Source of the DNA: Escherichia coli | Lineage (GTDB): Bacteria; Pseudomonadota; Gammaproteobacteria; Enterobacterales; Enterobacteriaceae | Assembly (NCBI RefSeq): GCF_024223415.1 | Contig: NZ_CP100500.1 | Length of the DNA: 64,000 nt | Strand: one strand, 5' to 3' | In this document: positions 1-64,000 of the stretch, one piece after another | Layout: the number at the start of each line of letters is the position of its first letter | How positions within the stretch are numbered: position 1 is the stretch's first letter | Position numbers and translations under genes: made by a program | Notes under the pieces: generated by a model | Told to the model about the DNA's origin: nothing | The model's database searches: none | The model's input: the letters and a program-made list of their open reading frames with translations, nothing else

Positions 1-240
1 TAAACATTAAGAATATTCATCTTGTTATCTGTCTGTATTTTAACCAGAATTAAATCAGTATTAGATGCCGTATGAATATCTCGAAATGTTGCTGTGTATC
101 ACATACAAATCATCACCGCAGGACCATAGTATTTACATAAGGTTTGTCCCCCGGAGGTAGTCATCGCAGCAATCGAGTAAATTAGCTTCACCACGGTATA
201 TTGTTTCCGTAGAATACCCATAATTATAAGAGAGGTTGTT

Positions 241-300
241 ATGATTGAACGTGAACTGGGGAACTGGAAAGACTTTATCGAAGTTATGCTTCGTAAGTAA
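241..300 (+). CDS. ypfM: small protein YpfM (19 aa, MIERELGNWKDFIEVMLRK)
   Basis: ATG at 241 preceded by a purine-rich RBS (agagaggttg); 19 codons to TAA; position downstream of acrD matches K-12 ypfM as recalled. Confidence 0.5.
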   Translation: MIERELGNWKDFIEVMLRK

Positions 301-360
301 TTCCTGAGACAAAGTACAAACAGCAAGAACCCGCTGAGCAGGTTCTTAATCGGAAAGTTG

Positions 361-394
361 AAAAAGGCGACACATTAGCATGTCGCCTTTTTTA
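361..394. terminator. bidirectional rho-independent terminator (acrD / ypfM)
   Basis: GC hairpin ggcgacacattagcatgtcgcc flanked by an A-run upstream and a T-run downstream. Confidence 0.6.
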
Positions 395-398
395 TTGC

Positions 399-3300
399 TT
401 ATTCCGGGCGCGGCTTCAGCGGGAAGCGGCGGCGCACCAGCACAAAGAACAGCGGCACGAAGTAAATAGCCAGAATAGTAGCTGAAATCATCCCGCCCAT
501 TACGCCAGTACCCACCGCATGCTGACCACCGGAACCGGCACCCGTGCTGGTTGCCATTGGCAATACGCCGAAGATAAATGCCAGCGAGGTCATCAGAATC
601 GGGCGTAAACGCTGACGGCAGGCGTGGAGCGTTGCTTCAAACAGGTCGTGGCCTTTTTGGTTCATCTCGTTAGCAAACTCGACGATCAGGATGGCGTTTT
701 TCGCCGATAAACCAATGACCGTTAACAGGCCCACCTGGAAGTAAACGTCGTTTTCCAGCCCGCGCATCCAGGTTGCCAGCAGCGCGCCGATTACCCCCAG
801 CGGCACGACCAGCATTACCGAGAACGGTACCGACCAGCTTTCATACAATGCAGCCAGACACAGGAATACCACCAGCAAGGAAATGGCGTACAGCGCCGGA
901 GCCTGCGCGCCGGAAAGCCGCTCCTGATACGACATCGCCGTCCACTCCAGACCAAAGCCGTTTGGCAGCTGCTTCACTAACGATTCCATAATATCCATCG
1001 CCGTACCGGTACTGACCCCCGGTGCGGCTTCCCCAACAATTTCAACCGCAGAATAACCGTTATAGCGTTCCAGACGCGGCGAGCCTGTCTCCCAGCGTGA
1101 GGTCGCGAAAGCAGAGAAGGGCACCATGCCGCCATCTTTATTTCGGACATACCAGAGATTGATGTCATCTGGCAGCATGCGATACGGCGCAGCTGCCTGC
1201 ACATAGACTTTCTTCACGCGACCGCGATCCATAAAGTCATTCACATAGCTCGAACCCCAGGCGGTTTGCAGTGTGTCGTTAATATCGTCGATAGCAACGC
1301 CCAGCGCCTGAGCTTTACGCTGGTCGATATCAATCTGCAACTGCGGACTGTCGTCGAGGCCGTTATGGCGCACACGGGTTAGCTCCGGGTTTTCCGCCGC
1401 CAGCGCCAGCAACTGGTTACGTGCTGCCATCAGCGCATCGTGACCTGCTCCAGCGTGGTCCTGCAACTCCATATCAAAACCCGCAGAACTACCAAGACCG
1501 CTAATTGCTGGCGGGCTGCTGGCGATAACGCGAGCTTCTTTAATCTTGTTAAACGCCTTCGTTGCACGCTCGATAATGGCAAATGAGGTGCCGGTCTTAC
1601 TGTCGCGTTCGCTCCAGTCTTTCAGGCGGATAAACATTCGCGCCACGTTTTGCCCGTTACCCCCAGGGCCAGAACCAACAGTGGCAAACACCGACATGAT
1701 GTTGTCTTTTTCATGGGTGAAGTAATATTTCTCGATTTGCTCAACGACTTTCAGGGTCTGTTGTTGGGTTGAACCGCTGGGCAATTGTACCGAGGTAGTA
1801 AACATGCCACGGTCTTCCAGCGGTAAGAACGACGTCGGTAAACGCAGGAACAGGAACACCATGCCGCCAAGCAGCAGGACATAAATCACAATCCAGCGCA
1901 GGCTGCGGTGGAGAATTTTCGCCACCCCTTTTTCGTAGCGTTCGGCGTTGCGGTTAAACATCTGGTTAAACCAGGCAAAAAAGCCTTTTTGCCCGTGATG
2001 CTCACCTTTTTTCAGTGGCTTAAGTAGTGTGGCACACAGAGCCGGAGTGAGGATCATCGCTACCAGTACTGACAGCACCATCGCCGCAACAATGGTAATA
2101 GAGAACTGGCGATAGATGGCACCGGTGGTGCCGCCGAAGAAGGCCATTGGTACAAATACCGCCGAAAGCACCATCGCAATCCCGACCAGTGCCCCCTGGA
2201 TCTGCCCCATCGATTTACGTGTGGCTTCGCGAGGACTGAGTCCTTCCTCACTCATAATACGTTCGACGTTTTCCACCACCACGATGGCGTCATCCACCAG
2301 CAGACCGATCGCCAGCACCATCGCGAACATGGTTAAGGTGTTGACGCTGTAACCGAAGGCGTAAAGTACGGAGAAGGTTCCCATCAACACCACCGGCACG
2401 GCGATAGTGGGTATCAGCGTGGCGCGGAAGTTTTGCAGGAACAGATACATAACGAGGAAAACCAGAGCGATAGCTTCCAGCAGCGTTTTCACCACGTCTT
2501 CAATGGAGGCTTTAACAAACGAGGTGGTTTCATACGCCACCTTGTATTCCAGTCCATGCGGGAAATACTGCGCCAGCTCGTCGAGACGATTGAGCACCAG
2601 CTCCGCTGTCGCCATTTCGTTAGCGCCGGAGGCCAGTTTTACCCCCAGCCCGGAGGCTGGCTTACCATTGAAGCGGCTAAGATAATCGTATTTCTCCGCC
2701 CCCATTTCGACGGTGGCGACATCGCCCAGCCTTACCTCTGAGCCGTCCTGATTCACCCGCAAGGTGATATCGCGGAACTGTTCTGGTGTTTGCAGCAGTG
2801 ACTGGGCGTTAATGGTGGCGTTGAGCGCCTGCTTATCGACGGAAGGTGTACCACCAAGTTGCCCAACCGCAATCTGCGCGTTCTGTGACTCAATGGCATC
2901 AGTGACATCTTTAGCCGTCATCTGGAAACTGTTGAGTTTCGCCGGGTCCAGCCAGATACGCATGGAATATTGCGAACCATAGGCATCGATATCCCCGACG
3001 CCATTCACGCGGCTTAACGGGTCCTGAATATTACTGGCAACATAATCGGCAATATCCTGTTTATCCATCGAACCATCGGTAGAGACGAAAGCAATGGTCA
3101 GAATATTGGTATCGCCGGTTTTACGCACCGTCACGCCCTGATTTTGCACCGCCTGCGGTAACTTTCGCATGGCTGATTGCAGCTGGTTTTGTACTTGCTG
3201 CACGGCTTCGTCCGGATCGGTGCCTGCTTTAAAACTTAAAGTGACAGATGCCTGACCGGTGCCACTGCTCTGAGATGACATATACATGAGATTATCGAGG

Positions 3301-3512
3301 CCGGTCATATTTTGCTCGATAACCTGGGTCACGGTGTTTTCCAGCGTCTGGGCCGATGCGCCGGGATAGTTAGCGGTCACTCGCACATTCGGTGGCGCGA
3401 GATCGGGGTATTGTTCAACGGGCAATGAAAAAATCGCCAGGGTACCTGTCAGACACAACAGGATTGCCAGCACCCAGGCAAAAATGGGGCGATCAATAAA
3501 GAAATTCGCCAT
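399..3512 (-). CDS. acrD: RND aminoglycoside/multidrug efflux pump AcrD (1037 aa)
   Basis: Full-length ORF; translation recognised as AcrB/AcrD-family RND transporter of the length expected for AcrD. Confidence 0.9.
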
Positions 3513-3582
3513 TAAAAGAGGACCTCGTGTTTCTGCGTATCGTTGTAGGCTTGACTTGCTTCACTGTAGCGGCAAGGTACGA

Positions 3583-3602
3583 GCCAATCGTGGAGAAAAA
3601 AA
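3583..3602 (-). promoter_or_regulatory. candidate BaeR box upstream of acrD
   Basis: Minus-strand sequence tttttttctccacgattggc resembles the BaeR consensus TTTTTCTCCATDATTGGC as recalled; lies about 70-90 bp upstream of the acrD start. Confidence 0.4.
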
Positions 3603-3675
3603 GGAGTTAATGTAAATTATCATGCCCTTTTATACTGAACCTTAAGTGCAAGTATTCTTTGGTCAGTAGGAGGCA

Positions 3676-5376
3676 TTACATTAACTGACTTTCCTCACCC
3701 TCCGCAGAGCGAAAGCTAATACTCACTAACGTGCCGCCGCCGGAAGGTTGTGAAAAAGTCAGCGTCCCACCCAGCCGTTCCGCGCGTTCGCGCATGATAT
3801 TCAGACCATAATGACCTTCGGGTTCTTTCGGTTCACCGATACCAATCCCGTTATCACGGATATAAACCGTGTGATTGCCGTCCGGCGCGGTGACGCAACT
3901 GACGGCGATTTCGCTGGCGTTGGCGTGCTTCATCGCATTCAGCACCGCTTCGCGAATAATTTGCAACAAATGCACCTGCATTTGCGCATCCAGTGCCAGG
4001 GTTGGCAGACGGCAGTCGAGGGTCAGTTTGGCGCTGGTTTGATTTTGTAACGTATCCAGCATTTCCCTCAACGCGGAGGGGAGATCCGCCTGCTGCAGCG
4101 TCAGGCGGAAAGTAGTCAACAGCTCGCGTAACTGCCGATAAGCATCATTCAACGCCTGGGAAAAATCGGCCATGATACTTTGTGCGGTGGCGTTATCTTC
4201 CGGTATCGAACGCTTAAGTAACGTCAACTGGATACGTAAGTAAGAAAGTACCTGAGCCAGCGAGTCGTGCAATTCGCGGGCGATGGTTGCACGTTCTTCC
4301 ATCAACAATAACTGCTGAAAATGCTTCTGCGCCTGATTAAAGTACAAACCGCGTCCCAGCATCGACGAAACGCTGTTAAGCAGCGGTTCTGATGATGAAA
4401 CGTGACTATTTTGCCAGTGCAGTTCGCCGTAAACCGTCTCTTGCATTGTCACCGGTAAAATCTGCATCGGCAATTCCGGGTTTGGTTGCCCTTCGCTAAT
4501 CCGCCAGTTTTCACCGACATTTAACTCCAGATATTCAGCCGCTTCATTGTCGCGAACAATCTGCAAAATATGGCGGAAACAATGCACATCAATCTGGCTA
4601 GTGTTCAGCGCCTGCGAACACTGATACAACACCTCCAGACGACGCTTGGCCTCGTGGAGATCGCGGGTCTTTTCTTCTACTGACGCTTCCAGCGAACGGT
4701 ACAATTTATGCAGCTCGCTCGACATCTGGTTAAAGGTTTTTGCAAGTAGACCAAGCTCATTCGGCAGACTGGTATCCAGCGGCGGCGAGTCGAACTGCCC
4801 GTGTTCAATACGCTGACTGGCGGTAACCAGCTGATTCAGCGGGGCAACCACCTGATGGCGTATGCGGCGCAAAGTAAAAAAGACCAGCGTGAAAATACCG
4901 ATGCCGCCAGCCAGGGAAATCGCCACCACCAGCAGCATTTTGCGTTCAGCGTAGTGCTGTAAAGCCAGCACGAACAGGTCTATCTGATTAACATAATTAT
5001 TAATATTGGCCTGATACCACGGCAAATCGCCCTTGCTGAGCCGATTATTCATCTCCAGCCAGTTGGCATTCAGATGCGCATAGCGAGTTTTTACTGCTTC
5101 TGGCACATACCAGACGTTGAGGTTGGTTAATACCGGTGAATGCAGTGCCTGCTGAAATAACTGGCGATGTGCATTGAGTTGTGGACTGCCACTTTGCAAG
5201 TCGTAGCCCAGGCGGTAACTCTGCATACGCAGCGATCCGGCAATATTGATAGCCTCAGCGTCGCGCAAACTGCTCGCCAGAGTTAGCAGAGCGATACCCG
5301 TGGAAAGAATCGACAGCAGCACAATGTAAAAAAAGGCCCGGGCCAGACTGGCCGAGACGGGTCGTTTAACAATCAC
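3676..5376 (-). CDS. narQ: nitrate/nitrite sensor histidine kinase NarQ (566 aa, GTG start inferred)
   Basis: ORF 3676-5391; translation recognised as NarQ (HAMP, H-box and ATPase motifs); start set at the codon giving MIVKRPVSAS. Confidence 0.85.
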   Translation of the reverse strand: MIVKRPVSASLARAFFYIVLLSILSTGIALLTLASSLRDAEAINIAGSLRMQSYRLGYDLQSGSPQLNAHRQLFQQALHSPVLTNLNVWYVPEAVKTRYAHLNANWLEMNNRLSKGDLPWYQANINNYVNQIDLFVLALQHYAERKMLLVVAISLAGGIGIFTLVFFTLRRIRHQVVAPLNQLVTASQRIEHGQFDSPPLDTSLPNELGLLAKTFNQMSSELHKLYRSLEASVEEKTRDLHEAKRRLEVLYQCSQALNTSQIDVHCFRHILQIVRDNEAAEYLELNVGENWRISEGQPNPELPMQILPVTMQETVYGELHWQNSHVSSSEPLLNSVSSMLGRGLYFNQAQKHFQQLLLMEERATIARELHDSLAQVLSYLRIQLTLLKRSIPEDNATAQSIMADFSQALNDAYRQLRELLTTFRLTLQQADLPSALREMLDTLQNQTSAKLTLDCRLPTLALDAQMQVHLLQIIREAVLNAMKHANASEIAVSCVTAPDGNHTVYIRDNGIGIGEPKEPEGHYGLNIMRERAERLGGTLTFSQPSGGGTLVSISFRSAEGEESQLM

Positions 5377-5581
5377 ACGCGTCTTCTCCACAAAAAATCA
5401 TGAATGTTCCAGTTCGCTGAAACGCAATTTAGTCAGTGATGGGATTATTTGATCTGCCACAGTTTATAGCGAAATAGTTACTTATTCTGGGCACATGAAC
5501 ATTGCCGATTCCCCTGTAAGTCGGGTAATAACAACACTCATATAAAGAATAAGGTTTTTACAACCAAAAAAGAAGGTCGTT

Positions 5582-7561
5582 ATGAATCGTTTTATTATGG
5601 CCAACAGTCAGCAATGTCTGGGTTGTCATGCTTGTGAAATCGCCTGTGTCATGGCTCACAATGATGAGCAACATGTCCTGAGCCAACACCATTTTCATCC
5701 CCGAATTACGGTTATCAAACATCAGCAGCAACGTAGTGCAGTGACCTGTCACCATTGTGAAGATGCGCCCTGCGCCCGTAGCTGCCCTAATGGCGCAATC
5801 AGCCACGTTGATGACAGCATTCAGGTCAATCAGCAAAAGTGTATTGGCTGTAAATCCTGCGTGGTGGCCTGTCCGTTTGGTACGATGCAAATCGTCCTGA
5901 CACCCGTCGCAGCGGGCAAGGTTAAAGCCACGGCGCATAAATGCGACCTTTGTGCAGGGCGCGAAAACGGTCCTGCCTGTGTCGAGAATTGCCCGGCGGA
6001 CGCGCTGCAGCTGGTCACTGACGCCGCACTCTCAGGCATGGCGAAATCCCGCCGCTTGCGTACCGCACGTCAGGAACATCAACCGTGGCATGCCAGTACC
6101 GCTGCACAAGAAATGCCGGTAATGAGTAAAGTCGAACAAATGCAGGCAACGCCCGCGCGTGGCGAGCCGGATAAACTGGCGATTGAAGCGCGCAAAACCG
6201 GTTTTGATGAAATTTATCTGCCATTCCGTGCCGATCAGGCACAACGGGAAGCCTCGCGCTGCCTTAAATGCGGCGAGCACAGCGTTTGTGAATGGACCTG
6301 CCCGCTGCATAACCATATACCGCAGTGGATTGAACTGGTGAAAGCCGGAAACATCGACGCCGCCGTCGAGCTTTCTCACCTGACCAACACCCTGCCGGAA
6401 ATTACCGGACGCGTTTGTCCGCAAGACCGTTTGTGTGAAGGTGCCTGTACTATTCGCGATGAGCACGGTGCGGTAACTATCGGCAACATTGAACGCTACA
6501 TTTCAGATCAGGCGTTGGCGAAAGGTTGGCGTCCTGACTTAAGCCATGTCACCAAAGTGGACAAGCGGGTGGCGATTATCGGTGCAGGTCCGGCAGGGCT
6601 GGCCTGTGCGGATGTTCTGATCCGCAATGGCGTGGCGGTGACGGTGTACGATCGCCATCCAGAAATCGGTGGCTTGCTCACTTTCGGCATTCCTTCTTTC
6701 AAACTGGATAAATCCCTGCTGGCACGTCGTCGGGAAATCTTCAGCGCGATGGGGATTCACTTCGAACTCAATTGTGAAGTGGGTAAAGATGTCTCTTTGG
6801 ATTCGCTTTTGGAACAATACGACGCGGTCTTCGTTGGCGTAGGCACTTACCGTTCCATGAAAGCGGGTTTACCCAATGAAGATGCGCCGGGCGTTTATGA
6901 CGCGCTGCCGTTCCTCATCGCCAACACTAAACAGGTGATGGGGCTCGAAGAGCTACCGGAAGAGCCGTTTATCAATACCGCCGGACTCAACGTCGTGGTA
7001 CTGGGCGGCGGCGACACCGCGATGGACTGTGTGTGTACTGCGCTGCGCCACGGCGCGAGTAACGTCACCTGCGCTTATCGTCGTGATGAAGCTAACATGC
7101 CAGGCTCGAAGAAAGAGGTGAAGAACGCCCGCGAAGAGGGGGCCAACTTCGAATTTAACGTCCAGCCGGTGGCGCTTGAGCTGAATGAACAAGGTCACGT
7201 TTGCGGGATTCGTTTCCTGCGTACGCGTCTTGGCGAGCCGGATGCCCAGGGGCGTCGGCGTCCAGTACCGGTGGAAGGCAGTGAATTTGTCATGCCAGCC
7301 GACGCGGTGATTATGGCGTTTGGCTTCAATCCGCACGGGATGCCGTGGCTGGAGTCGCACGGTGTAACGGTAGACAAATGGGGCCGCATCATCGCGGATG
7401 TGGAAAGCCAGTACCGTTACCAGACCACCAATCCGAAAATCTTCGCCGGTGGCGACGCCGTGCGTGGTGCGGATCTGGTGGTTACCGCAATGGCAGAAGG
7501 ACGTCATGCGGCACAGGGGATTATTGACTGGCTGGGGGTAAAATCAGTCAAATCTCACTGA
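5582..7561 (+). CDS. aegA: Fe-S / FAD-NAD(P) oxidoreductase AegA (GltD-like, 659 aa)
   Basis: N-terminal 4Fe-4S ferredoxin Cys clusters (CxxCxxCxxxCP) followed by a glutamate-synthase-small-subunit-like domain. Confidence 0.85.
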   Translation: MNRFIMANSQQCLGCHACEIACVMAHNDEQHVLSQHHFHPRITVIKHQQQRSAVTCHHCEDAPCARSCPNGAISHVDDSIQVNQQKCIGCKSCVVACPFGTMQIVLTPVAAGKVKATAHKCDLCAGRENGPACVENCPADALQLVTDAALSGMAKSRRLRTARQEHQPWHASTAAQEMPVMSKVEQMQATPARGEPDKLAIEARKTGFDEIYLPFRADQAQREASRCLKCGEHSVCEWTCPLHNHIPQWIELVKAGNIDAAVELSHLTNTLPEITGRVCPQDRLCEGACTIRDEHGAVTIGNIERYISDQALAKGWRPDLSHVTKVDKRVAIIGAGPAGLACADVLIRNGVAVTVYDRHPEIGGLLTFGIPSFKLDKSLLARRREIFSAMGIHFELNCEVGKDVSLDSLLEQYDAVFVGVGTYRSMKAGLPNEDAPGVYDALPFLIANTKQVMGLEELPEEPFINTAGLNVVVLGGGDTAMDCVCTALRHGASNVTCAYRRDEANMPGSKKEVKNAREEGANFEFNVQPVALELNEQGHVCGIRFLRTRLGEPDAQGRRRPVPVEGSEFVMPADAVIMAFGFNPHGMPWLESHGVTVDKWGRIIADVESQYRYQTTNPKIFAGGDAVRGADLVVTAMAEGRHAAQGIIDWLGVKSVKSH

Positions 7562-7628
7562 TAGCCTGCGCAGACAAACCCGACTTCACAGCGTAATATA
7601 ATTGTTCATTTCGCGCTGTGGAGTCGGT

Positions 7629-8204
7629 ATGACGCAACAAATCACCCTCATTAAAGACAAAATTCTCTCCGATAACTATTTCACCCTGCACAACATTACT
7701 TACGATCTCACGCGCAAAGATGGCGAAGTTATCCGCCATAAACGTGAAGTTTACGATCGCGGTAATGGTGCGACGATCCTCCTGTACAACGCGAAGAAAA
7801 AGACCGTGGTTCTGATTCGTCAGTTCCGTGTCGCTACCTGGGTTAATGGCAATGAAAGCGGGCAGCTGATTGAAACCTGCGCCGGGCTGCTGGATAACGA
7901 CGAACCGGAAGTGTGCATTCGCAAAGAAGCGATTGAAGAGACGGGCTATGAAGTGGGCGAAGTGCGCAAATTATTTGAACTGTATATGTCGCCAGGCGGT
8001 GTGACTGAGCTAATCCACTTTTTTATCGCCGAATACAGTGACAATCAGCGCGCTAACGCCGGTGGCGGTGTCGAAGATGAAGATATTGAAGTGCTCGAGC
8101 TGCCGTTCAGCCAGGCGCTGGAGATGATCAAAACCGGCGAGATACGTGACGGTAAGACGGTGTTATTGCTTAACTATTTGCAAATGTCACATTTAATGGA
8201 CTGA
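7629..8204 (+). CDS. nudK: GDP-mannose pyrophosphatase NudK (Nudix, 191 aa)
   Basis: ORF 7602-8204; start taken at [10 protein letters not shown]; Nudix box present. Confidence 0.85.
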
Positions 8205-8329
8205 AAAATAACAATAATATTTCGTTGTTTATTCTTGGCTCAATCCGACAAATCCGATTGAGCCACGCTACCTGCGCAACGAAGATACGACTTGTGCTGT
8301 TTGTTTGAACTTCTGGGGTCGTACCGTCC

Positions 8330-9373
8330 ATGCGCTATCGCATTTTCCTTCTCTTTTTTTTCGCTTTGTTGCCGACGTCTTTGGTGTGGGCGGCACCAGC
8401 GCAACGGGCGTTTTCCGACTGGCAGGTCACCTGTAATAACCAAAACTTCTGCGTGGCGCGTAATACGGGCGATCATAATGGACTGGTGATGACCCTGAGC
8501 CGCAGCGCCGGGGCGCATACCGATGCCGTTTTACGTATTGAGCGCGGCGGGTTGAAGTCGCCGGATGCGTCTGAAGGGGAAATTGCGCCACGGCTGCTGT
8601 TAGATGGCGAGCCGTTGGCGTTAAGTGGTGACAAGTGGCGGATTTCACCATGGTTATTAGTAACCGATGATACGGCAACCATCACCGCGTTTTTGCAGAT
8701 GATTCAGGAAGGGAAGGCGATCACCTTACGCGACGGCAATCAGACCATTTCTCTGAGTGGCTTAAAAGCGGCGTTGTTGTTTATTGATGCTCAGCAAAAG
8801 CGCGTTGGCAGTGAAACCGCGTGGATCAAGAAAGGGGACGAACCGCCGCTCAGCGTACCGCCCGCGCCTGCGCTGAAAGAGGTCGTGGTGGTTAACCCAA
8901 CGCCGACGCCACTCTCACTCGAAGAACGCAACGATTTGCTGGATTATGGAAACTGGCGGATGAATGGTCTGCGCTGCTCGCTTGATCCATTGCGTCGTGA
9001 GGTGAATGTCACTGCGCTGACTGATGATAAAGCGCTGATGATGATTAGCTGTGAGGCAGGGGCCTATAACACCATTGATTTGGCATGGATTGTGTCGCGT
9101 AAAAAGCCACTAGCCTCGCGTCCGGTTCGGTTGCGTTTGCCGTTCAACAACGGGCAGGAGACAAATGAACTGGAACTGATGAACGCAACATTTGATGAGA
9201 AATCGCGTGAACTGGTGACCTTAGCGAAAGGGCGCGGATTAAGCGATTGTGGCATTCAGGCGCGCTGGCGCTTTGACGGTCAGCGTTTTCGCCTGGTGCG
9301 TTACGCCGCAGAACCCACCTGCGATAACTGGCATGGGCCAGACGCCTGGCCCACGTTGTGGATCACCCGTTAA
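8330..9373 (+). CDS. ypfG: DUF1176 periplasmic protein YpfG (347 aa, signal peptide)
   Basis: ORF with N-terminal signal peptide; position and length match ypfG. Confidence 0.8.
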   Translation: MRYRIFLLFFFALLPTSLVWAAPAQRAFSDWQVTCNNQNFCVARNTGDHNGLVMTLSRSAGAHTDAVLRIERGGLKSPDASEGEIAPRLLLDGEPLALSGDKWRISPWLLVTDDTATITAFLQMIQEGKAITLRDGNQTISLSGLKAALLFIDAQQKRVGSETAWIKKGDEPPLSVPPAPALKEVVVVNPTPTPLSLEERNDLLDYGNWRMNGLRCSLDPLRREVNVTALTDDKALMMISCEAGAYNTIDLAWIVSRKKPLASRPVRLRLPFNNGQETNELELMNATFDEKSRELVTLAKGRGLSDCGIQARWRFDGQRFRLVRYAAEPTCDNWHGPDAWPTLWITR

Positions 9374-9389
9374 ACAAAATGGCGGGACA

Positions 9390-9473
9390 TGTAGGCCGGG
9401 TAAGACGCTGTAGGCCGGATAAGACGCGTCAGCGTCGCATCCGGCAATCAGCATCCGGCGATCACCATCAGGC
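9390..9473. repeat. REP/BIME cluster (tandem palindromic units)
   Basis: Repeated gccggataagacgc / gcgtcgcatccggc palindromic units typical of E. coli REP elements. Confidence 0.7.
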
Positions 9474-11471
9474 ACCTTTTACTCCCAGCACCTTATGCGC
9501 TTTTGCCACAATATTCTCGGCGGTAAAGCCAAAGAACGGGAACAGCTTATCCGCCGGAGCAGATTCCCCATAACCCGTCATCCCGACAATTGCCCCTTTC
9601 AGACCAACATACTTGTACCAGTAATCGGCAATACCTGCTTCCACCGCCACGCGAGCCGCAACGTTAGAAGGCAACACCGACTCCCGATATTCCTCATCCT
9701 GGGCGTCGAAAATATCGGTCGAGGGCAGGGAAACTACGCGTACATTGCGACCTTCTCCCGCTAATTTCTCTGCCGCTTGCAGGGTGATTTCCATCTCTGA
9801 ACCGGTGGCAATCAGAATAATATCCGGCTTGCCGCCGCTGTCTTTCAACACATAACCACCACGAGCAATCTCTTTAACCTGATCCGGCGTACGTTCTACC
9901 TGGGCCAGATTCTGCCTGGAGAGAATCAGTGCCGTCGGTCCGTTGTGGCGCTCAACCGCCAGCTTCCAGCCCACCGCCGCTTCCACCTGATCGCACGGTC
10001 GCCAGGTGCTGAAATTTGGCGTTAAGCGCAGGCTGGCCAGTTGCTCAACAGCCTGGTGCGTCGGACCATCTTCGCCCAGACCAATTGAGTCGTGGGTATA
10101 AACCATAATCTGCCGCGCTTTCATCAGTGCCGCCATCCGCGCGGCGTTACGGGCGTATTCAACAAACATCAGGAACGTTGCGGTATACGGCACAAAGCCG
10201 CCGTGGTGCGCAATGCCGTTGGCGATAGCGGTCATGCCAAATTCACGCACCCCGTAGTGAATGTAGTTGCCCGCCGGATCTTCCTTCAGCGAAACAGAAC
10301 CTTTCCAGATGGTCAGGTTGCTGGGAGCCAGATCCGCCGAACCGCCGAGCAGCTCCGGTAGTATCGGCCCGTAAGCGTTAAGCGTATTTTGCGAAGCCTT
10401 ACGGGTAGCGATTTTCGCCGGATTTGCCTGTAACTCATTGATATATTTCTGAGTCGTTTTCTCCCAGTCCTTCGGTAAACCACCGCTCATCCGACGGGTA
10501 AACTCTTCTGCCAGTTGCGGATGAGCCTTTTTATAGGCAGCAAACTTCTCATTCCAGCTCTGCTGCGCTTTTTCGCCTTTTTCGCGGGCATCCCAGGCGT
10601 GATAAATCTCTTTAGGGATTTCAAATGGCGGATGGTGCCAGCCCAGTTTTTGCCGTGCCAGCGCCACTTCTTCTTCCCCCAGTGGTGCGCCGTGCGCCTC
10701 TTCCTTACCTGCTTTATTCGGCGAACCAAAGCCTATTACCGTACGGCAGATAATCAGCGACGGCTTATCTTTCACGCTTTGCGCTTCAAGGATCGCTTCC
10801 TTCACCGCTTGCGGATCGTGACCGTCGATTTCATGGATCACATGCCAGTGATAGGCTTCAAAACGTTTTGCCGTATCGTCGGTAAACCAGCCTTCGGTTT
10901 CTCCATCAATCGAAATACCGTTGTGATCGTAAAAACCAATCAGCTTGCCCAGTCCCAGCGTGCCCGCCAGCGAACAGACTTCGTGGGAAATACCTTCCAT
11001 CAGGCAGCCGTCGCCCATAAACACATAGGTGAAGTGATCGACGATCTCATGGTCTGGCTGGTTAAACTGTGCAGCCAGCGTACGTTCCGCTATCGCCAGC
11101 CCGACGGCGTTCGCCAAACCTTGTCCAAGAGGACCGGTGGTGGTTTCAACTCCGGGCGTATAGCCGATTTCCGGGTGGCCAGGGGTTTTCGAATGCAGTT
11201 GACGAAAGTTCTTCAGCTCTTCCAGCGGCAGGTCGTAACCGGTCAGATGCAGCAAACTGTAGAGCAGCATCGACGCGTGACCGTTGGAAAGAATAAAGCG
11301 GTCGCGATCATACCAGGTTGGGTCGGTAGGGTTATGTTTAAGAAAATCGTTCCACAGCACTTCGGCAATATCAGCCATGCCCATCGGCGCGCCGGGATGA
11401 CCAGAATTGGCTTTTTGTACCGCATCCATACTGAGTGCGCGAATCGCATTGGCAAGGTCTTTTCGGGACAT
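9468..11471 (-). CDS. tktB: transketolase 2 (667 aa)
   Basis: ORF 9468-11534; start set at [13 protein letters not shown]; TPP-binding transketolase motifs; adjacent to talA. Confidence 0.9.
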
Positions 11472-11490
11472 ATAACACTCCGTGGCTGGT

Positions 11491-12441
11491 TTATAGTTTG
11501 GCGGCAAGAAGATCTTCCAGTTTGCGTTGATCAACGGCGAACAGACGAATGCCTTCAGACAGTTTTTCTACCGCCATCGCATCCTGATTGTGCTCCCAAC
11601 GGAACTCCGCTTCGCTCATGGGAGCTGGGCGTGGGAACGTCTGAGAAGGTGGGATTAATTTACGTACCACTGGCGAAACTTTTTCCTGCAGCTCCTTCAG
11701 CAAATTCGGTGCGATAGTCAGTCGATCGCAGCCGGTTAAGGCGAGGATTTGTTCGGTGCGACGGAAGCTCGCGCCCATCACAATGGTTTCATAGTGGTGT
11801 TGCTTATAGTAGTCGTAGATATTGCGCACCGATTTAACGCCCGGATCTTCTTCCACCACATACGGGTCCATCGGCTTGCGTGCCTGATACCAGTCATAAA
11901 TACGCCCGACAAACGGCGAAATCAGAAAAACGCCTGCTTCTGCACAGGCCCGTGCCTGCGCAAAAGAAAACAGCAGCGTCAGGTTGCAGTTAATACCTTC
12001 TTTTTCCAGCTCTTCTGCCGCGCGAATTCCTTCCCAGGTCGAAGCCAGCTTGATCAGAATGCGTGATTTCTCAACGCCTTGTTGCTGATACAAGTCCACC
12101 AGATGGCGCGCCTTCTCAATACTCTTTTCTTTATCAAAAGAGAGGCGTGCATCAACTTCTGTTGACACGCGACCGGGTACGATTTTGAGAATTTCAGCAC
12201 CGAAATTGACCGCCAGTTTGTCACACGCTGCGACCACCTGTTGTTCCTGGGTCTTGCCATTTTTTTTACCCCAGGCGACAGCATCGTCTATTAAATGCTC
12301 ATATTGTGATAATCCGGCAGCCTTGAGTAACAGCGAAGGATTGGTGGTGGCATCCTGGGGATGATAATGGCGAATGGACTCAATATCGCCGCTGTCTGCC
12401 ACGACAGTGGTGAACTGTTTGATGCCGTCTAACTCGTTCAT
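11491..12441 (-). CDS. talA: transaldolase A (316 aa)
   Basis: Full ORF; transaldolase signature; tktB-talA pairing. Confidence 0.9.
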
Positions 12442-12729
12442 AGGAAATACTCCTTGAAAAGTAAAGTGTTAGATGAGTGCGTTAATTCACACTTCTGAGA
12501 AATTTCGCTAAACGCATCAAAAAAGCATAGCAGACAGGCATGGTATTGCTGGATTAAGCAGGTAACATCAGTGTTATAGGATTATTACCAAAACATTATA
12601 TTAATGGTGAGAGTTTGGACTTGCTCAAAGTCTGTAGACTCCGGCAAGGTAATAATGTGCGCCACGTTGTGGGCAGGGGCTGTTGCCCACACACTTTATT
12701 TGTGAACGTTACGTGAAAGGAACAACCAA

Positions 12730-15009
12730 ATGGATGACCAGTTAAAACAAAGTGCACTTGATTTCCATGAATTTCCAGTTCCAGGGAAAATCCAGGTTTC
12801 TCCAACCAAGCCTCTGGCAACGCAGCGCGATCTGGCGCTGGCCTACTCACCAGGCGTTGCCGCACCTTGTCTTGAAATCGAAAAAGACCCGTTAAAAGCC
12901 TACAAATATACCGCGCGCGGTAACCTGGTGGCGGTGATCTCTAACGGTACGGCGGTGCTGGGGTTAGGCAACATTGGCGCGCTGGCAGGCAAACCGGTGA
13001 TGGAAGGCAAGGGCGTTCTGTTTAAGAAATTCGCCGGGATTGATGTATTTGACATTGAAGTTGATGAACTCGACCCGGACAAATTTATTGAAGTCGTCGC
13101 TGCGCTCGAACCGACCTTCGGCGGCATCAACCTCGAAGACATTAAAGCGCCAGAATGTTTCTATATTGAACAGAAACTGCGCGAGCGGATGAATATTCCG
13201 GTATTCCACGACGATCAGCACGGCACGGCAATTATCAGCACTGCCGCCATCCTCAACGGCTTGCGCGTGGTGGAGAAAAACATCTCTGACGTGCGTATGG
13301 TGGTTTCCGGCGCGGGTGCTGCAGCAATCGCCTGTATGAACCTGCTGGTAGCGCTGGGGCTGCAAAAACATAACATCGTGGTTTGTGATTCAAAAGGCGT
13401 TATCTATCAGGGCCGTGAGCCAAACATGGCGGAAACCAAAGCCGCATATGCGGTGGTGGATGACGGCAAACGTACCCTCGATGATGTGATTGAAGGCGCG
13501 GATATTTTCCTCGGCTGTTCCGGCCCGAAAGTGCTGACCCAGGAAATGGTGAAGAAAATGGCTCGTGCGCCAATGATCCTGGCGCTGGCGAACCCGGAAC
13601 CGGAAATTCTGCCGCCGCTGGCGAAAGAAGTGCGTCCGGATGCCATCATCTGTACCGGCCGTTCTGACTATCCAAACCAGGTCAACAACGTCCTTTGCTT
13701 CCCGTTTATCTTCCGTGGCGCGCTGGACGTTGGCGCAACCGCCATCAACGAAGAGATGAAACTGGCGGCGGTACGTGCGATTGCAGAACTGGCCCATGCG
13801 GAACAGAGTGAAGTGGTGGCTTCAGCGTATGGCGATCAGGATCTGAGCTTTGGTCCGGAATACATCATTCCAAAACCGTTTGATCCGCGCTTGATCGTTA
13901 AGATCGCTCCTGCGGTCGCGAAAGCGGCGATGGAGTCGGGCGTGGCGACGCGTCCGATTGCTGATTTCGACGTCTACATCGACAAGCTGACTGAGTTCGT
14001 TTACAAAACCAACCTGTTTATGAAGCCGATTTTCTCCCAGGCTCGCAAAGCGCCGAAGCGCGTAGTTCTGCCGGAAGGGGAAGAGGCGCGCGTTCTGCAT
14101 GCCACTCAGGAACTGGTAACGCTGGGACTGGCGAAACCGATCCTTATCGGTCGTCCGAACGTGATCGAAATGCGCATTCAGAAACTGGGCTTGCAGATCA
14201 AAGCGGGCGTTGATTTTGAGATCGTCAATAACGAATCCGATCCGCGCTTTAAAGAGTACTGGACCGAATACTTCCAGATCATGAAGCGTCGCGGCGTCAC
14301 TCAGGAACAGGCGCAGCGGGCGCTGATCAGTAACCCGACAGTGATCGGCGCGATCATGGTTCAGCGTGGCGAAGCCGATGCAATGATTTGCGGTACGGTG
14401 GGTGATTATCATGAACATTTTAGCGTGGTGAAAAATGTCTTTGGTTATCGCGATGGCGTTCACACCGCAGGTGCAATGAACGCGCTGCTGCTGCCGAGTG
14501 GTAACACCTTTATTGCCGATACCTACGTCAATGACGAACCAGACGCAGAAGAGCTGGCGGAGATCACCTTGATGGCGGCAGAAACTGTCCGTCGTTTTGG
14601 TATTGAGCCGCGCGTTGCTCTGTTGTCGCACTCCAACTTTGGTTCTTCTGACTGCCCGTCGTCGAGCAAAATGCGTCAGGCGCTGGAACTGGTCAGGGAA
14701 CGTGCGCCAGAACTGATGATTGATGGTGAAATGCACGGCGATGCAGCGCTGGTGGAAGCGATTCGCAACGACCGTATGCCGGACAGCCCTTTGAAAGGTT
14801 CCGCCAATATTCTGGTAATGCCAAACATGGAAGCTGCCCGCATTAGTTACAACTTACTGCGCGTTTCCAGCTCGGAAGGTGTGACTGTCGGTCCGGTGCT
14901 GATGGGCGTGGCGAAACCGGTTCACGTGTTAACGCCGATCGCATCGGTACGTCGTATCGTCAACATGGTGGCGCTGGCCGTGGTTGAAGCGCAAACCCAA
15001 CCGCTGTAA
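12730..15009 (+). CDS. maeB: NADP-dependent malic enzyme MaeB (759 aa, malic enzyme + PTA-like domain)
   Basis: Full ORF; malic enzyme N-domain plus C-terminal phosphotransacetylase-like domain. Confidence 0.9.
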
Positions 15010-15299
15010 TTCTTTTTTAACTCTCACGCTTACCCTGAATATTCAGGGTAAGCGGTCCAGCTGCAATATATTAGTAAAGATTATTACTGAGTTTACGAAT
15101 AATAAAAAAAGCAATATAAAATATCTCGATATTATTTTATTTATATTCATGCGTCGCATATGAAAGTTTATTCATAACAGTAAATATCTCTCCATTCTTA
15201 GTGATCTACCTCACCTTTTAAACGCGCTTGCCGAATTTTGTTATTTACTCTGACGAAAAATTGTCACGATACACGAAAGTTTTTCACAGGCGGCGACTC

Positions 15300-15635
15300 A
15301 TGGATAAAGAACGCATCATTCAGGAATTTGTGCCCGGCAAACAGGTCACGCTGGCGCATCTCATCGCGCATCCCGGCGAGGAACTGGCGAAGAAAATTGG
15401 CGTTCCGGATGCGGGCGCAATTGGCATTATGACGCTAACTCCTGGCGAAACGGCGATGATCGCCGGTGATTTAGCATTGAAAGCCGCTGATGTGCATATC
15501 GGTTTTCTCGACCGCTTCAGTGGTGCATTGGTGATTTATGGCTCGGTGGGCGCAGTAGAAGAAGCGTTATCACAAACCGTCAGTGGCTTAGGTCGCTTAT
15601 TAAATTATACGCTTTGTGAAATGACCAAAAGTTAA
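15300..15635 (+). CDS. eutS: BMC shell protein EutS (111 aa)
   Basis: ORF 15228-15635; start set at [10 protein letters not shown]; first gene of the eut operon. Confidence 0.85.
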
Positions 15636-15647
15636 TACGAGGCATTC

Positions 15648-16127
15648 ATGAAACGAATTGCGTTTGTGGGTACCGTCGGGGCAGGGAAAACAACGTTATT
15701 TAATGCGTTGCAGGGGAATTATACCCTCGCCAGAAAAACACAGGCCGTGGAATTTAATGATAAGGGCGATATTGATACGCCGGGTGAATATTTTAGCCAT
15801 CCCCGCTGGTATCACGCCTTAATTACCACGCTACAGGATGTGGACATGCTGATCTATGTCCACGGCGCGAATGACCCGGAAAGTCGGTTGCCTGCCGGGT
15901 TGCTGGATATTGGCGTCAGCAAACGGCAAATCGCCGTCATCAGTAAAACGGACATGCCAGATGCTGACGTCGCCGCAACGCGAAAGTTATTGCTTGAGAC
16001 GGGCTTCGAAGAGCCGATTTTCGAGCTAAACAGCCACGACCCGCAAAGCGTGCAGCAACTGGTGGATTATCTGGCATCTCTCACCAAACAGGAGGAAGCA
16101 GGTGAAAAAACTCATCACAGCGAATGA
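15648..16127 (+). CDS. eutP: EutP (P-loop GTPase-like, 159 aa)
   Basis: GTVGAGKT P-loop; operon position. Confidence 0.85.
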   Translation: MKRIAFVGTVGAGKTTLFNALQGNYTLARKTQAVEFNDKGDIDTPGEYFSHPRWYHALITTLQDVDMLIYVHGANDPESRLPAGLLDIGVSKRQIAVISKTDMPDADVAATRKLLLETGFEEPIFELNSHDPQSVQQLVDYLASLTKQEEAGEKTHHSE

Positions 16128-16803
16128 TATTCGTGAAGCACACGCGCGCGGCGAACAGGCAATGTCCGTGGTTCTGCGCGCCAGCATTATTACCCCGGAA
16201 GCCCGAGAAGTGGCGGATTTACTGGGTTTTACCATCACCGAATGTGATGAATCGATCCCGGTAACGGCGTCCGTGCCCGCCAGCGTGCCAGCCGATAAAA
16301 CCGAAAGCCAGCGCATCCGCGAAACCATCATTGCCCAGCTGCCGGAAGGCCAGTTTACCGAAAGCCTGGTCGCGCAGCTGATGGAAAAAGTGATGAAGGA
16401 AAAACAGTCGCTGGAGCAGGGTGCAATGCAGCCGAGCTTCAAATCGGTGACCGGCAAAGGCGGCATCAAAGTGATTGATGGCAGCAGCGTCAAGTTTGGT
16501 CGTTTCGACGGCGCAGAGCCGCATTGCGTGGGCTTGACTGATCTTGTGACCGGAGACGACGGCAGCAGCATGGCCGCCGGTTTTATGCAGTGGGAGAACG
16601 CATTCTTCCCGTGGACCCTGAACTACGACGAAATCGACATGGTGCTGGAAGGGGAGCTGCATGTTCGCCACGCAGGAGAAACCATGATCGCCAAAGCAGG
16701 CGACGTAATGTTTATCCCGAAAGGCTCCAGCATCGAATTTGGTACGACATCCAGCGTGAAATTCCTGTATGTCGCCTGGCCGGCTAACTGGCAATCCCTA
16801 TGA
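16102..16803 (+). CDS. eutQ: EutQ (cupin-domain acetate kinase, 233 aa)
   Basis: Operon position; 26-bp overlap with eutP. Confidence 0.85.
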   Translation: MKKLITANDIREAHARGEQAMSVVLRASIITPEAREVADLLGFTITECDESIPVTASVPASVPADKTESQRIRETIIAQLPEGQFTESLVAQLMEKVMKEKQSLEQGAMQPSFKSVTGKGGIKVIDGSSVKFGRFDGAEPHCVGLTDLVTGDDGSSMAAGFMQWENAFFPWTLNYDEIDMVLEGELHVRHAGETMIAKAGDVMFIPKGSSIEFGTTSSVKFLYVAWPANWQSL

Positions 16804-17603
16804 AAGATTTCATCACCGAAGCATGGCTAAGAGCGAACCATACGCTCAGCGAAGGCGCAGAGATCCATCTCCCTGCGGACAGTCGCCTGACGCCCTCTGC
16901 CCGGGAGTTGCTGGAAAGCCGCCATCTGCGCATCAAGTTTATTGACGAGCAGGGCCGCCTGTTTGTTGACGATGAACAGCAGCAGCCGCAGCCCGTTCAT
17001 GGGCTAACCAGTAGCGATGAACATCCGCAGGCGTGCTGCGAACTGTGCCGCCAGCCGGTGGCAAAAAAGCCGGATACGCTGACTCACCTGTCGGCGGAAA
17101 AAATGGTCGCCAAAAGCGATCCGCGTCTGGGTTTTCGCGCGGTTCTCGACAGCACCATTGCGCTGGCAGTGTGGCTGCAAATTGAACTGGCGGAACCGTG
17201 GCAGCCGTGGCTGGCGGATATCCGTTCGCGTCTTGGCAACATTATGCGCGCCGATGCGCTGGGGGAACCGCTGGGCGATCAAGCGATTGTCGGGCTTTCT
17301 GACGAAGATCTGCACCGGCTTTCTCATCAGCCGTTGCGTTATCTTGGTCACGATCATCTGGTGCCGGAAGCCAGCCACGGGCGCGATGCGGCGTTGCTGA
17401 ATCTGCTACGCACCAAAGTGCGGGAAACCGAAACCGTAGCGGCGCAGGTATTTATAACCCGCAGCTTTGAAGTATTACGCCCGGACATCTTGCAGGCGCT
17501 GAACCGCCTTTCGAGCACGGTCTACGTGATGATGATCCTGAGCGTAACGAAGCCGCCGCTAACGGTGAAGCAGATCCAACAACGACTGGGGGAAACGCAA
17601 TGA
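16800..17603 (+). CDS. eutT: EutT corrinoid adenosyltransferase (267 aa)
   Basis: Operon position; ATGA overlap with eutQ. Confidence 0.85.
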
Positions 17604-18616
17604 TTATTGAACGTTGTCGTGAACTGGCGTTGCGAGCGCCCGCCAGAGTGGTTTTTCCGGATGCGTTAGATCAACGTGTGCTGAAAGCTGCGCAATATTT
17701 ACATCAACAAGGTCTGGCAACGCCCATTCTGGTCGCCAATCCGTTTGAACTTCGTCAGTTTGCGCTCAGTCACGGCGTGGCGATGGACGGGCTACAGGTG
17801 ATAGATCCGCATGGCAACCTCGCAATGCGGGAAGAATTTGCTCATCGCTGGCTGGCCCGCGCGGGCGAAAAAACGCCGCCGGATGCGCTGGAAAAACTCA
17901 CCGAACCGCTGATGTTCGCCGCCGCAATGGTCAGCGCCGGTAAAGCGGATGTCTGTATCGCGGGCAACCTCTCTTCCACGGCGAATGTGCTGCGTGCCGG
18001 ATTACGCATTATTGGCTTGCAACCTGGCTGTAAAACGCTCTCTTCCATTTTCCTGATGCTGCCACAGTACAGTGGCCCCGCGTTGGGCTTTGCCGATTGC
18101 AGCGTGGTACCACAGCCGACGGCGGCGCAGCTGGCGGATATCGCGCTTGCCAGCGCCGAAACCTGGCGCGCCATCACCGGAGAAGAGCCGCGCGTGGCGA
18201 TGCTGTCGTTTTCCAGTAACGGTAGCGCCCGTCACCCCTGCGTTGCCAATGTCCAGCAGGCGACAGAAATCGTCCGTGAGCGCGCACCAAAGCTGGTAGT
18301 CGATGGCGAGTTGCAGTTTGACGCCGCCTTCGTGCCGGAAGTGGCGGCGCAAAAAGCGCCTGCCAGCCCGCTACAGGGCAAGGCCAATGTGATGGTTTTT
18401 CCGTCGCTGGAAGCCGGAAATATTGGCTACAAAATCGCACAACGACTCGGCGGATATCGTGCCGTCGGGCCATTGATACAAGGACTTGCCGCGCCGATGC
18501 ACGATCTCTCTCGTGGTTGTAGTGTGCAGGAAATTATCGAGCTGGCGCTGGTGGCAGCTGTGCCGCGTCAGACAGAAGTGAACCGCGAAAGCAGTTTACA
18601 AACACTGGTTGAATGA
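17600..18616 (+). CDS. eutD: EutD phosphotransacetylase (338 aa)
   Basis: PTA-family sequence; operon position. Confidence 0.85.
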
Positions 18617-18654
18617 ACGGTCCCGTTCTGGACCCTGATAAAGAGGAAAGCACA

Positions 18655-18948
18655 ATGGAAGCATTAGGAATGATCGAAACCCGGGGCCTGGTTGCACTGA
18701 TTGAGGCTTCTGACGCGATGGTGAAAGCTGCGCGCGTCAAGCTGGTTGGTGTTAAGCAGATTGGCGGCGGCCTGTGTACTGCCATGGTTCGTGGTGATGT
18801 TGCAGCCTGTAAAGCCGCGACCGATGCAGGTGCCGCAGCGGCACAGCGTATCGGCGAGCTGGTATCTGTACACGTTATCCCGCGTCCGCACGGCGACCTG
18901 GAAGAAGTCTTCCCGATCGGCCTGAAAGGCGATAGCAGCAACCTGTAA
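18655..18948 (+). CDS. eutM: BMC-H shell protein EutM (97 aa)
   Basis: ORF 18613-18948; start set at [13 protein letters not shown], the canonical BMC-domain N-terminus. Confidence 0.85.
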
Positions 18949-19054
18949 TCACCCTGTGTGACGTCGATTCGGGCGTCACGCTCTCTCCTTTTTCATTTTA
19001 CCTTCTGCGGAGGGTAGGGGGAGCTTTTACCTGAAATACGCCACGGAGGCGGGT

Positions 19055-19342
19055 ATGAAACTGGCAGTCGTCACTGGACAAATTGTTTGTACCGTACGCC
19101 ATCACGGACTGGCGCATGACAAATTGCTGATGGTGGAAATGATTGATCCACAAGGTAATCCTGACGGGCAATGCGCCGTCGCCATCGACAATATTGGCGC
19201 GGGAACCGGGGAGTGGGTGTTACTGGTGAGTGGCAGTTCCGCCCGCCAGGCGCATAAAAGCGAAACGTCACCGGTCGATCTGTGCGTGATTGGCATTGTC
19301 GATGAGGTGGTGTCTGGCGGTCAGGTAATTTTCCACAAATAA
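19055..19342 (+). CDS. eutN: BMC vertex protein EutN (95 aa)
   Basis: EutN/CcmL-family sequence. Confidence 0.85.
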   Translation: MKLAVVTGQIVCTVRHHGLAHDKLLMVEMIDPQGNPDGQCAVAIDNIGAGTGEWVLLVSGSSARQAHKSETSPVDLCVIGIVDEVVSGGQVIFHK

Positions 19343-19353
19343 GGCAGAACATC

Positions 19354-20757
19354 ATGAATCAACAGGATATTGAACAGGTGGTGAAAGCGGTACTGCTGAA
19401 AATGCAAAGCAGTGACACGCCGCCCGCCGCCGTTCATGAGATGGGCGTTTTCGCGTCCCTGGATGACGCCGTTGCGGCAGCCAAAGTCGCCCAGCAAGGG
19501 TTAAAAAGCGTGGCAATGCGCCAGTTAGCCATTGCTGCCATTCGTGAAGCAGGCGAAAAACACGCCAGAGATTTAGCGGAACTTGCCGTCAGTGAAACCG
19601 GCATGGGTCGCGTTGAAGATAAATTTGCCAAAAACGTCGCTCAGGCACGCGGCACGCCAGGCGTTGAGTGTCTCTCTCCGCAAGTGCTGACGGGCGACAA
19701 CGGCCTGACTTTAATTGAAAACGCGCCCTGGGGCGTGGTGGCTTCGGTGACGCCGTCCACTAACCCGGCGGCAACCGTAATTAATAACGCCATCAGCCTG
19801 ATTGCCGCGGGCAACAGCGTCATTTTTGCCCCGCATCCGGCGGCGAAAAAAGTCTCCCAGCGGGCGATCACGCTGCTCAACCAGGCGATTGTTGCCGCAG
19901 GCGGGCCGGAAAACTTACTGGTTACTGTGGCAAATCCGGATATCGAAACCGCGCAACGCTTGTTCAAGTTTCCGGGTATCGGCCTGCTGGTGGTGACCGG
20001 CGGCGAAGCGGTAGTAGAAGCGGCGCGTAAACACACCAATAAACGTCTGATTGCCGCAGGCGCTGGCAACCCGCCGGTAGTGGTGGATGAAACCGCTGAC
20101 CTCGCCCGTGCTGCTCAGTCCATCGTCAAAGGCGCGTCTTTCGATAACAACATCATTTGTGCCGACGAAAAGGTACTGATTGTTGTGGATAGCGTAGCCG
20201 ATGAACTGATGCGTCTGATGGAAGGCCAGCACGCGGTGAAACTGACCGCAGAACAGGCGCAGCAGCTGCAACCGGTGTTGCTGAAAAATATCGACGAGCG
20301 CGGAAAAGGCACCGTCAGCCGTGACTGGGTTGGTCGCGATGCGGCGAAAATCGCGGCGGCAATCGGCCTGAACGTGCCGCAAGAAACGCGCCTGCTGTTT
20401 GTGGAAACCACCGCAGAACATCCGTTTGCCGTGACTGAACTGATGATGCCGGTGTTGCCCGTCGTGCGCGTCGCCAACGTGGCGGATGCCATTGCGCTAG
20501 CGGTGAAACTGGAGGGCGGTTGCCACCACACGGCGGCAATGCACTCGCGCAACATCGAAAACATGAACCAGATGGCGAATGCTATTGATACCAGCATTTT
20601 CGTTAAGAACGGACCGTGCATTGCCGGGCTGGGGCTGGGCGGGGAAGGCTGGACCACCATGACCATCACCACGCCAACCGGTGAAGGGGTAACCAGCGCG
20701 CGTACGTTTGTCCGTCTGCGTCGCTGTGTATTAGTCGATGCGTTTCGCATTGTTTAA
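19354..20757 (+). CDS. eutE: EutE acetaldehyde dehydrogenase (467 aa)
   Basis: Aldehyde dehydrogenase family; operon position. Confidence 0.85.
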   Translation: MNQQDIEQVVKAVLLKMQSSDTPPAAVHEMGVFASLDDAVAAAKVAQQGLKSVAMRQLAIAAIREAGEKHARDLAELAVSETGMGRVEDKFAKNVAQARGTPGVECLSPQVLTGDNGLTLIENAPWGVVASVTPSTNPAATVINNAISLIAAGNSVIFAPHPAAKKVSQRAITLLNQAIVAAGGPENLLVTVANPDIETAQRLFKFPGIGLLVVTGGEAVVEAARKHTNKRLIAAGAGNPPVVVDETADLARAAQSIVKGASFDNNIICADEKVLIVVDSVADELMRLMEGQHAVKLTAEQAQQLQPVLLKNIDERGKGTVSRDWVGRDAAKIAAAIGLNVPQETRLLFVETTAEHPFAVTELMMPVLPVVRVANVADAIALAVKLEGGCHHTAAMHSRNIENMNQMANAIDTSIFVKNGPCIAGLGLGGEGWTTMTITTPTGEGVTSARTFVRLRRCVLVDAFRIV

Positions 20758-20767
20758 GGAGTAACCG

Positions 20768-21604
20768 ATGGCGCACGACGAACAATGGCTCACCCCACGT
20801 CTGCAAACAGCGGCAACGCTGTGTAACCAGACGCCCGCCGCGACGGAATCTCCGCTGTGGCTGGGGGTGGATCTGGGCACCTGCGATGTGGTGTCGATGG
20901 TTGTCGACCGCGACGGTCAGCCAGTGGCGGTATGCCTCGACTGGGCCGATGTGGTTCGCGACGGCATCGTCTGGGATTTCTTCGGCGCGGTCACCATTGT
21001 TCGTCGCCATCTCGACACGCTCGAGCAGCAATTCGGTCGCCGTTTTAGCCATGCGGCGACTTCATTTCCTCCAGGTACGGACCCGCGTATTTCCATCAAC
21101 GTGCTGGAGTCTGCTGGACTGGAAGTGAGCCATGTGCTGGATGAGCCAGCCGCAGTCGCGGATCTGCTGCAACTGGACAACGCCGGTGTAGTGGATATCG
21201 GCGGCGGCACTACCGGCATTGCCATCGTGAAAAAGGGCAAGGTGACGTACTCGGCGGATGAAGCAACCGGCGGACATCACATCTCTCTGACTCTCGCCGG
21301 AAATCGCCGTATTTCGCTGGAAGAGGCAGAGCAGTACAAGCGCGGTCACGGTGACGAGATTTGGCCCGCGGTGAAACCGGTGTACGAAAAAATGGCGGAC
21401 ATTGTCGCCCGGCATATTGAAGGGCAGGGCATTACTGATTTATGGCTGGCGGGCGGCTCCTGTATGCAACCGGGCGTGGCAGAACTGTTTCGCAAACAAT
21501 TCCCGGCGTTACAGGTGCATTTACCGCAGCACAGTTTGTTTATGACCCCGCTGGCGATCGCCAGTAGTGGGCGAGAGAAAGCGGAGGGGCTATATGCAAA
21601 ATGA
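20768..21604 (+). CDS. eutJ: EutJ chaperonin (Hsp70/actin-like, 278 aa)
   Basis: Operon position; actin-fold ATPase motifs. Confidence 0.85.
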   Translation: MAHDEQWLTPRLQTAATLCNQTPAATESPLWLGVDLGTCDVVSMVVDRDGQPVAVCLDWADVVRDGIVWDFFGAVTIVRRHLDTLEQQFGRRFSHAATSFPPGTDPRISINVLESAGLEVSHVLDEPAAVADLLQLDNAGVVDIGGGTTGIAIVKKGKVTYSADEATGGHHISLTLAGNRRISLEEAEQYKRGHGDEIWPAVKPVYEKMADIVARHIEGQGITDLWLAGGSCMQPGVAELFRKQFPALQVHLPQHSLFMTPLAIASSGREKAEGLYAK

Positions 21605-22781
21605 ATTGCAGACCGCGCTCTTTCAGGCGTTCGATACCCTGAATCTGCAACGGGTAAAAACATTTAGCGTTCCACCGGTGACGCTTTGCGGTCCGGGCTC
21701 GGTGAGCAGTTGCGGACAGCAAGCGCAAACGCGTGGGCTGAAACATCTGTTCGTGATGGCAGACAGCTTTTTGCATCAGGCAGGGATGACCGCCGGGCTG
21801 ACGCGTAGCCTGGCCGTTAAAGGTATCGCCATGACGCTCTGGCCATGTCCGGTGGGCGAACCGTGCATTACCGACGTGTGTGCAGCCGTGGCGCAGTTGC
21901 GTGAGTCAGGTTGTGACGGGGTGATCGCATTTGGCGGCGGCTCGGTGCTGGATGCGGCGAAAGCCGTGGCGTTGCTGGTGACGAACCCGGATAGCACGCT
22001 GGCAGAGATGTCAGAAACCAGCGTTCTGCAACCGCGCTTGCCGCTGATTGCCATTCCAACTACCGCCGGAACCGGCTCTGAAACCACCAATGTAACGGTG
22101 ATTATCGACGCGGTGAGCGGGCGCAAGCAGGTGTTAGCCCATGCCTCGCTGATGCCGGATGTGGCGATCCTCGACGCCGCATTGACCGAAGGTGTGCCGT
22201 CGCATGTCACGGCGATGACCGGCATTGATGCGTTAACCCATGCCATTGAAGCATACAGCGCCCTGAACGCTACACCGTTTACCGACAGTCTGGCGATTGG
22301 TGCCATTGCGATGATTGGCAAATCGCTGCCGAAAGCGGTGGGCTACGGTCACGACCTTGCCGCGCGCGAGAGCATGTTGCTGGCTTCATGTATGGCGGGA
22401 ATGGCGTTTTCCAGTGCGGGTCTTGGGTTGTGCCACGCGATGGCGCATCAGCCGGGCGCGGCGCTGCATATTCCACACGGTCTCGCGAACGCTATGTTGC
22501 TGCCAACGGTGATGGAGTTTAACCGGATGGTTTGTCGTGAACGCTTTAGTCAGATTGGTCGGGCACTGCGAACTAAAAAATCCGACGATCGTGACGCTAT
22601 TAACGCGGTAAGTGAGCTGATTGCGGAAGTTGGGATTGGTAAACGACTGGGCGATGTTGGCGCGACATCTGCGCATTACGGTGCATGGGCGCAGGCCGCG
22701 CAGGAAGATATTTGTCTGCGCAGCAACCCGCGTACCGCCAGCCTGGAACAGATTGTCGGCCTGTACGCAGCGGCGCAATAA
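21594..22781 (+). CDS. eutG: EutG iron-containing alcohol dehydrogenase (395 aa)
   Basis: ORF 21567-22781; start set at MQNELQTALF; Fe-ADH family. Confidence 0.85.
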   Translation: MQNELQTALFQAFDTLNLQRVKTFSVPPVTLCGPGSVSSCGQQAQTRGLKHLFVMADSFLHQAGMTAGLTRSLAVKGIAMTLWPCPVGEPCITDVCAAVAQLRESGCDGVIAFGGGSVLDAAKAVALLVTNPDSTLAEMSETSVLQPRLPLIAIPTTAGTGSETTNVTVIIDAVSGRKQVLAHASLMPDVAILDAALTEGVPSHVTAMTGIDALTHAIEAYSALNATPFTDSLAIGAIAMIGKSLPKAVGYGHDLAARESMLLASCMAGMAFSSAGLGLCHAMAHQPGAALHIPHGLANAMLLPTVMEFNRMVCRERFSQIGRALRTKKSDDRDAINAVSELIAEVGIGKRLGDVGATSAHYGAWAQAAQEDICLRSNPRTASLEQIVGLYAAAQ

Positions 22782-22801
22782 ATGCCGGATGCGACGCATG
22801 C

Positions 22802-23556
<755 letters not shown>

Positions 23557-23660
23557 ATCAGCATACTTGTCCTTAGCCTTCTGCAGTGACAGCTGGTAGT
23601 ACAGCGTGCTTCTGGCCAGCCCTGCAGCCTTTAACAGGTCAGACTGGCAGTGTCCGCACT

Positions 23661-24191
23661 TCAGGCTCTGGATGACTTTCGTTTTTTCTCCAGCTCCTGG
23701 CGCTTTTTTTCCAGGAGATGCTCCTGCATGGCTTTCAGATATGCATTTTCTGCGCGAAGATAACGCAGCTCATTCTTCATCTCTTCCGGCGTCATGTTTG
23801 CCTCGTTTTCATGGGTATCATCAGAACGGGTCATGCTTTTCTCCTTCCTGCGCCTGATAAAGGCCTCATTACCAGATTTGCGGTAGCCTTTTATCCAGTT
23901 TTTAACCATGTTGTGGCTGGGAATGTTAAACCGGGCAGCTACCCGGGGTAGAGACTCAGAATGCCCGAGAGCATAAAGAACCACGCAAAGTTTATCTTCA
24001 GGAGAATAGCTACGCTTGTGTCTGCAATCCAGTGCCTGAGGACCGTGAAGAAGAAAAAGATTAATCCAGTGTGAGAGGCTGGTGTGAGAAAGTTGAAAGA
24101 GTTTTGCCGTAGAAATGATGCCTGCATGACCGGCCAGGTAATGATTTACAGCGGCAAGTTTTACTTCAAATGAATGTTTCATAAACTGCAC
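23661..24191 (-). CDS. IS3-family transposase OrfA (HTH, 176 aa)
   Basis: Translation shows HTH plus leucine-zipper-like C-terminus; ends at LEKKRKSSRA just after an A6 slippery run. Confidence 0.8.
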   Translation of the reverse strand: MQFMKHSFEVKLAAVNHYLAGHAGIISTAKLFQLSHTSLSHWINLFLLHGPQALDCRHKRSYSPEDKLCVVLYALGHSESLPRVAARFNIPSHNMVKNWIKGYRKSGNEAFIRRRKEKSMTRSDDTHENEANMTPEEMKNELRYLRAENAYLKAMQEHLLEKKRQELEKKRKSSRA

Positions 24192-24236
24192 CTTCAGATG
24201 TCAGATTATGTCCAACATTTGGGGTGCAGTTCAATG

Positions 24237-24305
24237 TCGCGTCTTATCCGGCCTACGGGATTGCACATGTAGAGCGGATAAAGCGTTCACGCCGCATCCG
24301 CTAAT
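24237..24305. repeat. REP palindromic units (eutG-eutH intergenic, right of the IS)
   Basis: tcgcgtcttatccggcctac ... gcggataaagcg ... gccgcatccgc REP-like units; the left half gccggatgcgacgcatg sits at 22784-22800 on the other side of the IS. Confidence 0.65.
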
Positions 24306-24333
24306 AAATAACAACTAACAGGGAGTAAAGGCG

Positions 24334-25559
24334 ATGGGAATTAACGAAATCATCATGTACATCATGATGTTCTTTATGCTGATAGCTGCCGTAGACAGGA
24401 TCCTGTCGCAGTTCGGCGGTTCTGCTCGTTTCCTCGGTAAGTTCGGTAAAAGTATCGAAGGATCAGGCGGTCAGTTCGAAGAAGGCTTTATGGCAATGGG
24501 CGCTCTGGGTCTGGCGATGGTCGGTATGACCGCGCTGGCACCGGTACTGGCTCACGTACTCGGGCCGGTAATTATCCCGGTTTACGAAATGCTCGGCGCA
24601 AACCCGTCAATGTTCGCCGGAACGCTGCTGGCGTGCGATATGGGCGGCTTCTTCCTCGCCAAAGAGCTGGCGGGCGGCGACGTAGCCGCGTGGCTATACT
24701 CTGGGTTAATTCTCGGGTCGATGATGGGGCCAACGATTGTGTTTTCCATTCCGGTGGCGCTCGGCATTATCGAACCTTCTGACCGTCGTTATCTGGCGCT
24801 CGGCGTGCTGGCGGGCATTGTGACCATTCCGATTGGTTGTATCGCTGGTGGTCTGGTAGCTATGTACTCCGGTGTGCAGATCAACGGCCAGCCGGTGGAA
24901 TTCACTTTCGCCCTGATCCTGATGAACATGATCCCGGTGATCATTGTTGCGATTCTGGTGGCGCTGGGGCTGAAATTCATCCCGGAAAAAATGATCAACG
25001 GCTTCCAGATCTTCGCCAAATTCCTCGTTGCATTGATCACCCTCGGTCTTGCCGCTGCGGTAGTGAAATTCCTGCTTGGCTGGGAACTGATCCCCGGTCT
25101 GGATCCTATCTTTATGGCCCTGGCGATAAACCCGGTGAGGTGATGCGCGCCATTGAAGTTATCGGTTCTATCTCCTGCGTTCTGTTAGGGGCGTATCCGA
25201 TGGTGCTGCTGCTGACCCGCTGGTTTGAAAAACCGCTGATGAGCGTCGGTAAAGTGCTGAATATGAACAACATCGCGGCAGCCGGCATGGTGGCAACGCT
25301 TGCCAACAACATCCCGATGTTCGGCATGATGAAGCAGATGGATACCCGCGGCAAAGTCATCAACTGCGCCTTCGCCGTTTCTGCTGCTTTCGCCCTGGGC
25401 GACCACTTAGGCTTCGCCGCTGCCAACATGAATGCCATGATCTTCCCGATGATTGTCGGCAAGTTGATCGGCGGCGTAACGGCGATTGGCGTGGCGATGA
25501 TGCTGGTGCCAAAAGACGACGCGGCCGCAGCTAAAACCGAAGCGGAGGCACAATCGTGA
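24334..25559 (+). pseudogene. eutH: eutH ethanolamine permease, disrupted by a 1-bp frameshift
   Basis: 262 codons in frame from ATG 24334 to ...GLDPIFMA, then LAINPVR-stop at 25141-25143; the remaining 146 codons (PGDKPGEVMRAIEV... to stop 25557-25559) are in another frame; 262+146 = 408 aa, the canonical EutH length. Confidence 0.75.
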
Positions 25560-26959
25560 ACACTCGCCAGCTACTGAGCGTCGGTATCGATATCGGCACC
25601 ACCACCACTCAGGTGATTTTCTCCCACCTGGAACTGGTTAACCGTGCGGCGGTGTCGCAGGTGCCGCGCTACGAATTCATCAAACGCGAAATTAGCTGGC
25701 AAAGCCCGGTGTTCTTTACCCCTGTCGATAAACAGGGTGGTTTAAAAGAAGCGGAACTGAAATCGCTGATTTTAGAGCAATATCAGGCTGCGGGCATTGC
25801 GCCGGAAAGCGTTGATTCTGGTGCCATCATCATCACCGGTGAAAGCGCGAAAACCCGCAATGCTCGCCCGGCGGTGATGGCGCTCTCTCAGTCGCTGGGC
25901 GATTTTGTCGTCGCCAGCGCCGGGCCGCACCTCGAATCCGTGATCGCCGGTCACGGAGCCGGGGCACAAACCCTTTCTGAACAACGGCTGTGTCGGGTAC
26001 TGAATATCGACATTGGCGGTGGCACCGCGAACTACGCCCTGTTCGATGCCGGAAAAATCAGCGGCACTGCCTGCCTCAACGTCGGTGGTCGCCTGCTGGA
26101 AACCGACAGCCAGGGGCGCGTGGTTTACGCTCATAAACCGGGGCAGATGATTGTGGATGAGTGCTTCGGCGCAGGCACCGACGCCCGTTCGCTGACCGGC
26201 GCGCAGCTGGTGCAGGTTACCCGGCGGATGGCAGAGCTGATTGTCGAAGTGATTGACGGAACGCTCTCGCCGCTCGCGCAGGCATTAATGCAAACCGGTT
26301 TGCTCCCCGCAGGTGTTACGCCCGAAATCATTACGCTTTCTGGCGGCGTGGGCGAATGTTATCGCCACCAGCCCGCCGACCCGTTCTGTTTTGCCGATAT
26401 TGGCCCACTTCTGGCAACGGCGCTGCATGACCATCCGCGCCTGCGTGAGATGAATGTGCAGTTTCCGGCGCAAACCGTACGCGCCACGGTGATTGGCGCG
26501 GGGGCACATACCCTTTCGCTCTCTGGCAGCACAATCTGGCTGGAGGGCGTACAACTGCCGCTGCGCAATTTGCCGGTGGCGATCCCGATTGATGAAACGG
26601 ATCTGGTGGGTGCCTGGCAACAGGCGCTGATTCAGCTGGATCTTGATCCCAAAACTGACGCGTACGTGCTGGCGCTTCCCGCCTCGCTGCCTGTGCGTTA
26701 CGCCGCGGTACTGACGGTCATCAACGCGTTGGTCGATTTCGTCGCGCGTTTTCCGAATCCGCATCCCCTGCTGGTGGTGGCCGGGCAGGACTTTGGTAAA
26801 GCTCTGGGCATGTTGTTGCGCCCACAGCTACAACAACTCCCGTTGGCAGTCATTGACGAAGTGATTGTCCGCGCGGGGGACTATATCGACATTGGTACGC
26901 CTCTTTTTGGCGGATCGGTTGTGCCGGTGACGGTGAAATCACTCGCATTTCCTTCCTGA
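25556..26959 (+). CDS. eutA: EutA ethanolamine ammonia-lyase reactivase (467 aa)
   Basis: Operon position; recognised sequence. Confidence 0.85.
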   Translation: MNTRQLLSVGIDIGTTTTQVIFSHLELVNRAAVSQVPRYEFIKREISWQSPVFFTPVDKQGGLKEAELKSLILEQYQAAGIAPESVDSGAIIITGESAKTRNARPAVMALSQSLGDFVVASAGPHLESVIAGHGAGAQTLSEQRLCRVLNIDIGGGTANYALFDAGKISGTACLNVGGRLLETDSQGRVVYAHKPGQMIVDECFGAGTDARSLTGAQLVQVTRRMAELIVEVIDGTLSPLAQALMQTGLLPAGVTPEIITLSGGVGECYRHQPADPFCFADIGPLLATALHDHPRLREMNVQFPAQTVRATVIGAGAHTLSLSGSTIWLEGVQLPLRNLPVAIPIDETDLVGAWQQALIQLDLDPKTDAYVLALPASLPVRYAAVLTVINALVDFVARFPNPHPLLVVAGQDFGKALGMLLRPQLQQLPLAVIDEVIVRAGDYIDIGTPLFGGSVVPVTVKSLAFPS

Positions 26960-26970
26960 GGGAACGACTT

Positions 26971-28332
26971 ATGAAACTAAAGACCACATTGTTCGGCAAT
27001 GTATATCAGTTTAAGGATGTAAAAGAGGTGCTGGCTAAAGCCAACGAACTGCGTTCGGGGGATGTGCTGGCAGGCGTTGCAGCGGCAAGTTCACAGGAGC
27101 GCGTGGCGGCAAAGCAGGTGTTGTCGGAAATGACCGTAGCGGACATCCGCAATAATCCGGTGATTGCCTATGAAGATGACTGCGTGACGCGGCTGATTCA
27201 GGACGATGTTAACGAAACGGCCTACAACCAGATTAAAAACTGGAGCATCAGCGAACTGCGTGAGTATGTGCTGAGCGATGAAACCAGCGTGGACGACATT
27301 GCCTTTACCCGCAAAGGGCTGACCTCGGAAGTGGTCGCGGCGGTAGCGAAGATTTGCTCCAACGCGGACCTGATCTACGGCGCGAAGAAAATGCCGGTAA
27401 TCAAAAAGGCCAATACCACCATCGGTATTCCGGGCACCTTCAGCGCCCGTTTGCAGCCAAATGACACTCGTGACGACGTGCAAAGTATCGCCGCGCAAAT
27501 CTACGAAGGGCTTTCCTTCGGGGTGGGCGATGCGGTGATCGGCGTTAACCCGGTGACTGACGACGTGGAAAACTTAAGCCGCGTGCTGGATACCATTTAT
27601 GGCGTGATCGACAAATTCAACATCCCAACTCAGGGCTGCGTACTGGCGCACGTCACCACCCAGATCGAAGCGATTCGTCGCGGCGCGCCTGGCGGACTGA
27701 TTTTCCAGAGTATCTGTGGCAGCGAAAAAGGGCTGAAAGAGTTTGGCGTGGAACTGGCGATGCTCGACGAAGCGCGCGCAGTGGGCGCAGAGTTCAACCG
27801 TATCGCCGGGGAAAACTGCCTCTACTTCGAAACCGGACAAGGCTCTGCGCTATCCGCTGGCGCTAACTTCGGCGCTGACCAGGTGACGATGGAAGCACGT
27901 AACTATGGGCTGGCGCGTCATTACGATCCGTTTATCGTCAACACCGTGGTCGGTTTTATTGGGCCGGAGTATCTCTACAACGACCGCCAGATTATCCGTG
28001 CTGGCTTAGAAGATCACTTTATGGGCAAGCTGAGCGGCATCTCTATGGGCTGTGACTGCTGTTACACCAACCACGCTGACGCTGACCAGAACCTCAACGA
28101 AAACCTGATGATCCTGCTCGCCACCGCAGGCTGCAACTACATCATGGGGATGCCGTTGGGTGATGACATCATGCTCAACTACCAGACCACCGCATTCCAC
28201 GATACCGCCACTGTGCGTCAGTTACTCAACCTGCGCCCGTCACCGGAGTTTGAACGCTGGCTGGAAAGCATGGGCATTATGGCAAACGGTCGCCTGACCA
28301 AACGGGCGGGCGATCCGTCACTGTTCTTCTGA
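26971..28332 (+). CDS. eutB: EutB ethanolamine ammonia-lyase large subunit (453 aa)
   Basis: Recognised sequence; directly follows eutA with no intervening prophage. Confidence 0.9.
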   Translation: MKLKTTLFGNVYQFKDVKEVLAKANELRSGDVLAGVAAASSQERVAAKQVLSEMTVADIRNNPVIAYEDDCVTRLIQDDVNETAYNQIKNWSISELREYVLSDETSVDDIAFTRKGLTSEVVAAVAKICSNADLIYGAKKMPVIKKANTTIGIPGTFSARLQPNDTRDDVQSIAAQIYEGLSFGVGDAVIGVNPVTDDVENLSRVLDTIYGVIDKFNIPTQGCVLAHVTTQIEAIRRGAPGGLIFQSICGSEKGLKEFGVELAMLDEARAVGAEFNRIAGENCLYFETGQGSALSAGANFGADQVTMEARNYGLARHYDPFIVNTVVGFIGPEYLYNDRQIIRAGLEDHFMGKLSGISMGCDCCYTNHADADQNLNENLMILLATAGCNYIMGMPLGDDIMLNYQTTAFHDTATVRQLLNLRPSPEFERWLESMGIMANGRLTKRAGDPSLFF

Positions 28333-28352
28333 TGACGCGGAGATAACACATC

Positions 28353-29240
28353 ATGGATCAAAAACAGATTGAAGAAATTGTACGCAGCGTGATGGCGTCA
28401 ATGGGACAAACGGCCCCCGCGCCGTCAGAAGCAAAGTGCGCCACTACCACCTGTGCGGCACCGGTGACCTCGGAAAGCTGCGCGCTGGATTTAGGTTCTG
28501 CGGAAGCAAAAGCGTGGATTGGTGTTGAAAACCCACATCGTGCGGATGTGTTAACAGAACTGCGTCGCAGCACCGTGGCCCGCGTTTGTACCGGTCGTGC
28601 CGGTCCGCGTCCGCGTACCCAGGCGCTGCTGCGTTTCCTGGCCGATCACTCTCGTTCGAAAGATACCGTACTTAAAGAAGTGCCGGAAGAGTGGGTGAAA
28701 GCGCAGGGCTTGCTGGAAGTACGCTCTGAAATTAGCGACAAAAATCTCTACCTGACTCGCCCGGATATGGGCCGCCGCCTGTGTGCAGAAGCTGTTGAAG
28801 CGCTGAAAGCGCAGTGTGTTGCCAATCCGGACGTGCAGGTCGTTATTTCTGATGGCCTGTCAACTGATGCGATCACCGTGAACTACGAAGAGATCCTGCC
28901 ACCGCTGATGGCGGGCCTGAAACAGGCCGGGCTGAAAGTCGGTACACCATTCTTTGTTCGTTATGGTCGCGTGAAGATTGAAGATCAGATCGGTGAGATC
29001 CTCGGCGCGAAAGTGGTGATCCTGCTGGTGGGCGAACGTCCGGGGTTGGGTCAGTCAGAAAGCCTCTCCTGCTACGCCGTTTACTCGCCACGTATGGCGA
29101 CCACCGTTGAGGCCGATCGCACCTGTATCTCTAACATTCACCAGGGCGGCACGCCGCCGGTTGAAGCCGCAGCCGTCATTGTGGATTTGGCGAAACGTAT
29201 GCTGGAGCAGAAAGCATCCGGCATCAACATGACCCGATAA
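28353..29240 (+). CDS. eutC: EutC ethanolamine ammonia-lyase small subunit (295 aa)
   Basis: Recognised sequence. Confidence 0.9.
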
Positions 29241-29249
29241 GGAGGCATC

Positions 29250-29909
29250 ATGCCAGCTTTAGATTTGATTCGACCGTCTGTCACCGCTATGCGGGTGATT
29301 GCCTCCGTTAACGCCGATTTTGCGCGTGAACTAAAATTGCCGCCGCATATTCGTAGCCTCGGTCTGATTTCTGCCGACTCCGATGACGTCACCTACATTG
29401 CCGCTGATGAAGCGACCAAGCAGGCGATGGTGGAAGTGGTGTATGGCCGCTCGCTGTATGCGGGAGCGGCACACGGCCCGTCACCGACTGCCGGTGAAGT
29501 GCTGATTATGCTTGGTGGGCCAAACCCGGCGGAAGTGCGTGCAGGTCTGGATGCGATGGTTGCGCATATTGAAAATGGCGCTGCTTTCCAGTGGGCTAAT
29601 GATGCGCAAGATACGGCATTCCTGGCACATGTAGTTTCGCGTACCGGTTCTTATCTCTCATCAACCGCCGGGATCACGCTTGGCGATCCGATGGCGTATC
29701 TGGTGGCACCGCCGCTGGAAGCGACCTACGGCATTGATGCAGCGTTGAAATCTGCCGACGTACAGCTGGTGACCTATGTCCCGCCACCGTCTGAAACCAA
29801 CTACTCGGCAGCATTTTTAACCGGTAGCCAGGCCGCGTGTAAAGCAGCCTGTAACGCCTTTACCGATGCAGTGCTGGAAATCGCGCGTAATCCAATCCAG
29901 CGTGCGTAA
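29250..29909 (+). CDS. eutL: BMC-T shell protein EutL (219 aa)
   Basis: Recognised sequence. Confidence 0.85.
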
Positions 29910-29921
29910 TGGAGGTTGCCG

Positions 29922-30422
29922 ATGATCAATGCACTGGGATTGCTGGAAGTGGACGGCATGGTCGCTGCGATAGATGCAGCGGATGCCATGCTCAAAGCAG
30001 CTAACGTTCGTCTGCTCAGTCACGAAGTGCTTGACCCTGGTCGCTTAACGCTGGTGGTGGAAGGCGATCTGGCGGCGTGTCGTGCTGCGCTGGACGCAGG
30101 TTGTGCTGCCGCGATGCGTACCGGGCGTGTCATCAGCCGTAAGGAGATCGGTCGGCCAGACGATGACACCCAGTGGCTGGTTACTGGCTTTAACCGCCAG
30201 CCGAAGCAACCCGTAAAGGAACCCGACGCGCCAGTTATCGTCGCGGAATCTGCTGACGAGTTGTTGGCGCTGTTAACATCAGTACGTCAGGGAATGACGG
30301 CAGGAGAAGTGGCTGCCCACTTTGGCTGGCCGCTGGAAAAAGCCAGAAATGCGCTCGAACAGCTCTTTTCTGCCGGGACGTTACGTAAACGCAGTAGTCG
30401 TTATCGTCTCAAGCCCCATTAA
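29922..30422 (+). CDS. eutK: BMC shell protein EutK (about 166 aa)
   Basis: ORF 29916-30422; BMC domain plus C-terminal HTH-like tail; start uncertain between 29916 and 29922. Confidence 0.8.
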   Translation: MINALGLLEVDGMVAAIDAADAMLKAANVRLLSHEVLDPGRLTLVVEGDLAACRAALDAGCAAAMRTGRVISRKEIGRPDDDTQWLVTGFNRQPKQPVKEPDAPVIVAESADELLALLTSVRQGMTAGEVAAHFGWPLEKARNALEQLFSAGTLRKRSSRYRLKPH

Positions 30423-30467
30423 CCTGTCGGAGGTGCCGGGTGTCCTACAACACCCGGCATTAACATC

Positions 30468-31520
30468 ATGAAAAAGACCCGTACAGCCAATTTGCACCAT
30501 CTTTATCATGAACCCTTACCCGAAAACCTGAAGCTCACGCCGAAGGTCGAAGTGGATAATGTTCATCAACGACAGACAACGGATGTCTATGAACATGCTT
30601 TAACGATTACCGCCTGGCAGCAGATTTACGATCAGCTGCATCCGGGCAAGTTTCATGGTGAATTTACGGAAATTCTACTCGATGATATTCAGGTTTTTCG
30701 TGAATACACCGGTCTGGCGCTGCGTCAGTCGTGTCTGGTCTGGCCGAACTCGTTCTGGTTTGGCATTCCGGCGACGCGCGGTGAGCAGGGATTTATCGGT
30801 TCGCAATGTCTGGGAAGCGCAGAAATAGCGACGCGCCCTGGTGGAACCGAGTTTGAATTAAGTACGCCGGACGATTACACGATCCTGGGCGTAGTGCTTT
30901 CTGAAGATGTCATCACCCGTCAGGCTAACTTTTTGCATAATCCGGATCGGGTATTACATATGCTGCGTAGCCAGTCGGCGCTGGAAGTGAAAGAGCAGCA
31001 TAAAGCCGCGCTGTGGGGCTTTGTCCAACAGGCGCTGGCGACGTTTTGCGAGAACCCGGAAAATCTCCATCAGCCTGCAGTGCGAAAAGTGCTGGGGGAT
31101 AATTTGCTAATGGCGATGGGGGCGATGCTCGAAGACGCGCAACCAATGGTGACGGCGGAAAGCATCAGTCATCAGAGTTACCGTAGATTACTTTCCCGCG
31201 CCCGTGAATATGTGCTGGAAAACATGTCCGAACCGGTGACGGTGCTGGATTTGTGTAATCAACTGCATGTCAGCCGCCGCACGCTACAAAACGCGTTTCA
31301 CGCTATTTTAGGCATTGGCCCAAACGCGTGGCTGAAACGCATTCGCCTGAACGCCGTGCGCCGCGAACTAATAAGCCCGTGGTCGCAAAGCACAACGGTA
31401 AAAGACGCCGCCATGCAGTGGGGATTCTGGCATCTGGGGCAATTTGCCACGGATTACCAGCAGCTGTTTGCCGAGAAGCCGTCGTTGACGTTGCATCAGC
31501 GGATGCGGGAATGGGGGTGA
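30468..31520 (+). CDS. eutR: EutR AraC-family activator of the eut operon (350 aa)
   Basis: AraC-type HTH C-terminus; last gene of the operon. Confidence 0.85.
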
Positions 31521-31525
31521 GGGAG

Positions 31526-32428
<903 letters not shown>

Positions 32429-33298
32429 TTATCGCTTTTTCGAATGTGCTTTCTGGTTGTCGAACCAGTGGAAATAACTGATCACGCCTTCAGCAATCGC
32501 TGTGGCGATTTTCTGACGAAACGCCGCCGTGCCTAACAGTCGCTCTTCTTCCGGGTTGGTGATAAACGAGGTTTCCACCAGCACCGAAGGAACCGACGGC
32601 GATTTCAACACCACAAACGCGGCTTGTTCGGTGTTGCGGCTGTGCAGTTTATGCACCGGCTTAATCTTTTTCAGAATATGCGAGCCGAGCGTCAGGCTGT
32701 TTTTAATAGTATCGGTTTGCACCAGATCAAACAGCACTTGCTGCAATAGGTGATCCTTGTCAGTCGCCTTTTTACCGGCAACTTCATCGGCGCGGTTTTC
32801 GCGTTCAGACAGGTATTTCGCCATTGCGCTACTTGCCCCACGGTTAGAGAGGGCAAATACCGAAGCACCGGCAGCTTTCGGGTTGGTAAAGCCATCGGCA
32901 TGAATTGACATAAACAGATCTGCGCCATGTTTATGGGCGATTTCAACGCGATCGTAAAGTGGGATAAACGTATCGCCAGAACGCGTTAAACGCGCATCAA
33001 TCCCATGATTACGCAAAATGGAACGGACGTTTTTAGCAATCGCCAGCACCACATGTTTTTCTTTCGAACCGTTGCGTCCGATCGCTCCGGTATCAATTCC
33101 GCCGTGGCCTGGATCGAGAACAACGACACGTTTGCCGCCAGATTTTTTGGCTTTCGGCTTGCTGTGTCCGTTGCTGGTTTTTAAAGGTTCGTCTTTGGCG
33201 ATGGCTTGCGACATTCCTGACAACGTCAGGGCAGCCAAACCGGCTTTCAGCACCTGGCGGCGCGAAGTGAGTGTTTTTAGTGGTTTAAAAGTGCTCAT
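32429..33298 (-). CDS. amiA: N-acetylmuramoyl-L-alanine amidase AmiA (289 aa, Tat signal)
   Basis: Twin-arginine signal (SRRQVLKAG); Amidase_3 domain. Confidence 0.9.
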   Translation of the reverse strand: MSTFKPLKTLTSRRQVLKAGLAALTLSGMSQAIAKDEPLKTSNGHSKPKAKKSGGKRVVVLDPGHGGIDTGAIGRNGSKEKHVVLAIAKNVRSILRNHGIDARLTRSGDTFIPLYDRVEIAHKHGADLFMSIHADGFTNPKAAGASVFALSNRGASSAMAKYLSERENRADEVAGKKATDKDHLLQQVLFDLVQTDTIKNSLTLGSHILKKIKPVHKLHSRNTEQAAFVVLKSPSVPSVLVETSFITNPEEERLLGTAAFRQKIATAIAEGVISYFHWFDNQKAHSKKR

Positions 33299-33511
33299 AC
33301 GGCCTGAGTTGTAATAATAAAGTTCCAGATGTTATATCGTATCGCGTAATCCGTTACGACCGTTTGCTGTTGAGAATTGTTTTACTTTTCATTTCAATAG
33401 TTGACAACTCCCCATTATGCCACTTTTTCAACCGATTTTCGTCAGATATTGGCTAATTCGACCGTTCACGCCATAATCAGCCTTTTAACCCGCAAAAAGG
33501 TAACGAATACC

Positions 33512-33937
33512 ATGGAGATACGCGTATTTCGCCAGGAAGATTTCGAAGAGGTCATCACCCTTTGGGAGCGTTGCGACTTGCTGCGTCCGTGGAACGATCC
33601 GGAAATGGACATCGAGCGTAAGATGAACCATGACGTCAGTTTGTTTCTGGTCGCTGAGGTAAACGGTGAAGTGGTCGGAACGGTGATGGGCGGTTATGAC
33701 GGGCATCGCGGGTCTGCTTATTATCTTGGCGTGCATCCAGAGTTTCGTGGGCGTGGAATTGCCAATGCGTTGCTTAACCGGCTGGAGAAAAAGCTGATTG
33801 CTCGCGGCTGCCCGAAAATTCAGATCAACGTGCCGGAAGATAACGACATGGTGCTCGGAATGTATGAACGCCTGGGATATGAACACGCCGACGTGCTGAG
33901 TCTGGGTAAGCGTTTGATTGAAGATGAAGAGTACTGA
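33512..33937 (+). CDS. ypeA: GNAT acetyltransferase YpeA (141 aa)
   Basis: ORF 33401-33937; start set at [10 protein letters not shown]; GNAT motifs. Confidence 0.8.
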
Positions 33938-34373
33938 GTTTCATCCTGTCCATTATGATGCGCACGGTCGCCTGCGTTTACCCTTGCTCTTCTGGCTTGT
34001 GCTATTGCTTCAGGCGCGAACCTGGGTGCTGTTTGTCATTGCCGGTGCGTCGCGCGAGCAGGGTACTGCGCTGCTAAATCTGTTTTATCCCGATCACGAT
34101 AATTTCTGGCTGGGGCTGATTCCTGGCATTCCGGCGGTGCTGGCGTTTTTGTTGAGCGGTCGGCGGGCTACGTTTCCTCGCACCTGGCGTGTACTCTATT
34201 TTCTGTTGCTGTTGGCGCAGGTGGTTTTACTTTGCTGGCAACCGTGGCTGTGGCTGAACGGTGAATCCGTTAGCGGTTTCGGTCTGGCGCTGGTAGTGGC
34301 GGATATTGTGGCGTTAATCTGGCTGCTGACCAATCGACGTTTACGCGCTTGTTTTAATGAAGTAAAAGAATAA
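33924..34373 (+). CDS. yfeZ: inner-membrane protein YfeZ (about 149 aa)
   Basis: Hydrophobic ORF overlapping the ypeA 3-prime end; start uncertain between 33918 and 33924. Confidence 0.7.
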
Positions 34374-34433
34374 CGGCACTTTTTGGTGAATTTGCACTCC
34401 AAGCAACGTTATTGAATAACCAAAGGAAGTGAC

Positions 34434-35009
34434 ATGAAATCGCTGCGTTTAATGTTATGCGCTATGCCGTTGATGCTGACCGGCTGTTCCACGATGTCGT
34501 CAGTTAACTGGTCTGCTGCTAACCCGTGGAACTGGTTTGGTTCGTCCACCAAAGTGAGCGAGCAGGGCGTGGGTGAATTAACGGCGTCCACACCACTGCA
34601 AGAACAAGCCATTGCTGATGCGCTTGATGGCGATTATCGCCTGCGCAGCGGGATGAAAACCGCTAACGGTAATGTAGTGCGCTTTTTTGAAGTGATGAAA
34701 GGCGACAACGTGGCGATGGTGATTAACGGCGATCAGGGCACGATCAGCCGCATTGATGTGCTGGATAGCGATATTCCTGCTGACACCGGTGTTAAAATCG
34801 GTACACCGTTTAGCGACCTTTACAGCAAAGCATTTGGCAATTGCCAAAAAGCCGATGGTGATGATAATCGTGTCGTCGAATGTAAAGCCGAAGGCAGTCA
34901 ACATATTAGCTACCAGTTCAGCGGTGAATGGAGTGGTCCTGAAGGGTTAATGCCTTCGGACGATACCCTGAAAAACTGGAAAGTCAGTAAAATTATCTGG
35001 CGGCGTTAA
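34434..35009 (+). CDS. yfeY: lipoprotein YfeY (191 aa, lipobox LTGC)
   Basis: Signal peptide with lipobox. Confidence 0.8.
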   Translation: MKSLRLMLCAMPLMLTGCSTMSSVNWSAANPWNWFGSSTKVSEQGVGELTASTPLQEQAIADALDGDYRLRSGMKTANGNVVRFFEVMKGDNVAMVINGDQGTISRIDVLDSDIPADTGVKIGTPFSDLYSKAFGNCQKADGDDNRVVECKAEGSQHISYQFSGEWSGPEGLMPSDDTLKNWKVSKIIWRR

Positions 35010-35020
35010 TTTGCGTCTGA

Positions 35021-36004
<984 letters not shown>

Positions 36005-36028
36005 GCGTTTCTGATTCGATGATTCAAG

Positions 36029-36062
36029 GCCAGCCAGTAACACAACTGACTGGCCTTTTTAT
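36029..36062. terminator. terminator hairpin between convergent yfeX and yfeW
   Basis: ggccagccagtaacacaactgactggcc followed by a T-run. Confidence 0.5.
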
Positions 36063-37366
36063 TATTTCTGCTTTAACGCCGCATATACCTGATCAACCAC
36101 CCAACCATACGTTGCAATCGGCAGCTGACCGCTTTCGAACATATTGGGATTCTTTTGCGGATCGGCAACCGGCGAATGTGGCTTGTTGCTTAACATCACA
36201 ATCGCCATATGATTCACCGGATCGATAACGGTTACCGTCCCGGTCCAGCCAGTGTGACCGTAGGTTTGCGGGCTTGCCAGCGTGCCAAACGTCGGCGTCA
36301 TGGTGGCATTACCATTCACGCGCCAGCCGAGGCCAAAAGTGGCGTCTTCCTTAGAGCTGGTGGTGAACATCTTCACCGTTTCCGCACTGAACAGCTGCAC
36401 ATCGCCATAGCCCCCGCCGTTCAGCATCGTTTGCATTAACACCGCAATATCGCCGGTATTGGAAAACAAACCTGCGTGCCCGGAAACGCCGCCCATCGAA
36501 TAAAAGGCTTTTTCATCGTGCACCTGACCCCAGAGAGTGGAGGTGCGGATATTCGGGAAGTGGATCACTCCATCGCGGGTATTGCCGTTCAATTCCGTGG
36601 CGGCAATTTGCTGCGGTTTAAAGCCTTTCAGCAGCGGGTTAAATACCGTATGTGTCAGGCCGAGCGGGCGATAAATCGACTCTTCAACATAGCGGTCAAG
36701 CGGCTGACCGGTGACCGACTCGACGATAAATCCAAGCAGCATATAATCGACATCACTGTAAATATGCTTGCTGCCGGGCTGATACTCTAGCGGCGTGCGC
36801 TTGATCATCTCCAGCGTCTGGCCTTTATCCTGGGAATATAACGCGCCCGCGACCGCTTTATTCGGATATTGTGGGTCCGCCGGGAAACCGCCGCTGTGAT
36901 GCAGCAGGTCAGAAATCCGCAGCGTGTTTTTGCCTTTGATGGTGTCATTTGGACTATCGGCAAATCCCGGAATATATTTCGCAATCCGATCGTCAGGATG
37001 CAGCTTGCCTTCGCTCATTAGCTTTTGCAGAGCAAAGTTAGTGGCGTACATCTTGGTATTGGAAGCCAGGTCATACAGCGTCCCGGTGGTGGCTTTGACA
37101 GGCTGTTCCATCAATACGCTGCCATCGTACTTTTTCGTCGCTCCCCAGGCTTTGCGATACACAATCTGATTATCTTTTATAATCAGCAGGTTTACGCCGG
37201 GATAACCGGCGTCCACTTGCTGGCTAATCCAGCGATCCATCTGGTTAAGCCGTTCGACGTTGAACCCTGCTTTCTCTGGCGAACTTTCTGTCAGAACAGG
37301 GTATTTTGCGGCGCTGACGCTACAACTAACAGCCAGCAGAGAAAGATAGAGCATTGTCCGTTTCAT
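36062..37366 (-). CDS. yfeW: penicillin-binding protein 4B / beta-lactamase-family protein YfeW (about 434 aa)
   Basis: ORF 36062-37399; start set at MKRTMLYLSLLAVS; SxxK-type serine hydrolase. Confidence 0.8.
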   Translation of the reverse strand: MKRTMLYLSLLAVSCSVSAAKYPVLTESSPEKAGFNVERLNQMDRWISQQVDAGYPGVNLLIIKDNQIVYRKAWGATKKYDGSVLMEQPVKATTGTLYDLASNTKMYATNFALQKLMSEGKLHPDDRIAKYIPGFADSPNDTIKGKNTLRISDLLHHSGGFPADPQYPNKAVAGALYSQDKGQTLEMIKRTPLEYQPGSKHIYSDVDYMLLGFIVESVTGQPLDRYVEESIYRPLGLTHTVFNPLLKGFKPQQIAATELNGNTRDGVIHFPNIRTSTLWGQVHDEKAFYSMGGVSGHAGLFSNTGDIAVLMQTMLNGGGYGDVQLFSAETVKMFTTSSKEDATFGLGWRVNGNATMTPTFGTLASPQTYGHTGWTGTVTVIDPVNHMAIVMLSNKPHSPVADPQKNPNMFESGQLPIATYGWVVDQVYAALKQK

Positions 37367-37370
37367 AATA

Positions 37371-38795
<1,425 letters not shown>

Positions 38796-38798
38796 GGG

Positions 38799-39695
38799 TT
38801 ATTCCTTGTCTAAAACCTGACGAATAAAGCCGCCGTGTTGATCCAGGCGTTTTTTAGCTTCTGCGGCATCGAGATTTTTCAGCACCATCACAATGGCCGT
38901 TTTACAGTTGCGCTCGCAGGCAATTAACGCTGCTTCCGCTTGTTCGGCATTACATCCGGTGGCGTTTTTAACGATATTGACCTGGCGCACATGCAGTTTT
39001 TCGTTGGTGGCGACCACATCGACCATCAGGTTGCCGAACACTTTGCCGGATTTAATCATCAGCCCGGTGGAAAGCATGTTGAGCACCAGTTTCTGCGCCG
39101 TACCTGCTTTCATTCGCGAAGAACCTGTGACCACTTCGGCCCCAACTACCGGCGTAATGGCAAACTCTGCGGTAGTTGAAACAGCGCTCCCGGGATTACA
39201 GGAAATTCCCACTGTGCGGCAGCCGAGCTGGCGTGCGTATTCCAGTCCGGCAATCACATACGGCGTGCGTCCGCTGGCCGCAATACCAACCACCACATCC
39301 TGTGCCGTTAAATTAATATTTTTCAGATCGTTAATACCACCTTCCCGGCTATCTTCCGCGCCTTCCACCGCGTGCTGAATGGCATATTCGCCGCCAGCAA
39401 TCAAACCAACCACCAAACCCGGTTTCACGCCGTAGGTGGGCGGACATTCGCTGGCATCCAGAATCCCCAGACGACCGGATGTTCCCGCACCGAGATAAAT
39501 CAGACGACCGCCGCCGCTTACCTGGGCGTGGATAACATCGATCGCCGCGGCGATATCCGGCAGTACGCGCTCAACGGCAAGCGGTACGGTTTTATCTTCA
39601 TCGTTGATAATCCGGCACATTTCCAGCGTTGATACGCGGTCAATTTCAGCCGAGGCGGCGTTCGAGCCTTCGGTAATCATCTTTTCAAGTTGCAT
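38799..39695 (-). CDS. murQ: N-acetylmuramic acid 6-phosphate etherase MurQ (298 aa)
   Basis: SIS-domain etherase. Confidence 0.9.
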
Positions 39696-39858
39696 CGGTG
39701 GTGACCTTACTATTTACGATCAAATAATTGCAGATGTATGGAATCATATATCCCGAATTGACAGACTTAAAGGAATCATTGAGTCTACACTCGCAGAGTG
39801 TGAAGAGCGTCATAAGAACTTAAGCGGAATTTTTGCTGCCAGCCCAGGAGAGTGGAAG

Positions 39859-40716
39859 ATGTTGTACCTGACGAAAATACGCAATGCGGAAAGTGAATTT
39901 ACCGAGAACGAGCAAAAAATTGCTGACTTTCTGCGGGCCAACGTGAGTGAGCTGAAATCCGTCTCTTCGCGCAAGATGGCGAAACAGCTCGGCATCAGCC
40001 AGTCGAGTATTGTGAAGTTTGCCCAGAAGCTCGGCGCACAAGGATTTACTGAATTGCGTATGGCGTTAATAGGCGAATACAGTGCCAGCCGGGAGAAAAC
40101 GAATGCCACGGCGCTGCACCTGCACAGTTCGATTACCAGTGATGATTCGCTGGAAGTGATTGCCCGCAAATTGAATCGCGAAAAAGAGCTGGCGCTGGAG
40201 CAAACCTGTGCGTTGTTCGACTACGCGCGGCTGCAAAAAATCATTGAGGTCATCAGTAAAGCACCGTTTATCCAGATAACGGGCCTGGGCGGATCGGCGC
40301 TGGTGGGGCGCGATCTGTCGTTCAAACTGATGAAAATTGGATATCGCGTGGCCTGCGAAGCCGACACGCACGTACAAGCCACCGTTTCCCAGGCGTTGAA
40401 AAAAGGCGATGTACAAATCGCTATCTCTTACAGCGGCAGTAAAAAAGAGATTGTCTTGTGCGCAGAAGCGGCACGAAAGCAGGGGGCAACGGTGATTGCC
40501 ATTACTTCTCTGGCTGACTCTCCGCTGCGGCGGCTGGCGCATTTCACGCTCGATACCGTTTCCGGTGAAACCGAATGGCGTAGCTCGTCGATGTCTACCC
40601 GCACGGCGCAAAATTCTGTTACCGATTTACTGTTTGTTGGTCTTGTGCAACTCAATGATGTGGAGTCATTGAAAATGATTCAGCGCAGCAGTGAGCTAAC
40701 ACAACGCCTGAAATGA
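39859..40716 (+). CDS. murR: RpiR-family repressor MurR (285 aa)
   Basis: ORF 39604-40716; start set at [11 protein letters not shown]; HTH plus SIS domain; divergent from murQP. Confidence 0.85.
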
Positions 40717-40844
40717 TGCATAAAGCAGCGACTGGATTGAGATTTTCCTGAATTAGTGAGCTGATCCGCAGCAATATTTTGTTTATCCTGTATTTTCAGA
40801 GGGAATGGAGTGTAACGCTCTGTATTAACAAGGAGAGCATTAAA

Positions 40845-41636
40845 ATGGGTAAACTCACGGGCAAGACAGCACTGATTACGGGCGCATTGCAGGGAATTGG
40901 CGAAGGAATTGCCAGAACTTTTGCGCGTCATGGCGCAAACCTAATCTTGCTGGATATCTCCCCTGAGATCGAAAAGCTGGCGGACGAACTGTGTGGTCGT
41001 GGTCATCGCTGTACGGCGGTTGTCGCCGATGTGCGTGACCCGGCGTCGGTAGCCGCAGCTATCAAACGCGCGAAGGAAAAAGAAGGGCGCATTGATATCC
41101 TGGTGAATAACGCAGGCGTTTGTCGTCTGGGCAGTTTCCTCGATATGAGCGATGACGATCGCGATTTCCATATTGACATCAATATTAAAGGCGTATGGAA
41201 CGTCACGAAGGCGGTGCTGCCGGAGATGATTGCCCGCAAAGATGGTCGCATTGTGATGATGTCTTCAGTCACTGGTGATATGGTGGCCGATCCGGGTGAA
41301 ACGGCGTACGCCTTAACGAAAGCGGCGATTGTTGGCCTGACAAAATCGCTGGCGGTGGAGTACGCGCAATCCGGTATTCGCGTTAACGCCATCTGCCCAG
41401 GATACGTCCGCACGCCAATGGCGGAAAGCATTGCCCGCCAGTCGAACCCGGAAGATCCAGAGTCGGTGCTGACTGATATGGAAAAAGCAATCCCGCTGCG
41501 TCGCCTCGCCGATCCGCTGGAAGTCGGCGAACTGGCGGCCTTCCTGGCATCGGATGAATCCAGCTATTTAACCGGTACACAGAATGTGATTGATGGCGGC
41601 AGCACACTGCCGGAGACGGTTAGCGTCGGTATCTGA
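40845..41636 (+). CDS. ucpA: short-chain dehydrogenase/reductase UcpA (263 aa)
   Basis: ORF 40779-41636; start set at MGKLTGKTAL; Rossmann TGALQGIG motif. Confidence 0.85.
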   Translation: MGKLTGKTALITGALQGIGEGIARTFARHGANLILLDISPEIEKLADELCGRGHRCTAVVADVRDPASVAAAIKRAKEKEGRIDILVNNAGVCRLGSFLDMSDDDRDFHIDINIKGVWNVTKAVLPEMIARKDGRIVMMSSVTGDMVADPGETAYALTKAAIVGLTKSLAVEYAQSGIRVNAICPGYVRTPMAESIARQSNPEDPESVLTDMEKAIPLRRLADPLEVGELAAFLASDESSYLTGTQNVIDGGSTLPETVSVGI

Positions 41637-41793
41637 TTCACCTCTGTTTCCTCCCTGCATGTGTGGGGAGGATTTCGTCTTATTCCCTTTTCAACTTCCA
41701 AATCACCAAACGGTATATAAAACCGTTACTCCTTTCACGTCCGTTATAAATATGATGGCTATTAGAAAGTCATTAAATTTATAAGGGTGCGCA

Positions 41794-42810
41794 ATGGCCG
41801 TTAACTTACTGAAAAAGAACTCACTCGCGCTGGTCGCTTCTCTGCTGCTGGCGGGCCATGTACAGGCAACGGAACTGCTGAACAGTTCTTATGACGTCTC
41901 CCGCGAGCTGTTTGCCGCCCTGAACCCGCCGTTTGAGCAACAATGGGCCAAAGATAACGGCGGCGACAAACTGACGATAAAACAATCTCATGCCGGGTCA
42001 TCAAAACAGGCGCTGGCGATTTTGCAGGGCTTAAAAGCAGACGTTGTCACTTATAACCAGGTGACCGACGTACAAATCCTGCACGACAAAGGCAAGCTGA
42101 TCCCGGCGGACTGGCAAACGCGCCTGCCGAATAACAGCTCGCCGTTCTACTCCACCATGGGCTTCCTGGTGCGTAAGGGCAACCCGAGGAATATCCACGA
42201 CTGGAACGACCTGGTGCGCTCCGATGTGAAGCTAATTTTTCCGAACCCGAAAACCTCCGGTAACGCGCGTTACACCTACCTTGCGGCATGGGGCGCAGCG
42301 GATAAAACTGACGGTGGCGATAAAGCCAAAACCGAACAGTTTATGACTCAGTTCCTGAAAAACGTTGAAGTGTTCGATACCGGCGGTCGTGGCGCGACCA
42401 CCACTTTTGCCGAGCGCGGCCTGGGCGATGTGCTGATTAGCTTTGAATCGGAAGTGAACAACATCCGCAAACAGTATGAAGCGCAGGGCTTTGAAGTGGT
42501 GATTCCGAAAACCAACATTCTGGCGGAATTCCCGGTGGCGTGGGTCGATAAAAACGTGCAGGCCAACGGTACGGAAAAAGCCGCAAAAGCCTACCTGAAC
42601 TGGCTCTACAGCCCGCAGGCGCAAACCATCATCACCGACTATTACTACCGCGTAAACAACCCGGAAGTCATGGACAAACTGAAAGACAAATTCCCGCAGA
42701 CCGAGCTGTTCCGCGTGGAAGACAAATTTGGCTCCTGGCCGGAAGTGATGAAAACCCACTTCACCAGCGGCGGCGAGTTAGACAAGCTGTTAGCGGCGGG
42801 GCGTAACTGA
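41794..42810 (+). CDS. cysP: thiosulfate-binding periplasmic protein CysP (338 aa)
   Basis: Recognised sequence. Confidence 0.9.
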
Positions 42811-43643
42811 TGTTTGCTGTCTCCTCCAGACGCGTGTTGCCGGGCTTTACCTTAAGCCTCGGCACCAGTCTGCTGTTTGTGTGCCTGATTTTGCTGCTGC
42901 CGCTCTCCGCGCTGGTGATGCAACTGGCTCAGATGAGCTGGGCGCAGTACTGGGAGGTGATCACCAACCCGCAGGTGGTCGCGGCCTATAAAGTGACGCT
43001 GCTGTCGGCGTTTGTGGCATCGATTTTTAACGGCGTTTTCGGTCTGCTGATGGCGTGGATCCTAACCCGCTATCGCTTCCCAGGCCGCACGCTGCTTGAT
43101 GCGCTGATGGATTTACCCTTTGCGCTGCCAACGGCAGTCGCCGGTTTGACGCTGGCCTCGCTCTTCTCCGTGAACGGTTTTTACGGTGAATGGCTGGCGA
43201 AGTTTGATATCAAAGTCACCTATACCTGGCTTGGGATTGCGGTGGCGATGGCCTTTACCAGCATTCCGTTTGTGGTGCGTACCGTGCAGCCGGTGCTGGA
43301 AGAGTTAGGCCCGGAATATGAAGAAGCGGCAGAAACGCTTGGCGCAACGCGCTGGCAGAGTTTCTGCAAAGTGGTGCTACCGGAGCTTTCTCCGGCGCTG
43401 GTGGCGGGCGTGGCGCTGTCGTTTACCCGTAGCCTCGGTGAGTTTGGCGCGGTGATTTTTATCGCCGGGAACATCGCCTGGAAGACGGAAGTGACGTCGC
43501 TGATGATTTTCGTTCGCTTACAGGAGTTTGATTACCCGGCGGCGAGCGCGATTGCTTCGGTGATCCTCGCGGCATCCCTGCTGCTGCTGTTCTCAATTAA
43601 CACTCTGCAAAGTCGCTTTGGTCGGCGTGTGGTAGGTCATTAA
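42810..43643 (+). CDS. cysU: sulfate/thiosulfate ABC permease CysU (CysT) (277 aa)
   Basis: Recognised sequence. Confidence 0.9.
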   Translation: MFAVSSRRVLPGFTLSLGTSLLFVCLILLLPLSALVMQLAQMSWAQYWEVITNPQVVAAYKVTLLSAFVASIFNGVFGLLMAWILTRYRFPGRTLLDALMDLPFALPTAVAGLTLASLFSVNGFYGEWLAKFDIKVTYTWLGIAVAMAFTSIPFVVRTVQPVLEELGPEYEEAAETLGATRWQSFCKVVLPELSPALVAGVALSFTRSLGEFGAVIFIAGNIAWKTEVTSLMIFVRLQEFDYPAASAIASVILAASLLLLFSINTLQSRFGRRVVGH

Positions 43644-44518
43644 TGGCGGAAGTTACCCAATTGAAGCGTTATGACGCGCGCCCGATTAACTGGGGCAAAT
43701 GGTTTCTGATTGGCACCGGGATGCTGGTTTCGGCGTTCATCCTGCTGGTGCCGATGATTTACATCTTCGTACAGGCATTCAGCAAAGGGCTGATGCCAGT
43801 TTTACAGAATCTGGCTGACCCGGACATGCTGCACGCCATCTGGCTGACGGTGATGATTGCGCTGATTGCCGTACCGGTAAACCTGGTGTTCGGCATTCTG
43901 CTGGCCTGGCTGGTGACGCGCTTTAACTTCCCCGGACGCCAGTTACTGCTGACGCTACTGGACATTCCGTTTGCCGTGTCGCCAGTGGTTGCCGGTCTGG
44001 TCTATCTGCTGTTCTACGGCTCTAACGGCCCGCTCGGCGGCTGGCTGGATGAACATAATCTGCAAATTATGTTCTCCTGGCCGGGAATGGTACTGGTGAC
44101 CATCTTCGTGACGTGTCCGTTTGTGGTGCGCGAACTGGTGCCGGTGATGTTAAGCCAGGGTAGCCAGGAAGACGAAGCGGCGATTTTGCTTGGCGCGTCT
44201 GGCTGGCAGATGTTCCGCCGCGTCACATTGCCGAACATTCGCTGGGCGCTGCTTTACGGCGTGGTGCTGACCAACGCCCGCGCGATTGGCGAGTTTGGCG
44301 CGGTGTCGGTGGTTTCCGGCTCGATTCGCGGCGAAACCCTGTCGCTGCCGTTACAGATTGAATTGCTGGAGCAGGACTACAACACCGTCGGCTCCTTTAC
44401 CGCCGCCGCGCTGTTAACGCTGATGGCGATTATCACCCTGTTTTTAAAAAGTATGTTGCAGTGGCGCCTGGAGAATCAGGAAAAACGCGCACAGCAGGAG
44501 GAACATCATGAGCATTGA
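43643..44518 (+). CDS. cysW: sulfate/thiosulfate ABC permease CysW (291 aa)
   Basis: Recognised sequence. Confidence 0.9.
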
Positions 44519-45605
44519 GATTGCCAATATTAAGAAGTCGTTTGGTCGTACCCAGGTGCTGAACGATATCTCACTGGATATTCCTTCTGGTCAGATGGTC
44601 GCGTTGCTGGGGCCGTCCGGTTCCGGGAAAACCACGCTGCTGCGCATTATCGCTGGGCTGGAGCATCAAACCAGCGGGCATATTCGCTTCCACGGCACCG
44701 ACGTGAGCCGCCTGCACGCACGTGATCGTAAAGTCGGTTTCGTGTTCCAGCATTACGCGCTGTTCCGCCATATGACGGTGTTCGACAATATCGCTTTTGG
44801 CCTGACGGTGCTGCCGCGTCGCGAGCGCCCGAATGCCGCGGCGATCAAAGCGAAAGTGACAAAATTGCTGGAAATGGTCCAGCTTGCCCATCTGGCGGAT
44901 CGTTATCCGGCGCAGCTTTCCGGCGGCCAGAAACAGCGTGTAGCGCTGGCGCGTGCGCTTGCTGTAGAACCGCAAATTCTGCTGCTTGATGAACCGTTTG
45001 GCGCGCTGGATGCGCAGGTGCGTAAAGAGCTGCGTCGCTGGCTGCGTCAACTGCATGAAGAGCTGAAATTCACCAGCGTGTTCGTGACCCACGACCAGGA
45101 AGAAGCGACCGAAGTAGCTGATCGTGTAGTGGTGATGAGCCAGGGCAATATCGAGCAGGCTGACGCGCCGGATCAGGTATGGCGCGAACCGGCGACCCGT
45201 TTTGTGCTCGAATTTATGGGCGAAGTGAACCGCCTGCAGGGAACCATTCGCGGCGGGCAGTTCCATGTTGGCGCGCATCGCTGGCCGCTGGGCTACACAC
45301 CTGCGTATCAGGGGCCGGTGGATCTCTTCCTGCGCCCTTGGGAAGTGGATATCAGCCGCCGTACCAGCCTCGATTCGCCGCTGCCGGTACAGGTACTGGA
45401 AGCCAGCCCGAAAGGTCACTACACCCAATTAGTGGTGCAGCCGCTGGGGTGGTACAACGAACCGCTGACGGTCGTGATGCATGGCGACAATGCCCCGCAG
45501 CGTGGCGAGCGTTTATTCGTTGGTCTGCAACATGCGCGGCTGTATAACGGCGACGAGCGTATCGAAACCCGAGATGAGGAACTTGCTCTCGCACAAAGCG
45601 CCTGA
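44508..45605 (+). CDS. cysA: sulfate/thiosulfate ABC ATPase CysA (365 aa)
   Basis: Walker [10 protein letters not shown]; ABC signature LSGGQKQR. Confidence 0.9.
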
Positions 45606-45619
45606 TAGGTTGAGTGAAT

Positions 45620-45716
45620 GTTAAACGCCCGGAGGCGCTTCCCGCGATCCGGGCTTTTTAATGGCAAGGTTTGTAACCTGTAGGCCTGATAAGACGCGCA
45701 AGCGTCGCATCAGGCA
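45620..45716. repeat. hairpin terminator plus REP unit between cysA and cysM
   Basis: cccggaggcgcttcccgcgatccgggcttttt hairpin followed by REP gcctgataagacgcgcaagcgtcgcatcaggc. Confidence 0.6.
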
Positions 45717-45738
45717 ACACCACGTATGGATAGAGATC

Positions 45739-46650
45739 GTGAGTACATTAGAACAAACAATAGGCAATACGCCTCTGGTGAAGTTGCAGCGAATGGGGCC
45801 GAATAACGGCAGTGAAGTGTGGTTAAAACTGGAAGGCAATAACCCGGCAGGTTCGGTAAAAGATCGTGCGGCGCTTTCGATGATCGTCGAGGCGGAAAAG
45901 CGCGGGGAAATTAAACCGGGTGATGTGTTAATCGAAGCCACCAGTGGTAACACCGGCATTGCGCTGGCAATGATTGCCGCGCTTAAAGGCTATCGCATGA
46001 AATTGCTGATGCCCGACAACATGAGCCAGGAACGCCGTGCGGCGATGCGTGCTTATGGTGCGGAACTGATTCTGGTCACCAAAGAGCAGGGCATGGAAGG
46101 TGCGCGCGATCTGGCGCTGGAGATGGCGGATCGTGGTGAAGGAAAGCTGCTCGATCAGTTCAATAATCCCGATAACCCTTACGCCCATTACACCACTACC
46201 GGGCCGGAAATCTGGCAGCAGACTGGCGGGCGCATTACCCATTTTGTCTCCAGCATGGGAACAACCGGCACTATCACCGGCGTTTCACGCTTTATGCGCG
46301 AACAATCCAAACCGGTGACCATTGTTGGCCTGCAGCCGGAAGAGGGCAGTAGCATTCCCGGCATTCGCCGCTGGCCTGCGGAATATCTGCCGGGGATTTT
46401 CAACGCTTCTCTGGTAGATGAGGTGCTGGATATTCATCAGCGCGATGCGGAAAACACCATGCGCGAACTGGCGGTGCGGGAAGGAATATTCTGTGGCGTC
46501 AGCTCCGGCGGCGCGGTTGCCGGAGCACTGCGGGTGGCAAAAGCTAACCCTGGTGCGGTGGTGGTAGCGATCATCTGCGATCGTGGCGATCGCTACCTTT
46601 CCACCGGGGTGTTTGGGGAAGAGCATTTTAGTCAGGGGGCGGGGATTTAA
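45739..46650 (+). CDS. cysM: cysteine synthase B CysM (303 aa, GTG start)
   Basis: ORF 45661-46650 crosses the REP; start set at GTG giving MSTLEQTIGNTPLV; PLP-dependent. Confidence 0.85.
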   Translation: MSTLEQTIGNTPLVKLQRMGPNNGSEVWLKLEGNNPAGSVKDRAALSMIVEAEKRGEIKPGDVLIEATSGNTGIALAMIAALKGYRMKLLMPDNMSQERRAAMRAYGAELILVTKEQGMEGARDLALEMADRGEGKLLDQFNNPDNPYAHYTTTGPEIWQQTGGRITHFVSSMGTTGTITGVSRFMREQSKPVTIVGLQPEEGSSIPGIRRWPAEYLPGIFNASLVDEVLDIHQRDAENTMRELAVREGIFCGVSSGGAVAGALRVAKANPGAVVVAIICDRGDRYLSTGVFGEEHFSQGAGI

Positions 46651-46652
46651 GA

Positions 46653-47112
<460 letters not shown>

Positions 47113-47125
47113 GAGAAAAAATTAA

Positions 47126-47977
47126 ATGAGTAGTTTGTTGTTGTTTAACGATAAGAGCAGGGCGCTGCAGGCGGATATCGTCGCCGTGCAGTCGCAGGTG
47201 GTTTACGGCAGCGTGGGCAACAGCATTGCCGTGCCTGCTATCAAACAGAACGGCCTGAATGTCTTTGCCGTGCCGACGGTATTGCTGAGCAATACGCCGC
47301 ATTATGACACTTTCTACGGTGGTGCGATTCCGGACGAATGGTTTAGCGGCTATTTGCGTGCGCTTCAGGAGCGTGATGCGCTGCGCCAACTTCGAGCTGT
47401 AACCACGGGCTATATGGGAACGGCATCGCAAATCAAAATCCTTGCCGAGTGGCTGACTGCGCTACGCAAAGACCATCCTGACCTATTGATCATGGTCGAT
47501 CCGGTGATTGGCGATATTGATAGCGGAATTTATGTCAAACCTGACCTTCCCGAGGCGTATCGACAATATTTACTGCCGCTGGCGCAGGGAATTACCCCCA
47601 ATATCTTTGAGCTGGAAATCCTGACCGGTAAAAATTGCCGCGATCTCGACAGTGCCATTGCTGCCGCAAAAAGTCTGCTTTCAGACACATTAAAATGGGT
47701 GGTGATTACCAGCGCCTCCGGTAATGAAGAAAATCAGGAGATGCAGGTTGTAGTGGTCACTGCCGACAGCGTGAATGTCATTTCCCATTCACGGGTAAAA
47801 ACCGACCTGAAAGGGACTGGCGACCTGTTTTGTGCTCAGCTCATCAGTGGCTTGCTGAAAGGGAAGGCGTTAACCGATGCAGTGCACCGAGCGGGGTTGC
47901 GCGTACTGGAAGTGATGCGCTACACCCAGCAGCATGAGAGCGATGAATTGATTTTGCCGCCGCTGGCGGAAGCATAA
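47126..47977 (+). CDS. pdxK: pyridoxal/pyridoxine/pyridoxamine kinase PdxK (283 aa)
   Basis: Recognised sequence. Confidence 0.9.
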
Positions 47978-48006
47978 AAAATGGCGCCGATGGGCGCCAT
48001 TTTTCA
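47978..48006. terminator. bidirectional terminator between pdxK and crr
   Basis: aaaaa-atggcgccgatgggcgccat-ttttt. Confidence 0.7.
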
Positions 48007-48018
48007 CTGCGGCAAGAA

Positions 48019-48528
48019 TTACTTCTTGATGCGGATAACCGGGGTTTCACCCACGGTTACGCTACCGGACAGTTTGATCAGTTCTTTGATTTCGTCCATG
48101 TTGGAGATAACAACCGGAGTCAGGGTAGACTTGGCTTTCTCTTCCAGCAGCGGCAGATCAAATTCAATGACAGTATCGCCAACTTTCACGCGCTGACCTT
48201 CTTCAGCAATACGCTTGAAGCCTTCGCCTTTCAGTTCAACGGTGTCGATACCGAAGTGGACGAACAGTTCAACGCCGCTATCAGATTCGATAGAGAATGC
48301 GTGGTTGGTTTCAAAGATTTTACCAATGGTGCCGTCTACAGGCGCGACCATTTTGTTACCCGTTGGTTTGATAGCAATACCATCACCAACGATTTTTTCC
48401 GCAAAAACGACATCCGGCACGTCTTCGATATTGACGATCTCGCCAGAGAGCGGAGCAATGATCTCAATAGTTCCGGTATCCTTCTTGTCGTCGGAAACCA
48501 GAGATTTCAGTTTATCGAACAAACCCAT
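48019..48528 (-). CDS. crr: PTS glucose-specific EIIA (169 aa)
   Basis: Recognised sequence. Confidence 0.95.
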
Positions 48529-48568
48529 GATCTTCTCCTAAGCAGTAAATTGGGCCGCATCTCGTGGA

Positions 48569-50296
48569 TTAGCAGATTGTTTTTTCTTCAATGAACTTGT
48601 TAACCAGCGTCATTAACTCGTCCGTTGTCGGTTGAGCAAGAGCCTGCTCTGCTAACACCTTCGCATCTTCGAAGTTCGTGTTACGGATAATCTTCTTAAT
48701 GCGCGGGATAGAAATGGCGCTCATAGAGAATTCGTCCAGACCCATCCCCAGCAACAGAAGTGTAGCACGTTCATCGCCAGCAAGCTCACCACACATGCCA
48801 GTCCATTTGCCTTCAGCATGAGAAGCATCAATAACTTGCTTGATCAAGTTCAGCACGGACGGTGACATTGGCTGGTAAAGGTGTGAAATCATATCATTAC
48901 CACGGTCAACTGCCAGAGTGTACTGCGTTAAATCATTGGTGCCGATACTAAAGAAATCAACTTCTTTGGCTAAATGACGTGCAATTGTTGCGGCAGCCGG
49001 TGTTTCCACCATTACGCCGATTTCAATTGACTCGTCAAACGCTTTACCTTCGTCGCGCAGTTCCTGTTTGTAGATTTCGATCTCTTTGCGCAGTGCACGC
49101 ACTTCTTCAACAGAGATGATCATCGGGAACATAATGCGCAATTTACCGAAAGCCGAGGCACGCAGGATAGCGCGGAGCTGATCGCGCAGGATCTCTTTAC
49201 GATCCATTGCGATACGGATAGCGCGCCAGCCGAGGAACGGGTTCTCTTCTTTCGGGAAGTTCATGTATGGCAGCTCTTTGTCGCCGCCGATGTCCATGGT
49301 ACGAACGATAACCGCCTGCGAGCCACACGCTTCAGCCACTGCTTTGTAAGCAGCAAACTGTTCTTCTTCAGTGGGCAGCGCGTCGCGGTCCATGAACAGG
49401 AACTCAGTACGATACAGACCAACGCCTTCAGCGCCGTTACGCTCTGCACCTTCAACGTCACGAACCGTACCAATGTTAGCGCATACTTCTACCTGGTGAC
49501 CGTCCAGCGTAATAGCTGGCAGATCTTTCAGTTTAGCAAGCTCTGCTTTTTCAGAAGCCACTTGCTCCTGAACAGCGCGCATTTTATCAATAACTTCGTT
49601 GGTTGGATTGACGTAAACCTGATTATTTACGGCATCCAGAATCAGATAGTCGTCATTTTTCACCTGAGAGGTGACGCTACCGGTACCCACGATAGCAGGC
49701 AGTTCCAGAGAACGCGCCATGATAGAGGTGTGGGAAGTACGGCCACCCGCGTCGGTGATGAAACCCAGCACCTTCTTCAGGTTCAGCTGTGCGGTTTCGG
49801 ACGGCGTCAGGTCAGCGGCAACCAGAATGACTTCATCCTGAATGGCGCTCAGGTCGATAATCTTCAGGCCCAGGATGTTGCGCAGCAGGCGCTTACCGAT
49901 ATCACGTACGTCAGCCGCACGTTCTTTCAGGTATTCATCATCCAGCTCTTCCAGGGCAGAAGCCTGACCTTCGATAACTTCATGAGCAGCTGCGTCAGCT
50001 GTCATGTGTTTATCTTTAATCAGGGCTATGATTTCCTGCTCCAGCTCCTCATCTTCGAGCAGCATAATATGCCCTTCAAAGATGGCTTCTTTTTCTTCAC
50101 CGAACGTTTCACCAGCTTTCGTTTTGATCGTTTCCAGCTGGGCTGATGCCTTGGCACGACCGCTCAGAAAACGTTCAACTTCCTGATCAACCTGGTCGGC
50201 AGAAATTTTTTTCCGGTCAATGACAATTTCGTCTTCTTTCAGAAGCAGAGCTTTACCGAAAGCGATACCCGGGGATGCTAAAATGCCTGAAATCAT
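48569..50296 (-). CDS. ptsI: PTS enzyme I (575 aa)
   Basis: Recognised sequence. Confidence 0.95.
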
Positions 50297-50340
50297 AACC
50301 CTACCTTACTTGTGACTGATTTTTAAAAGAACCCGGGAAA

Positions 50341-50598
50341 TTACTCGAGTTCCGCCATCAGTTTAACCAGATGTTCAACCGCTTTCTGCTCGTCTTCGCC
50401 TTCTGCGGAGATAGTCACAACGGTACCTTGAGTCAGGCCCAGAGTCTGCAGTTTAAACAGGCTTTTCGCGCTGGCGCTTTTGCCGTTGGAAGTCACAGTA
50501 ATTTCAGAAGTGAAGCCCTTAGCTTCTTTTACAAACTGGGCAGCAGGGCGGGTGTGCAGACCGTTCGGAGCGGTAATGGTAACTTCTTGCTGGAACAT
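50341..50598 (-). CDS. ptsH: phosphocarrier protein HPr (85 aa)
   Basis: [23 protein letters not shown]. Confidence 0.95.
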
Positions 50599-50931
50599 TG
50601 TATTTCCCCAACTTATAGGTTTAGTGTTGTGGAACTAAAGTCTAGCCTGGCGGTTCGACTTTAGCCTGTATTGTTAGCGCCAGTTTTTAACAGACGCGAC
50701 GCACGAAGAGCGCAATACAGTCCATTGCTGGCGGGTGTTGACCGCTGACGTTTCGTACGTCATTAAACATTATGCCGCTAAAGGAAGAATTGAACCAAAT
50801 CATAAAATCGATTCAGCTTTGGCTTTTCCTGTAACGATTAATTTCGCGCATCAAAATAATTAGTCTGGTTAAATACCAGTTCCGACAGGCTGAATCAATG
50901 CCAGGAGGGGCGAAAGTTTGAAGCAGGCCAC

Positions 50932-50960
50932 AAAAAAGCACCTGAAAAGGTGCTTTTTTA
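50932..50960. terminator. rho-independent terminator downstream of cysK
   Basis: aaaaaa-gcacctgaaaaggtgc-tttttt. Confidence 0.7.
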
Positions 50961-50981
50961 CGCATTTTTAACAAGCTGGCA

Positions 50982-51953
50982 TTACTGTTGCAATTCTTTC
51001 TCAGTGAAGAGATCGGCAAACAATGCGGTGCTTAAATAACGCTCACCCGATGATGGTAGAATAACCACAATATTCTTGTTGGTAAAGCTTTCATCTTCTT
51101 GTAGTTTCAACGCCGCGGCAACAGCTGCTCCAGAAGAGATACCTGCAAGAATACCTTCTTCTTCCATTAGACGACGGGCGGTAGAAATGGCTTCTTCATT
51201 GGTGATGCCAATGACTTTATCGACCAGCTTGAGATCGAGGTTAGCCGGGATAAAACCAGCGCCAATACCCTGAATTTTATGCGGGCCAGGTTTAATCTCT
51301 TCACCTGCCAGCGCCTGGGCGATAACTGGAGAATCGGTTGGCTCAACGGCGACAGAGATAAGATCGGTCTTGCCTTTGGTGCCTTTAATGTAGCGGCTGA
51401 CGCCAGTCAGCGTACCGCCAGTCCCAACGCCAGCAATAAATACATCAACCTGACCGTCGGTATCTTCCCAGATCTCCGGACCGGTGGTTTTTTCGTGAAT
51501 TTCAGGGTTTGCCGGATTGCTGAATTGTTGCAGCAGCAGGTATTTCTCTGGATTGCTGGCGACAATTTCTTCTGCTTTTTGGATTGCGCCTTTCATGCCT
51601 TTAGCACCTTCGGTCAGCACCAGGTTTGCACCTAACGCTTTCAGCAGCTTGCGGCGTTCAATACTCATGGTTTCTGGCATGGTCAGGGTGAGTTTGTAAC
51701 CGCGAGCGGCAGCGACATAGGCCAGTGCAATCCCGGTATTACCGCTGGTCGGTTCAACCAGTTCAACGCCTGGTTTCAGCACGCCGCGCTTTTCGGCATC
51801 CCAAATCATGTTGGCACCGATACGGCACTTAACGCTGAAGCTGGGGTTACGAGATTCCACCTTCGCCAGAATGCGTCCGTTACCGATGCGATTCAGGCGA
51901 ACCAGCGGCGTGTGACCGATAGTCAGCGAGTTATCTTCAAAAATCTTACTCAT
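50982..51953 (-). CDS. cysK: cysteine synthase A CysK (323 aa)
   Basis: Recognised sequence. Confidence 0.95.
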
Positions 51954-52137
51954 GGCCTGTCCTTAACTGTATGAAATTGGGATACAACAGGTAGCATACC
52001 CGCTCAGAGAATATGCGGAAGTAAGGATTTAGCATATCTATATACAGAAGGGAAATAATGACATGCAAGATGGAATAAGGGGCGGCATAAGCCACCCCTG
52101 TTTCACACAAACGGTTTACAAAATAACCGGTAGATTG

Positions 52138-52899
52138 TTACCGCCACATCGCGTGTTTATCGCGATAGCAATCGACCCACATCGCCGTCGCGCCACAAAC
52201 GGCAACGGGCATAATGAACAGATTAAGCAGCGGGATCATCGTAAACAGGCTGGTTAAAGCACCAAACTGCATATTGGTGATTTTGCGTGTGCGCAGGGCG
52301 GTGCGCATCTCTTTAAACGGCACTTTGTGGTTATCGAAGGGGTAATCGCAATACTGGATGGCTAACATCCAGGCGCTAAACAGGAACCACAGTACCGGCG
52401 CGACGGTTTGCCCAATACCAGGGATGAAGTAAAGAATTAGTAATACAATTGCGCGCGGCAGATACCAGGCAAATTTTTGCCATTCGCGTTTCATGATTCG
52501 CGGCACATCTTTCATGATACCGAAAATCCCGGTATCCGGCGGTGTAGCGCCAGTCAATCGTGCTTCCAGTTGTTCAGCCAATAAACCGTTGAACGGAGCG
52601 GCAATCCAGTTAGCAATCGTTGAGAAGAAATAGCCAAACACTAACAGCACAGAGATGACAGCCAGGGGCCACAACAGATAGCTCAGCCATTGTAACCAGT
52701 CCGGAACATAACTCATGAGAGTCGGGATCCAGACATCGAGTTGCGTAAAGAGCCACCAGAATGCGCCCCCCATCAACAAAATATTGACCAGCAGCGGTAA
52801 AATAACGAAACGCCGAATCCCAGGTTGCGAGACGAGCTTCCAGCCTTGCGCAAAATAGTAAAAACCGCTGCGTGGGGCAGATGTGAATGATGAAACCAT
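52138..52899 (-). CDS. cysZ: sulfate transporter CysZ (253 aa)
   Basis: Recognised sequence. Confidence 0.9.
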
Positions 52900-53128
52900 A
52901 ATCAGGATGAGCTCCTTTTGACCAATCCCAGGAAAATTCTGCGTATTTTACCGGGTAATTGCGCAATGGACAGTTAGGATATGTTCGAAAAAACAGCAAA
53001 AAGCACGATTTCATCTATCTTTGTGCTGTGAAAGTTAATAGTGCACTTGCACTTGAGGTAATCGGCAAATACTCTTAGTGAGTAAATGTTTGCCGTGGTG
53101 GCAAGGTGTTAGAACAACAGAGAATATA

Positions 53129-54127
53129 ATGATGCAGGATTTGCGTCTGATATTAATCATTGTTGGCGCGATCGCCATAATCGCTTTACTGGTACATGGT
53201 TTCTGGACCAGCCGTAAAGAACGATCTTCTATGTTCCGCGATCGGCCATTAAAACGAATGAAGTCAAAACGTGACGACGATTCTTATGACGAGGATGTCG
53301 AAGATGATGAGGGCGTTGGTGAGGTTCGTGTTCACCGCGTGAATCATGCCCCGGCTAACGCCCAGGAGCATGAGGCTGCTCGTCCGTCGCCGCAACACCA
53401 GTACCAACCGCCTTATGCGTCTGCGCAGCCGCGTCAACCGGTCCAGCAGCCGCCTGAAGCGCAGGTACCGCCGCAACATGCTCCGCGTCCAGCGCAGCCG
53501 GTGCAGCAACCCGTGCAGCAGCCTGCCTATCAGCCGCAGCCTGAACAGCCGTTGCAGCAGCCAGTTTCGCCACAGGTCGCGCCAGCGCCGCAGCCAGTGC
53601 ATTCAGCACCGCAACCGGCACAACAGGCTTTCCAGCCTGCAGAACCCGTAGCGGCACCACAGCCTGAGCCTGTAGCGGAACCGGCTCCAGTTATGGATAA
53701 ACCGAAGCGCAAAGAAGCGGTGATTATCATGAACGTCGCGGCGCATCATGGTAGCGAGCTAAACGGTGAACTGCTTCTTAACAGCATTCAACAAGCGGGC
53801 TTCATTTTTGGCGATATGAATATTTACCATCGTCATCTTAGCCCGGATGGCAGCGGCCCGGCGTTATTCAGCCTGGCGAATATGGTGAAACCGGGAACCT
53901 TTGATCCTGAAATGAAGGATTTCACTACTCCGGGTGTCACTATCTTTATGCAGGTACCGTCTTACGGTGACGAGCTGCAGAACTTCAAGCTGATGCTGCA
54001 ATCTGCGCAGCATATTGCCGATGAAGTGGGCGGTGTCGTGCTTGACGATCAGCGCCGTATGATGACTCCGCAGAAATTGCGTGAGTACCAGGACATCATC
54101 CGCGAAGTCAAAGACGCCAACGCCTGA
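53129..54127 (+). CDS. zipA: cell division protein ZipA (328 aa) with P/Q-rich linker
   Basis: ORF 53078-54127; start set at [14 protein letters not shown]; long Pro/Gln-rich linker; FtsZ-binding C-domain. Confidence 0.9.
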
Positions 54128-54188
54128 TACACTTAAGGCAAATTAACTCCTCTTCGAACCCCCGCTTGTCGGGGGTTTTTAGCATTGA

Positions 54189-56213
<2,025 letters not shown>

Positions 56214-56214
56214 G

Positions 56215-56433
56215 ATGGAAAAAGAGCAGCTGATTGAAATAGCCAATACGATAATGCCGTTTGGCAAATACAAAGGGCGTCGCTTAATCGACCTGCCGGA
56301 GGAGTATCTGCTGTGGTTTGCCCGCAAAGATGAGTTCCCGGCAGGGAAGCTCGGTGAGCTAATGCAAATCACGCTGCTGATTAAAACCGAGGGGCTGACG
56401 CAACTGGTCCAGCCCCTGAAGCGTCCGCTTTAA
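56215..56433 (+). CDS. ypeB: small protein YpeB (DUF3820, 72 aa)
   Basis: ORF 56122-56433; start set at MEKEQLIEIA directly after the ligA stop. Confidence 0.7.
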   Translation: MEKEQLIEIANTIMPFGKYKGRRLIDLPEEYLLWFARKDEFPAGKLGELMQITLLIKTEGLTQLVQPLKRPL

Positions 56434-57428
56434 GCTTTATCGGTGCTGCTTTCCTGCTGCGCCTGTAACTGTTCGGTCTGGCGTTTGTATCGACGCGCCA
56501 GCACCGCACAGACCATCAATTGGATCTGATGGAAAATCATCAGGGGCAGCACCATCATACCGATCACCGATGTGGGGAACAGAATGTTTGCCATCGGGAT
56601 GCCATTTGCCAGACTCTTTTTCGAACCACAAAAGACGATAGTAATTTCATCTGCCTTATTGAAGCCCAGTCGGCGTGCCATAAAGACGTTAACTACAATC
56701 ACGATAGCCAGAAGAACGCAGCTGACCACCACGATAAACAGCAATGATCCCCAGCCAACTTTATGCCAGATACCATTAACGACGGCTTCGCTGAACGCTG
56801 TATAAACCACCAACAGAATGGACGTCTGGTCAGTTTTCGCAATCCATTTTTTATTGCGCGACACCCAGTCACCAATCCACGGCCGGGAAAGATGCCCCAA
56901 CACAAACGGCAGCAGCAGTTGCAGCATAATTTTACCGACCTGCTCAAGGCTGCCCCCTGCACCGTGAACATTCATCACCAGACCAACCAGCAATGGTGAA
57001 AGGAAAATCCCCAGCAGGCTGGATGCTGACGCAGAACAAACCGCCGCCGCGACGTTACCGCCCGCCATTGACGTGAAGGCGATTGCAGACTGCACGGTAG
57101 CCGGGAGAATGCACAAGTAGAGAAAACCGGAGTAGAGCATCGGGTCGACATTTACCGGTTTCCACCAGGCAAACAGTACACCCAGAATCGGAAACAGCAC
57201 GAAGGTGCTGCACATTACCCACAAATGCAGTCGCCAGTGACCACCGCCAGCAATAATCGCCTCACGCGACAACTTCGCGCCGTGCATAAAGAACAGCAGG
57301 GCAATAGCTGCGGTGGTCAGATTTTCAAAGAAGGGGACGAAATCGCCTCTGGCCGGAAAGAAAGAGGCCAGCAGCACCACCGTGATCAGGGTTAAGGTGA
57401 AAGGATCGAGGATACGAAAAAGTTTCAT
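56430..57428 (-). CDS. yfeH: bile acid:sodium symporter-family transporter YfeH (332 aa)
   Basis: Polytopic membrane ORF. Confidence 0.85.
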   Translation of the reverse strand: MKLFRILDPFTLTLITVVLLASFFPARGDFVPFFENLTTAAIALLFFMHGAKLSREAIIAGGGHWRLHLWVMCSTFVLFPILGVLFAWWKPVNVDPMLYSGFLYLCILPATVQSAIAFTSMAGGNVAAAVCSASASSLLGIFLSPLLVGLVMNVHGAGGSLEQVGKIMLQLLLPFVLGHLSRPWIGDWVSRNKKWIAKTDQTSILLVVYTAFSEAVVNGIWHKVGWGSLLFIVVVSCVLLAIVIVVNVFMARRLGFNKADEITIVFCGSKKSLANGIPMANILFPTSVIGMMVLPLMIFHQIQLMVCAVLARRYKRQTEQLQAQQESSTDKA

Positions 57429-57517
57429 AAAGACTCCAGATGATCGATGGTTCTATTGTGCTTCTTCCAGTTTGAGAAATAAAATTGATTTATTGCATCC
57501 ATTCATGAAGAAAACAG

Positions 57518-58444
57518 ATGAATTATTCTTTAAAACAATTAAAGGTTTTCGTCACAGTAGCGCAGGAGAAAAGTTTTAGTCGTGCAGGAGAGCGTATCGG
57601 CCTGAGCCAGTCGGCAGTAAGTCACAGTGTGAAGGAGCTGGAAAATCATACTGGTGTTCGCCTGCTGGACAGAACCACGCGTGAAGTGGTGCTTACAGAT
57701 GCAGGGCAGCAGTTGGCTTTGCGTCTTGAGCGACTGCTGGATGAACTTAACAGCACGTTGCGCGATACCGGGCGTATGGGGCAACAACTGAGCGGAAAAG
57801 TTCGGGTCGCTGCCAGCCAGACCATTTCCGCGCATCTTATTCCGCAATGCATTGCTGAAAGCCATCGCCGCTATCCAGATATTCAGTTTGTCCTGCACGA
57901 TCGTCCGCAGCAGTGGGTGATGGAAAGTATTCGCCAGGGAGATGTCGACTTTGGCATCGTCATCGATCCAGGCCCAGTGGGCGATCTGCAATGTGAAGCG
58001 ATTCTTTCCGAGCCTTTCTTTCTGCTTTGCCATCGGGATAGCGCTTTGGCCGCGGAAGATTATGTACCCTGGCAGGCATTACAGGGAGCGAAATTGGTGT
58101 TGCAGGATTACGCGTCAGGCAGCCGACCGCTGATTGACGCAGCGCTGGCGCGCAATGGTATTCAGGCGAATATTGTGCAGGAGATTGGACATCCGGCGAC
58201 GCTGTTCCCGATGGTAGCCGCAGGCATCGGCATCAGTATTCTTCCCGCACTGGCGCTACCATTGCCTGAAGGTAGCCCACTGGTGGTAAAGCGCATTACG
58301 CCGGTTGTTGAACGCCAGTTGATGCTGGTGCGCAGGAAGAACCGTTCACTTTCCACCGCCGCTGAAGCGTTATGGGACGTGGTACGAGACCAGGGCAATG
58401 CGCTAATGGCTGGTCGGGAAGGGGATCCGTTGTATCAGATATAG
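57518..58444 (+). CDS. yfeR: LysR-family transcriptional regulator YfeR (308 aa)
   Basis: N-terminal LysR HTH; divergent from yfeH. Confidence 0.85.
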
Positions 58445-58776
58445 ATATCGATATGAGTCGTATTTTCAACAGGATTTAGAAGGGATACATTCAGAGACAA
58501 ACGCTGCTCTTTCTCCTGCGCCTTTTCTGCCTGCTGTCTCTGCAACTGCGCCAGTTGTGTTTCCAGTAGGGTGATTTGCTGTTGAATCAATTCGGCCTGT
58601 TTTTGCTTGTCTTCAGCACTGCCGCCAGTGTCTACAATCTCTTTAATTTGTTGAGTGAGTTTGATGATTTGCTGACTTATCCGCGCGATTTGTGAAGCAA
58701 CATCGCTACCTTGTGATGCCCTGTTACTACTCTGTGTTTGTATGGAAGGAATTGAAGTTGAAGAGATAGTGGCCAT
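58435..58776 (-). CDS. FlxA-like small coiled-coil protein (113 aa)
   Basis: ATG 58776 with SD gagga 8 nt upstream; S/T/Q-rich N-terminus then Q-rich coiled coil, resembling the FlxA family; AT-rich relative to neighbours; 10-bp convergent overlap with yfeR. Confidence 0.6.
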
Positions 58777-58804
58777 TGTTCAGTCCTCGTCACTGTACGA
58801 GGTA

Positions 58805-58831
58805 ATATCGGTAGAAGAACAAGGAACTTGA
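58805..58831 (-). promoter_or_regulatory. candidate sigma28 (FliA) promoter for the FlxA-like ORF
   Basis: Coding-strand TCAAGTTC-N11-ACCGATAT versus consensus TAAAGTTT-N11-GCCGATAA (6/8 and 6/8, correct spacer), about 28 nt upstream of the ATG. Confidence 0.4.
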
Positions 58832-58852
58832 GAAGAAAAATCAATCTTACAA

Positions 58853-58913
58853 ATCGCAGATAGCAAAAAAGCGCCTTTAGGGCGCTTTTTTACATTGGTG
58901 GGTCGTGCAGGAT
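58853..58913. repeat. 61-bp direct repeat, copy 1 (lysV 3-prime end plus terminator)
   Basis: Identical to 59009-59069: atcgcagatagcaaaaaagcgcctttagggcgcttttttacattggtgggtcgtgcaggat. Confidence 0.85.
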
Positions 58914-59008
58914 GACTCGCTTCGCTCGCCCTTCGGGCCGTCGCCGCGAGCGGCTCCGTTGTTTCGCTGCGCTCAACTCGAACCTGCTGCAGGTTCGAAT
59001 CTTTGAGT

Positions 59009-59069
59009 ATCGCAGATAGCAAAAAAGCGCCTTTAGGGCGCTTTTTTACATTGGTGGGTCGTGCAGGAT
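59009..59069. repeat. 61-bp direct repeat, copy 2 (authentic lysV 3-prime end plus its terminator)
   Basis: Includes the last 18 nt of tRNA-Lys and the rho-independent terminator hairpin gcgcctttagggcgc with its T/A runs. Confidence 0.85.
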
Positions 59070-59127
59070 TCGAACCTGCGACCAATTGATTAAAAGTCAA
59101 CTGCTCTACCAACTGAGCTAACGACCC
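59052..59127 (-). tRNA. lysV: tRNA-Lys (UUU)
   Basis: Minus strand reads GGGTCGTTAGCTCAGTTGGTAGAGCAGTTGACTTTTAATCAATTGGTCGCAGGTTCGAATCCTGCACGACCCACCA. Confidence 0.95.
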
Positions 59128-59131
59128 GAAG

Positions 59132-59207
59132 TGGTGGGTGATGACGGGATCGAACCGCCGACCCCCTCCTTGTAAGGGAGGTGCTCTCCCAGCTGAGCTA
59201 ATCACCC
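59132..59207 (-). tRNA. valY: tRNA-Val (UAC)
   Basis: Minus strand reads GGGTGATTAGCTCAGCTGGGAGAGCACCTCCCTTACAAGGAGGGGGTCGGCGGTTCGATCCCGTCATCACCCACCA. Confidence 0.9.
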
Positions 59208-59253
59208 ACTTCGGTACTTCACATTTTTACAAGAAATTTAGCTGGTGAGAAAG

Positions 59254-59329
59254 TGGTGGGTGATGACGGGATCGAACCGCCGACCCCCTCCTTGTAAGGG
59301 AGGTGCTCTCCCAGCTGAGCTAATCACCC
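59254..59329 (-). tRNA. valX: tRNA-Val (UAC)
   Basis: Identical tRNA-Val(UAC) sequence, second copy. Confidence 0.9.
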
Positions 59330-59373
59330 ACTTCTCAATTTCTTGCTACACGGCGGAGACTACATATAGTAGT

Positions 59374-59449
59374 TGGTGGGTGATGACGGGATCGAACCGC
59401 CGACCCCCTCCTTGTAAGGGAGGTGCTCTCCCAGCTGAGCTAATCACCC
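59374..59449 (-). tRNA. valU: tRNA-Val (UAC)
   Basis: Identical tRNA-Val(UAC) sequence, promoter-proximal copy. Confidence 0.9.
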
Positions 59450-59466
59450 CCGCTGTGTGGAGTCGC

Positions 59467-59494
59467 ATTATAGGGAGAGTTCAAAATGAGTCAA
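59467..59494 (-). promoter_or_regulatory. sigma70 promoter of the valU-valX-valY-lysV operon
   Basis: Minus strand TTGACT-N16-TATAAT followed by a GC-rich discriminator (gcgactcc), about 18 bp upstream of valU. Confidence 0.6.
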
Positions 59495-59707
59495 CGCATT
59501 TTCTAAAGAAATTGTTCGTTCGTCGTAAATTTAAGCAAGATGATCGCAAAACAGACCGTGTTGCGCAATTTGTCAACGAAAACAATAATGCGTAAGGTTG
59601 CAACCCGAACTACATTGAGGAATCAGGCGGGAGTGATAGAATATCGCCCACTCAATTTTTCCAGGATTTGCCGGTTGTCGGCATCTTTCTAAACGTAAGG
59701 CCATTTC

Positions 59708-61123
59708 ATGAAAATCAAAACTCGCTTCGCGCCAAGCCCAACAGGCTATCTGCACGTTGGCGGCGCGCGTACTGCTCTTTACTCCTGGCTTTTTGCACGT
59801 AATCACGGCGGTGAGTTCGTGCTGCGTATTGAAGACACCGATCTTGAGCGTTCCACGCCGGAAGCTATCGAAGCCATTATGGATGGCATGAACTGGCTGA
59901 GCCTGGAGTGGGATGAAGGTCCGTACTACCAGACCAAACGTTTTGATCGCTACAACGCGGTGATCGATCAGATGCTGGAAGAGGGCACTGCTTATAAATG
60001 CTATTGCTCTAAAGAGCGCCTGGAAGCGCTGCGCGAAGAGCAAATGGCGAAAGGTGAGAAGCCGCGTTATGACGGTCGCTGCCGCCACAGTCATGAGCAT
60101 CACGCTGATGATGAGCCGTGTGTCGTACGTTTTGCTAACCCGCAGGAAGGTTCTGTTGTTTTTGACGATCAGATCCGTGGTCCGATCGAGTTCAGCAACC
60201 AGGAACTGGACGATCTTATTATCCGCCGTACCGATGGTTCCCCAACCTATAACTTCTGTGTGGTTGTCGATGACTGGGATATGGAAATCACCCACGTTAT
60301 CCGTGGCGAAGACCATATCAACAACACGCCACGCCAGATCAACATTCTTAAAGCCCTGAAAGCGCCGGTACCGGTTTATGCGCACGTTTCTATGATCAAC
60401 GGCGATGACGGCAAAAAACTGTCCAAACGTCACGGGGCAGTCAGCGTAATGCAGTATCGTGATGACGGTTATTTGCCAGAAGCACTGCTGAACTATCTGG
60501 TGCGTCTGGGCTGGTCCCACGGCGATCAGGAAATCTTCACTCGTGAAGAGATGATCAAATACTTCACTTTGAATGCCGTCAGCAAATCTGCCAGTGCGTT
60601 CAACACCGACAAGCTGCTGTGGCTGAACCATCACTACATTAACGCGCTGCCGCCGGAGTATGTAGCTACTCACTTACAGTGGCACATTGAGCAGGAAAAT
60701 ATCGATACCCGTAACGGCCCGCAGCTGGCTGATCTGGTGAAACTGCTGGGTGAACGCTGCAAGACGCTGAAAGAGATGGCACAGAGCTGCCGTTATTTCT
60801 ACGAAGATTTTGCTGAGTTCGATGCCGATGCGGCGAAAAAACATCTGCGTCCGGTAGCGCGTCAGCCGCTGGAAGTGGTTCGTGACAAACTGGCCGCGAT
60901 TACTGACTGGACAGCTGAAAACGTTCATCACGCTATTCAGGCGACGGCGGATGAGCTGGAAGTGGGTATGGGTAAAGTTGGTATGCCGCTGCGTGTCGCC
61001 GTAACCGGTGCGGGGCAGTCTCCGGCGCTGGACGTTACCGTTCACGCGATCGGTAAGACCCGCAGTATCGAGCGTATCAACAAAGCGCTGGCTTTTATTG
61101 CGGAACGCGAAAATCAGCAGTAA
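59708..61123 (+). CDS. gltX: glutamyl-tRNA synthetase (471 aa)
   Basis: HIGH-type motif ([15 protein letters not shown]), KMSKS-like KLSKR. Confidence 0.95.
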
Positions 61124-61651
61124 TTAGCGCATAAAAGATAAACGGCAGGAGAGATACCCCTGCCGTTTTTTATTTATCCGGTGCGCCGTAAAACCCCGTC
61201 CTTCAGGGCGGGGATATAAGGCGCGGTTTTCCACCTGACCAGGTGTTTGCTGTTGTTCAATGTATTGGCGGATGACGGATATTGGCGCACCTCCGCAGCT
61301 ACTGGCAAAATAGCCAGGACTCCACAAAACGCCTTTGTAGTAATACCTGACTGCAATATCTGGTCGATCTCGTCGCAGTAACCTACCCGATACGCCTTTG
61401 AGGCTGTTTACCAGACTGGATATCGCCAGTTTGGAAGGATAGTTAATTAACAAATGGACGTGATCTGGTTCGCCATCCATTTCAACCAGTTCAGCTTCAA
61501 AATCAGCACATACATTTGAAAAGTAAGTGCGTAGTTTTTCTGTCGCGTCATAGTCAAAAATCTGACGTCGGTATCTGGTGACAAAGACCAGATGAACATG
61601 CATCAGGAAAACACAATGCCTTCCCCGTCGGATATCGGTTTCTTTATTCAT
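61124..61651 (-). CDS. tnpA: IS200-like HuH (Y1) transposase TnpA
   Basis: HVHLVF...PDHVHLLINYP (HuH motif) and GYFASS catalytic-Tyr region; the ORF runs without a stop through the gltX terminator so the true 3-prime end is uncertain; start at MNKETD or nearby. Confidence 0.7.
   Translation of the reverse strand: MNKETDIRRGRHCVFLMHVHLVFVTRYRRQIFDYDATEKLRTYFSNVCADFEAELVEMDGEPDHVHLLINYPSKLAISSLVNSLKGVSGRLLRRDRPDIAVRYYYKGVLWSPGYFASSCGGAPISVIRQYIEQQQTPGQVENRALYPRPEGRGFTAHRINKKRQGYLSCRLSFMR
61140..61172. terminator. rho-independent terminator downstream of gltX
   Basis: aaa-cggcaggagagatacccctgccg-ttttttatt. Confidence 0.7.
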
Positions 61652-62920
61652 AGACCAAAGTATCATTTGGCCGGTGAAACGACTACAGGCATTTAAATTC
61701 CAGTTAAGACCAGGTGGTCAACAGGAGCGTGAAATGAGGCGCTTCGCAGGCGCATGTCGTTTCGTTTTCAATCGTGTTCTGGCGCTTCAGAATGAGAATC
61801 ATGAGGCCGGTAATAAATACATCCCTTACGGGAAAATGGCTTCCTGGCTGGTTGAGTGGAAAAACGCACTGAAACGCAATGGCTTAAAGATTCGCCCTCA
61901 CAGCCATTGCAACAGTCACTGAAAGACCTTGAGCGGGCTTACAAAAACTTCTTCCGGAAGCGGGCTGCTTTTCCCCGATTCAAAAAAGCGGGGACAGAAT
62001 GATGCATTCCGCTACCCGCAGGGCGTTAAGCTCGATCAGGAAAACAGCCGTATTTTTCTGCCGAAACTTGGCTGGATGCGCTACCGGAACAGCCGTCAGG
62101 TCACGGGAGTTGTGAAAAATGTCACTGTCAGCCAGTCCTGCGGTAAGTGGTACATCAGTATTCAGACAGAAAGTGAAGTATCAACTCCGGTTCACCCTTC
62201 AGCATCAATGATCGGGCTGGATGCTGGCGTGGCTAAACTCGCCACGCTGTCAGATGGCACAGTCTTTGAGCCTGTAAACAGTTTTCAGAAAAACCAGAAG
62301 ACGCTGGCGAGACTTCAGCGACAGTTAAGCCGCAAGGTCAAATTCAGCAATAACTGGCAGAAGCAGAAACGCAAAATACAGCGACTGCATTCCTGTACCG
62401 CAAATATCCGCAGAGACTACCTTCACAAAGTTACAACGACCGTCAGCAAAAAACACGCAATGATAGTCATTGAGGATTTGAAGGTCAGCAACATGTCAAA
62501 GTCAGCAGCGGGTACGGTCAGCCAGCCGGGGCGCAATGTCCGGGCAAAATCAGGTTTAAACCGTTCGATACTGGATCAGGGCTGGTATGAAATGCGCCGC
62601 CAGCTTGAGTACAAGCAGCTCTGGCGTGGCGGTCAGGTGCTTGCTGTTCCGCCAGCGTACACAAGCCAGCGTTGCGCGTGCTGTGGTCATACAGCGAAAG
62701 AAAATCGCCTGTCACAAAGTAAATTCAGATGCCAGGTATGTGGATATACAGCGAACGCCGATGTAAACGGCGCTCGTAACATTTTAGCGGCGGGGCACGC
62801 CGTTCTTGCCTGTGGAGGGATGGTGCAGTCAGGCCGCTCGTTGAAGCAGGAACCCACCGAAATGATTCAGGCGACAGCCTGAACGTAGCAGGGATCCTCG
62901 TCATTCAGGGCGTGGAGGAT
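61175..62920. mobile_element. IS200/IS605-family element (divergent tnpA / tnpB); boundaries approximate
   Basis: HuH Y1 transposase gene divergent from a TnpB gene, inserted between the gltX terminator and the yfeD stop; ends not determinable by eye. Confidence 0.7.
61674..62882 (+). pseudogene. tnpB: IS605-family TnpB (RuvC-like, Zn-finger) with two compensating frameshifts
   Basis: N-terminus in frame 0 to TGA at 61920-61922; conserved block [39 protein letters not shown] is encoded at 61871-61987 in another frame; frame 0 resumes at the A6 run 61982-61987 and continues to 62882 with a CxxC...CxxC zinc finger. Confidence 0.7.
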
Positions 62921-62921
62921 G

Positions 62922-63314
62922 TCAAGCTGATTCATCTATGTCGAGACGAGCAAGGAAATTACGAATTCCTTCGCGTGACAAAAATTGCGCAACTTTTTCC
63001 TGCTCACTGTGAGTCATGTTGTCTATTGCGCTGATGATTTGCCGATAAGCAGGAGTGCGAATCCCCGGTGCGTATTCGGCAAGGGGTTCTTCGGCTTCCA
63101 GAAGCATCGGTGTGTTATGGAAGGCTGGCGTGTTCTGAATAAACTCGCAAACTTGTGTATCGACCAGAATAAGTCTGGCACGACCGCCTTTCACGCCGGG
63201 AAATTTTTCCGTTTTCCAGCCTTTTTCTCTGATCCAACGGTTAACAGTTTGTTTAGCCACACCGAGGCATTCAGCCAGTTCTTCGGTGGTCATTTTATTG
63301 CGTAATCTTTTCAT
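62922..63314 (-). CDS. yfeD: small DNA-binding protein YfeD (DUF1323, 130 aa)
   Basis: Recognised sequence; paralogue of yfeC. Confidence 0.8.
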   Translation of the reverse strand: MKRLRNKMTTEELAECLGVAKQTVNRWIREKGWKTEKFPGVKGGRARLILVDTQVCEFIQNTPAFHNTPMLLEAEEPLAEYAPGIRTPAYRQIISAIDNMTHSEQEKVAQFLSREGIRNFLARLDIDESA

Positions 63315-63315
63315 A

Positions 63316-63660
63316 TTATTTGCTATCGCGAATCCCTAAGCGTTGTAACAATCCGATAATCCCTTCCCGCAGAAGCAAGGATGTAAACTGTTTTTGTTCA
63401 ACTGGCGTCATCTCTTTCGCCAGTGTCACCAGCAATACTTCAAGCGGCGCATCACCAGAAAGGGCAGGCGCTTCTCCCTGACCTTCTGGACGTTCAGCAT
63501 TACGAATATATTCACGAACCTGTTCATTGACGTGAACCAGTCGGGCTTTGCCACCCTGGACGCCAGGTTTTGGTGACGTTGTCCAGCCTTCCTTGCGTAC
63601 CCATTTATTAATGGTCTGGCGGCTATAGCCGGTCAGTCTGGCAAGTTCATCTGGCGTCAT
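63316..63660 (-). CDS. yfeC: small DNA-binding protein YfeC (DUF1323, 114 aa)
   Basis: ORF 63316-63675; start set at MTPDELARLTGY. Confidence 0.8.
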   Translation of the reverse strand: MTPDELARLTGYSRQTINKWVRKEGWTTSPKPGVQGGKARLVHVNEQVREYIRNAERPEGQGEAPALSGDAPLEVLLVTLAKEMTPVEQKQFTSLLLREGIIGLLQRLGIRDSK

Positions 63661-63834
63661 CCTCTCCTTGAACATAACAATTCCCTGAATGTATGTGGGT
63701 CTATTAGTAGTTCATTTTATAGCACCACTTTACAGGAAACCGTGACATGAATAACTACTGAATGCGAGCGGTTTTCCAAAATTGTTCATTTGCCTGATTT
63801 TTCAGCGATTGAAACTACACGTTGCAATTTGCCG

Positions 63835-63863
63835 TTGACACATTCGGGCGGAATTCATATGAT
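63835..63863 (+). promoter_or_regulatory. sigma70 promoter of the tRNA-Ala operon
   Basis: TTGACA-N17-TATGAT followed by a GC-rich discriminator (gccgcccg), about 30 bp upstream of the tRNA. Confidence 0.6.
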
Positions 63864-63895
63864 GCCGCCCGTCAACTCGACAAGCTTTACGTGAC

Positions 63896-63971
<76 letters not shown>

Positions 63972-64000
63972 AATTTTGCACCCAGCAAATTTGGTACGTA

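Follow-up and report, generated by a model that had tools for sequence, protein, structure and literature searches.

The insertion between gltX and yfeD in the window analysed here, a stretch of 64,000 nucleotides of an Escherichia coli contig (NZ_CP100500.1), is very probably an ordinary copy of the already named IS609, in which tnpB has become a pseudogene through two one-base indels and which holds no recoding device. We found that the copy, a complete IS200/IS605-family element of 1748 bp, occupies positions 61178-62925 on the plus strand and is 97.3% identical over 1748 bp to the IS609 of K-12. The usual isoform criterion in ISfinder practice is a nucleotide identity of at least 95% to the named element, and the window copy lies above this value as measured against the K-12 feature annotated as IS609. 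In the K-12 record, this 1748-bp feature ("insertion sequence:IS609") is located between ydcL and ydcO and carries yncK, a tnpA pseudogene, and insQ. IS609 is a single-strand "peel and paste" insertion sequence, and the traits of the IS200/IS605 family are found in the window copy: it encodes a Y1 HUH single-strand transposase, the natural stop of which is missing; it has imperfect subterminal hairpins at both ends, with terminal inverted repeats absent; and it sits 3' of a short invariant motif, TTAT, without target-site duplication. A preceding sequence-only reading had recognized an IS200/IS605-family element with divergent tnpA and tnpB genes after the gltX terminator, and the Pfam domains and the identity to the K-12 IS609 bear this out. 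That reading had set the element at 61124-62920, but both ends were misplaced, and positions 61124-61177 belong to the gltX 3' region and its terminator. The insertion site is composed of the following features:

59708-61123, plus strand: gltX.
61140-61171, plus strand: intrinsic terminator of gltX (AAACGGCAGG...CCTGCCGTTTTTT), read from the sequence; host DNA, outside the element.
61174-61177, plus strand: TTAT target motif, directly 5' of the left end.
61194-61213, plus strand: left-end subterminal hairpin (CCCCGTCC-TTCA-GGGCGGGG).
62896-62915, plus strand: right-end subterminal hairpin (CCTCGTCA-TTCA-GGGCGTGG).
62922-63314, minus strand: yfeD, which is followed by yfeC.

In K-12 MG1655, gltX adjoins yfeD with nothing between them, and the hairpin of the gltX terminator is also present at this empty site. 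The K-12 sequence reads ...CCTGCCGTTTTTTATTTAT|GCTGATTC..., and the window sequence reads ...TTTATTTAT|CCGGTGCGCC...GGAGGATGTCAA|GCTGATTC...; the empty site thus fixes both junctions of the element. The junction is seamless relative to the empty site (TTTAT|GCTGATTC), with the target duplication absent. Divergent relatives agree with both ends, and the right end finishes in GGAGGATGTCAA in all of them. The insertion point is situated 3' of TTAT in the U-tail of the gltX terminator and exactly at the yfeD stop codon, and the right end of the element provides the yfeD stop (TGA, 62922-62924) together with the third base of the last Ala codon (62925). The end of yfeD accordingly changes from GCA TAA in K-12 to GCT TGA in the window, leaving the YfeD protein unchanged; WP_000826499.1, with 130 amino acids, is the yfeD product annotated in the strains bearing the IS. 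Five independent insertions of IS609 and its relatives (in the window, in K-12, and on the plasmid pISHS7_3, a plasmid of Klebsiella, and one of E. albertii) have TTAT next to the left end on its 5' side, and this motif would be the TAM for TnpB. The left-end hairpin is kept in all the relatives that carry a left end. The right-end hairpin, in contrast with the paired hairpin of the K-12 copy (CCACGTCC...GGGCGTGG), contains two mismatches (T/T and A/G), which are common to all the gltX-site copies. Position 3 of this hairpin covaries in the relatives, as A-T or C-G, and is T/T in the gltX-site copies.

The transposase gene runs on the minus strand and extends beyond the left end of the element:

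61124-61666, minus strand: tnpA ORF, encoding a Y1 HUH transposase of 180 amino acids; core at about 61241-61651.

The TnpA product matches the Pfam family Y1_Tnp (1-121/121, E=2.6e-40) and the NCBIfam family transpos_IS200 (2-126/126), and contains the HUH motif (HVHLL) and the C-terminal tyrosine (RQYIEQQ); judged by its sequence, the catalytic core of the window TnpA is intact. Past the place of the natural stop, the ORF goes on for about 37 codons, across the left-end hairpin and then the gltX terminator, as far as the TAA at 61124-61126. The TnpA of IS609 reads ...QQQTPGQVENR... and continues as ...TPGQVENRALYPRPEGRGFTAHRI..., whereas that of the pISHS7_3 relative ends as ...QQQTPR* at 138 amino acids, from which it follows that IS609 has lost the natural tnpA stop. 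The loss is common to the copies of K-12, O157, 14EC033, SCU-316, and NCTC10444, and PGAP flags tnpA as "missing C-terminus" in every copy inspected, including those at two further loci. In addition, several IS609 tnpA copies, among them that of K-12, carry internal stops, but the ORF in the window is open. It had been noted earlier that tnpA reads out through the gltX terminator with no stop of its own, and that its 3' end may be altered. Both observations stand, but the alteration is shared with copies at other sites, and the sequences compared indicate that the loss of the stop is a property of IS609 as a whole and was not caused by the insertion at the gltX site. No new IS609 insertions were seen in K-12 mutation-accumulation lines (PMC5009759).

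The anomaly of the window copy resides in tnpB, for which the features are as follows:

61674-62882, plus strand: tnpB pseudogene, orthologue of insQ.
61866-61868, plus strand: -1 frameshift, AAC GCC ACT becoming AACGCACT.
61920-61922, plus strand: frame-0 stop codon (TGA), flanked by the two indels.
61982-61987, plus strand: +1 frameshift, A5 becoming A6, from the alignment to intact copies.

For the indels, the reference was the intact orthologous tnpB (1209 nt, 402 amino acids) that both O157:H7 PV15-279 and strain 14EC033 carry at the gltX-yfeD site. Alignment to these orthologues revealed exactly two indels in the window tnpB, one -1 and one +1. In the former, one C of a CC doublet is gone (CGCCAC to CGCAC), and the remaining C is at 61867; in the latter, an A run is longer by one base. 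The two indels are of opposite sign and about 115 bp apart, and the CDS still measures 1209 nt and the element 1748 bp. Consequently, tnpB is divided into three ORF pieces on the plus strand: 61674-61922 in frame 0, with 82 amino acids; 61856-62002 in the shifted frame; and 61929-62882, again in frame 0. The first piece matches HTH_OrfB_IS605, and the third matches OrfB_IS605 and Cas12f1-like_TNB (Pfam). With the frame-0 TGA lying between them, the indels offset each other in length alone, and translation gives 82 amino acids in place of the uninterrupted ORF of approximately 400 amino acids of a functional TnpB. As read from its sequence, the window allele should be unable to yield a full-length TnpB. 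The two opposite-sign indels and the TGA between them had already been described in the sequence-only reading, and the comparison with other copies located them at 61867 (-1) and 61982-61987 (+1). The description of the frameshifts as compensating holds for the length of the gene and fails for its product.

When the two frameshifts are repaired in silico, the translation gives a TnpB of 402 amino acids with the RuvC residues D183, E267, and D363 and two CxxC zinc motifs. The repaired protein matches the NCBIfam family guided_TnpB (E=3.7e-114) and, over residues 3-377, the ISDra2 TnpB structures 8bf8, 8exa, and 8h1j (E about 9e-54); its D-E-D triad and zinc-ribbon cysteines were also aligned with a solved homologue (9yyg). 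In the window allele, the RuvC and zinc residues are useless without the N-terminal part.

The two indels differ in their distribution. A 61-nt probe for the A6 run has an exact match in 18 complete E. coli records, which come from different laboratories and platforms, and at least 24 independent read-set assemblies in Logan contain the 109-aa product of the allele with A6 only. Of the two indels, the nearest genomes (SCU-316 and NCTC10444) have just A6, and PGAP marks their orthologues as "frameshifted". We conclude that A6 is a genuine mutation passed down in one lineage; by itself, it ends TnpB after 109 amino acids. The -1 deletion, on the other hand, was met in no other genome: among 4964 genomes, no record matched a 61-nt probe at 99% identity or more, the 82-aa product was absent from the record in a search for which the 109-aa product, as the positive control, gave matches, and a 40-nt exact pattern had 0 matches in metagenome contigs. 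The C deletion is private to the window genome.

If both frameshifts were errors of sequencing or assembly in short homopolymers, the real gene would be intact; the positions of the indels in short mononucleotide runs (CC and A5/A6) and the privacy of the -1 deletion speak in favor of this explanation, as does the other private indel of the window, in which a C is likewise lost from a C run. The recurrence of A6 across records and read sets is incompatible with an error at that position, and A6 alone inactivates tnpB; hence, this explanation is very unlikely. The earlier suggestion of homopolymer sequencing errors is thereby dismissed for A6 and applies at most to the single C, while the suggestion of a decayed copy is supported by the inheritance of A6 and the end of the product at 82 amino acids.

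For the single C, the immediate genomic context was considered. The window is 99.98% identical to SCU-316 over about 62.5 kb, and NCTC10444 is nearly as close. In the 64 kb, the differences from both near relatives that are private to the window amount to six SNPs (two synonymous, three non-synonymous, and one probably non-coding) and two one-base C deletions, which are too few to decide between mutation and error. The second deletion, C4 to C3 at 25117 in eutH, occurs in 0 of 3137 genomes and is the only other one-base indel relative to SCU-316; relative to NCTC10444, there is a further one-base difference at the IS1397 junction, at position 22800 of the window. The eutH gene is directly downstream of the 1433-bp IS1397, which is inserted in a REP between eutG and eutH. 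Both C deletions are located in genes that are plausibly already non-functional or poorly expressed, which favors real neutral mutations, but in both a C run has become one C shorter, a pattern also in keeping with a systematic base-calling artefact. We lean towards the reading that the C deletion in tnpB is a later neutral mutation in a dead gene, and a base-calling error is a serious possibility that falls somewhat short of an even chance. The functional verdict on TnpB is the same in either case.

It might also be supposed that the -1 deletion is a true intragenic suppressor of the +1 insertion, yielding a functional TnpB with 38 substituted residues. The two indels add up to no change in length, and frame 0 is indeed regained for the C-terminal 300 residues, with the RuvC triad and the zinc motifs among them. 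However, the TGA at 61920-61922 stops translation at codon 83, the replaced stretch is conserved among homologues and aligns within the N-terminal region of the solved TnpB structures, and the lineage shows an excess of non-synonymous changes, which makes such suppression very unlikely. The pN/pS between the window tnpB and the intact orthologues is 0.26-0.41, a value that rests on small counts and includes one artefactual change (A65R) from the repair, and among the intact copies it is 0.13-0.16, also from small counts. Between the same-site orthologues of O157 and 14EC033, there are 11 synonymous and five non-synonymous changes, with a pN/pS of 0.13. The value for the window lineage fits a decay that would have followed the inactivation of tnpB.

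Programmed recoding, in which a full-length TnpB would arise through frameshifting by the ribosome or slippage of transcription at the A run, has next to no probability. Although the classic slippery heptamer A AAA AAG is present, it exists solely through the insertion (the intact copies have A5); the reading frame would have to shift twice, in opposite directions; and at this heptamer the usual -1 slip is in the wrong direction for correcting a +1. Recoding is rejected because the arrangement is not conserved and thousands of copies have a single open frame; the copies inspected, apart from those with A6, are annotated by PGAP as intact. Recoding had been offered in the sequence-only reading as one alternative, and no other copy with the two-frame structure was found: 0 of the 4964 genomes have the -1, and the 18 records have the +1 alone.

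A working element of this family would also require an omega RNA, for which the following region is predicted:

62787-62925, plus strand: predicted omega-RNA scaffold, consisting of the tnpB 3' end and the right end, with its 3' limit at 62925 and a provisional 5' limit.
62926-62941, plus strand: putative omega-RNA guide (GCTGATTCATCTATGT), in host DNA past the right end, antisense to the last yfeD codons.

The guide assignment for 62926-62941 is made by analogy with the established omega-RNA architecture of IS200/IS605 TnpB systems. We folded the last 226 nt of the element with RNAalifold in an alignment of nine relatives (78-100% identity) and obtained seven pairs with compensatory changes, three of which are in the helix at 62862-62886 around the tnpB stop and one in the right-end hairpin. 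Only one of 500 shuffles reached seven compensatory pairs, the structure having been derived from the same nine-sequence alignment on which it was scored, and a slide control, subject to the same caveat of a small alignment, is also in line with the consensus fold. The single-sequence fold of the omega-RNA region has a z of -2.3. A covariance search of this region against Rfam returned no family at threshold; the only hit, to RAGATH-18 at 62809-62852, scored 26.5 bits where the gathering score is 44.9 and is uninformative. The earlier proposal of an omega RNA from the tnpB 3' end and the right end is retained at the level of a prediction for the expected region.

The window element was compared with IS609 of K-12, the pISHS7_3 element, ISDra2, and IS608. 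The K-12 IS609 has the same length of 1748 bp, both ends, the TTAT target, the divergent arrangement of tnpA and tnpB, and the lost tnpA stop. It differs from the window copy in its site and in its insQ, which is intact with 402 amino acids where the window tnpB has two frameshifts; conversely, the K-12 tnpA is interrupted by an internal stop where the window tnpA is open, and the two mismatches in the right-end hairpin are found in the window. The element on pISHS7_3 (NZ_CP092255), an E. coli plasmid, is 77.5% identical in nucleotides over the whole element and has the same ends and the TTAT motif. Unlike the window copy, it has both genes intact, with a TnpA of 138 amino acids that ends at a stop of its own and a TnpB of 402 amino acids, and it is presumably an example of a functional relative. 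In the case of ISDra2 of Deinococcus radiodurans (PDB 8exa, 8bf8, and 8h1j), TnpB can be aligned with the repaired window protein, and the RuvC D/E/D residues and the zinc cysteines are kept in the alignment to 9yyg. The ISDra2 architecture, with the TAM 5' of the left end and the omega RNA at the tnpB 3' end plus the right end, would have its like in the window element. However, the TAM of ISDra2 is TTGAT and that of the window element is putatively TTAT, tnpA is co-directional in ISDra2 and divergent in the window, and the window copy cannot make the protein. In IS608 of Helicobacter pylori, the paradigm for TnpA, there are likewise a Y1 HUH transposase that has HxH and, towards the C-terminus, the tyrosine of YIxxQ, imperfect subterminal hairpins, and an insertion 3' of a tetranucleotide without target duplication. 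The target of IS608 is TTAC as compared with TTAT for IS609, and only in IS609 is the TnpA stop lost and the extension set by the flanking DNA.

Most E. coli genomes contain IS609 at one site or another, the median being two places per genome. Matches were obtained in 4836 of 5426 genomes, mostly at loci other than gltX-yfeD, and a junction-specific probe detected the gltX|yfeD insertion in 535 of the 5426. IS609 was also found at ydcL-ydcO, at yeaR/DUF1869-yeaQ, and in a disrupted TetR gene, among other sites. All the IS609 tnpA copies inspected in E. coli are defective, whereas most of the tnpB copies are intact at fixed chromosomal sites, and purifying selection is seen even between same-site orthologues. 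It is conceivable, though we hold it to be doubtful, that the TnpB of IS609, together with its omega RNA, has retained a function for which the element's own transposase is no longer required. If so, this function could consist in policing empty sites flanked by TTAT, or it could benefit the host, and the window allele would be a natural knockout in which the function is dispensable in one lineage.

The history of the locus may be pictured as follows. In a working element, the Y1 HUH TnpA would recognize the subterminal hairpins and would excise and insert the top strand; the omega RNA would comprise the tnpB 3' end, the right end, and about 16 nt of flanking DNA; and TnpB with the omega RNA would re-cut the TTAT-flanked empty site, after which the element would be copied back by recombination. 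IS609 inserted 3' of the TTAT in the U-tail of the gltX terminator, at the yfeD stop. The change from A5 to A6 arose in an ancestor of one E. coli lineage, leaving TnpB already truncated at 109 amino acids, and the loss of the C, 115 bp upstream, would have moved the stop to codon 83 (TGA, 61920-61922) and restored the original length by chance. We infer this order of the mutations, with A6 first and the C loss second.

We recommend annotating the locus as a copy of IS609 whose tnpB is a pseudogene; the "compensating frameshifts" are a coincidence of length and no recoding signal. The A6 run is a lineage marker shared by 18 complete records, and any doubt about the quality of the assembly would best be addressed at the two private C deletions, 61867 and 25117. 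The biological weight of the case is small, as a known element with a real anomaly and an ordinary explanation. An excess of tnpB over tnpA is already known. The pattern across the E. coli IS609 copies, in which tnpA is decayed and tnpB is conserved, agrees with this excess and may be used to ask whether TnpB persists without its transposase.

The tnpA gene is a pseudogene in all of the IS609 copies that we inspected (L001-L003, L007, and L016-L018, at four loci), in which its stop codon is lost and, in some copies, an internal stop is present as well. The tnpB gene is mostly intact, with a pN/pS of 0.13-0.16, a range that holds for orthologous copies at one site as well. A relative of IS609 with ~78% identity, found on Klebsiella and E. 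coli plasmids (L009 and L013), has lost tnpA but retains tnpB and both ends of the element. This tnpA-less relative is common on conjugative plasmids, with matches in 863 Klebsiella plasmid records, and further plasmid copies in Salmonella and Raoultella consist of tnpB and the right end only.

Outside IS609, the following features were located in the window:
22801-24233: IS3-family element, 1433 bp, interrupting a REP palindrome in the eutG-eutH intergenic region
24334-25559: eutH, with a private one-base deletion at 25117 (C4 to C3)
58896-59021 (minus strand) and 58913-59009: RtT RNA (Rfam, 51.6 bits, above the gathering score)

The same IS3-family insertion in strain NCTC10444 is annotated as IS1397 by PGAP; SCU-316 is without it, and few genomes carry the element at that site. 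The frameshift at 25117 splits eutH into pieces of 269 and 240 aa, and the C4-to-C3 deletion was found in 0 of 3137 genomes. Beyond the tnpB deletion, it is the sole one-base indel between the window and SCU-316. The eutH and tnpB deletions are alike in that each removed a C from a C run. The RtT match adjoins the lysV-valY-valX-valU tRNA cluster, in a repeat region whose length is not the same in the window and in SCU-316.

Two features lie towards the right end of IS609:
62809-62852: sub-threshold RAGATH-18 match (Rfam; 26.5 bits, gathering score 44.9; E=0.09)
62896-62915: right-end hairpin with two mismatches, T/T and A/G, also present in the other gltX-site copies

The RAGATH-18 match overlies two predicted helices of the putative omega RNA. 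At the yfeD junction (62922-62927), the last codon of yfeD takes its wobble base, and the gene its stop codon, from the right end, which changes GCA TAA to GCT TGA and leaves the YfeD protein unaltered. Transcripts reading out of this end would be antisense to the yfeD 3' end. In contrast to the gltX-site copies, the K-12 copy between ydcL and ydcO is paired at both mismatched hairpin positions, and more distant relatives show covariation there. The mismatches might weaken recognition by TnpA and help to fix the gltX-site copy in place.

Follow-up and report, generated by a model that had tools for sequence, protein, structure and literature searches.

The closest described counterparts of the genes considered here are yfeC (b2398) and yfeD (b2399) of Escherichia coli K-12, whose products form part of Pfam family PF07037, 'Transcription regulator YfeC-like' (formerly DUF1323). 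ChIP-exo on tagged YfeC and YfeD has been reported by Gao et al. (2021; PMC8464067), who combine it with RNA-seq and treat both proteins as transcription factors. YfeC occupies 50 sites and its motif is a TTC-rich inverted repeat with a 6-nt spacing; for YfeD, at least 36 sites are listed (PMC8464067). Forty per cent of the ChIP-exo sites are inside genes and the transcriptional effects are mixed (PMC8464067). In the yfeC knockout, 205 genes are differentially expressed, and direct targets of YfeC are repressed in 16 cases out of 20 (PMC8464067). The same work links YfeC to an earlier extracellular-DNA phenotype (PMC8464067). A K1 strain carrying ΔyfeC::kan colonises the neonatal rat small intestine poorly, and in an EHEC yfeC mutant the expression of LEE was unaffected. 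RefSeq names the K-12 YfeC protein 'DNA-binding transcriptional dual regulator'. The statement in the initial annotation that the function of the pair is poorly characterised therefore stands only in part, as for YfeC there are now 50 binding sites, and its knockout has been described by transcriptome and by two phenotypes. DNA binding and the regulon are taken here from this literature.

Two other groups of proteins are relevant. Excisionases and related MerR-like winged helices, such as Xis and BldC, share the type of DNA-binding domain, but in the YfeC-like proteins this domain is followed by a linker and by conserved C-terminal helices, and the C-terminal domain is absent from Xis and BldC. 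MerR-family regulators have a long coiled-coil dimerisation helix after the wing, whereas the YfeC-like proteins have a disordered linker at this position and carry no effector domain. Of the mobile elements, the IS609 copy that lies beside ydcO in K-12 is the reference for the insertion sequence described below.

The window is a stretch of 64,000 nt from an E. coli chromosome (contig NZ_CP100500.1). It carries a yfeC–yfeD pair with an IS609 element inserted at the 3′ end of yfeD. We put at roughly 80% the probability of the following overall account: the pair is an old tandem-duplicate operon of DNA-binding regulators, and the IS609 insertion is silent at the protein level. The genes, the Pfam family and the insertion sequence are all catalogued, and the finding is an ordinary one that was already known; its use lies mainly in the exact junction and in the correction of some labels attached to the pair.

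The yfeC–yfeD pair

The two adjacent open reading frames listed by the initial annotation are present and lie on the minus strand. yfeD (62922–63314) encodes a PF07037 YfeC-like winged-helix DNA-binding protein of 130 aa. Its paralogue yfeC (63316–63675) encodes 119 aa when read from the ATG at 63675, or 114 aa, as in the K-12 annotation, from the second ATG at 63660. The stop codon of yfeC is 1 nt before the start of yfeD (TAA-T-ATG). With respect to the yfeC start, residues M1, K3, E4 and M6 do not vary among 28 species, and the extra N-terminal residues M-x-K-E-R are kept across genera. The codon for Arg5 varies synonymously (AGG/CGN) across genera, an argument for translation from the first ATG and for a protein of 119 residues.

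The window proteins are identical to WP_000472021.1 (YfeC) and WP_000826499.1 (YfeD), and identical proteins are named yfeC and yfeD in RefSeq. The gene order alaW, yfeC, yfeD, gltX is that of K-12, where the same genes run in the opposite orientation. RefSeq annotation, PF07037 and K-12 gene order thus agree on the gene identities first proposed, and the flanks were also correctly recognized, with an IS200/IS605-family element on one side and tRNA-Ala(GGC) on the other. gltX (59708–61123, plus strand) precedes the insertion sequence. K-12 differs from the window in having no insertion sequence between yfeD and gltX.

YfeC and YfeD are true paralogues. They align over their entire length (128 positions) with 36% identity and 54% positives (BLASTP, E=6e-27), a likeness far beyond chance. 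The N-terminal motif noted at the outset (MT..EL…G…QT.N.W.R..GW.T…PGV.GG.ARL..V) is exactly what both proteins have in common. Both match the PF07037 profile over its full length (1–122 of 122), at 206.1 bits for YfeD and 173.0 bits for YfeC, with a gathering cut-off of 22.9 bits. Profile score and position between tRNA-Ala and gltX both place the window pair in the family.

Generic helix-turn-helix families match the two proteins more weakly than PF07037 does. The best of these is HTH_17 (PF12728), which is of the excisionase type; YfeD scores 31.3 bits, above the cut-off of 27, and YfeC 20.9 bits, below it. With TIGR01764 the scores are 27.5 and 18.7, respectively, both under the 28.8 cut-off. 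Searches of PADLOC, PHROGs and NCBIfam gave only weak matches at the helix-turn-helix level for either protein. Searching the PDB by sequence with YfeD revealed no relative of known structure, the only matches being chance ones to pannexin-2 (E about 1).

Structural modelling of YfeD by AlphaFold2 (mean pLDDT 72.9, pTM 0.42) predicts a winged helix of the excisionase/MerR-like kind, followed by a linker that is disordered and by a small domain of helices. In the model, the N-terminal part (about residues 7–61) has the order β-α-α-β-β-α, which includes the beta-alpha-alpha-beta-beta wing of the Xis type. Residues 69–84 form the disordered linker, which is 11 residues shorter in YfeC. Three helices at 88–123, with the conserved motif L..REG..G.L.RLGI, make up the C-terminal domain (pLDDT 81–84). 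In structure, the DNA-binding domain is closest to Pukovnik Xis (4j2n), BldC (6amk), pSK1 Par (8csh) and RacA (5i41). Each protein would then consist of an N-terminal winged helix-turn-helix that a disordered linker, variable among the proteins, joins to a small conserved domain of C-terminal helices. That the proteins bind DNA, as initially assumed, is supported by PF07037, the fold model, the structural neighbours and ChIP-exo (PMC8464067).

The RefSeq product name for YfeD, 'MerR family', is unsupported by these data. The Pfam MerR models gave no match to YfeC or YfeD at E<=0.01, no coiled-coil helix follows the wing, and membership of the MerR family was rejected on both counts. 'YfeC-like, excisionase-type winged helix' would be a more accurate name.

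When 1.84 billion representative proteins were searched with a profile, 261 matched at E<=1e-3, few of them over the full length. When one genome per species was scanned, 80 loci were found, all in Enterobacteriaceae, and 79 of these were taken into the synteny analysis. The order tRNA-Ala(GGC) <> yfeC-yfeD >< gltX is kept across these 79 species. yfeC is directly upstream of yfeD in every one of the 79 loci, and the tRNA-Ala(GGC) gene is upstream of yfeC and divergent from it in 77. Where gltX was found (72 loci), it is convergent and 26–66 nt downstream in 69. yfeCD is a core-genome operon of Enterobacteriaceae. In 47 of the 79 loci a single nucleotide separates the stop of yfeC from the start of yfeD, and in almost all the spacing is between −20 and +9 nt; such tight spacing points to co-transcription and translational coupling of the two genes.

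The two members of the pair have not diverged to the same extent. Compared with the proteins of the window, YfeC has a median identity of 75% and YfeD one of 53%, and YfeC is the better conserved of the two in 75 of 79 loci. More distant metagenomic loci have a YfeC-like pair, or one such gene alone, still beside gltX. In a neighbour-joining tree, the upstream genes of distant pairs group with YfeC, and the YfeD branches are long. This pattern fits one old duplication with asymmetric divergence, in which the upstream gene, yfeC, would be the conserved copy and yfeD the one that diverged faster.

IS609 and the 3′ end of yfeD

The element in the window is IS609 (IS200/IS605 family), 1,748 bp in length; alignment with FEA3, a strain that lacks the insertion, and with IS609 of K-12 places it at 61178–62925 on the plus strand. 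Family membership is seen in matches to PF01797, PF12323, PF01385 and PF07282, with Y1_Tnp, OrfB_IS605 and Cas12f1-like TNB domains. The Y1/HUH transposase gene tnpA (61241–61666, minus strand) matches PF01797 at 2.6e-40; its equivalent is listed as a pseudogene in RefSeq, and the open frame of tnpA in the window runs on across the left end of the element to 61124. tnpB/insQ (61674–62882, plus strand) is a pseudogene in two ORF pieces, which carries the note 'frameshifted' in RefSeq. The K-12 copy beside ydcO is 97.3% identical to the window element and has the same length of 1,748 bp, the same TTAT target, the same TCAA right end and the same divergent tnpA and tnpB.

The element is inserted 3′ of the tetranucleotide TTAT (61174–61177, plus strand) with no target duplication, and TTAT is found at the left junction of both IS609 copies compared. 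This tetranucleotide is the reverse complement of A+TAA, i.e. the final base of the last sense codon of yfeD and its ancestral stop. In the IS-free allele, TTAT precedes the flank sequence GCTGATTCATCTATGTCGAG, which in the window lies directly right of the element (62926–62945, plus strand) and is complementary to yfeD codons 124–130. The right end of IS609 reads ...GGAGGATGTCAA, and its last four bases, TCAA, overlap yfeD by 4 nt. The yfeD stop codon (TGA, 62922–62924) and base 62925 are IS sequence, because the alignments place the element at 61178–62925. The initial annotation had the element end directly at the yfeD stop; the boundary is thus refined, with the overlap covering 62922–62925.

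In the IS-free strains K-12 and FEA3, yfeD ends in ...GAA TCA GCA TAA and leads straight into a terminator hairpin that it has in common with the convergent gltX. After insertion, the yfeD strand of the window reads ...GAA TCA GC|T TGA, so that the GCA TAA end of K-12, with the terminator directly after it, compares with a GCT TGA end derived from IS609. The C-terminus of the protein (…DIDESA) is the same with and without the element, and window YfeD and that of FEA3 differ in one amino acid only, D52E, a change that has nothing to do with the insertion. A comparison with IS-free strains had been proposed to decide whether the 3′ end of yfeD and its termination context are altered, and the outcome is split. 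The last four DNA bases do differ (A TAA to T TGA) and the terminator is 1,748 bp away, so that the context of termination has changed; the C-terminus is identical, and at the level of the encoded protein the coding sequence is unchanged.

The sequence of events may be pictured as follows. IS609 once inserted into single-stranded DNA 3′ of TTAT, the complement of the ...A TAA of yfeD, and its right end TCAA (complement TTGA) would have rebuilt the final codon as GCT followed by a TGA stop. The insertion is silent for YfeD because the IS609 end rebuilt this codon and stop. The junction thus illustrates how an element of the IS608/IS609 type can land on the ...A-TAA of a convergent gene and restore the stop from its own terminus, TCAA. 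The annotated stop of ydcO in K-12 likewise comes from the TCAA at the right end of the neighbouring IS609, as that of yfeD does in the window. The idea that IS609 generally lands on stop codons was considered and rejected: two other sites interrupt genes (DUF3251 and TetR), one is intergenic, and at one the left end overlaps the 3′ end of a DUF1869 gene. Among the insertion sites inspected, only K-12 ydcO resembles yfeD in having its stop supplied by IS609.

IS609 is present at the yfeD junction in 501 of 5,426 complete E. coli genomes (~9%). A 120-nt junction query matched 2,234 genomes by megablast, but the query is short and this figure is not used as a count of the IS-free allele. Three carriers that are 1–2% apart have an identical junction and share a right-end substitution at 62898. 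The window copy has decayed. Compared with intact copies, its tnpB has two frameshifts, one base being lost near 61866 (−1) and one gained at 61982 (+1), which leave about 116 nt out of frame. In the carrier PNUSAE147324 tnpB is intact, and in CREC-591 it has a 2-nt insertion. The right-end subterminal hairpin region (62878–62925, plus strand) is weakened by substitutions at 62898 and 62903. As DNA it folds at −4.5 kcal/mol (z=−0.26), no better than shuffled sequence, compared with −9.3 kcal/mol (z=−2.4) for the right end of K-12 IS609. The left-end hairpin of the window copy folds at −14.1 kcal/mol (z=−3.1). The K-12 element shows the reverse of the window, where the left hairpin is intact and the right one damaged. 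Taken together, the data look like a single old insertion, passed on by inheritance and now in decay.

Although the protein is unchanged, the insertion might alter expression of yfeD or of the operon through loss of the terminator, through convergent transcription of tnpB or an omega-RNA, or through the change from TAA to TGA; we consider such an effect possible but unlikely. The bidirectional intrinsic terminator (61140–61173) has, according to a terminator scan, a 12-bp stem with seven G-C pairs. It still follows gltX and has been displaced by 1,748 bp from yfeD, and the next terminator-like site on the yfeD strand is about 615 nt inside the element, in tnpB. With the terminator displaced, yfeCD transcripts should run antisense into tnpB unless Rho stops them, and Rho could indeed end such untranslated antisense read-through. 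The right-end flank (62926–62945), at the position of an omega-RNA guide, is antisense to yfeD codons 124–130. The guide RNA of IS605-family TnpB reads from the right end of the element into its flank, and a guide at this position would be what is expected for the family and no new feature. In the window copy, where tnpB is broken, a guide at 62926–62945 would have no nuclease to serve. The broken tnpB and the degraded right-end hairpin look like neutral decay and speak against an effect, while the carriage of the allele by 9% of complete genomes counts in favour of one. It should be pointed out that in these genomes the yfeD stop is IS609 sequence and the terminator is lost to yfeD; comparisons of yfeCD expression or phenotype between strains should allow for this. 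Rfam scanning detected only the tRNA, together with a sub-threshold RAGATH-18 match at 62809–62852, inside the 3′ end of tnpB, and no curated RNA in the yfeCD region.

Mode of action and other readings of the pair

In the account of yfeC and yfeD as an old tandem duplicate that became a two-gene operon of the Enterobacteriaceae core genome, the C-terminal domain would mediate self-association, and the proteins would bind inverted repeats as sequence-specific transcription factors. Dimerisation through this domain is put forward on the basis of domain conservation and palindromic motifs. The recognition helix is nearly the same in both paralogues (QT.N.W.R..GW), which suggests that similar DNA sites are probably read. 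In ChIP-exo, both YfeC and YfeD have a peak starting at 3332954, at ispB/sfsB/rplU (PMC8464067).

The same data can be looked at differently. YfeC and YfeD may be architectural proteins that coat repeats as head-to-tail multimers, in the manner of BldC, Xis, RacA and pSK1 Par, rather than bind dimeric operators. The nearest structural neighbours of the DNA-binding domain are exactly these proteins, and the tens of scattered ChIP-exo sites, 40% of them intragenic, with their mixed transcriptional effects, would be in keeping with it. A model of YfeC-(GGGGS)6-YfeD, made with AlphaFold2 from a paired alignment of 28 species, is of low confidence as a heterodimer (pTM 0.27; C-terminal domains at pLDDT about 65, lower than in the YfeD monomer), and speaks neither for nor against hetero- or homodimers. 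However, the conserved C-terminal domain of YfeC-like proteins has no counterpart in Xis and BldC, the motif published for YfeC is an inverted repeat of fixed 6-nt spacing, and a perfect 7+4+7 palindrome found upstream of yfeC in many genera suggests a symmetric dimer. Head-to-tail coating is therefore quite unlikely, and dimeric, sequence-specific regulators are preferred.

A compound proposal holds that the fixed linkage of yfeCD to gltX and to tRNA operons is functional, the two proteins being dedicated, asymmetrically diverged regulators of genes of the translation apparatus, and at the same time that the IS609 allele carried by ~9% of genomes retunes the pair, by terminator loss and by tnpB/omega-RNA transcription antisense to the yfeD 3′ end. 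Taken as a whole, this is very unlikely. The grounds offered for translation-apparatus targets are the Enterobacteriaceae-wide linkage, together with a distant single-copy locus, and the YfeC peaks at alaX and at genes for ribosomal proteins.

It is highly improbable that the pair is what remains of a domesticated integrative element, with excisionase-like genes left beside a tRNA gene. There is no integrase or att-like repeat between gltX and tRNA-Ala, and yfeCD lies on the 5′ (promoter) side of the tRNA gene, whereas elements integrate at the tRNA 3′ end. Synteny is universal in the family and the distant single-copy locus is also beside gltX; the 261 representatives among 1.84 billion proteins include no clear mobile-element clade. 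Any such origin would predate Enterobacteriaceae and would be uninformative on present function. A functional excisionase was likewise rejected, with only gltX, IS609 and tRNA-Ala flanking the pair and synteny fixed across the family; compared with excisionase systems, the window pair has no integrase partner or att site and sits at a fixed chromosomal locus.

The reading of yfeD/yfeC as a type II toxin-antitoxin pair, which draws on two small, adjacent, co-oriented and tightly spaced genes, one of them with a helix-turn-helix, on the high-confidence ranking by RASTA-Bacteria in a 2007 prediction (PMC2374986), on repetition of the label in a 2018 K1 TraDIS paper (PMC5847654) and on a weak, sub-threshold Pfam match to YdaS_toxin (18.8 bits, cut-off 30), is largely refuted and almost certainly wrong, as YfeC and YfeD are paralogues with the same domain order and no contrast of toxin and antitoxin, no toxin domain passes the cut-off in Pfam, NCBIfam or PADLOC, synteny is fixed in all 79 Enterobacteriaceae species sampled, as opposed to the patchy distribution of toxin-antitoxin systems, and yfeC deletions were viable in several studies. 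The label is a misfit with the evidence.

Possible autoregulation and the yfeC–tRNA-Ala spacer

For the tandem-duplicate operon of regulators, a further question is whether it controls itself. YfeC is chiefly a repressor, and its own operon is probably among those it represses. In the yfeC deletion, yfeD rises by a log2 fold change of +4.33, roughly 20-fold (supplement, PMC8464067). Polarity of the deletion construct could account for this rise. One YfeC peak carries the label 'yfeC' (2516052–2516085 in NC_000913.2). With an offset of ~1,976 bp between the K-12 sequence versions, which we take from the genome lengths and the positions of two added IS elements, it converts to a position in the 3′ end of alaX, some 400 bp before yfeC on the upstream side. 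A YfeC peak 'at yfeC' was thus rejected as proof of autoregulation, the converted coordinates being those of alaX and off the yfeC promoter. Peaks at highly expressed genes are often ChIP artefacts. Many YfeC peaks are at very highly expressed genes, among them lpp, rpmH, rpmB, rpsU, rplU and a tRNA gene (PMC8464067). Autorepression of the operon by YfeC is plausible.

The spacer between yfeC and the tRNA gene (63676–63895) is a divergent control region, as judged from a promoter scan and a footprint alignment of 26 genera. The tRNA-Ala(GGC) gene (63896–63971, plus strand), the counterpart of K-12 alaW, was recognized by ARAGORN and by Rfam (tRNA, 63 bits) and is divergent from yfeC. Its promoter, TTGACA-17-TATGAT (63835–63863, plus strand), is strongly conserved in the 26 genera. 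For yfeC, the promoter scan gives a candidate extended −10 element, TGCTATAAA (63716–63724, minus strand), which is conserved across genera.

Upstream of the yfeC −10 element, many genera have the perfect 7+4+7 palindrome TTGCGAG-N4-CTCGCAA, which an Enterobacter species retains in full as TTGCGAGnnnnCTCGCAA. It is a candidate operator for an unnamed protein; both this operator and the yfeC promoter are putative, being derived from conservation and the promoter scan. Escherichia, Citrobacter and Salmonella keep only the right half of the palindrome, which in the window is the conserved half-palindrome CTCGCA at 63763–63768 (minus strand) in the 26-genus alignment. A repeat search of the window spacer finds only weak inverted repeats, and the palindrome becomes visible only when genera are aligned.

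Coding frames of the IS609 element next to yfeD

The IS609 insertion between gltX and yfeD carries a tnpA open frame of 180 aa on the minus strand (window 61124–61666). This frame has no stop codon inside the element; it runs across the left end at 61178 and then through the gltX terminator, and its end directly adjoins the gltX stop codon. RefSeq labels the gene 'incomplete, missing C-terminus', yet the ORF has the HUH motif as well as the tyrosine motif QYIEQQ.

Two indels disrupt the tnpB gene (window 61674–62882): a base is missing near 61866 (−1) and an extra one is present at 61982 (+1), so that approximately 116 nt between them are out of frame. Two other E. coli strains with IS609 at the same site were compared. 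In PNUSAE147324 tnpB is intact, and the CREC-591 copy has another lesion, a 2-nt insertion. These differing states indicate that tnpB has decayed independently in each lineage. The scaffold of the TnpB guide RNA would be expected in the tnpB 3′ end. A sub-threshold match to the Rfam family RAGATH-18 (26.5 bits vs a gathering score of 44.9) is located within this end, at window 62809–62852 on the plus strand.

Element ends and stop codons

The two ends of the element differ from those of the K-12 copy in opposite ways. At the right end (window 62878–62925), substitutions at 62898 and 62903 weaken the subterminal hairpin, whose DNA fold is −4.5 kcal/mol against −9.3 for K-12. The left end shows the reverse: its hairpin is intact in this copy (−14.1 kcal/mol) and damaged in that of K-12.

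The K-12 gene ydcO also has its annotated stop codon in the right-end TCAA of IS609 (positions 2150–2153 of L003, the locus where the element lies beside ydcO). Thus IS609 supplies a TGA at a second locus besides yfeD. No such arrangement was found at the other IS609 sites inspected.

The region upstream of yfeC

Many genera of the Enterobacteriaceae have kept a palindrome, TTGCGAG-N4-CTCGCAA, about 60–80 nt upstream of the −10 element of yfeC (window 63763–63779; comparison loci L030–L086). In Escherichia, Citrobacter and Salmonella, the left half of the palindrome has degenerated. The palindrome is a candidate operator.

One of the YfeC ChIP-exo peaks in the published data (PMC8464067) is listed under 'yfeC'. 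After coordinate conversion, it maps to the tRNA gene alaX, at its 3′ end, and not to the yfeC promoter; it lies at about 2518028–2518061 of NC_000913.3, just past the window end. Several further YfeC peaks are at very highly expressed genes, and some may therefore be hyper-ChIPable artefacts.

Variation in gene copies and neighbours

Enterobacter sp. BIGb0383 has yfeC followed by two yfeD-like copies, i.e. three YfeC-like genes in tandem (L080, 2244–3381). The doubling of the yfeD-like gene is a further tandem duplication. Among proteins matched in the profile search, P0165, P0170, P0173 and others are 400–1,300 aa long, with the match limited to the profile's HTH portion (about positions 4–40). 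Each has 5–14 repeated HTH-matching stretches, and they appear to be tandem HTH repeat arrays.

The linkage of yfeD to gltX, elsewhere universal, is broken in a lineage of Kosakonia and a related Enterobacter sp., where no gltX was found in the 3 kb that follow yfeD (L066, L067, L075, L077 and L087). Divergent from gltX in the window is a minus-strand tRNA cluster (59052–59449) with three genes for tRNA-Val(UAC) and one for tRNA-Lys(UUU); it is the valU-valX-valY-lysV operon of K-12. A tRNA-Val and tRNA-Lys pair likewise adjoins gltX at L007, a distant locus with a single YfeC-like gene.
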